A stretch of 23,407 nt of DNA from sequence record MH791404.1. One strand, given 5' to 3'. Both the position numbers and the translations under genes were made by a program. Below are positions 1-23,407 of the stretch, one piece after another (positions within the stretch are counted from its first letter, which is position 1; each line of letters starts with the position of its first letter). The notes beneath the pieces were generated by a model. That model was given only the letters and a program-made list of their open reading frames with translations. It was not told where the DNA came from and made no database searches.

Positions 1-2535
1 ACCAGTCATGATACCACCAGACAGATTAAGCTTTTTGTTAAGCTCTGTGTTTATCTGTGTAGTTGTTAATGTACCAACGTCGGCGGCTGATGGTTTATTG
101 CCGGTATGATATATGTCATAATCTGTGTTATTAACTTTAACCTTCGGATTGATAGTTCCAGAAGCTAATGTCAATCCAGATGGTGAGCGTTCGACGTAAT
201 AATCAGAACCACTACCAAGAGTCAATCTAGTGGTGTTGCCAGAGTTAAATCTAACATCCCCAGTTACAGTACCACCAGTTAAAGACAACGCCCCAACATC
301 AGCGGAAGTAGGTTTAAACTCTTCGTTATAGTCACGATACCAAGGCTTCCACGCACCACTTGAATATTGTGCTCTAGACCAAACTTCGGACGAGTTATAT
401 ACCCAATATTTTTGAATAACGCCAGCGGAAGTAGTAACAATAAGGTTACCAGCTTTCTCAACTGGATAGTTCAAACTAGTTAATGCTTTAGCGTTAGCAA
501 CTTGGCTATATATACCAGCGGTTTTAATATCGTTGAGGTTATCTGTATCTCTCAGTGTGATAATAGAACTAAAACCACCAAGAGCAACACCATCAACATA
601 TGCCTTGTTTGTTAAATGCATTGCCAACGTCGGAACTTGGTTATTTGATATAGTACCGTTTGCATTAAAGACAGTTTCCCCAGTTACAGTTCCCGAACCA
701 TTTGGACGAATCACAACACCAGATGAATNNNNNNNNNNNNNNNNNNNNNNNNNNNNNNNNNNNNNNNNNNNNNNNNNNNNNNNNNNNNNNNNNNNNNNNN
801 NNNNNNNNNNNNNNNNNNNNNNNNNNNNNNNNNNNNNNNNNNNNNNNNNNNNNNNNNNNNNTACTTTCTTACCAGCATGGGTGAATTCAGCACCAACAGC
901 TCTACTTATTCTTAGTGTACTAGTATCAGCAGTCGAACCATCAGACCCTCTGCGATACCTAGAAGCTAAGAACAAANNNNNNNNNNNNNNNNNNNNNNNN
1001 GTTGTGTTTGTTGCTTGACCTATAATTCTAGACAACTGATCGCCACTATGGGGATCATATCGGTTTGTAGCACCAACTCTAAAACTAACCTCACCTATTG
1101 TGTATGGAATACCAGCAGCAACACCATCACGATATTTTTCCTTGGTATAAGATACGTAAGGATAAACAGAATCGTCATTAGTAGAGTTATTGTGTCTTAG
1201 AATACCAGTTCTATATGTGTTTACCTGTTCCCACACACCAGTCGGTAACCATGGTTGCCAACCNNNNNNNNNNNNNNNNNNNNNNNNNNNNNNNNNNNNN
1301 NNNNNNNNNNNNNNNNNNNNNNNNNNNNNNNNNNNNNATTTCTGAACAGTCAAGTTATCGAAAGATCGTTGTTTAACCTCAACAATACCCGTATGAGTAG
1401 TTGCAGTTGCGGTATTGTCAGTTCCATTAGCCCAGTTACCATCAACTGTAAAAACACCGTTGGTCTTAATTAGGTTGAAGTCACGAACACCACCGGTTAC
1501 TGTGATCGCGTTGGGGCTATCACCAACACCAAGACCCATACCACCCACCGGCTGTTTGTTCAGAGAGGTATACATTTCAGCCCATGGCTGCCAAACACCG
1601 ATATATTGTCTGCGCACCCATACACGGTTTTCAGTATAAGAAAAGAATATTTGTGCGTTTGCCCCATTACCCCAACGAGTAACAAGGAGGGTTGAACCAC
1701 TAGGTCCACCAGCAACGGGAGTATTTTTTGTGTTGGCGAAAACACCATAGTTACCGGGCATAATTGCTTTATCGCAATCATCTTCTGGTGGACGATCATA
1801 TACCGCCATTGCCTTTACTTCTTCCGCACTAGGCAAATTACCTTTATGGAAAATATCATAGTTTGTATTTCCATAAGACACTTGAGGATTAACCCCGGCA
1901 GCCATATTAAATCTTACTTGAGTTAGTGGTGTACCATACCAACCACTAAAAGCAATTCGTTGATCCGTAACGTCTCTATCTACTTTACCACCTTGGAAAT
2001 AAAGTAAGGAACCAGATGCAACTAGACGTTGTGCATATGTATTGGTAGCAGAATCATAAACTTCAACTTGACCGTTGGACTTGATTCTATTTGCTTCAAC
2101 CTGACCATTAACCATTAGGTTTCCAGTCATGGTATCACCATCTCTATTAACAGCTCGAACAGGCAAACCGTCAAGTTTTGTTTTGTCTTCTTTACTCATT
2201 GCCCCATGGGCGGATTGCGTTGCGTTATTAATTGAAACTCGCGGACTTACACCAGTAGTAACGACGATTGGGAGAGTCCCGGTTACAGATTTCACCGATG
2301 TACTATCTAGGTTATCAACATAACCTTTAATGGCAACTTCATTAGAATTGACAGGAGTTTTATATGTCAATGTTCCGGTAAAGGTTTTATCCCCACCAAT
2401 AGATTGATTACTAACACTATCAATAACCTCATTACCATTATAAAACAGCTTAACGTCTTGCGGGGAAAATGGTAGGTTAGTCTGTGTCCAAACTAATCCA
2501 CCCCCAGCGGTAGACGAACTCTTAAGGTCTGCCAT
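1..2535 (-). CDS. 36: Long tail fibre protein with T4 gp36-like N-terminus (distal hinge connector fused to an extended fibre); partial, continues past position 1
   Basis: Hand translation from ATG at 2535: MADLKSSSTAGGGLVWTQTNLP, resembling T4 gp36 MADLKVGSTTGGSVIWHQGNFP. The frame stays open across all three N gaps to position 1 (>=845 codons). Contains fibre motifs (KGYVD, RDGDTMTGNL, KAYVD, LSGGIMTG) and three knob-like repeats ending W[QK]PW. SD GAGGA upstream. Confidence 0.85.
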   Translation of the reverse strand, partial: MADLKSSSTAGGGLVWTQTNLPFSPQDVKLFYNGNEVIDSVSNQSIGGDKTFTGTLTYKTPVNSNEVAIKGYVDNLDSTSVKSVTGTLPIVVTTGVSPRVSINNATQSAHGAMSKEDKTKLDGLPVRAVNRDGDTMTGNLMVNGQVEANRIKSNGQVEVYDSATNTYAQRLVASGSLLYFQGGKVDRDVTDQRIAFSGWYGTPLTQVRFNMAAGVNPQVSYGNTNYDIFHKGNLPSAEEVKAMAVYDRPPEDDCDKAIMPGNYGVFANTKNTPVAGGPSGSTLLVTRWGNGANAQIFFSYTENRVWVRRQYIGVWQPWAEMYTSLNKQPVGGMGLGVGDSPNAITVTGGVRDFNLIKTNGVFTVDGNWANGTDNTATATTHTGIVEVKQRSFDNLTVQKXXXXXXXXXXXXXXXXXXXXXXXXXGWQPWLPTGVWEQVNTYRTGILRHNNSTNDDSVYPYVSYTKEKYRDGVAAGIPYTIGEVSFRVGATNRYDPHSGDQLSRIIGQATNTXXXXXXXXXLFLASRYRRGSDGSTADTSTLRISRAVGAEFTHAGKKVXXXXXXXXXXXXXXXXXXXXXXXXXXXXXXXXXXXXXXXXXXXXXSSGVVIRPNGSGTVTGETVFNANGTISNNQVPTLAMHLTNKAYVDGVALGGFSSIITLRDTDNLNDIKTAGIYSQVANAKALTSLNYPVEKAGNLIVTTSAGVIQKYWVYNSSEVWSRAQYSSGAWKPWYRDYNEEFKPTSADVGALSLTGGTVTGDVRFNSGNTTRLTLGSGSDYYVERSPSGLTLASGTINPKVKVNNTDYDIYHTGNKPSAADVGTLTTTQINTELNKKLNLSGGIMTG

Positions 2536-2573
2536 TTTTAAATTCCTCTATTTTGAAATTGTTTCTACTCTTT

Positions 2574-2580
2574 TATTTAG
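2574..2580 (-). promoter_or_regulatory. Candidate late promoter (CTAAATA variant of T4 gp55 TATAAATA) for the tail fibre gene
   Basis: CCTAAATAA in the intergenic gap about 40 nt upstream of the fibre ATG, just after a terminator. The same 9-mer precedes the spanins. Confidence 0.6.
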
Positions 2581-2585
2581 GTAAC

Positions 2586-2613
2586 AAAAAAGTCCCTTAT
2601 TTGGGGACTTTTT
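2586..2613 (-). terminator. Rho-independent terminator after o-spanin
   Basis: Minus strand AGTCCC-CAAATAA-GGGACT followed by TTTTT; overlaps the last codons of the gene. Confidence 0.7.
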
Positions 2614-2896
2614 GACATTGTGGTTCTTTCAGATCCTTTCTATAAGAACATAACATTCTATTTTGTGAATCTATATAAACACCTATTTTTTCAAGCCAAG
2701 CCCTATACCTTAAACTGTCCTCATATGTCATCCCGACATAAGTTGTTTCACCTTCCTTAATAACAGTCCATTTAGGAATATAAGTTTTTACAGGGATTGG
2801 TCTATTTGGATGAAACACTAATACCGGGTCTGGTCTCGGTGGTGTTGAACATGCAGCAAGAACCACTATACACATCATAATTAGAATTTTTTTCAT
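2597..2896 (-). CDS. Outer-membrane spanin (o-spanin, Rz1-like lipoprotein; T4 PseT.2-like)
   Basis: Signal peptide with lipobox VLAAC, Pro-rich segment after the Cys, C-terminal Cys pair; ATGA overlap with the upstream i-spanin. Confidence 0.8.
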   Translation of the reverse strand: MKKILIMMCIVVLAACSTPPRPDPVLVFHPNRPIPVKTYIPKWTVIKEGETTYVGMTYEDSLRYRAWLEKIGVYIDSQNRMLCSYRKDLKEPQCQKVPK

Positions 2897-3270
2897 TTAC
2901 ATTCCCCCAGAGTAAGGCAATCCATTCTGCTTCCAAACTCTTCATAATCATTCTGGATTATCTTCTCTACTAGCTTAGGTTTCTTGTCTATTGCATCCTT
3001 ACCGCGACTAGCATTAGATTCCAGCGTACCAATGCGCTTAGAAAGCTCTCTATTCGATTTCTCTTCCGTCTGACTATACTCGCTGGACTGTTGTTTGAAA
3101 TCGCTTATACTCAATTCCATGGCGGATAATTTGGATGTCATTGTTTCTAGTTGTTGGGTCATCTCTCCGATTGTTATTGCCTGTGATTCGATCTTGTTGA
3201 ACATATACCAAGTAGACCCACCAACCAAAATAAGAAGAATCCCAAATATAATTGCCTTGTATCTTACCAT
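2893..3270 (-). CDS. Inner-membrane spanin (i-spanin, Rz-like; T4 PseT.3-like)
   Basis: N-terminal TM helix, coiled coil, C-terminal KPKLVEKII...C.T..C. Start moved to ATG 3270 (SD GGAGA) from the track's 3300. Confidence 0.8.
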   Translation of the reverse strand: MVRYKAIIFGILLILVGGSTWYMFNKIESQAITIGEMTQQLETMTSKLSAMELSISDFKQQSSEYSQTEEKSNRELSKRIGTLESNASRGKDAIDKKPKLVEKIIQNDYEEFGSRMDCLTLGECK

Positions 3271-3283
3271 TATTAATATCTCC

Positions 3284-3322
3284 AAATAAAAAGGCTCCAA
3301 CCTTATTTAGGTTAGAGCCTTT
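3284..3322 (-). terminator. Rho-independent terminator with candidate late promoter CTAAATA (3304-3310) in its loop
   Basis: Minus strand AAAGGCTCTAACCT-AAATA-AGGTTGGAGCCTTT then TTATTT. The single imperfection is a U.G wobble only on the minus-strand RNA. Confidence 0.75.
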
Positions 3323-3334
3323 GGGAGATAATGA

Positions 3335-3829
3335 TTACTTTTTATCCCATTCGACACAAATCAATTCTTCGAAATCGTCTTCGTCAAAACAATTTTCAAT
3401 TACTTGTGAGATAACATCCCAATCTCCACCGGCAACACCAGCCCCAATCTTTGGGAATATAAGTCGATACCCTTCATATCCAAAATCTTCCGCTAAGTGG
3501 ACGAAACCATTCTCTAATGCATCCAAACGAAGATCTCGACCGGGGAAATATTGTGTGTATAGGTTAATCAATCGAGAGTCATAATCTAAGGGAGTCCAGC
3601 TATATTGACCCAACATTCCAATATCCACTTGACCGTTTGTCTTAAACAGCCGTTGGAAATGTGCGTCTACAATAGGCGCATCTGGGAAGTTCATGGCAAT
3701 ACCAGCAGCAATACCGGAACCCATTGCAGTATGACAATTACACCCATGAACGAACAAAGTTGGAATCTTCAATACTTCTGGGTCTTTCATCATGGCGATC
3801 ATATCGCCTTTAACATAACGAATTTTCAT
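3335..3829 (-). CDS. Macrodomain protein (Poa1p/T4 Tk.4-like ADP-ribose hydrolase)
   Basis: Motifs YVKGD, VHGCNC...MGSGIA, NLYTQ, FPKIGAGVAGGDW, as in T4 Tk.4-type macrodomains. Confidence 0.9.
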   Translation of the reverse strand: MKIRYVKGDMIAMMKDPEVLKIPTLFVHGCNCHTAMGSGIAAGIAMNFPDAPIVDAHFQRLFKTNGQVDIGMLGQYSWTPLDYDSRLINLYTQYFPGRDLRLDALENGFVHLAEDFGYEGYRLIFPKIGAGVAGGDWDVISQVIENCFDEDDFEELICVEWDKK

Positions 3830-4092
3830 TCGATAACATCCTTATGAAATTCACCAATAACTTTTTCCGGTGAATGACCCAACACAACCATATTGACAGG
3901 ATGAGAAATGGTATGAACACCGCTAACAAAATAAAATTTAACTACGTTTGTTTCTGTAATTCCACGAGATTCGTCAAGGGTTACGAAATCATACATCCAA
4001 TCGTTGAACCCGCGATATTTTGCATTGTTCAAAATAATTTCAGCAGCAAGCCCGAAAGACCGGGCTTTATCCTTCAATTCTTTAACTGTCAT
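3826..4092 (-). CDS. Hypothetical protein
   Basis: ORF track; ATGA overlap with the macrodomain gene. Confidence 0.7.
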   Translation of the reverse strand: MTVKELKDKARSFGLAAEIILNNAKYRGFNDWMYDFVTLDESRGITETNVVKFYFVSGVHTISHPVNMVVLGHSPEKVIGEFHKDVIE

Positions 4093-4095
4093 ATT

Positions 4096-4377
4096 TTAAC
4101 ACCGACACGGAATAAAAAGAAAACTCTCTTTTTGGTTAATAAAAACGGTTCCATCATTGATATAGATTGGATTTTTCTTTTCCTTATCTTCAATATCACA
4201 AACCGCGATTACATTTTCATCATCGTCGATATGAAATACAATGAACCCATTCTTGAGAATTTCATAATTATAAAAATTACGTTCGCAACTGGTACGATAT
4301 TCTTGAGCCGCTTCTACAGACCGAAAACGGTAAATGGTATCAAAGTTCATACGTGGGTATTGATCATTTGGATACAC
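4096..4377 (-). CDS. Hypothetical protein, possible goF/ComC-alpha-like domain
   Basis: ORF track; YRFRS..AAQEY...RN motif near the N-terminus and a terminal E..LF motif. Confidence 0.6.
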   Translation of the reverse strand: MYPNDQYPRMNFDTIYRFRSVEAAQEYRTSCERNFYNYEILKNGFIVFHIDDDENVIAVCDIEDKEKKNPIYINDGTVFINQKESFLFIPCRC

Positions 4378-4945
4378 TGAATGTCACCTTACCATTTTTA
4401 ATGGAAATTTTGATTTCCATATCTTGAGAAAGTTTACCTTGTGTGTTAACTAGATTGAAAATTGCTTGATCGAGTGGTGTCAACTGACAATTACCAATTT
4501 TTAGGTTACCTGTTATGTTAAGACCTTCGTCGTTTTTCTTCAAAGGTTTAGTTACATCCCCAGAAAATGTGGGTTTGTTCCCCTCGAACTTAGAAACGAC
4601 TGGTGTTTTATTGAGAATAATCTCATTACAGACCCCACCCATTAGTTCCTCATCACTAATCTGACGAGGTTTTGGGAGATCTTCAAGCTCAATCTCTTTA
4701 TCAAGTGTAAAATATTTATCAAATTCGTCATGGTCAATGGTATTGAATTCGTCCACCTTCAATACACCATTAACAATAAAACGGCTAATATAACCATCGC
4801 TGTTAAGTCTGTTCAAGCTATCTTGGTTAACTGTCAGACGATAATCAACCAGATAATTAGAAACAATCCAATCATTAATTTTGGCTAGACCGATAAACTC
4901 TTTCCGGTCTTTTGGAGTTTTGAATTTATAAACAAATGCTTTCAT
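4364..4945 (-). CDS. Hypothetical protein, possible goF/ComC-alpha-like N-terminal domain
   Basis: ORF track; YKFKT..DRKEF....IN motif and EFDKYF; SD AAGGAA. Confidence 0.65.
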   Translation of the reverse strand: MKAFVYKFKTPKDRKEFIGLAKINDWIVSNYLVDYRLTVNQDSLNRLNSDGYISRFIVNGVLKVDEFNTIDHDEFDKYFTLDKEIELEDLPKPRQISDEELMGGVCNEIILNKTPVVSKFEGNKPTFSGDVTKPLKKNDEGLNITGNLKIGNCQLTPLDQAIFNLVNTQGKLSQDMEIKISIKNGKVTFSVSK

Positions 4946-4959
4946 TCTTTTTCCTTTTA

Positions 4960-5526
4960 TTAGTCCATGTAAGAGCTGCGATATGCAACTTTTTCACCAA
5001 CCACATCATTGATTTCATTACAAATGATCTGCATGATTTCCTCTTTGTAAGTCAAAGACTGATGACCACAATACGGAATTCTAAATTTTGGTTCCAAGAA
5101 AGATTCTTTACCTGATTTATACGCAATGTCAAACCCGAGACCCAAAACAAGGTCTTTTACTTTTTTCTTTCTTCCAAATTCAACATACACAGAGGAAAAT
5201 CCACAACAGTCCCAATCGTTGGGATGACGCTCAAGGTAGTCCCGATGATAATCATTGATTTTCTCGATTACTTTTTCAACAAAAGAAACATCATATCCAG
5301 ATTCCGGTTGTACTACTTCCGGAAGTGGTTTCTTCTCTTCTTTGTCGAGACAGATCAGTTCATTCTCTTCATATGCACTGATAGTACCATTGGGCCAAGT
5401 AACCTCAACCCAAACCTCTGGATTGTAGTATGAAACCACACCAACCACACCAAACAAATGACGTTGACTTTCGTCATTCATCACATTGCTATTGATCTGT
5501 ACGTTGCTACCTTCTTTCATAGTCAT
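4960..5526 (-). CDS. Conserved phage hypothetical protein (SH3-like N-terminus; C-terminal CGF...Q...KE...S.MD domain)
   Basis: ORF track; directly downstream of a promoter and SD GAGGA. Confidence 0.75.
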   Translation of the reverse strand: MTMKEGSNVQINSNVMNDESQRHLFGVVGVVSYYNPEVWVEVTWPNGTISAYEENELICLDKEEKKPLPEVVQPESGYDVSFVEKVIEKINDYHRDYLERHPNDWDCCGFSSVYVEFGRKKKVKDLVLGLGFDIAYKSGKESFLEPKFRIPYCGHQSLTYKEEIMQIICNEINDVVGEKVAYRSSYMD

Positions 5527-5551
5527 TTCCTCGTTGTTGTTTACGAGATAG

Positions 5552-5581
5552 AGAATACCAGANTNTGNTTNGTNATGTCAA
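5552..5581 (-). promoter_or_regulatory. Sigma70-type early promoter
   Basis: TTGACA-18-TATTCT with TG extended -10. Ambiguous bases fall in or just outside the spacer and spare both hexamers. Confidence 0.6.
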
Positions 5582-5589
5582 ANACTTTA

Positions 5590-6093
5590 TTACATTAGTT
5601 TCAATTTCAGTGACTTTAGTTGGTCTCGGTCGTTTCGGTTGATGAAGTATGATTTACCCTTGTAATCAGTTGCGAACGCGGAACCATCTTGACCAATAAA
5701 CGAAACAGAAATATCTTTTGGATTTTTGTTTCGACGAAGACCAATAGTGAGCATATCACCAACTTCCAGTTCCCGAAATTCTGATACTTTCTCTTTTTTG
5801 ATTGTAAACAGATTGCCGTTCAGAGTCATTCCAAACTCAGATACATCAGTTACATAAGTAACAGTGCCACCGGAATGATACTCAGTAACACGGACACCAC
5901 CACTAAGATTAAACTGGTCTAAAATAATAGTTAATCCTGTAATACACGCAATAAGTTGCGATACAACACCATTATTTTTGTTAATAACGGAGACGACCAA
6001 ACGCTTTGATTTATAGTTGAATCCGCTACCCTCTTCAATCACAACCCCTTCAACGTCTTTCGTGACTCGTTTTTCTACATAAAGTTTTTTCAT
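5590..6093 (-). CDS. Hypothetical protein
   Basis: ORF track; start moved to ATG 6093 (TAATG overlap with the upstream gene). Confidence 0.7.
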   Translation of the reverse strand: MKKLYVEKRVTKDVEGVVIEEGSGFNYKSKRLVVSVINKNNGVVSQLIACITGLTIILDQFNLSGGVRVTEYHSGGTVTYVTDVSEFGMTLNGNLFTIKKEKVSEFRELEVGDMLTIGLRRNKNPKDISVSFIGQDGSAFATDYKGKSYFINRNDRDQLKSLKLKLM

Positions 6094-6470
6094 TACATAC
6101 CCCATTCTTTTTGAATTACATCGTTGCAAAAATCAACTGAATTTTCGAAATCATACATTTTGTTCATCAAATCACCAAACTTGGATTTGATAAGTTGTTC
6201 CGCTGCTTCTCGTACCCGTTGATCAAATGCTTCTACGTTGTATTGTTTTTTGATTCGATTTTCCATAACTTCATACTGGTATTTCATGAAGTTTTCGTAA
6301 GACTCAACGTGTTCGATCTCGATACCGTTGATCAAGACAGTCAGTTTGAAAGGCTCATCCTTGATATCACCCTTTCGAGTGTCCCGGATCTTTTCCAAAA
6401 TTTCATCTGATTGGTCAAGAAACAGGTGGTTCACAACAAGGTTAGCTTCATCAAGTCCAAATTTCATCAT
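6093..6470 (-). CDS. Hypothetical protein
   Basis: ORF track; SD GAGGA. Confidence 0.7.
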   Translation of the reverse strand: MMKFGLDEANLVVNHLFLDQSDEILEKIRDTRKGDIKDEPFKLTVLINGIEIEHVESYENFMKYQYEVMENRIKKQYNVEAFDQRVREAAEQLIKSKFGDLMNKMYDFENSVDFCNDVIQKEWGM

Positions 6471-6479
6471 AATTTCCTC

Positions 6480-6818
6480 TTAATCACTAAGTTTACCGAA
6501 CGGGATTTGTTCAACAAAAGCCCAAGCGGCATGATAAACGGTAGCACCGGGGGTTTCACTCATAAACACAGTATCAACTGGAGCCACAACACGAAATAAA
6601 GTTGGTTCTCCACCAATCGAACGAGCCGCCCGCCGTGCGTATACTTTTGCCAGTCCACGGTCTTTAGTGAAGAACACACGGTCTAAGTTTTTCTTACGAC
6701 CTTTCTCTGAAATTGTATCAGTCATCTCAGGAGGAAGCAACATATTACCTTTCAAACCAAGAGTACAGGAACCATGATAGAACTCAACATAATCTGGTTT
6801 GCAGTGAATGGTTGTCAT
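6480..6818 (-). CDS. Putative small ADP-ribosyltransferase (Arr-like, H-Y-type ART fold)
   Basis: FYHGS...LLPP, RVFFT...LAKVYA, GG.PTLFRV match the recalled layout of Arr-type ART domains; SD GGAGAG. Confidence 0.6.
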   Translation of the reverse strand: MTTIHCKPDYVEFYHGSCTLGLKGNMLLPPEMTDTISEKGRKKNLDRVFFTKDRGLAKVYARRAARSIGGEPTLFRVVAPVDTVFMSETPGATVYHAAWAFVEQIPFGKLSD

Positions 6819-6845
6819 ATCTTCTCTCCATCAACGTTACAACCC

Positions 6846-7217
6846 TTATTCTACACTTTCTTCGTCTGGTGTCAATATGTTTTTAGAAATAAAATTTATT
6901 ACCCCATCATCTGGACGTTCAAACAACCAAATGCAATTTAGATATCCCAGTGAACTGGGATCTTCATGGTCAACACGACCCACTGGGATCTCACTGTCGT
7001 AACAAAACCCTTTGTAATCATCACATACATAGAAACCACACTGTTTACTGTAAACAATACCAACACAAACGCAAGATTCGGGCCAAAGTTCAACCAGACC
7101 ATCATTGTTTACAGTTACAGCAAATTTGTCATATTTGTGTTCGTTTACTGGGAGGTCGAGAACCAAATTATCAATTATAACAGGAATGTTAAAACTCTTA
7201 AAAGGTGGTGTATACAT
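6846..7217 (-). CDS. Hypothetical protein
   Basis: ORF track; candidate -10 TATACT at 7243-7248 upstream (the -35 falls in an N gap). Confidence 0.7.
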   Translation of the reverse strand: MYTPPFKSFNIPVIIDNLVLDLPVNEHKYDKFAVTVNNDGLVELWPESCVCVGIVYSKQCGFYVCDDYKGFCYDSEIPVGRVDHEDPSSLGYLNCIWLFERPDDGVINFISKNILTPDEESVE

Positions 7218-7281
7218 TTTAGTACCCTAAATATAAATGAGCAGTATAAGCGATNNNNNNNNNNNNNNNNNNNNNNNNGTT

Positions 7282-7554
7282 TTATTCGTCAACCATACAG
7301 TTAATCAAATGATCAATTCTACCAGCATCAAATTCTTTTATAATCTCTTTTTTCTGATATGGGGTTAGACTACTAACCATAACTCTGAAATTAAAAATCG
7401 TTAATGGTTTACCTCGCACGGTAGTAAACCCTAGTTCATTTAGAAAATCTACAAACCCAGATTGAGTATCTAGAATGTCATCACAGCCATATTTTGCCAA
7501 GATAGATGCGGTAGCTACAATATCTTTCATCAATTCAACTTTTGTAATTTTCAT
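7282..7554 (-). CDS. asiA: Anti-sigma70 protein AsiA
   Basis: 90 aa; IVATASILAKY..DDI......F..FLNELG......L....FR.MVS.LT...KK.II.EF aligns end to end with recalled T4 AsiA; syntenic downstream of 52. Confidence 0.88.
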   Translation of the reverse strand: MKITKVELMKDIVATASILAKYGCDDILDTQSGFVDFLNELGFTTVRGKPLTIFNFRVMVSSLTPYQKKEIIKEFDAGRIDHLINCMVDE

Positions 7555-7790
7555 ATTTTATAATCTTTGTCTCTTAGGATCACATCAGTTCGATTTCGAA
7601 CATCACCAATAAATCTTGCAGTACTACCACATGGAAAAATAATAATACTTACTTCATACCCAAACGCATCTTTTTGGATAGACAGTTTGACCGTTTCCAT
7701 TGAATGGTCTTTAAGGTTGATATGGGTAGGTTTTCCATCTTTTGTAAGACCAGACACTACCCCACCACCAAATAATGTCATATCAATCAT
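7551..7790 (-). CDS. Hypothetical protein
   Basis: ORF track; start moved to ATG 7790; ATGA overlap with asiA. Confidence 0.65.
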   Translation of the reverse strand: MIDMTLFGGGVVSGLTKDGKPTHINLKDHSMETVKLSIQKDAFGYEVSIIIFPCGSTARFIGDVRNRTDVILRDKDYKI

Positions 7791-7792
7791 AA

Positions 7793-7903
7793 TCACCAAC
7801 CTTCTGATTTCTTATGCTTTTTACCACGAATTTTCTTGGAATTCTCTTTCTTATCCTTCATAACAGAAGGACGATTGAAATTATGTTTAGCTACTGGATT
7901 CAT
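7793..7903 (-). CDS. 36-aa basic protein MNPVAKHNFNRPSVMKDKKENSKKIRGKKHKKSEGW (not in the ORF track)
   Basis: Hand translation; SD AAGGA; fills the gap between a promoter and the next ORF; NPVAKH.FN start recalled from small phage proteins. Confidence 0.75.
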   Translation of the reverse strand: MNPVAKHNFNRPSVMKDKKENSKKIRGKKHKKSEGW

Positions 7904-7927
7904 TTTCTATTCCTTATGTTATGAAAG

Positions 7928-7943
7928 AGGGGGCGAACCCCCT
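7928..7943 (-). promoter_or_regulatory. UUCG-tetraloop hairpin at the 5' end of the predicted transcript
   Basis: AGGGGG-TTCG-CCCCCT, starting about 10 nt downstream of the -10 at 7954-7959. Confidence 0.65.
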
Positions 7944-7953
7944 TGATGTGGTT

Positions 7954-7982
7954 ATAGTCTCATAACCAATACATGTTTGCAA
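7954..7982 (-). promoter_or_regulatory. Promoter, ATGA-GA class
   Basis: TTGCAA-17-GACTAT preceded by TATGA; lies in inverted repeat 7949-7968. Confidence 0.55.
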
Positions 7983-7987
7983 GTGGT

Positions 7988-8437
7988 TTATACTGGGAGA
8001 AGCCAGAAAAGACCACAGAAGAAGCCAGAAACAGCAGCAATGAGAGCCAAAAGAGCCACAACCGTGATTGCATTGATTCGTTTGTTGGTAGCCTCTCGTT
8101 CATCGTTGGTCATTGCTTCCCATTTCCGAATTGACTCTTCCAGATCTTTAACCCCATCAATACCACTCTCGATGTAGATCAGTGTCATTGGGTTAGCATA
8201 AGCTTTACCAAGATAGCCTACCCGTTCTTTAGCATAAGAGATCATGGTCAGATACTGGAACATCACCATCACGATAGCGCCAATGATAATAGGGCCATAC
8301 ATAGTGGATGCTGGGATTGATGCAAGGGCTGCTGCCATGAAGAACAGGCCCCACGTAACAATCGCATTTGACTTAACCCGTTGGGTTTCTTCATGAATAC
8401 GTTGTTTTACTTTTGTTACACGAGTTTCAATAGACAT
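7988..8437 (-). CDS. Membrane protein (about 3 TM), paralog of 8466-8894
   Basis: ORF track; hydrophobic segments; GKAYANPM motif. Confidence 0.75.
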   Translation of the reverse strand: MSIETRVTKVKQRIHEETQRVKSNAIVTWGLFFMAAALASIPASTMYGPIIIGAIVMVMFQYLTMISYAKERVGYLGKAYANPMTLIYIESGIDGVKDLEESIRKWEAMTNDEREATNKRINAITVVALLALIAAVSGFFCGLFWLLPV

Positions 8438-8465
8438 TTCATTTTCCTTTTTTACAAAACTATAT

Positions 8466-8894
8466 TTAGAGGAACAACCAAGATGATACCATTACAGGAA
8501 CACCAAATAAACCAAGATAAAATACAAAATCACAAAAGTATATTACTATTCCTGCAATAGTAATTCGTAGATTAAAGTTTGGTGTATTTTTATAAATATG
8601 AAGGTATTTCCCAACGTTATTATCGCAAAATGAGTATAGCATACACATAGATAATGGATGTTTAAACTCTTTGCCATAATTGGGGCGCTTAATCCATACA
8701 ACTACCATGAACACAATATCAAGGAGAACATAAAATATGGCACATAACAGTATGTATAGATTGACATCCGGCACAAACCCACAACCAACAAGTACACTTG
8801 CTACCAATGCCCCCATACATGATGGGATGAGCGCAGGCAACATCCCGTTTGTTTCTGTTTCTGCCTGTCTCATAATGTTTATTTCTATAGACAT
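8466..8894 (-). CDS. Membrane protein (about 3 TM), paralog of 7988-8437
   Basis: ORF track; hydrophobic segments; GKEFKHPL motif. Confidence 0.75.
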   Translation of the reverse strand: MSIEINIMRQAETETNGMLPALIPSCMGALVASVLVGCGFVPDVNLYILLCAIFYVLLDIVFMVVVWIKRPNYGKEFKHPLSMCMLYSFCDNNVGKYLHIYKNTPNFNLRITIAGIVIYFCDFVFYLGLFGVPVMVSSWLFL

Positions 8895-8895
8895 T

Positions 8896-10242
8896 TTATT
8901 TACTATCCTTCAATTTATTTTTCAAAGTTGTTAAATCTTTCAAATATTCTTTTTTTGAGTTTGTACTTTTCCAATAAGCTAGATCTTTTTCCGCTTGCTC
9001 ATATTCTTTAACCAGCTTTTCTACTTCATCTTCTGTCATGTTAAAGATTGGAAGACCAACCACCTTATCAGCATAAACCGAAAGCTCTGGGTCCAGAAGA
9101 GTTTTAACTTGTTGGATCATAGATTTCTTCGGTTGATTATAACCGATTTTCCCATCACGAGCCAGACGAATAAATTCTGCCTTCGCTTTCAATTCCGGGA
9201 TAAGAATAGTCAGATTTTCAATCATATTTTCAATGCGACGGTCAACGACAGTCATGCGATAATCGACAAATTCGCACACGAGTTGGCTTGTATTGTCGTA
9301 TTTTCGCAGATCCATATCCCCTGTAACCATGTTAGAGTTTGGACCGATTACGTTGATATTCTGATAGATATTCTCAGATAGAGAGAACTGTTTCATGATA
9401 TTTTCATGAGAAGTATCAAAATCACGTTTCAAAGTGACTCGGAATGTAAAATCACCGTCACCTTCAATCTCATCATAACTAACAATCTGGTCTTTTTCAA
9501 TAAGATTGTTCAAAATCGCTACATATTTAATTCGATTGAAACTAACTGGGATCTCTGTGATCAGAAGTTTGGTTTTACCTTGAAGTTCGTAAACCCCTTC
9601 GTTTGTCCATTGTTCACCTGATGTATTAACGTTCCCAATAAAAGAAGGGAACTTGATTTCTGGGTCTTTACATTTACCAGTCTTAACATAAGAAATACAT
9701 TCATCAATAACGCTGTGAATGTCATGTGGTAGTATATGAGTCGCGTAACCAGTTGCAACACCATGAACCCCATTGATTAGAACAAACGGAATGACTGGGA
9801 GATAAAATTTTGGAATAGAATAAGAATCAATCTCACTTGGTAAAACTAGATCCAAATCTTTAAACAGTAGGTCAAAATTATCATCCAGCTTACCGAAGAT
9901 GTAACGTGGTTCCGCTGCTGCTGGGTTCTGTCGTGAACCAAAGTTACCGCGACCCTTGATAACTGGGAAGTTGTTTGCGTATTCAGTTGCCATACCTGCA
10001 AGAACATCATACCCACTTGCTTCACCATGGGGATATCCATAGTCGGAGATAACACCACAAAGAAATGCGGATTTCTTGAAGTCCTTACTTGCGTTTTTGA
10101 TTGTGGAGTACAAAACAAAACGCTGAGATGGTTTGAACCCATCTACCATGGAAGGTAATGCCCGGTTGACGATGGTATAAAATGTATATTCTTTTGCTTC
10201 ATTATGAATATAACTTGAAATAGTACGATCTACGAATTTCAT
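8896..10242 (-). CDS. 52: DNA topoisomerase II medium subunit (gp52, GyrA/ParC-like)
   Basis: NRALPSMVDGFKPSQRF, YPHGE, GNFGSR, active-site AAAEPRY, LINGVHGVATGYAT; 448 aa. Confidence 0.97.
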   Translation of the reverse strand: MKFVDRTISSYIHNEAKEYTFYTIVNRALPSMVDGFKPSQRFVLYSTIKNASKDFKKSAFLCGVISDYGYPHGEASGYDVLAGMATEYANNFPVIKGRGNFGSRQNPAAAEPRYIFGKLDDNFDLLFKDLDLVLPSEIDSYSIPKFYLPVIPFVLINGVHGVATGYATHILPHDIHSVIDECISYVKTGKCKDPEIKFPSFIGNVNTSGEQWTNEGVYELQGKTKLLITEIPVSFNRIKYVAILNNLIEKDQIVSYDEIEGDGDFTFRVTLKRDFDTSHENIMKQFSLSENIYQNINVIGPNSNMVTGDMDLRKYDNTSQLVCEFVDYRMTVVDRRIENMIENLTILIPELKAKAEFIRLARDGKIGYNQPKKSMIQQVKTLLDPELSVYADKVVGLPIFNMTEDEVEKLVKEYEQAEKDLAYWKSTNSKKEYLKDLTTLKNKLKDSK

Positions 10243-10271
10243 ATCATTCCTTATTTTAATTTATTTTATGT

Positions 10272-10301
10272 ATCATACCACATATGAATATAAACTGTAA
10301 A
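10272..10301 (-). promoter_or_regulatory. T4-early-like promoter for 52
   Basis: TTTACA-18-TATGAT with GTGG immediately before the -10. Confidence 0.65.
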
Positions 10302-10322
10302 GCCCATCAAAAGACGGGCTTT
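10299..10322 (-). terminator. Terminator-like hairpin after ndd
   Basis: AAAGCCCGTC-TTTT-GATGGGCTTT immediately after the ndd stop; overlaps the -35 of the gene 52 promoter. Confidence 0.65.
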
Positions 10323-10325
10323 GTT

Positions 10326-10730
10326 CTAACTTACCATTCGACCATGGATGATAAATTTGTTTCGGATCTTGCCAGTCAACTCATGACCATTATTCATCTG
10401 TCCGTATTCTTCAATCCCAAGGAGGTGTCGGGCTTGGCTATATTTAAGGAAATATAGTTTTACGGTTTTTCCTGTCATCAGATAATCATGAACATCTTTA
10501 GCCTGTCCGGTACGTGGTTTTCGAAGTCGGATCATGGTTTCACCAAAACCACGTTTTCGCTGTTGATTTCCAACATGAGTCATATAAACAACAGAACTAG
10601 CGGGGGCAGAAATGAAGTAAAACCCCTCTTTCGTTACATCACCAGTTTCGTTAAGGTTGATACCATCAAAGTTACCAACAACAACCGCACCAGACTTGAC
10701 AAGCTCCTTTGTAGTTAAATTCTTTTTCAT
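10326..10730 (-). CDS. ndd: Nucleoid disruption protein Ndd
   Basis: T.KEL...GA.VVG, K.GFYF, VGNQ..K.GF match recalled T4 Ndd; syntenic upstream of 52. Confidence 0.82.
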   Translation of the reverse strand: MKKNLTTKELVKSGAVVVGNFDGINLNETGDVTKEGFYFISAPASSVVYMTHVGNQQRKRGFGETMIRLRKPRTGQAKDVHDYLMTGKTVKLYFLKYSQARHLLGIEEYGQMNNGHELTGKIRNKFIIHGRMVS

Positions 10731-10733
10731 ATC

Positions 10734-10944
10734 NNNNNNNNNNNNNNNNNNNNNNNNNNNNNNNNNNNNNNNNNNNNNNNNNNNNNNNNNNNNNNNNNNN
10801 NNNNNNNNNNNNNNNNNNNNNNNNNNNNNNNNNNNNNNNNNNNNNNNNNNNNNNNNNNNNNNNNNNNNNNNNNNNNNNNNNNNNNNNNNNNNNNNNNNNN
10901 NNNNNNNNNNNNNNNNNNNNNNNNNNNNNNNNNNNNGTTTTCAT
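10734..10944 (-). CDS. Probable small ORF, almost entirely inside an N gap
   Basis: ATG AAA at 10944 overlapping the upstream stop; the body is unreadable and the end is unknown. Confidence 0.35.
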
Positions 10945-11135
10945 TATTTCACCATATTAAAAATTAAAAACAAGACAATACCAAGACCCAATATTTTAAT
11001 AAACCAACCGGTGGGAGTGGTCATCATTGATTCCGGGTGATACATTTCTTCTGGTATATCTCTTTTATTGCCATAACGGTCGTGAGTATCCATCAGCCTA
11101 GGGCCTTCATCCTCATCGTATGGTTGATATCTCAT
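10944..11135 (-). CDS. Small protein with a C-terminal TM helix
   Basis: ORF track; ATGA overlap; same neighbourhood as T4's small ndd.x ORFs. Confidence 0.7.
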   Translation of the reverse strand: MRYQPYDEDEGPRLMDTHDRYGNKRDIPEEMYHPESMMTTPTGWFIKILGLGIVLFLIFNMVK

Positions 11136-11380
11136 TCACCCACCCGAAAAAATTTTCCGTCTCGAACCAGTACATGATCCAAATTATAAATGATGAACCC
11201 TTTGGTTTCATATGGGGTAACAACACGATATTCGACGTCTTTGGTATCGTGATTCACATGAAAGGAATATACCCAGTCTTTAACCTTTAATTGAAGGCTT
11301 GTATAACCAGACACAAACGGTATTACTTCCTTATAGCCTTCACTTTTCTTAATGTTTACGAAACTCTCTATAGAAACCAT
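11132..11380 (-). CDS. Hypothetical protein
   Basis: ORF track; SD GAGG. Confidence 0.7.
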   Translation of the reverse strand: MVSIESFVNIKKSEGYKEVIPFVSGYTSLQLKVKDWVYSFHVNHDTKDVEYRVVTPYETKGFIIYNLDHVLVRDGKFFRVGE

Positions 11381-11399
11381 GATTAAACCTCGTGTATGG

Positions 11400-11468
11400 T
11401 GTCTAGAATCAATTCCTATGGAGAATACAATAACATTGTATGAGATAACGAGGAATTGATTCTAGACA
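11400..11468. repeat. Perfect 18-bp inverted repeat enclosing a 7-bp inverted repeat
   Basis: TGTCTAGAATCAATTCCT (11400-11417) / AGGAATTGATTCTAGACA (11451-11468); inner ATACAAT-AAC-ATTGTAT (11425-11441). Confidence 0.9.
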
Positions 11469-11519
11469 GATTGGTGAGCTTTAGCGAACCGGCTACGCCG
11501 TACTCGTTTCACTCGTTCT

Positions 11520-11563
11520 AATTATAGATCTTCTATATAAATACTTATAGGAAATCTATAATT
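11520..11563. repeat. AT-rich 18-bp imperfect inverted repeat with TATAAATA at the loop
   Basis: AATTATAGATCTTCTATA-TAAATACT-TATAGGAAATCTATAATT, two imperfect pairs. Confidence 0.85.
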
Positions 11564-11578
11564 TGATTTCATATGATA

Positions 11579-11989
11579 CTAGCCCAGTACCTTTTTGACA
11601 AGGGCACCATCAAACAAAAGACCTTTGGCAGAAGCTGCTTTCTTACAAGCGCCCATGACCTGACCGATGTTAGAACCACCAACGAGCTGACTAAGTACCT
11701 CTTTGATATGTTCTTCACCAAACACCTTCGGAAGATAGGAANNNNNNNNNNNNNNNNNNNNNNNNNNNNNNNNNNNNNNNNNNNNNNNNNNNNNNNNNNN
11801 NNNNNNNNNNNNNNNNNNNNNNNNNNNAACCGATTGGACTTGTTCGTCAGTTACTACCTGATTACCGGAAGGACTTGCTTCACCAATTAGGGTTGTTAGA
11901 GCGTTGATACGAACTTTCCCGTGATGGGTAGAACGGTCTTCTGATTTACGGGCTTTAATTTGGTCTTTCTTAATTTGTTCAAGCAGCAT
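11579..11989 (-). CDS. GatB/YqeY domain protein
   Basis: LLEQIKKDQIKARK...LTTLIGE...VTDEQV...YLPK...NIGQVM, typical YqeY layout; middle masked by Ns but in frame. Confidence 0.8.
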   Translation of the reverse strand: MLLEQIKKDQIKARKSEDRSTHHGKVRINALTTLIGEASPSGNQVVTDEQVQSVXXXXXXXXXXXXXXXXXXXXXXXXXXXXXSYLPKVFGEEHIKEVLSQLVGGSNIGQVMGACKKAASAKGLLFDGALVKKVLG

Positions 11990-12236
11990 TTAATACACCT
12001 TTCATATATTGGATAGTTGATTTGAGGATTTCTAGATCTTCTTTGCAAGAGTTGTTTTCAACCCAAGCAATAAACGCCATAACTTCCTGAGCTTCCATAA
12101 CGTTTAGAGATTTCTTATGCATCATACGATTATAAACCGCATTGATAGAATATTGGGAAGGGGATTCATTACAAACCCACTCTTGATAACACGGGTAAAG
12201 TTCATAAAACTCATGCATNTTCAGACNAATAATCAT
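11979..12236 (-). CDS. Hypothetical protein
   Basis: ORF track; follows a promoter and SD GAGGG. Confidence 0.7.
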   Translation of the reverse strand: MIIXLXMHEFYELYPCYQEWVCNESPSQYSINAVYNRMMHKKSLNVMEAQEVMAFIAWVENNSCKEDLEILKSTIQYMKGVLNAA

Positions 12237-12264
12237 GGTAAATCCCTCTTTGTTTTATAGTTGA

Positions 12265-12293
12265 ATTTTAAACTGGCCTTTTGTTTATGTCAA
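12265..12293 (-). promoter_or_regulatory. Sigma70-type early promoter
   Basis: TTGACA-17-TAAAAT. Confidence 0.75.
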
Positions 12294-12297
12294 CGGT

Positions 12298-12681
12298 TTA
12301 TCGGATAGAAATAAAACCGTATACACCAGAAGAAGAACCAAAGGACATTGCAGCCTTCCAGTTGTCGATGTGTCCACGGACATACTTAGAAGCACCTTTC
12401 CATCCATTTCCTTTGTGAATATCACCGGTTTCCATGTTTACAAACCAAACCATCGAACCGGTAGTTTCCTCTCGTCCGTAATCGTGCATCATGATACGAG
12501 CGAATTTTCGGCCTGTTTGATATGAGTAAGAACGGCGGTTGAGATTTGCAGAGATAAAAGATTCTACATGTTCTTCGCTGTAGCGAGCCCGCATTTCAGG
12601 AAGGACGCGATTGAACCAGTTATCTTCTGANAAGGCNNTCATTTCAGCAACCATNNNTTCGATTTNNTTCANCATAGTCAT
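12298..12681 (-). CDS. Conserved phage hypothetical protein (GRKF.RI...FV..ETGDI.K...WK...K.VRG.I family)
   Basis: ORF track; recalled widespread phage motif; SD AGGAG. Confidence 0.75.
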   Translation of the reverse strand: MTMXXXIEXMVAEMXAXSEDNWFNRVLPEMRARYSEEHVESFISANLNRRSYSYQTGRKFARIMMHDYGREETTGSMVWFVNMETGDIHKGNGWKGASKYVRGHIDNWKAAMSFGSSSGVYGFISIR

Positions 12682-12713
12682 TCTCCTAATTGGTGTCTCG
12701 TCTCAACAGGGAT

Positions 12714-12742
12714 AGTATCTCATAACGTGATTATTCGATCAA
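12714..12742 (-). promoter_or_regulatory. Promoter, ATGA-GA class
   Basis: TTGATC-17-GATACT preceded by TATGA. Confidence 0.6.
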
Positions 12743-13042
12743 GTACTTTTCTACAAAAGTTTTAGCCAATTTTAGTTCAGAAACGATTACATCAAAGTAC
12801 GCTTGTCGTACATCCACATCTTGAACATTAAAAAATTCGTTTTCTGTTGCGATCTGGTACTTATTGAAAACTTCACTTGCCCGTACTAAAGCCTGAAAAG
12901 CAAATGTATGGTGTTCGAAATAAGGGCCGCCATTCAAAGAGAAAATCGTCACACCAATACAATCATTAGTACCTTTGAACCGAGATTCGTTTTCGAAAAT
13001 ATCGATTGCACTATTGATATCATCAATGATTTTCTTTTTCAT
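12731..13042 (-). CDS. Hypothetical protein
   Basis: ORF track; start moved to ATG 13042 (SD GAGG, just after the upstream stop). Confidence 0.7.
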   Translation of the reverse strand: MKKKIIDDINSAIDIFENESRFKGTNDCIGVTIFSLNGGPYFEHHTFAFQALVRASEVFNKYQIATENEFFNVQDVDVRQAYFDVIVSELKLAKTFVEKYLIE

Positions 13043-13043
13043 A

Positions 13044-13271
13044 TCAGACCTCGTAATCCAGAACATCTTGAAAGTCAAAGGATTCAACACCACCACCAGT
13101 CACTTTGTCATAGTAGCAATGTACATCACCCTCAAAATCTTCATCGTAATAGCTTTCATACACCATTTCGACACCAGATTCAAGAACAACAACGATCTTG
13201 TCCTCAAATTGAGTCAGATCAATATGCTTGAAACCTTTAACATCATGCAGAGCAAGCAATACGTTATCCAT
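13044..13271 (-). CDS. Small acidic hypothetical protein
   Basis: ORF track; SD AAGGAG; follows a promoter. Confidence 0.7.
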   Translation of the reverse strand: MDNVLLALHDVKGFKHIDLTQFEDKIVVVLESGVEMVYESYYDEDFEGDVHCYYDKVTGGGVESFDFQDVLDYEV

Positions 13272-13307
13272 CTTAATCTCCTTTGGGAACCATTTCCCGA
13301 CACAGTT

Positions 13308-13336
13308 AGTATCTCATAGGCCGGAATACCGATCAA
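13308..13336 (-). promoter_or_regulatory. Promoter, ATGA-GA class
   Basis: TTGATC-17-GATACT preceded by TATGA; both hexamers identical to 12714-12742. Confidence 0.6.
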
Positions 13337-13348
13337 CAACTTTTTAAA

Positions 13349-13666
13349 TTATTTTCCGAGGTTGATGTAAGCAGCCCGAAGATTGGCAACAACCAGATCC
13401 ATATAGATACTGAACTCTTCAGTAATCTCTCCGTCATGAGCCGCACATACATCGTGACAGTTNNNNNNNNNNNNNNNNNNNNNNNNNNNNNNNNNNNNNN
13501 NNNNNNNNNNNNNNNNNNNNNNNNNNNNNNNNNNNNNNNNNNNNNNNNNNNNNNNNAAAGTGAAGTTGGAGCTAATACCAGTAACAACCTTGGCATTTAC
13601 CATTACCAGTTCGGACTGAATACCCATAATGAGTTCGCGGAGTTGTTGCATAGTGATATGAGTCAT
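13349..13666 (-). CDS. Hypothetical protein (partly masked)
   Basis: ORF track; SD GAGGA; in frame across Ns. Confidence 0.65.
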   Translation of the reverse strand: MTHITMQQLRELIMGIQSELVMVNAKVVTGISSNFTXXXXXXXXXXXXXXXXXXXXXXXXXXXXXXXXNCHDVCAAHDGEITEEFSIYMDLVVANLRAAYINLGK

Positions 13667-13678
13667 AGTGTTATCCTC

Positions 13679-13906
13679 TTATTTAACGATGGTGAAACCA
13701 GATTGTACCAGACTTTCAACTTGACTAGAACCAACGCGACCAACGGTGTTCATTGAAAAGTCTGGACTGTGAGTGATCCCCTGAGATTCGAGATAATTTA
13801 ACACGGTGATATATGCAAGTTTCAAGCTTACTGCTTCCACTAAGAAATCTTTCATATTGGTAGAACCCAGAACCTTGATAGACACAGCGTAATTGAACTT
13901 TTTCAT
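13679..13906 (-). CDS. Hypothetical protein
   Basis: ORF track; SD AAGGAG; follows a promoter and 5' hairpin. Confidence 0.7.
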   Translation of the reverse strand: MKKFNYAVSIKVLGSTNMKDFLVEAVSLKLAYITVLNYLESQGITHSPDFSMNTVGRVGSSQVESLVQSGFTIVK

Positions 13907-13949
13907 TTCTCTCTCCTTAAGGGGAACACTCCCCGTTTCGACAAGACCT

Positions 13950-13977
13950 ATATTATCAGAATACGACTGGATGTCAA
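13950..13977 (-). promoter_or_regulatory. Sigma70-type promoter followed by hairpin GGGGA-GTGT-TCCCC (13921-13934)
   Basis: TTGACA-16-TAATAT with TG extended -10. Confidence 0.6.
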
Positions 13978-14180
13978 CGCTCTAATTGCGATTGTTTGCA
14001 AATATTTTTATATCGTACTTCTAAGCAATCTAACCAGTGACGATGAACAGGGTCCGGATTCTTTTCCAGATGTTCTGTCAACATATCGATCATTAGCTGG
14101 AAATTATCAATCAGATATGCTTGATCGTCAAATTCCAGTGGGATGAATGTAACCCCTTGATTCCACGAATATTGTTTCAT
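13974..14180 (-). CDS. Hypothetical protein
   Basis: ORF track; ATGA overlap. Confidence 0.65.
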   Translation of the reverse strand: MKQYSWNQGVTFIPLEFDDQAYLIDNFQLMIDMLTEHLEKNPDPVHRHWLDCLEVRYKNICKQSQLER

Positions 14181-14734
14181 ACAAATACATCTTCCATAGT
14201 GAAATTGATGGAACCTAATGCTTCTTTGAGGATATCAACTGTTTTGTATACTGTTGGGATGGTCTGACAATCCTCCAAACCCCGATGACGATACAGGTGA
14301 TGGCGAATCATCATATCAATGACGCTACTGGTAATCGTCTTGATATCACTTGGGTATTTGCTACCGATATACCGTTTGTATTCCTTGATGAACCATTCCT
14401 GAGAACGGAATTTAGTTCGTTTAAGGAATTCGGTTGGAATCGTGATACTCATCTCTGAGGTAATCCATACCTTGGTATATTCGCGACCTAAAATATATTC
14501 TTTTTCTTCGCGAACAAACGCTTTATAAACGGTATCTCCAATAAAAGAGTTAGGTTCAAATTCCCAACGAGAGATAACACCATCGTTGTTTATCTCGATT
14601 GTACCTGCTTTGTGATCGACAACACAATCATCCGGATTGTACCTAACTGCGTCTTTGAATTCACCACTTTCGCCTATCCAAACCGTCCATTGACTCATGA
14701 ACGTGCTGTAGTGACAGTAACCAATCTTCATCAT
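14177..14734 (-). CDS. Hypothetical protein
   Basis: ORF track; TAATG overlap. Confidence 0.75.
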   Translation of the reverse strand: MMKIGYCHYSTFMSQWTVWIGESGEFKDAVRYNPDDCVVDHKAGTIEINNDGVISRWEFEPNSFIGDTVYKAFVREEKEYILGREYTKVWITSEMSITIPTEFLKRTKFRSQEWFIKEYKRYIGSKYPSDIKTITSSVIDMMIRHHLYRHRGLEDCQTIPTVYKTVDILKEALGSINFTMEDVFV

Positions 14735-15114
14735 TAACCCTCGATTTTGAACTCGTTATAACCAACAAGAGAGATTTTACGTTCTTTCTTATGGTATACC
14801 AGTTGTCGGATAACATCAACCTCTTTAACGTGATTTCGAATATAGTTGTCGAGATCCATCATGGAATCGGCAGAAATTCGAACCCCATTTACAACTCGGT
14901 ATAACGGCATCGATACGGTATCAAATACATTAACACACAAGGTACGAGCTTCCTGCCAAGATAGGTTAATCATAACCTTCTGTTGTTTAATAATCCCATC
15001 GTAGTAACCAGTCCAACCTTTTCCGTTGTTTGGGCGATAACCAATCAACCACATAAGGTTATCCATGTGTTCCATTACTACTTTAGCATTAGGCCATTTA
15101 TCGAAATTTTTCAT
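14734..15114 (-). CDS. Hypothetical protein
   Basis: ORF track; start moved to ATG 15114 (ATGA overlap). Confidence 0.7.
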   Translation of the reverse strand: MKNFDKWPNAKVVMEHMDNLMWLIGYRPNNGKGWTGYYDGIIKQQKVMINLSWQEARTLCVNVFDTVSMPLYRVVNGVRISADSMMDLDNYIRNHVKEVDVIRQLVYHKKERKISLVGYNEFKIEG

Positions 15115-15524
15115 TTTACTTGTACCCATTCGTTGTTTTCATGATAAATAGAGTCGGATTCTCGGAAGAATACCGGAAGGTCATTGAATTCTTGAACGAG
15201 ATTTTCTGCAATCATCTTCATAATCTCGATACCTTCTTGGTTGTGACCAATAGAGATATAAACCTTATCTCCCTCATAAACAAAACCGTCGATTTCTTCT
15301 TTCTGTGAAACAGTACACATAAACATACTTCGCTTTCCGCTTTCCGCGTTAAAGACAATTGAAAAGCTTTGAAAGTCGTAAGAGTGGATTGTTGCAAATC
15401 CACCAACGCCACTGGTATTCTTCGCATGAATTCGCTGTGTAAGATTATGAACAACGTGGCCGATAGTGGTGATGTTCATGTTATGGTTGCTGATGTCAAC
15501 AAAAATAGAAGTACATACGCTCAT
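15111..15524 (-). CDS. Hypothetical protein
   Basis: ORF track; start moved to ATG 15524 (SD AAGGA); follows a promoter. Confidence 0.7.
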   Translation of the reverse strand: MSVCTSIFVDISNHNMNITTIGHVVHNLTQRIHAKNTSGVGGFATIHSYDFQSFSIVFNAESGKRSMFMCTVSQKEEIDGFVYEGDKVYISIGHNQEGIEIMKMIAENLVQEFNDLPVFFRESDSIYHENNEWVQVK

Positions 15525-15563
15525 AATCAATTTCCTTTAAGTGTGTTTTGTTTCAACAAAGAG

Positions 15564-15592
15564 AGGATACCTTTATTAGTATCCTCTGTCAA
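15564..15592 (-). promoter_or_regulatory. Sigma70-type promoter inside a 9-bp inverted repeat
   Basis: TTGACA-17-TATCCT; AGAGGATAC-N8-GTATCCTCT at 15562-15587. Confidence 0.7.
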
Positions 15593-15597
15593 CAAGT

Positions 15598-16032
15598 TTA
15601 ATCAACAAATTTCAGGGAAGGGCAGAATTTTTCTTTCTTCGCTTTCAGGAAAGATATAATCAACGATTCTTTGTATTCCCCATTTGCTTTTTCTTCGAGT
15701 TTCTTAGCGTCTCGCTGCCATTTCTTTCGGCGCATAGAACTCTTCATATGGTCACAAAGGAAGAAAAACCCAACTATAATCACAATCGCAATCACAGCAA
15801 ATACAAAACCAATCAAAGGAGAAGTTATCAAAACGAGACCACTGGTGATACCAAATGCTTTTAGAATCGACAGTCCAATCCCAGTTAGGGCAAAAATAAA
15901 CAGGGTTGACATACCGGATATCAGAACCAATGCCCAAACAGTTTTCCAAAAATATGGACACAAACTAGTTGGGATTGTATCAAACATTTTGTTGTTCAGA
16001 CGATAGTGCCAGCTTGATTTATTAATATTCAT
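15598..16032 (-). CDS. Membrane protein (2 TM) with a basic C-terminus
   Basis: ORF track; two long hydrophobic stretches; SD AAGGA. Confidence 0.75.
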   Translation of the reverse strand: MNINKSSWHYRLNNKMFDTIPTSLCPYFWKTVWALVLISGMSTLFIFALTGIGLSILKAFGITSGLVLITSPLIGFVFAVIAIVIIVGFFFLCDHMKSSMRRKKWQRDAKKLEEKANGEYKESLIISFLKAKKEKFCPSLKFVD

Positions 16033-16034
16033 TT

Positions 16035-16418
16035 TTATTCCTTTTCAATTTTCCAGTTGATGATGAGATTATCTAATGTACTCACCTTTTTATCACTACG
16101 ATTATAACCTATATGTTCATAGAAGTCCCACACACTATCAAAATAAATTTCTTGATTTTTGTAATAGTCTGTTTCCCCTATGGCTTTATTCATCCGTTCA
16201 TTGCTACCGTGGTCGCTCGTATCATATCGACCAAACACACCCTTGTCAATGACTCCCATATGTTTATCATACCATCTGTTTAGGATCCGACCAACAAACC
16301 CCTCAATGGAGGTGAGTTGACGATACCAACCACCTTTTGGATGCCCATCATAAATCCGGATACGATATAGCTGTGTGATCGGGTGTTCATAAAATTTATA
16401 AGTATAAACCTTATCCAT
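16035..16418 (-). CDS. Hypothetical protein
   Basis: ORF track. Confidence 0.7.
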   Translation of the reverse strand: MDKVYTYKFYEHPITQLYRIRIYDGHPKGGWYRQLTSIEGFVGRILNRWYDKHMGVIDKGVFGRYDTSDHGSNERMNKAIGETDYYKNQEIYFDSVWDFYEHIGYNRSDKKVSTLDNLIINWKIEKE

Positions 16419-16767
16419 TACTGAGTTCCTTTAGGATACNNNNNNNNNNNNNNNNNNNNNNNNNNNNNNNNNNNNNNNNNNNNNNNNNNNNNNNNNNNNN
16501 NNNNNNNNNNNNNNNNNNNNNNNNNNNNNNNNNNNNNNNNNNNNNNNNNNNNNNNNNNNNNNNNNNNNNNNNNNNNNNNNNNNNNNNNNNNNNNNNNNNN
16601 NNNNNNNNNNNNNNNNNNNNNNNNNNGGAAATATAAACTCGATCCCCAGAAACTTTGGTTACAAGACGAGGTTTTGACGCAACAACACCACCAACATTAA
16701 TGGATTCGGTTAAAACCCATTTATCAACTAGATGTGCATGTACTTCTACTTTTTCTTTCTTACTCAT
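16411..16767 (-). CDS. Hypothetical protein (about half masked)
   Basis: ORF track; in frame across the N gap, but could be two genes. Confidence 0.5.
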   Translation of the reverse strand: MSKKEKVEVHAHLVDKWVLTESINVGGVVASKPRLVTKVSGDRVYISXXXXXXXXXXXXXXXXXXXXXXXXXXXXXXXXXXXXXXXXXXXXXXXXXXXXXXXXXXXXXXXILKELSNG

Positions 16768-17080
16768 TTATCACCTCAAACTTGTCTGTGTTCATCTCTT
16801 CGAGATGACCCCATTCACTAGTACCCAACGAGATGATTTTCCCTTCTTCTGTGACAATCACGTAATCACGAGCACAAATATCCAAACAATCACCATCTAC
16901 TGTTGGTGGATTATAAGCCTCTTGACCATCAAACGGGATCTGTTTCAGAACATAAACCCATTTGATGTTAGGAAACAACCCTTTCAGGTTAGCCAATGCA
17001 TGTTCACACTTAACATACTTATATGAATCTACATGCCAACTTTCACCATAAAACTCGTTTACACTATCAAAATCAATCAT
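16760..17080 (-). CDS. Hypothetical protein
   Basis: ORF track; SD AAGGTG. Confidence 0.7.
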   Translation of the reverse strand: MIDFDSVNEFYGESWHVDSYKYVKCEHALANLKGLFPNIKWVYVLKQIPFDGQEAYNPPTVDGDCLDICARDYVIVTEEGKIISLGTSEWGHLEEMNTDKFEVINE

Positions 17081-17088
17081 AAATCACC

Positions 17089-17331
17089 TTAAAATTGGAT
17101 ACTTGGGGAAACCATATAACTTTCGATATCCATATGTGGGAAGTACGTGATTGTCAAGGTATCAACCCCTTTAACCATTCGATCCTCGACTGGGACAAGA
17201 CGGTTAATCTCCTTCCGGATCTCCTTGAGGTCATCTTTAACACTATGAGTTTTCCCACGAACCTTTTTTCCAGAAAGGCTGATCGTGGTTTTCCCAAGTA
17301 CATTACTATAATACGAAGTGATATAAACCAT
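17089..17331 (-). CDS. Hypothetical protein
   Basis: ORF track, but its TTG start at 17385 is the -35 of a promoter; ATG 17331 has SD GGAG. Confidence 0.65.
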   Translation of the reverse strand: MVYITSYYSNVLGKTTISLSGKKVRGKTHSVKDDLKEIRKEINRLVPVEDRMVKGVDTLTITYFPHMDIESYMVSPSIQF

Positions 17332-17356
17332 ACTTTTCTCCATTCGGTGTATTGAT

Positions 17357-17385
17357 ATGGTCTCATCCAATACACCTTTTGTCAA
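17357..17385 (-). promoter_or_regulatory. Promoter, ATGA-GA class, with the -10 in a hairpin loop
   Basis: TTGACA-17-GACCAT preceded by GATGA; flanked by GGTGTATTG/CAATACACC (17346-17376). Confidence 0.65.
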
Positions 17386-17398
17386 CTACTTATACTGT

Positions 17399-17584
17399 TT
17401 ACAAACACCAAATATCTTGAGTCTCTGTGTCATCCCGAACTATATCTAGTTCACCCCAACAATCAGTTTTCTTCGCAATTTCGATTGCTTCCTCTTCTGA
17501 GTTTGCATATACATAAGCAGTCTTGTGTCCTCGAATGTATCCACTAATCTCTTTTCTTACCTCATACTCTTTCATCTGACTCAT
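17399..17584 (-). CDS. Small hypothetical protein
   Basis: ORF track; start moved to ATG 17584. Confidence 0.65.
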   Translation of the reverse strand: MSQMKEYEVRKEISGYIRGHKTAYVYANSEEEAIEIAKKTDCWGELDIVRDDTETQDIWCL

Positions 17585-17588
17585 CTTT

Positions 17589-17867
17589 TTACCCCTGATA
17601 ATTCTTTTCAAGTACATCAATGATATGAGAAACCATAGCTTTGTTCTTATCCTTTTCCCAACTAAAGTGTCTGATATCCATAGAGAAAAGACTTTTTGGG
17701 AGAGAAAATTTGCGCATTAAAAATCCATCACCGCGACTCGTGGGGTCATCAACAAAGAAATCATATTCATCTTCCCATACACGAATTTCTTTCAGATATT
17801 TCTTGACAAATTGAGAAACTGTAATATCAATTGTTTTTGTTGTTACTACTTGGTATGTATGTTTCAT
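17589..17867 (-). CDS. Hypothetical protein
   Basis: ORF track; start moved to ATG 17867 (TGATG overlap with the methyltransferase stop). Confidence 0.7.
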   Translation of the reverse strand: MKHTYQVVTTKTIDITVSQFVKKYLKEIRVWEDEYDFFVDDPTSRGDGFLMRKFSLPKSLFSMDIRHFSWEKDKNKAMVSHIIDVLEKNYQG

Positions 17868-18583
17868 CAGTAAAATTCCGCAGTTGCTATTTCGACCATG
17901 GGACTTACACCATGCCACTCAGAAAGATAAATCGAAGTGTCTACACCACATCCCGGTTCAAGACGGATACCGGTTTGTTCGGTGAACTTCAAATACTTAT
18001 TTGACGGTTCTTTATCACAGAAAGAACGTACCCCACTATATTTAAATCCGGAACTCATCTGGGGGATAATAAAGACTCCGAATTCGGATACCTTGCTAGC
18101 GGCCTCTATTACCTTATATTCGAATTCTGCGCCAGTATACCGACCTTTATAACCAGATGTATTGATGTTTCCAAAAGGTGGATTGCTAATACAAAAATCA
18201 AACCGGTCAATAGTGTTATCGCAGTATTCCAGTGCATCACCACGGATCCAGTTTGCATTAGGTACGACTCGTTTACCAACCTCAAAATATTCGTGGTTCA
18301 ACTCAACACAAGTAACATCGTTGTCGTACAACCAGAAAGACAAACCACCAATACCAGCACATAGATCCAATACAGAACGGTCTGGGTTAACTTCGATCAT
18401 AGCATCACGAGCTAACATAACTGGGGTGAAAAATGCACCAGCAAGGCCATTCATCTGGGTTGCACCCTCTTGATAATTCTCAAGGATAAAACGACGTTCG
18501 TCCCATGAAAGTTCCTTATCAGAGTGAACAAGATCCATTGCCTTATTATGGAGTTTCAACGCCTGTTTGCTGATCTTAGCCAT
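17867..18583 (-). CDS. SAM-dependent amino (N6-adenine or N4-cytosine) DNA methyltransferase, gamma order
   Basis: GAFFTP (motif X), VLDLCAGIGGL (motif I), VELN, GDAL, ISNPPFG (motif IV). Confidence 0.85.
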   Translation of the reverse strand: MAKISKQALKLHNKAMDLVHSDKELSWDERRFILENYQEGATQMNGLAGAFFTPVMLARDAMIEVNPDRSVLDLCAGIGGLSFWLYDNDVTCVELNHEYFEVGKRVVPNANWIRGDALEYCDNTIDRFDFCISNPPFGNINTSGYKGRYTGAEFEYKVIEAASKVSEFGVFIIPQMSSGFKYSGVRSFCDKEPSNKYLKFTEQTGIRLEPGCGVDTSIYLSEWHGVSPMVEIATAEFY

Positions 18584-18586
18584 TGG

Positions 18587-18889
18587 TCATTTACTCCATC
18601 GCTTGTATTCGGTAGGGCAGATGTCTTGAACAGGACATTCATCGCAGTAACCGGAAGTATGCATTACTTCCTTACCGGGTATGGTTACATCTTCCCATTC
18701 ATCTGGGTCAATTTCTTCATTATGAATACAACCCCAAATATCAGCCTCTTCCTTTCCCCAGTAGAAGATTGGCATTGTGTTAGCAATTTTGGTGCAAAGT
18801 TGTTGAAGCTGTTTCTTGTTGTCCATTACATTACGTTTTTGAACGGCTTTCAGTTCTTTATACTCTTCTTCTGTCAAAATGTATTGCAT
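18587..18889 (-). CDS. Cys-rich hypothetical protein, possibly metal-binding
   Basis: ORF track; C...GCIH...GYCDECPVQDICP. Confidence 0.7.
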   Translation of the reverse strand: MQYILTEEEYKELKAVQKRNVMDNKKQLQQLCTKIANTMPIFYWGKEEADIWGCIHNEEIDPDEWEDVTIPGKEVMHTSGYCDECPVQDICPTEYKRWSK

Positions 18890-19119
18890 TACACAAACTC
18901 CAATTTAAGGAAAGACCCTTGGAGATGACCGACGTTTCTACCACCCATGGACGGAACGCCAAGATAAGAATCCCACTCAATTCCATATTGAGTTTTCTTG
19001 TGGAACTGCACAACATGAATAGATCGAACATCTGGTTTCTTATCTGTTCCGCTATTCCACAAGTAGGTTCCGGGGGTTTTGGGTGTATAAGGTGAAAAAC
19101 TACTCAGACTAATATCCAT
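18889..19119 (-). CDS. Hypothetical protein
   Basis: ORF track; start moved to ATG 19119 (TGATG overlap, SD GAGGA). Confidence 0.65.
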   Translation of the reverse strand: MDISLSSFSPYTPKTPGTYLWNSGTDKKPDVRSIHVVQFHKKTQYGIEWDSYLGVPSMGGRNVGHLQGSFLKLEFV

Positions 19120-19370
19120 CACTTGTCCTCTTTCAGCATATCGATAAACGCCCCACGAATCGATTCCTTGCATTCTTCGGTGTTTTGGTTGCTACCACAC
19201 CAGATAGACTCAGCAACGCCTTTAAGGCCCTGCTCCTGTACGTTAACGGCAGCATAACCAACAAGAGCGACTTGTGCTGCAATCATCAAGAGAACACCGA
19301 TAAAGAACACGGTAAAGATCTTGTTGAAGTGGCGGAAAAACCAAGGCTGATTGCTGTTAAAATTGCGCAT
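19119..19370 (-). CDS. Small membrane protein (1 TM)
   Basis: ORF track; hydrophobic segment IFTVFFIGVLLMIAAQVALVGYAAV. Confidence 0.7.
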   Translation of the reverse strand: MRNFNSNQPWFFRHFNKIFTVFFIGVLLMIAAQVALVGYAAVNVQEQGLKGVAESIWCGSNQNTEECKESIRGAFIDMLKEDK

Positions 19371-19373
19371 ATT

Positions 19374-19859
19374 TTATTCCTCAATGTCAATACTAAAATT
19401 TGATGGGGTGATATTCGAGCCTACCGACTCAAGTTCTTTGTAGATATCACGTTCTCGAATCTTAAGCTGTTGTAGTTCTTTTGTCAACATACTTTCTTTA
19501 CTTTTAATATGACTCCGAACGAATTTATCCTTGACATACTCAGATACTTCTGGGTCGTTCATAGCCCATTCCATCATCATAGTCATTGTGAACTCTGGTT
19601 GACCACTCAAAATAATTTCTTCTGAATCAAGAAAAGATTCCATCTCAGTTTTGGTAAATGGCATTTTGTACCCCGGATGGTAGTTAACTGTTTTCCGATC
19701 TTCACTAATAACAACCGGTCGAAATAATTCGTCCTCTTCTATAGTAAACCATTTGGGGTATTCGCATACAGAAATGATACTATTGTATAAATTGTCACTA
19801 TTGTTGAGGACAAACAAATCCCAAGTATTTTGACTTTTAAACTTATATTTCTTTTTCAT
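19374..19859 (-). CDS. GoF/ComC-alpha-like protein
   Basis: YKFKS...DLF....SDN...F.I.....FRP..I...FTKTE..FLD.EE parallels recalled T4 GoF (YQFKN...NF..DHTDN...FKI...GRPTKI...STNEAGFFDEVE); start moved to 19859. Confidence 0.55.
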   Translation of the reverse strand: MKKKYKFKSQNTWDLFVLNNSDNLYNSIISVCEYPKWFTIEEDELFRPVVISEDRKTVNYHPGYKMPFTKTEMESFLDSEEIILSGQPEFTMTMMMEWAMNDPEVSEYVKDKFVRSHIKSKESMLTKELQQLKIRERDIYKELESVGSNITPSNFSIDIEE

Positions 19860-19860
19860 C

Positions 19861-20079
19861 TTATTTCCCATTCAAAAATTGTTTCAGTTGTTCTTTACAT
19901 TGGTCGAGTTCAATACGAGCTTGTGCTTTAGCTGCCTTATTGACTTCATTCCGAATAGTATTGCTGTAGATCCAATGGTTGTCGGTGCCACCAGAAGTTG
20001 TTACAGAGATACCGTTTTTGATAATATCTTCCAAAACTTTGATCTGATCAATGATTTTATGGGATTGTTCGTAAGTCAT
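19861..20079 (-). CDS. Hypothetical protein
   Basis: ORF track; SD AGGAG. Confidence 0.7.
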   Translation of the reverse strand: MTYEQSHKIIDQIKVLEDIIKNGISVTTSGGTDNHWIYSNTIRNEVNKAAKAQARIELDQCKEQLKQFLNGK

Positions 20080-20093
20080 ATTGTATCTCCTAA

Positions 20094-20324
20094 TTATCCG
20101 AGGTCTTGAAGGATGAGAATGGTTCGGTTTGCTGGGTTTGCGTGAACATCATAGAACCCTTTATACTGGCCGTCTGTGATGACGAAGGAGTTACCCCAAC
20201 CAATAGATACCTTTTGGTAATTGATATCGTGACGCTTAAAGAAACGTTCTGCCATTTCTTCACAGTGTCCAGACAACCAACGAAGTTCAACAGCATAAGC
20301 ACCTGTTGGAAGAAGTTCAAACAT
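20094..20324 (-). CDS. Hypothetical protein
   Basis: ORF track; SD AAGGAG. Confidence 0.7.
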   Translation of the reverse strand: MFELLPTGAYAVELRWLSGHCEEMAERFFKRHDINYQKVSIGWGNSFVITDGQYKGFYDVHANPANRTILILQDLG

Positions 20325-20338
20325 CGTGTTGTATCTCC

Positions 20339-20539
20339 TTAATTAAACCAAGGGTCATCAATCATTTCTTCTAAACGAGCTTGGATTTCTTTGATCTCTT
20401 GCTCGTAATCAGCGAGAAGACCAGCATATTCTTTTTTGGTGTTATCGTCAAGATCTTTTTCCAACTCATTTCGAACATATGCCGCCTTTTTACCTAAAGT
20501 CTCTAGCTTGTCCATGTTCAGTTTAACGTAATGGTTCAT
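20339..20539 (-). CDS. Small coiled-coil hypothetical protein
   Basis: ORF track; SD GGAGG; follows a promoter. Confidence 0.7.
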   Translation of the reverse strand: MNHYVKLNMDKLETLGKKAAYVRNELEKDLDDNTKKEYAGLLADYEQEIKEIQARLEEMIDDPWFN

Positions 20540-20560
20540 ATAGTTTCCTCCGAATCAACA

Positions 20561-20595
20561 AAGCCCATTCTATATGAATGGGCTTATAAATGCAA
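20561..20595 (-). promoter_or_regulatory. Sigma70-type promoter overlapping a 10-bp terminator-like hairpin
   Basis: TTGCAT-17-TAGAAT; minus strand AAGCCCATTC-ATATA-GAATGGGCTT then TGTT. Confidence 0.65.
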
Positions 20596-20605
20596 CTACT
20601 ATTTT

Positions 20606-20848
20606 TTAGAAACTATCCGAATTCATATAAGCTTGATAAAGGTAAATTTTTGGGCCATAATGAGAATATTTCTCAATCCACAAAAATTCATGTTCCAGAC
20701 CAAATTTATCTGATGCTTTCCAGATATATCCATCGTCTCTATTTGCGTTGACTTTGGTAAATTCCGGTTTCTTTGTGCATGTAAATGGGCCAAACCGACC
20801 GTCCCAAAAAACAGTACCTTTATCTATTTTTTCGATTGTATCTTTCAT
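20606..20848 (-). CDS. Hypothetical protein
   Basis: ORF track; ATGA overlap. Confidence 0.7.
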   Translation of the reverse strand: MKDTIEKIDKGTVFWDGRFGPFTCTKKPEFTKVNANRDDGYIWKASDKFGLEHEFLWIEKYSHYGPKIYLYQAYMNSDSF

Positions 20849-21294
20849 ATTTGTACCTCGTGATATGACAATATAATATCGTTTACCGTATCAATAGAAC
20901 ATGACTTGATGACGTCTTTACTGGTGTAGTATGTCATTACTAACACGTCTTCGCCATGGATATTCATTTCAGACACAAAGAAATCATATACATCATCATA
21001 TCCATACTCAATGATTTTCCCAGTTGACCCACTCTGTAACCGTTCTGTTATAACCCGATTCACATCATGACCGGGTGGGGTGTTGATTCCATGTTCTACA
21101 TGCACGATATCATCGCCGTGTTTTTCTTGAAACTCGATACTGGACATATAAACAGGTTTGTTTCCTAGTGGATTTGTTGTGATTTGTCGAGTCTCGTGAA
21201 CCCGAACTAAAAGTTGTACATCACCTTTCATAAAAACAGTGTAATAACCGAAAGTCAATTTCTTGACAAAATCATTTAGCTTTATATTCATCAC
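20845..21294 (-). CDS. Hypothetical protein
   Basis: ORF track; SD AAGGA. Confidence 0.7.
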   Translation of the reverse strand: MMNIKLNDFVKKLTFGYYTVFMKGDVQLLVRVHETRQITTNPLGNKPVYMSSIEFQEKHGDDIVHVEHGINTPPGHDVNRVITERLQSGSTGKIIEYGYDDVYDFFVSEMNIHGEDVLVMTYYTSKDVIKSCSIDTVNDIILSYHEVQI

Positions 21295-21300
21295 AAGTCC

Positions 21301-21531
21301 TTACAGAGTAACAAAGTAATAGATGCCGTAATACCAAAGGATCTCGGTAATAGTACCAATTGGGTGTTGATTGATCGTCAGTTTTCCATCACCAAACAGC
21401 TTGTTGTTGATTATCGCAATACGAAGAATTGGGGAATTCCAATAGAAGTATGTACCAATAACCATAAGTGCCAGAGAAAAACATTCCCAACCAGACAAAG
21501 TAAACAACCAAGTATTGATAGATTCGAACAT
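21301..21531 (-). CDS. Small membrane protein (1-2 TM)
   Basis: ORF track; hydrophobic and aromatic-rich; SD GAGGA. Confidence 0.7.
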   Translation of the reverse strand: MFESINTWLFTLSGWECFSLALMVIGTYFYWNSPILRIAIINNKLFGDGKLTINQHPIGTITEILWYYGIYYFVTL

Positions 21532-21541
21532 AATAATTTCC

Positions 21542-21925
21542 TCAGTTAAATTTGGCTACAACAGCCATAAAGTTTTCGACGTTTTCATTAAAGAACTTGA
21601 TTACTGCATCACATGCTTCAAGTTGGGTTTTCTTCTTACGAAGTACCGGCTTACCAACACTACTCAAAAGGACTTTAAACTTTGTTTCATCTTCGTGCAT
21701 AATGAATTGAATGGTTCGCCCGTTGAAGTATTCGACCCCACCTTCAACCTCTTTACCAGTTGCAATGAATGCAACGGTAGTATCGGCTTGCCCAATACAC
21801 CAGCTAGGATATGCCTGAATGTATGGGAGAAGAACAGGATCTACCTTAGAAAGGATATAATCCGCATTCTTTTGCATTTCTGCGATACGGGTGGCCTTGT
21901 TTACTTCATATTCGTTAGCAGTCAT
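21542..21925 (-). CDS. Hypothetical protein
   Basis: ORF track; SD GAGGA; follows a promoter. Confidence 0.7.
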   Translation of the reverse strand: MTANEYEVNKATRIAEMQKNADYILSKVDPVLLPYIQAYPSWCIGQADTTVAFIATGKEVEGGVEYFNGRTIQFIMHEDETKFKVLLSSVGKPVLRKKKTQLEACDAVIKFFNENVENFMAVVAKFN

Positions 21926-21953
21926 GATTTCTTCCTCTGGTTTCGATATGGAT

Positions 21954-21982
21954 AATGTAATCTATCTATTTTCAAAAAGCAA
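21954..21982 (-). promoter_or_regulatory. Sigma70-type promoter
   Basis: TTGCTT-17-TACATT, followed by the TCGAAAC leader motif. Confidence 0.55.
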
Positions 21983-22163
21983 TAGCTATTTCATCACAAT
22001 GTCGATAAACATATGATTTTCTTCCGACGAATACGCGATAGCTTCCGCCAATAGTTANNNNNNNNNNNNNNNNNNNNNNNNNNNNNACGCCATATCGAAG
22101 AAGGTTTCTATCAACAAGTTCTTTTTTGATGATGTTAACGAAATCTACTGAGACAATCTTCAT
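21972..22163 (-). CDS. Small hypothetical protein (partly masked)
   Basis: ORF track; start moved to ATG 22163 (SD AAGGA). Confidence 0.55.
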   Translation of the reverse strand: MKIVSVDFVNIIKKELVDRNLLRYGXXXXXXXXXXXTIGGSYRVFVGRKSYVYRHCDEIAIAF

Positions 22164-22266
22164 AGTATTTTTCCTTACGAACTTCAAGCCAGACCAACAG
22201 ACCAAATATTACTACAACACCAATCACGGTTTCAAGAACAAAAACATTAAGAAATGTCATAAAATC

Positions 22267-22506
22267 TCACATATCCAAATAAATATTACTTGCTTTTTCT
22301 AGGTCTTCTTCACTGAAAAACCCATAAACAAGACCATCCAGCCCCATGGTGGATTCATCCCCCTCTCTTTCTTCCCATTCGTATTTTATTCCTGATAGTT
22401 CGAGATGAGTTTCAAACACAGAAGCTGAATTATTCCAGTAGTCAAACCACAATGTATAATGCACTTTACACCCCATATTCTCTTTTGTAAAGTTCAATAT
22501 CGTCAT
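22267..22506 (-). CDS. Small acidic hypothetical protein
   Basis: ORF track. Confidence 0.65.
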   Translation of the reverse strand: MTILNFTKENMGCKVHYTLWFDYWNNSASVFETHLELSGIKYEWEEREGDESTMGLDGLVYGFFSEEDLEKASNIYLDM

Positions 22507-22675
22507 CGGTAACGTATGATGAACTACATTTCGTCATATAGCAAGCACTTTCTTTGTTCATCTTAAAGATTCTAGCCGAACCAATTGATACATAAGGAAT
22601 TTTATTCAGGTTGAGGAATGAGTCAACCCATTCCTCTTTACCTTCAACCTCAAGTTTAACAAGCCCGTCGTTCAT
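22466..22675 (-). CDS. Small hypothetical protein
   Basis: ORF track; start moved to ATG 22675 (SD GAGGA). Confidence 0.6.
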   Translation of the reverse strand: MNDGLVKLEVEGKEEWVDSFLNLNKIPYVSIGSARIFKMNKESACYMTKCSSSYVTDDDIELYKREYGV

Positions 22676-23168
22676 CTCGGATCCTCTCAACCAGACCACC
22701 AACACCAACCTCAAGGTCGTTACAAAAATAAGAAGGTAGGTCGTCGTTGTAAAGTGTAATCAAATGACCATAACCGACTGTCAAGATCTCTTCATTACCT
22801 TCAATTTCAACGATAATAGAGTCGGACTTAAAGAAATCTTTTACCACAAAACATACATGTTTAAGACGGTCTGCGTCGTCATAATAAGAAGCTCGTACAA
22901 TATCACCAATCTTAAGTTCTTCACGTTCACCAAACGTATACAAACAGCCGTCGATAAAGGCGTAATGCCACTGCGTTGTGTTACAGTGAGATGTTTGTGT
23001 TTTGTAATAGTAACTATGCACAGAATCAAATTTGATCTCTACACCGTTATCTAGTTTGATCTGACCATACATATGGTTTATATCAACGATTTTCGACTTG
23101 AGGTTACCATCATTAAATGAATCGCCAATAGCCAACTTACCCCAAGTATTCTTTTTCCAGAAAATCAT
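22656..23168 (-). CDS. Hypothetical protein with two beta-rich modules (L.IGD...)
   Basis: ORF track; ATGA overlap. Confidence 0.7.
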   Translation of the reverse strand: MIFWKKNTWGKLAIGDSFNDGNLKSKIVDINHMYGQIKLDNGVEIKFDSVHSYYYKTQTSHCNTTQWHYAFIDGCLYTFGEREELKIGDIVRASYYDDADRLKHVCFVVKDFFKSDSIIVEIEGNEEILTVGYGHLITLYNDDLPSYFCNDLEVGVGGLVERIRDERRAC

Positions 23169-23407
23169 ACGTCTTCCCTCAATTTTTCGACGTCTTGTTC
23201 GATATCATCAATCTGCCCACGGAGTTTTTCCCGCTTCCAATAATGGTCAACCCCTGTCAATGCTTCAATATTAAAACATTCTTCGATTTCGCCATCAAGT
23301 TCACGAACTTTATAATACAGACTCACGATCTCCAACTCGTTTTTATGACCAATCGGAAGAAAACGAGTTGGGGATAATTGAATTTTAATCCCAGGCAGTT
23401 GAACAAG
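23165..23407 (-). CDS. Partial hypothetical protein entering from the right edge (not in the ORF track)
   Basis: Hand translation is open from 23407 to TGA at 23165 (...LRGQIDDIEQDVEKLREDV*); overlaps the next ATG. Confidence 0.65.
   Translation of the reverse strand, partial: LVQLPGIKIQLSPTRFLPIGHKNELEIVSLYYKVRELDGEIEECFNIEALTGVDHYWKREKLRGQIDDIEQDVEKLREDV

What the first reader, a model, noticed from the sequence alone, without database searches (positions are those of the whole stretch)
7954..17385. Recurring non-canonical promoter class: TTG-type -35, 17 bp, ATGA then a -10 starting with G
Seen at four intergenic sites with exact 17-bp spacing: TTGCAA..TATGA-GACTAT (7954-7982), TTGATC..TATGA-GATACT (12714-12742 and 13308-13336), TTGACA..GATGA-GACCAT (17357-17385). 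Each precedes an SD and ORF, and TAGTATCTCATA is repeated exactly at 12713 and 13307. Known: sigma70 strongly prefers T at -12; TGn extended -10 promoters resist AsiA. Inference: a distinct temporal class, possibly a MotA-independent middle mode read by AsiA-bound or otherwise modified polymerase, or ATGAGA is a binding site for a phage factor. This is one of the best candidates for an undescribed system here.
Basis: partly seen in the sequence, partly recalled or inferred. Interest (0 to 1): 0.7.

Follow-up and report, generated by a model that had tools for sequence, protein, structure and literature searches.

The report
Phage early promoters, extended −10 type
The four sites are real, but they are ordinary members of this T4-like Aeromonas phage's main set of early promoters for the host's sigma-70 RNA polymerase, with the same −10 box (GATACT-like) as the classic strong promoters T7 A1 and lambda PL; this is not an undescribed system.

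Summary
The window is the last 23.4 kb of Aeromonas phage Assk (Ceceduovirus, T4-like). All genes run on the minus strand.

TTG-N16-ATGAGA occurs four times, only on the gene strand and only between genes (0.35 expected).

It is not a rare or special class. In the N-free near-twin AS-yj, 19 of 47 high-confidence early promoters have G at −12. In phage 65, from another genus, 12 of 20 do. Their consensus is A-tract, G, TTGACa, 17 bp, T-R-T-G-R, GATA(A/C)T.

"ATGA" is the known trTGn extended −10 element. GATACT is the −10 of T7 A1. G-at-−12 promoters almost always carry TG (18/19, against 10/25 for T-at−12) and a 17-bp spacer. This fits TG compensating for a weaker −12 contact.

About half are fused to a stem-loop. 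This is the promoter-early stem-loop (PeSL) cassette described for RB49/phi1. G- and T-type promoters are interleaved along the same early region and share upstream features.

The phage has AsiA and no detectable MotA, as published for Aeh1 and phage 65. No transcript data could be obtained, so timing and AsiA sensitivity remain untested.

Verdict: real promoters of a known kind, of low to moderate interest.

The parts
7954..7982 (-). Site 1 promoter: -35 TTGCAA (7977-7982), 17-bp spacer ending TATGA (trTGn, 7960-7964), -10 GACTAT (7954-7959). Predicted start near 7947.
   Evidence: Identical in five relatives. The phage 65 ortholog keeps TTGCAT-17-...ATGA-GAGAAT although its spacer has diverged.
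7949..7968 (-). Stem-loop over the -10 of site 1 (TGGTTATG/TATAACCA, loop AGAC). A-16 pairs with T-7 and T-15 with A-8.
   Evidence: z -3.0 for the 52-nt segment that holds both hairpins.
7928..7943 (-). Second stem-loop just downstream of site 1, GGGGG-TTCG-CCCCC followed by TCTTTC, about +4 to +20 of the predicted transcript.
   Evidence: Phage 65 has a different sequence with the same structure at this place, GTGGGGAGAAATCCCCAC.
7793..7903 (-). 36-aa ORF served by site 1. Not annotated in Assk.
   Evidence: Annotated as gp025 in CC2 and also in AS-yj.
12714..12742 (-). Site 2 promoter: -35 TTGATC (12737-12742), spacer ending TATGA (12720-12724), -10 GATACT (12714-12719). No hairpin over the -10.
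   Evidence: (z +1.4). The phage 65 ortholog is TTTACA-17-...ATGA-GATACT with an unrelated spacer.
12298..12681 (-). ORF served by site 2. It contains scattered Ns and is not annotated in Assk. Relatives annotate the start at the second ATG, 12675.
13308..13336 (-). Site 3 promoter: -35 TTGATC (13331-13336), spacer ending TATGA (13314-13318), -10 GATACT (13308-13313). Serves the CDS 13044-13271.
   Evidence: CC2 has TTGACC-17-...TATGA-GACACT, keeping G-12, A-11 and T-7. Metagenome contigs switch sequence exactly at 13316 and 13285.
17357..17385 (-). Site 4 promoter: -35 TTGACA (17380-17385), spacer ending GATGA (17363-17367), -10 GACCAT (17357-17362; GAACAT in AS-yj and CC2). Serves the CDS 17089-17331.
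17346..17376 (-). Stem-loop that spans the spacer, the -10 and the start region of site 4.
   Evidence: -14.7 kcal/mol, z -4.5, 0 of 200 shuffles as stable.
5552..5581 (-). Sister early promoter with T at -12: TTGACA-18-TGG-TATTCT.
10272..10301 (-). Sister early promoter with T at -12 upstream of the topoisomerase gene 52: TTTACA-18-TGG-TATGAT.
13950..13977 (-). Sister early promoter with T at -12: TTGACA-16-TGA-TAATAT.
15564..15592 (-). Sister early promoter with T at -12, TTGACA-17-TATCCT, inside a terminator-like stem-loop followed by a T-run.
   Evidence: (z -4.7).
20567..20595 (-). Sister early promoter with T at -12, TTGCAT-17-TAGAAT, inside a terminator-like stem-loop.
   Evidence: (z -4.7).
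12265..12293 (-). Sister early promoter with T at -12 and no TG: TTGACA-17-TAAAAT.
7282..7554 (-). asiA, the anti-sigma-70 gene.
   Evidence: annotation; 1184 phage records match by tblastn. T4 AsiA against AS-yj gives E 5e-14, while T4 MotA gives a best E of 4.6.

Best explanation
The four sites are early promoters of the phage, read by unmodified host sigma-70 holoenzyme right after infection. They belong to the phage's largest and most uniform promoter family: an A-rich tract, then G, TTGACa at -35, a 17-bp spacer ending in T-R-T-G-R (the extended -10 element), and a -10 hexamer G-A-T-A-(A/C)-T. Region 4 of sigma reads the -35, region 3 reads the TG, and region 2 reads A-11 and T-7. The near-obligatory TG and the optimal spacer make up for the weaker contact at a G:C pair at -12 (inferred). 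About half of these promoters, including sites 1 and 4, are fused to a stem-loop whose loop or 3' arm contains the -10. This gives a compact promoter plus stem-loop cassette of the PeSL type. Such a cassette insulates each small early gene from upstream transcription, and because the cassettes resemble each other they recombine and spread. That explains the exact 12-mer shared by sites 2 and 3. What is shown: the sequence pattern, its abundance, its position, its conservation and the hairpins. What is inferred: promoter activity, start sites and timing.
For: (1) Position and excess: 4 hits against 0.35 expected, all on the coding strand, all intergenic, 26-50 nt before an SD and ATG. (2) Family size: the AS-yj whole-genome catalogue has 47 high-confidence early-strand promoters, with -12 = T 25, G 19, A 2, C 1. 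G among the non-T promoters has p = 1.2e-6 against background, even though my score favoured T. Phage 65 has 12 G, 7 T and 1 A in 50 kb. In the window, 4 of 11 intergenic promoter candidates scoring 8 or more have G at -12. (3) The elements are the canonical ones. In the G class, -17 is T in 15/19, -16 is R in 16/19, -15 is T in 18/19, -14 is G in 19/19, and A-11 and T-7 are 19/19 by selection; the spacer is 17 bp in 18/19. TG is present in 18/19 of the G class against 10/25 of the T class (Fisher p = 1.6e-4). (4) Both classes have the same upstream half (A-tract, G-36, TTGAC) and are interleaved along the genome. (5) Conservation: the sites are identical or keep G-12, A-11 and T-7 in CC2, P19, AS-zj, AS-szw and AS-yj. 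In phage 65 the orthologs of sites 1 and 2 keep a -35, 17 bp, ATGA and GA...T although the spacer sequence is replaced. (6) A G-class promoter drives the annotated 'inhibitor of host transcription' gene in AS-yj, at 187703. (7) Literature: trTGn consensus and AsiA immunity of TGn/-10 promoters (PMC2613000); T4 early promoters as UP/-35/TGn/-10, like T7 PA1 and lambda PL (PMC2988021); T7 A1 = TTGACT...GATACT (PMC10800924); -12 T not rigidly conserved in Aeh1 early promoters, which have G at -33 (PMC1524935); PeSL cassettes with the stem-loop between -35 and -10 or over the -10 (PMC2839356). (8) Hairpins: sites 1 and 4 have z -3.0 and -4.5, and T-class promoters at 15592 and 20595 have z -4.7. 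Stem sequences differ between sites while the geometry is the same.
Against: There are no transcription data. The only public runs that hold related sequence are low-depth metagenome contigs without strand or 5'-end information. Sites 2 and 3 have a weak -35 (TTGATC) and no hairpin over the -10. My promoter catalogue is a hand-made pattern and context filter, not a trained model, so the class counts are approximate. G at -12 is far more common here than in E. coli promoters (own knowledge: roughly one in ten), and I have not explained why. Compensation by TG is an inference from a correlation.
Confidence: 0.8

Rival explanations
1. One reading: the G-at-12/TGn promoters are a separate temporal class. 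They would be a MotA-independent delayed or middle mode that keeps firing, or is preferred, once AsiA has blocked -35 recognition. T-at-12 promoters without TG would be shut off.
For: The phage has AsiA and no detectable MotA, as published for Aeh1 and phage 65 (PMC2988021, PMC1524935). There is no excess of Mot-box promoters. TG is nearly obligatory in the G class and present in only 40% of the T class. TGn/-10 promoters are immune to AsiA in vitro (PMC2613000).
Against: G-class promoters also carry excellent -35 boxes, G-36 and A-tracts, and match the T4 early consensus upstream better than the T class does. The two classes are interleaved, with no separate blocks. One G-class promoter drives an Alc-like host shut-off gene, which is an early function. 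In T4, AsiA is not needed for early shut-off and early promoters resist it as a group (PMC2988021). No timing data exist.
Confidence: 0.12
2. ATGAGA (or TATGAGATA) is the binding site of a phage- or host-encoded DNA-binding protein that overlaps the -10.
For: The core is conserved between genera at sites 1 and 2 while the spacers diverge. The 12-mer is identical at sites 2 and 3.
Against: Every conserved base coincides with a known RNA polymerase contact: T-15, G-14, A-11 and T-7. The positions that polymerase does not read vary across the family (-13 A/G/T, -16 A/G/T/C, -10 to -8 variable). The inverted repeats around the core have different sequences at different sites, so no common operator exists. 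Outside promoters the motif is not enriched: ATGAGAYNNT gives 6 hits against 2.8 expected, and four of the six are the sites themselves.
Confidence: 0.04
3. The recurrence mainly reflects common descent and gene conversion among mobile promoter plus stem-loop cassettes (PeSL-like), not selection on each base. The primary role of the stem-loops would be termination or attenuation, and supplying homology for modular gene shuffling.
For: Sub-families share long identical stretches: 21 nt between AS-yj 187703 and 107070, about 30 nt between 179944 and 119186, and the GGTATC...GATACTCTTTTTGTCGAAAC group. Metagenome contigs join a different -35 and spacer, and a different downstream gene, to the site-3 core exactly at 13316 and 13285. 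The gene served by site 3 is absent from its place in phage 65, and its homolog sits elsewhere. PeSL biology is shown experimentally in RB49/phi1 (PMC2839356).
Against: Descent alone does not explain why only A-11, T-7, TG and the 17-bp distance stay fixed while everything else drifts, including in cross-genus orthologs. The hairpins of the ATGAGA subgroup are not followed by a T-run, so they are poor intrinsic terminators. This rival complements the best explanation and does not replace it.
Confidence: 0.4

Closest known systems
T4-type early promoters (UP/-35/TGn/-10), including the predicted early promoters of Aeromonas phage Aeh1 (Nolan et al. 2006, PMC1524935; Hinton 2010, PMC2988021)
   Same: An A-rich tract at about -46 to -40, G at -36, a -35 box with G at -33 (GTTGAC) as reported for Aeh1, RB49 and RB43, a TG extended -10, invariant A-11 and T-7, and a location in front of small early ORFs. 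Nolan et al. already state that T at -12 is not rigidly conserved in Aeh1.
   Different: In T4 itself -12 is T. Here G is used in about 40% of early promoters (Ceceduovirus) to 60% (phage 65), with its own tight consensus TRTGR-GATAMT. The literature I could read does not spell this out for these genera.
T7 A1 and lambda PL/PR promoters
   Same: T7 A1 is TTGACT...GATACT (PMC10800924). Lambda PL is TTGACA-17-GATACT and PR has GATAAT (own knowledge; GATACT and GATAAT are used as strong -10 boxes in PMC2132448). These are the same hexamers with G at -12, in very strong phage early promoters read by plain sigma-70 holoenzyme.
   Different: As far as I recall, those promoters do not depend on a TG extended -10. 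Here TG accompanies G-12 in 18 of 19 cases.
PeSL (promoter-early stem-loop) cassettes of coliphages RB49 and phi1 (Arbiol et al. 2010, PMC2839356)
   Same: An intergenic cassette made of stop codon, AT-rich tract, strong sigma-70 promoter, a stem-loop placed between -35 and -10 or over the -10, then SD and ATG. The cassettes are concentrated in hyperplastic regions full of ORFans, and there are signs of exchange between cassettes. PeSL-like sequences were noted in Aeh1.
   Different: The stems here are not mainly GGGG...CCCC. Sites 2 and 3 lack a stem over the -10. Terminator activity and mini-circle formation were not tested for this phage.
E. coli extended -10 (TGn/-10 and -35/TGn) promoters
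   Same: The -17 trTGn -13 motif directly upstream of the hexamer (PMC2613000).
   Different: Classical extended -10 promoters have poor -35 boxes. These have both a good -35 and TGn.

Membership tests
Sigma-70 -35/-10 promoter | -35 hexamer resembling TTGACA, with TTG | tested here: met
   TTGCAA, TTGATC, TTGATC and TTGACA. The family consensus is TTGAC.
Sigma-70 -35/-10 promoter | Spacer of 16-18 bp, optimum 17 | tested here: met
   17 bp at all four sites and in 18/19 of the G class.
Sigma-70 -35/-10 promoter | -10 hexamer with A at -11 and T at -7; T at -12 preferred | tested here: met
   A-11 and T-7 are present at all four sites. -12 is G, as in T7 A1 GATACT (PMC10800924). -12 is a preference, not an absolute requirement.
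Sigma-70 -35/-10 promoter | Primary transcript 5' end 6-8 nt downstream, made by sigma-70 holoenzyme | not testable with these tools
   Only unstranded low-depth contigs were available.
Extended -10 (trTGn) promoter | T at -15 and G at -14, weaker T at -17 and R at -16 | tested here: met
   TATGA at sites 1-3 and GATGA at site 4. In the family, T-17 15/19, R-16 16/19, T-15 18/19, G-14 19/19.
T4-type early promoter | A-rich UP-like tract at -40 to -46 and G at -36 | tested here: met
   Site 2 AGAAAAGTAC, site 3 TTAAAAAGTTG, site 4 ATAAGTAG, and site 1 weaker (TATAAACCAC). In the G class, G-36 is 15/19 and the A fraction at -45 to -40 is 0.53-0.79.
T4-type early promoter | Active immediately after infection without phage protein synthesis | not testable with these tools
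   No time-course data.
PeSL cassette (RB49/phi1) | Strong early promoter plus a stable stem-loop within or next to it, in an intergenic gap between an upstream stop codon and a downstream SD/ATG | tested here: met
   Met for sites 1 and 4 (z -3.0 and -4.5). Site 3 has only a downstream 5'-UTR hairpin and site 2 has none, so it is met for 2 of 4 sites, and for about 11 of 19 in the AS-yj G class.
PeSL cassette (RB49/phi1) | The stem-loop terminates or attenuates upstream transcription | not tested
   The hairpins of the ATGAGA subgroup lack a following T-run. The GATACTC-TTTTTG subgroup and several T-class hairpins have one.
PeSL cassette (RB49/phi1) | Cassettes mediate insertion, deletion or exchange of the flanked ORFans | tested here: inconclusive
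   Mosaic junctions at 13316 and 13285 in metagenome contigs. The site-3 gene is relocated in phage 65. This is suggestive only.
T4 MotA-dependent middle promoter | Mot box (TGCTTtA) centred at -30 in place of the -35 box | tested here: not met
   No TGCTT at any of the four sites. There are 0 Mot-box-type matches in the window and no strand excess in AS-yj.
T4 MotA-dependent middle promoter | motA gene in the genome | tested here: not met
   T4 MotA by tblastn against the whole AS-yj genome gives a best E of 4.6, while AsiA gives E 5e-14.
T4 late promoter | TATAAATA at -13 to -6 | tested here: not met
   There is no TATAAATA on the minus strand of the window.
Known structured RNA (Rfam) | Match to a curated covariance model | tested here: not met
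   0 matches at gathering score in the whole window.

The most novel reading that the evidence does not exclude
In the AsiA-positive, MotA-negative Aeromonas phages of the Emmerichvirinae, promoter architecture alone may encode timing. The uniform -35/TRTGR/G-12 class (40-60% of early promoters) would stay active on AsiA-bound polymerase through its TG and UP contacts. The TG-less T-12 promoters and host promoters would be silenced. This would give a MotA-independent early-to-delayed switch and a role for the 'orphan' AsiA.
Probability: 0.12. Interest if true: 0.5.

Novelty: new member of a known kind. Interest (0 to 1): 0.22.

Why it matters
The result gives a usable early-promoter model for Ceceduovirus and Ishigurovirus phages: AAAAAGtaG-TTGACa-N12-TRTGR-GATAMT, plus a looser T-at-12 set. 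Their records carry no regulatory annotation, so the model helps define transcription units among hundreds of ORFans. It also shows that the promoter plus stem-loop cassette organisation described in coliphages RB49/phi1 extends to Aeromonas phages. The unusually high use of G at -12, tightly coupled to TG and a 17-bp spacer, is a clean natural data set on compensation between the -12 contact and the extended -10 element. It also offers a simple experimental handle on what AsiA does in phages without MotA. It does not reveal a new regulatory system.

Tried and rejected
(1) My first pattern had the wrong spacer length and found nothing. It was corrected.

(2) RNA evidence. The look-up of sequencing runs returned only 'RNA?' runs kept as contigs.

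(3) An IMG/VR scan for TTGAC-N15-TGAGATACT gave at least 119 loci, almost all with a single match in unrelated contigs. By my rough estimate from the pattern's 14 specified bases (collection size assumed, not checked), that is about what chance would give, so it says nothing about distribution.

(4) The 48-kb Aeh1 piece I fetched held only 5 predicted promoters, one with G at -12, which is too few to count. The 13-kb T4 piece gave none under my context filter, so I have no T4 control for the catalogue.

(5) Alternative registers for the -10 were examined. TATGAG, GAGAYT and TACTNT at 19-20 bp fit only some sites. Only GAYNNT at 17 bp fits all of them.

(6) I considered a GNRA-tetraloop reading of GAGA and dropped it, because the closing pairs do not fit.

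(7) A recurring TTGTYGAAAC motif in the initial transcribed region was found downstream of only 7 of the 47 AS-yj early promoters, so I did not pursue it.

(8) Rfam found nothing.

Full report
Identity of the window. Megablast places the window at 208433-231839 of Aeromonas phage Assk (MH791404.1, 'UNVERIFIED'), a T4-like myovirus of the genus Ceceduovirus (Straboviridae, Emmerichvirinae). All annotated genes run on the minus strand. They include asiA (7282-7554), the gene 52 topoisomerase subunit, ndd and about 45 small hypothetical genes, which is a typical T4-type early, 'hyperplastic' region.

Assembly gaps. For each N-run I located both flanks in five relatives. In CC2 the flanks are separated by exactly the length of the N-run in every case: 203, 86, 94, 187, 24 and 29. 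In the much closer relatives AS-yj, AS-zj, P19 and AS-szw the distances often differ (-11, 155, 43-197, -143). The Assk record therefore looks scaffolded on CC2, with N wherever reads did not fit. Continuity and reading frame across the gaps should not be trusted. For example, the 203-N gap probably hides a deletion of a CC2 gene. None of the four sites is affected, and all are read identically or almost so in N-free relatives.

Check of the observation. TTG-N16-ATGAGA occurs four times, all on the minus strand, against 0.35 expected. The 12-mer TAGTATCTCATA occurs exactly twice. All four sites lie in intergenic gaps, 26-50 nt upstream of an SD and start codon. Two of the downstream ORFs (7793-7903 and 12298-12681) are missing from the Assk annotation but are annotated in CC2 and AS-yj.

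How large the family is. I fetched the whole genome of AS-yj (230 kb, no N, 96% identical to the window overall and 99.9% over window 7000-10700). I catalogued promoter-like sites that had a -35 with TTG and at least 4 of 6 matches, a 16-18 bp spacer, NANNNT, an upstream ORF end, and a downstream SD/ATG/ORF. Of 47 high-confidence sites on the early strand, -12 is T in 25, G in 19, A in 2 and C in 1. G among the non-T sites has p = 1.2e-6 against the background of pattern hits, although my score gave a bonus only to T.

The G class is uniform. T-17 is present in 15/19, R-16 in 16/19, T-15 in 18/19, G-14 in 19/19, R-13 in 18/19, then G-A-T-A-(A/C)-T, and the spacer is 17 bp in 18/19. In the T class, TG at -15/-14 occurs in 10/25 and spacers are 16, 17 or 18 bp (8, 13 and 4). 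The differences are significant: Fisher p = 1.6e-4 for TG and 2.5e-3 for the spacer. Both classes share an A-rich tract at about -46 to -40 and TTGAC. G at -36 is present in 15/19 of the G class and 12/25 of the T class. The two classes are interleaved along the early region.

In the window itself, 4 of 11 intergenic promoter candidates scoring 8 or more are of the G type. In phage 65, which belongs to another genus (Ishigurovirus), a 50-kb early region holds 12 G-type, 7 T-type and 1 A-type promoters, mostly TG(A/G)-GATACT.

What the elements are. 'ATGA' followed by G is A-16, T-15, G-14, A-13 and G-12. That is the extended -10 element in its longer form -17 trTGn -13, a recognised weak consensus of sigma-70 promoters (PMC2613000). 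GATACT is the -10 hexamer of the T7 A1 promoter, whose -35 is TTGACT (PMC10800924). From my own knowledge it is also the -10 hexamer of lambda PL, and GATAAT is that of lambda PR; both hexamers serve as strong -10 boxes in synthetic promoters (PMC2132448). Hinton's review describes T4 early promoters as 'uber' UP/-35/TGn/-10 promoters similar to T7 PA1 and lambda PL (PMC2988021). [quoted passage not shown] Every part of the motif is thus a known contact of unmodified sigma-70 holoenzyme. The tight coupling of G-12 with TG and a 17-bp spacer is what one expects if TG compensates for a weaker -12 contact. That last step is inference.

Conservation. Within Ceceduovirus the four sites are almost invariant. 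In CC2, site 3 has changed to TTGACC-17-...TATGA-GACACT and keeps G-12, A-11 and T-7. Phage 65 is more telling. The ortholog of site 1 reads TTGCAT-17-...ATGA-GAGAAT and that of site 2 reads TTTACA-17-...ATGA-GATACT. Both have unrelated spacer sequences but the same geometry, and site 2 has an A-tract plus G in front of the -35. What stays fixed is what RNA polymerase reads. The hairpin downstream of site 1 is kept in structure with a different sequence (GGGGGTTCGCCCCC against GTGGGGAGAAATCCCCAC).

Stem-loops and cassettes. Sites 1 and 4 sit in significant hairpins (z -3.0 and -4.5). Sites 2 and 3 have none over the -10. In the ATGAGA subgroup of AS-yj the hairpins share one centre, about -11.5, so that A-16 pairs with T-7 and T-15 with A-8. 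This helps explain the A before TG at those sites. Stem sequences differ from site to site (GGGGTAT/ATACCCC, GGGGCTA/TAGCCCC, TGGTTAT/ATAACCA, GGTGTATTG/CAATACACC), which argues for a structural role and against a common protein operator. T-class promoters (15592, 20595) are also embedded in hairpins, and there a T-run follows, making them terminator-like.

This is the organisation published as PeSL, promoter-early stem-loop, in RB49 and phi1. There the stem-loop most often lies between -35 and -10 or over the -10, acts as a terminator or attenuator, and supplies homology for shuffling of ORFan cassettes. PeSL-like sequences were noted in Aeh1 (PMC2839356). Signs of such exchange here are as follows. 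Sub-families share 21-30 identical bases. Metagenome contigs attach another -35 and spacer (TTGACT CTGAAAGCGTGTTT), and another downstream gene, to the site-3 core exactly at 13316 and 13285. The gene served by site 3 is absent from that place in phage 65, while a homolog lies next to the homolog of the site-4 gene. The identical 12-mer at sites 2 and 3 is best read in this light.

AS-yj has AsiA (E 5e-14 to T4 AsiA) and no detectable MotA (best E 4.6), and no Mot-box promoter signal. This agrees with what is published for Aeh1 and phage 65 (PMC1524935, PMC2988021). TGn/-10 promoters are immune to AsiA in vitro, and T4 early promoters resist AsiA because they carry several recognition elements (PMC2613000, PMC2988021). 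It is therefore reasonable that these promoters tolerate AsiA. That is the published behaviour of T4-type early promoters as a group, not evidence for a new class.

Against a separate temporal class: the G-type promoters have the best early-type upstream halves, they are interleaved with T-type promoters, and one drives the annotated host-transcription inhibitor gene of AS-yj. Against a factor-binding site: the positions that polymerase does not read vary. I could obtain no transcript 5' ends, so timing and AsiA sensitivity remain open. I give the temporal-class reading about 0.12.

Verdict. They are new, unannotated members of a known kind: T4-type UP/-35/trTGn/-10 early promoters, partly in PeSL-type cassettes. 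The one feature worth a short note is the high frequency of G at -12 (40-60%) and its near-absolute coupling to TG and a 17-bp spacer in the Emmerichvirinae. This refines the 2006 remark on Aeh1 and gives a simple test bed for AsiA function without MotA. Interest is about 0.2.

Noticed in passing
window 10734-10936, 11742-11827, 13463-13556, 16440-16626, 7255-7278, 22058-22086: Every N-run has exactly the length of the corresponding stretch of phage CC2, while the closest relatives (AS-yj, AS-zj, P19, AS-szw) often have different lengths there (-11, 155, 43-197, -143). The Assk record looks reference-scaffolded on CC2, so gene content at the gaps is unreliable (for example the CC2 gp391 equivalent at 10731-10943).
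   Followed up: yes
window 7793-7903, 11979-12236, 12298-12681 (minus strand): ORFs that are annotated in CC2 and AS-yj but missing from the Assk annotation. The last one contains scattered Ns.
   Followed up: partly
window 13285 and 13316: Contigs from two public runs (X1, X5) match only 13285-13316 (the -10, start region and 5'-UTR hairpin of site 3). On either side they continue into a different -35 and spacer (TTGACT CTGAAAGCGTGTTT, like AS-yj promoter 119186) and a different downstream gene. This suggests mosaic exchange between promoter cassettes.
   Followed up: partly
window 12737-12742 and 13331-13336; gene 17867-18583: The -35 hexamer TTGATC of sites 2 and 3 (and of AS-yj 184695) contains GATC. 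The phage encodes a DNA methyltransferase (RefSeq annotation of the CC2 and AS-zj orthologs). Methylation-sensitive -35 recognition is conceivable.
   Followed up: no
window 11400-11468 and 11517-11566: A perfect 18-nt inverted repeat with 33 nt between the arms (TGTCTAGAATCAATTCCT / AGGAATTGATTCTAGACA), and a second 21-nt imperfect one, lie in the 198-nt gap upstream of gene 11132-11380. The loop of the first contains GTTATCTCATAC, the reverse complement of a TATGAGATAAC-like core.
   Followed up: no
window 7928-7943; L014 (phage 65) about 8000-8030: The hairpin just downstream of site 1 is conserved in structure between genera with a different sequence (GGGGGTTCGCCCCC against GTGGGGAGAAATCCCCAC). 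It would sit at the 5' end of the predicted transcript, as a possible stabiliser or attenuator.
   Followed up: partly
L014 (phage 65) 19406-19773, minus strand: Upstream of the homolog of the site-3 gene, phage 65 has TTGACC-17-...ATATGA-GCCTAT. It has the same geometry and a hairpin (GATAT/ATATC), but C instead of A at -11. It may be a decayed promoter that keeps its stem-loop.
   Followed up: no
AS-yj (L005, L006) 148613, 111980, 175338; phage 65 (L014), several: In a sub-family of cassettes the 5' arm of the stem is the complement of the -10 hexamer itself (GAGTATC...GATACTC), followed by TTTTTGTCGAAAC. The -10 box therefore doubles as the 3' half of a terminator-like stem, and the T-run doubles as the start region.
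   Followed up: partly

What the first reader, a model, noticed from the sequence alone, without database searches (positions are those of the whole stretch)
11381..11578. Structured 200-bp non-coding island: two long inverted repeats flanking mini-hairpins and a direct repeat (candidate origin or cruciform)
Seen: the largest readable intergenic gap has a perfect 18-bp inverted repeat with a nested 7-bp hairpin (11400-11468); a GC-richer core with minus-strand CGGC-GTA-GCCG (11490-11500), GCTAAAGC (11478-11485) and AACGAGT twice (11502-11517); and an AT-rich 18-bp inverted repeat (11520-11563). Known: GNA-triloop DNA mini-hairpins are very stable in ssDNA and occur in some phage origins and N4 promoters; T4 origins are promoter or R-loop linked. 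Inference: a replication origin, recombination or packaging signal, or a structured RNA with an RNase III-type stem 20 nt upstream of the 11380 start. No annotated feature explains it.
Basis: partly seen in the sequence, partly recalled or inferred. Interest (0 to 1): 0.68.

Follow-up and report, generated by a model that had tools for sequence, protein, structure and literature searches.

The report
Six-copy promoter-hairpin cassette in phage
This 200-base gap is one of six evenly spaced, near-identical copies of an apparently undescribed promoter-plus-hairpin cassette in a T4-like Aeromonas phage, here followed by a conserved long RNA hairpin in front of a small gene. It most likely starts transcription, and it could also mark replication origins.

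Summary
The island is not a one-off. The window is a Ceceduovirus (T4-like Aeromonas phage, 100% identical to phage Assk).

The AT-rich "inverted repeat" (11517-11581, minus strand) is a roughly 70-bp promoter-like module ending in an invariant TATAAT. The GC-rich core (11473-11514) is a quasi-palindromic hairpin module. Together they form a cassette found six times in this genome and 5-7 times in every Ceceduovirus or Ishigurovirus checked. The copies sit at the same six loci, are evenly spaced (P about 0.001) and evolve in concert. Two or three copies lie antisense to their neighbours with no gene downstream.

The 18-bp perfect stem (11400-11468) is specific to this locus. It is a 5'-UTR hairpin kept by compensatory changes in relatives, ending 8 nt before the ribosome-binding site of an 82-aa gene.

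Best reading (0.5): a promoter that needs no -35 box, in a phage with AsiA but no MotA, launching transcripts with protective 5' hairpins. An R-loop origin like T4 oriE or oriG stays open (0.2).

No Rfam family, annotation or paper describes the cassette. This scan had already found the same family from other copies in this genome.

The parts
11554..11581 (-). Cassette module A. This is the conserved upstream block (TAGTATCA..TGAAATCAAATTATA), and its TAG doubles as the stop codon of the upstream gene. It holds a weak -35-like TTGAAA/ATGAAA and, on the other strand, a TATAnT box.
   Evidence: Conserved in all paralogous and orthologous copies.
11533..11550 (-). Near-palindromic 18-bp core (CTATA-N8-TATAG), centred about 30 bp upstream of the predicted start. 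It is identical in all six copies of this genome except two bases in copy D, and is replaced in concert by a different near-palindrome in phage 65 and avDM6.
11521..11526 (-). -10 hexamer TATAAT, followed by the conserved TTAGAA discriminator. There is no TTGACA-like -35 box 16-18 bp upstream and no TG extension. The predicted transcription start is near 11514.
   Evidence: The hexamer is TATAAT in most copies. The only variants are TACAGT, TACACT and TATAGT, which keep T-12, A-11 and T-7.
11473..11514 (-). GC-rich quasi-palindromic module C, in its locus-F variant. It holds the central 4-bp GC hairpin CGGC-GTA-GCCG (11490-11500) between short complementary flanks, including the AACGAGT direct repeat.
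   Evidence: RNA fold. Family alignment and hairpin covariation. The best nhmmer match to the canonical module is on the opposite strand.
11400..11468 (-). Locus-specific long 5'-UTR stem-loop: an 18-bp perfect stem, a 33-nt loop and a nested 7-bp hairpin at 11425-11441.
   Evidence: Kept in AS-zj, CC2 (20 bp, T-A to C-G), ZPAH1 (10+4 bp, C-G to U-A) and phage 65/avDM6 (11 bp with a bulge, A-U to G-C).
11388..11391 (-). Shine-Dalgarno GAGG, 7 nt before the ATG at 11380.
   Evidence: Read directly. Conserved as GAGG/GGAG in orthologues.
11132..11380 (-). First gene served by the cassette: an 82-aa protein of unknown function (phrog_16703). It is followed on the same strand by a small ORF, ndd, the topoisomerase II medium subunit and, 3.6 kb on, asiA.
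11579..11989 (-). Upstream gene, named 'tRNA amidotransferase' in records (YqeY-like). Its stop codon abuts the cassette. Part of it (11743-11827) reads N in the window.

Best explanation
The island is locus F of a six-member family of composite regulatory cassettes specific to Emmerichvirinae (Ceceduovirus and Ishigurovirus) phages of Aeromonas.

Shown by the sequence:
- A roughly 70-bp, extremely AT-rich, quasi-symmetric module ends in an invariant -10 hexamer (11521-11526) with an AT-rich discriminator and no -35 box.
- A 40-45-nt GC-rich quasi-palindrome follows, whose central hairpin is kept by compensatory changes.
- At this locus alone, a long conserved stem-loop then ends 8 nt before the ribosome-binding site of an 82-aa gene.

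Inferred mechanism:
- Host sigma-70 RNA polymerase starts near 11514 without needing a -35 contact.
- It may be helped by a still unknown dimeric factor on the palindromic core at about -30.
- The promoter would therefore keep firing after the phage's AsiA has blocked the ordinary -35-dependent early promoters. The phage has AsiA but no MotA.
- The transcript begins with the GC hairpin, which, like other 5'-terminal stem-loops, would shield it from 5'-end-dependent decay.
- The long stem just ahead of the ribosome-binding site would give the same protection to read-through transcripts once they are processed.
- Downstream lie the 82-aa gene, ndd, the topoisomerase subunit and more.
For: - Copy number: six in the window's own genome, Assk, at 32.2, 81.1, 122.2, 147.7, 190.0 and 219.9 kb. 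There are 5-7 in AS-sw, CC2, ZPAH1, avDM6 and phage 65. The six loci are orthologous.
- The -10 substitutions follow the sigma-70 rule, keeping T-12, A-11 and T-7.
- At three loci (A, B, F) a ribosome-binding site and start codon follow in the sense direction.
- Ordinary early-type promoters of the genome (TTGAyt-N16-17-TATAAT) do not share the cassette sequence.
- AsiA is present at 73.8 bits. Both MotA domains are absent.
- The GC hairpin is 100% paired. Two pairs change on both sides, and 0 of 500 shuffles reach the covariation score.
- The leader fold has z = -4.4, and the long stem is kept with compensatory changes across two genera.
- Contigs of four public runs break at 11517-11550, where summed depth is 4-8 times that of the flanks, as expected for a multicopy repeat.
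Against: - There is no transcript evidence. All runs laid were assembled contigs, and the two 'RNA?' runs gave only short contigs over the 82-aa gene.
- A promoter with neither a -35 box nor a TG extension would be weak by itself.
- Copies C and D lie antisense to both neighbours with no ORF downstream, which a simple gene-expression role does not explain.
- That role also does not predict the even spacing around the genome.
- The identity of 70 bp between copies exceeds what promoters need.
- At locus F the loop and 3' flank of the GC module match the reverse complement of the canonical module. This is awkward for sequence-specific RNA recognition.
Confidence: 0.5

Rival explanations
1. The six cassettes are the phage's replication origins, of the T4 transcript-primed (R-loop) type. 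The promoter makes a short RNA whose GC-rich 5' part stays hybridised next to the most easily melted DNA of the genome and primes leading-strand synthesis. This does not exclude promoter activity. It adds a second role.
For: - The spacing is even: gaps of 25.5-48.9 kb, CV 0.21. P is about 0.001 against random intergenic gaps or uniform placement in CC2, and similar in phage 65. The two genomes are syntenic, so this is one test, not two.
- Copies C and D are antisense to their neighbours with no ORF.
- The T4 record annotates oriE and oriG as promoters whose primer RNA runs opposite to late genes 5 and 34. Per PMC3016281, oriE uses an early-mode promoter.
- Copy E lies just after gene 34. Copy C lies in the gene 2/4/53/5 cluster. 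Copy B lies between gene 24 and uvsW. Copy D lies beside vs.1. These are the neighbourhoods of T4 oriG, oriE, oriF and oriC.
- In CC2 the cassettes rank 1, 2, 3, 4, 7 and 8 among the least stable 60-bp duplex windows.
- Single copies are partly deleted in AS-zj, as expected for redundant origins.
Against: - There are no replication data of any kind.
- The stability measure failed its control. T4 oriE, oriF and oriG are unremarkable by it (P 0.4-0.9), so it cannot be used as origin evidence.
- In T4 the unwinding element lies downstream of the promoter. Here the AT-rich block lies over and upstream of it, and GC-rich DNA is downstream.
- T4 origins share no sequence motif.
- With six evenly spaced sites, closeness to T4 origin neighbourhoods is only weakly significant.
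Confidence: 0.2
2. The cassettes are chiefly recombination substrates of the PeSL kind. In this reading they are conserved promoter/stem-loop repeats whose main evolutionary effect is homologous exchange between copies, shuffling the genes between them.
For: - Evolution is concerted. Paralogues within a genome are 0.80-0.85 identical, against 0.67-0.71 for orthologues between CC2 and phage 65.
- In AS-sw, copy A carries the upstream flank of copy B.
- Deletions with end points inside the cassette occur at loci C, D and E of AS-zj.
- PeSLs are documented in RB49/phi1, T4/PST and KVP40/nt-1 (PMC2839356, PMC4122927).
Against: - There are only six copies, at the same six loci in two genera. They are evenly spaced and not clustered in hyperplastic regions or around variable ORFs.
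- The stem-loop lies downstream of the promoter, not upstream.
- Recombination between repeats is a consequence of any repeat and does not explain why the repeats are kept.
Confidence: 0.1
3. The long 18-bp stem is an RNase III processing site, like the T7 early-region R sites. It would cut the polycistronic early RNA in front of the 82-aa gene.
For: The stem is 18-20 bp and perfect in Ceceduovirus. It lies between two cistrons on one strand, 19 nt before the start codon.
Against: The stem is only 10+4 bp in ZPAH1 and 11 bp with a bulge in phage 65 and avDM6, below about two helical turns. No internal loop of the T7 type is present. No read ends were available.
Confidence: 0.1
4. The element acts only as double-stranded DNA. 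It would be a binding site, or a cruciform, for a phage or host protein such as a repressor/operator, a nucleoid protein or a topoisomerase site, with no transcription start of its own.
For: - The AT-rich module has quasi-twofold symmetry, with a palindromic core that changes in concert between genera.
- The GC module is a quasi-palindrome whose locus-F variant matches the opposite strand.
Against: - The -10 substitution pattern and the fixed distance to ribosome-binding sites at three loci point to transcription.
- An 18-bp stem with a 33-nt loop is a poor cruciform.
- No candidate binding protein was identified.
Confidence: 0.07

Closest known systems
PeSLs (promoter-early stem-loops) of T4-type phages (Arbiol et al. 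2010, PMC2839356; Comeau et al. 2014, PMC4122927)
   Same: Both are short, highly conserved, multicopy intergenic cassettes in T4-like genomes. Both combine a sigma-70-type promoter with a stem-loop, often directly ahead of a ribosome-binding site and start codon. Both show signs of recombination between copies.
   Different: PeSLs have a -35/-10 pair with a 17-nt spacer and their stem-loop (a terminator) lies upstream of the promoter. They number in the dozens and cluster in hyperplastic regions next to variable ORFs. Here there is no -35 box and the GC hairpin lies downstream in the transcript. There are only six copies, at conserved and evenly spaced loci, and two or three are antisense with no ORF.
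T4 replication origins oriE, oriF (uvsY) and oriG (34)
   Same: Both are a promoter plus adjacent unwinding-prone DNA. About five or six are dispersed around the genome. Some are oriented against late genes (T4 record notes; review PMC3016281). Several cassettes lie in the same gene neighbourhoods.
   Different: T4 origins share no sequence motif. oriF and oriG use MotA-dependent promoters with the AT-rich element downstream. Here the copies are near-identical, MotA is absent, and the AT-rich block lies over and upstream of the -10. Replication function is untested.
T4 middle-mode promoters (MotA box at -30 plus a -10, with AsiA-remodelled sigma-70)
   Same: Both have a perfect or near-perfect -10 hexamer, no -35 box and a conserved element centred near -30, in a phage that encodes AsiA.
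   Different: The -30 element is an 18-bp AT-only near-palindrome, not a TGCTT Mot box. No MotA homologue was found. The class has only six members.
5'-terminal stem-loop mRNA stabilisers (for example the ompA 5' UTR) and T7 RNase III R-site hairpins
   Same: Both are stable hairpins at or near the 5' end of a message, or just ahead of a ribosome-binding site, kept by compensatory change.
   Different: No half-life or processing data exist here. The stem length is not conserved enough for RNase III.

Membership tests
PeSL (promoter-early stem-loop) | Sigma-70-like -35 and -10 boxes separated by about 17 nt | tested here: not met
   The -10 TATAAT is present. The hexamer 17 nt upstream is TATAAG, matching TTGACA at 2 of 6 positions. 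The only -35-like box (TTGAAA/TTGCAA) pairs with a second, poorer -10 (TATAAG) further upstream.
PeSL (promoter-early stem-loop) | Stem-loop immediately upstream of the promoter | tested here: not met
   The conserved GC hairpin lies 20-35 nt downstream of the -10 in every copy. An upstream terminator is seen only at locus E.
PeSL (promoter-early stem-loop) | Many copies clustered in hyperplastic regions beside variable ORFs | tested here: not met
   There are six or seven copies per genome, at six orthologous loci and evenly spaced.
PeSL (promoter-early stem-loop) | Recombination between copies | tested here: inconclusive
   Supporting signs are concerted evolution, the flank exchange in AS-sw and deletions in AS-zj. 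No mini-circle or junction data exist.
T4-type R-loop origin (oriF/oriG) | Promoter required for origin function | tested here: inconclusive
   A promoter-like -10 is conserved. Its activity has not been measured.
T4-type R-loop origin (oriF/oriG) | A+T-rich unwinding element downstream of the promoter | tested here: not met
   The least stable DNA lies over and upstream of the -10, and GC-rich DNA follows. The stability measure also failed its T4 control.
T4-type R-loop origin (oriF/oriG) | Autonomous replication, a persistent R-loop, or an early copy-number peak | not testable with these tools
   Only assembled contigs of public runs were available.
Iteron-type origin (as at T4 oriE) | Array of evenly spaced direct repeats | tested here: not met
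   There are only two 7-nt repeats, 9 nt apart (D4). In other copies they are replaced by GCGAA GCGAA. No array exists.
T4 middle (MotA-dependent) promoter | Mot box (TGCTT) at -30 and a MotA gene | tested here: not met
   There is no TGCTT at -30. PF09114 and PF09158 are absent from AS-zj, while AsiA (PF09010) is present.
RNase III processing hairpin | Conserved double-stranded stem of about two helical turns | tested here: not met
   The stem is 18-20 bp in Ceceduovirus but 10-14 bp in ZPAH1 and 11 bp in phage 65 and avDM6.
Any Rfam RNA family | Covariance-model match | tested here: not met
   There was no match at gathering score over the window, and none at E <= 1 over 11300-11660.
Bacterial REP/REPIN-type palindromes taken from the host | Presence in bacterial chromosomes | tested here: not met
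   The module C pattern gave 0 matches in 185,579 bacterial and archaeal genomes.

The most novel reading that the evidence does not exclude
The six evenly spaced cassettes are the replication origins of Emmerichvirinae phages. This would be a sequence-defined origin family, built from a -35-less promoter, the most easily melted DNA of the genome and a GC hairpin. It would use the T4 oriE/oriG principle of a primer transcript running against late genes, but with a shared consensus that T4 origins lack.
Probability: 0.2. Interest if true: 0.8.

Novelty: new variant of a known kind. Interest (0 to 1): 0.6.

Why it matters
T4-like phages that carry AsiA but no MotA have no known way to start transcription once AsiA has blocked -35-dependent promoters. 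A small, sharply defined class of -35-less promoters with a conserved -30 palindrome is a concrete candidate for that missing mode, and it points to an unknown activator.

If the cassettes are also origins, they would be the first consensus origin sequence in the T4 superfamily. Per the review read, no shared origin motif is known there. Origin number, spacing and firing would then be testable by simple deletion.

In practice the cassette is an unannotated feature in all 20 Aeromonas phage records that hold it. It also breaks short-read assemblies at six places.

Tried and rejected
- **Rfam and ARAGORN.** Rfam at gathering score over the window and at E <= 1 over the island found nothing. ARAGORN found nothing.
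- **Terminator scan.** No intrinsic terminator lies in 10800-12300.
- **Canonical-looking promoter at 11601-11573.** TTGTCA-17-TATCAT is not conserved in AS-zj or CC2, so it was set aside.
- **Public reads.** The four runs laid are contigs only. They show the repeat as contig breaks and raised depth, but no transcript ends. The two possible RNA runs gave 198-239-nt contigs over the 82-aa gene.
- **Duplex stability as an origin predictor.** The cassettes are the least stable DNA of CC2. The same measure does not pick out T4 oriE, oriF or oriG, so I do not count it as origin evidence.
- **Pseudoknot reading of module C.** GTGAG/CTCAC crossing CGAAC/GTTCG is possible, but both helices are almost invariant, so there is no covariation for or against it. 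RNAfold finds a fully nested imperfect hairpin instead.
- **Host origin of the GC module.** It is absent from bacterial genomes.
- **Wider distribution.** Beyond the isolates, only two short metagenome contigs hold a true cassette.
- **The 82-aa protein.** It has no Pfam match and no Atlas lead.
- **Late promoter.** The T4-late-type TATAAATA on the opposite strand of the core (11536-11543) is absent from the phage 65-type core, so it is not a general feature.

Full report
**What the window is.** BLAST of 10900-12100 against phage records gives 100% identity to Aeromonas phage Assk and 99.8% to AS-sw. Progressively lower identity is found to CC2, ZPAH1, avDM6 and phage 65. All are T4-like Straboviridae of the subfamily Emmerichvirinae, genera Ceceduovirus and Ishigurovirus. 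All genes around the finding lie on the minus strand. A YqeY-like gene, named 'tRNA amidotransferase' in records, stops at 11579-11581. The 198-bp gap follows. Then come an 82-aa ORF starting at 11380, a further small ORF (a second one only in CC2), ndd, the topoisomerase II medium subunit and, 3.6 kb further on, asiA.

**The observation.**
- the perfect 18-bp inverted repeat at 11400-11417 / 11451-11468
- its nested 7-bp hairpin
- CGGC-GTA-GCCG at 11490-11500
- the twofold AACGAGT
- an AT-rich inverted repeat, actually 21 nt per arm at 86% complementarity (11517-11537 / 11546-11566)

The predicted leader RNA folds with z = -4.4 against shuffles. Chance is excluded.

**The AT-rich repeat and GC core are one copy of a dispersed cassette.**
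- Searching the nearest held genome (AS-zj) with the gap found the orthologue plus further copies of the part corresponding to 11504-11578.
- Alignment showed a 33-nt core that is 100% identical between copies.
- The window's own genome, Assk, has exactly six copies: 32.2 kb (-), 81.1 kb (+), 122.2 kb (-), 147.7 kb (+), 190.0 kb (-) and 219.9 kb (-). The last is this window.
- CC2 has the same six. Phage 65 has seven, and ZPAH1 and avDM6 have six or seven.
- Public-run contigs break at 11517-11550, where summed depth is 4-8 times that of the flanks.
- BLAST finds the cassette in only 20 records, all of these two genera, and it is never annotated.
- Pattern scans find it in no bacterial genome, and otherwise only in two short metagenome contigs.
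- I found no paper describing it.
- The scan's own notes show that four earlier follow-ups reached the same family from other copies of this genome. My result was obtained before reading them and agrees.

**Anatomy of the cassette, on the transcribed strand.**
- Module A is a conserved block containing TGnAATCAAAnTATA.
- An 18-bp near-palindrome follows: CTATA-N8-TATAG in the Ceceduovirus type. All copies of phage 65 and avDM6 carry a different near-palindrome.
- Then come AAGATC, TATAAT and TTAGAA.
- Module C follows. It is a 40-45-nt GC-rich quasi-palindrome with a central stem of 4-6 G-C pairs and a 3-4-nt loop.
- The -10 hexamer varies only to TACAGT, TACACT or TATAGT. It keeps exactly the three positions sigma-70 needs most.
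- No TTGACA-like box lies 16-18 bp upstream and there is no TG extension.
- The palindrome centre lies about 30 bp before the predicted start, near 11514.
- The ordinary early-type promoters of the genome (TTGAyt-N16-17-TATAAT) do not share the cassette sequence.
- The genome encodes AsiA (73.8 bits) but neither domain of MotA.
- The central hairpin of module C is 100% paired across 14 distinct copies, with compensatory changes at two pairs. No shuffle of 500 reaches the covariation score.
- The flanking helices are nearly invariant, so neither a pseudoknot nor the nested fold that RNAfold prefers can be tested.
- At locus F the module is a variant. Its 5' flank matches the forward family consensus. 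Its loop and 3' flank match the reverse complement, and nhmmer places it on the opposite strand. This is compatible with loop inversion in a quasi-palindrome.

**The six loci are conserved, and only half serve a gene.** The loci were placed on the annotations of AS-zj and phage 65.

| Locus | Position | Orientation |
|---|---|---|
| A | before a 126-aa gene | sense |
| B | before a DprA-like gene, between gene 24 and inh/uvsW | sense |
| F | this window | sense |
| C | between gene 54 and gene 26, inside the late cluster 4-2-54-26-3-1 | antisense to both neighbours, ahead of a bidirectional terminator |
| D | between alc and vs.1 | antisense |
| E | just after the terminator of gene 34 | — |

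- In phage 65 and avDM6, locus C holds two convergent copies about 140 bp apart.
- Copies C, D and E are partly deleted in AS-zj.
- Paralogues within a genome are more alike (0.80-0.85) than orthologues between CC2 and phage 65 (0.67-0.71). The copies therefore evolve in concert or co-evolve with a trans factor.

**Spacing.** The six copies are spaced 25.5-48.9 kb apart (CV 0.21). Random choices of six among the 58 intergenic gaps of CC2, or uniform placement, are as even in about 0.1% of 200,000 trials. Phage 65 gives similar values. The two genomes are syntenic, so this is one observation, not two.

**The locus-specific long stem.** Orthologous gaps of AS-zj, CC2, ZPAH1, avDM6 and phage 65 align throughout.
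- The stem persists. It is 20 bp in CC2, where T-A becomes C-G. It is 10+4 bp in ZPAH1, where C-G becomes U-A.
- It is 11 bp with a bulge in phage 65 and avDM6. There the 3' arm is conserved but a different upstream segment supplies the 5' arm, and A-U becomes G-C.
- It always ends about 20-30 nt before the start codon and does not cover the ribosome-binding site.
- The variable length argues against RNase III as the conserved function.

**Interpretation.**
- The promoter identity rests on sequence rules, not transcripts. I put it at about 0.8.
- I put the full mechanism in the best explanation at 0.5. It comprises -35-independent firing that survives AsiA, 5' hairpins that stabilise the message, and a second hairpin that protects processed read-through RNA.
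- The origin reading (0.2) draws on the spacing, the antisense copies and T4 precedent. The T4 record states that the oriE and oriG primer RNAs run opposite to genes 5 and 34. The review notes that oriE uses an early-mode promoter and that origins lie in late-gene regions.
- I tried to add a physical argument. The CC2 cassettes rank 1, 2, 3, 4, 7 and 8 among the least stable 60-bp windows. In T4 the same measure does not distinguish oriE, oriF or oriG from random neighbourhoods (P 0.4-0.9), so I do not count it.
- The cassette differs from PeSLs in every defining architectural feature except being a conserved promoter/stem-loop repeat. I therefore file it as a new variant of that kind, not as a member.

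**Limits.**
- There are no RNA or replication data, and the transcription start is a prediction.
- The trans factor, if any, is unidentified.
- Two stretches of the window read N (10724-10937 and 11743-11827) and were not analysed.

Noticed in passing
L052 (AS-sw 6.3 kb) versus L042 (AS-sw 120.6 kb): In AS-sw, cassette copy A carries the same upstream flank as copy B (at least about 25 nt beyond the cassette), unlike copy A of CC2 and AS-zj. This suggests gene conversion or a rearrangement with its end point in the cassette.
   Followed up: partly
AS-zj (G001) 16.6, 58.5 and 179.2 kb: Copies E, D and C of AS-zj have internal deletions: the -10 plus module C, the promoter, and the 3' half of module C respectively. 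At least 7 of the 9 ambiguous bases (N) in that genome fall inside cassettes, suggesting assembly trouble or heterogeneity at the repeats.
   Followed up: partly
L044 / L104 (phage 65, 102.15-102.35 kb); L053 (avDM6); L061 (ZPAH1, 110.8 kb): Phage 65 and avDM6 have two convergent cassettes about 140 bp apart between genes 54 and 26, with two GC hairpins between them. These would give fully complementary short RNAs. ZPAH1 has a back-to-back pair after a terminator.
   Followed up: partly
window 11536-11543 (+): The T4 late-promoter octamer TATAAATA lies on the opposite strand inside the Ceceduovirus-type core. At locus C it points towards gene 26, a late gene. It is absent from the phage 65-type core.
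   Followed up: partly
window 7496-7768 (-), by correspondence with L001 559-831; G001 152804-153031: An AsiA homologue (PF09010, 73.8 bits) lies in the same transcription direction 3.6 kb downstream of the cassette. Neither MotA domain is found in the genome.
   Followed up: yes
window 10724-10937 and 11743-11827: These stretches read N. Contigs of two public runs join 10723 directly to 10938 relative to the window, so the first stretch is masked sequence rather than a real gap in those runs' view.
   Followed up: no
window 11573-11601 (-): A sigma-70-like site, TTGTCA-17-TATCAT (10 of 12), overlaps the end of the upstream gene and the start of the cassette. It is not conserved in AS-zj or CC2.
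   Followed up: partly
L025 / L037-L061 (ZPAH1): ZPAH1 is labelled Ishigurovirus in its record, but its cassettes carry the Ceceduovirus-type core (0.81 identity to CC2 copies against 0.66 to phage 65 copies).
   Followed up: partly
   Followed up: no
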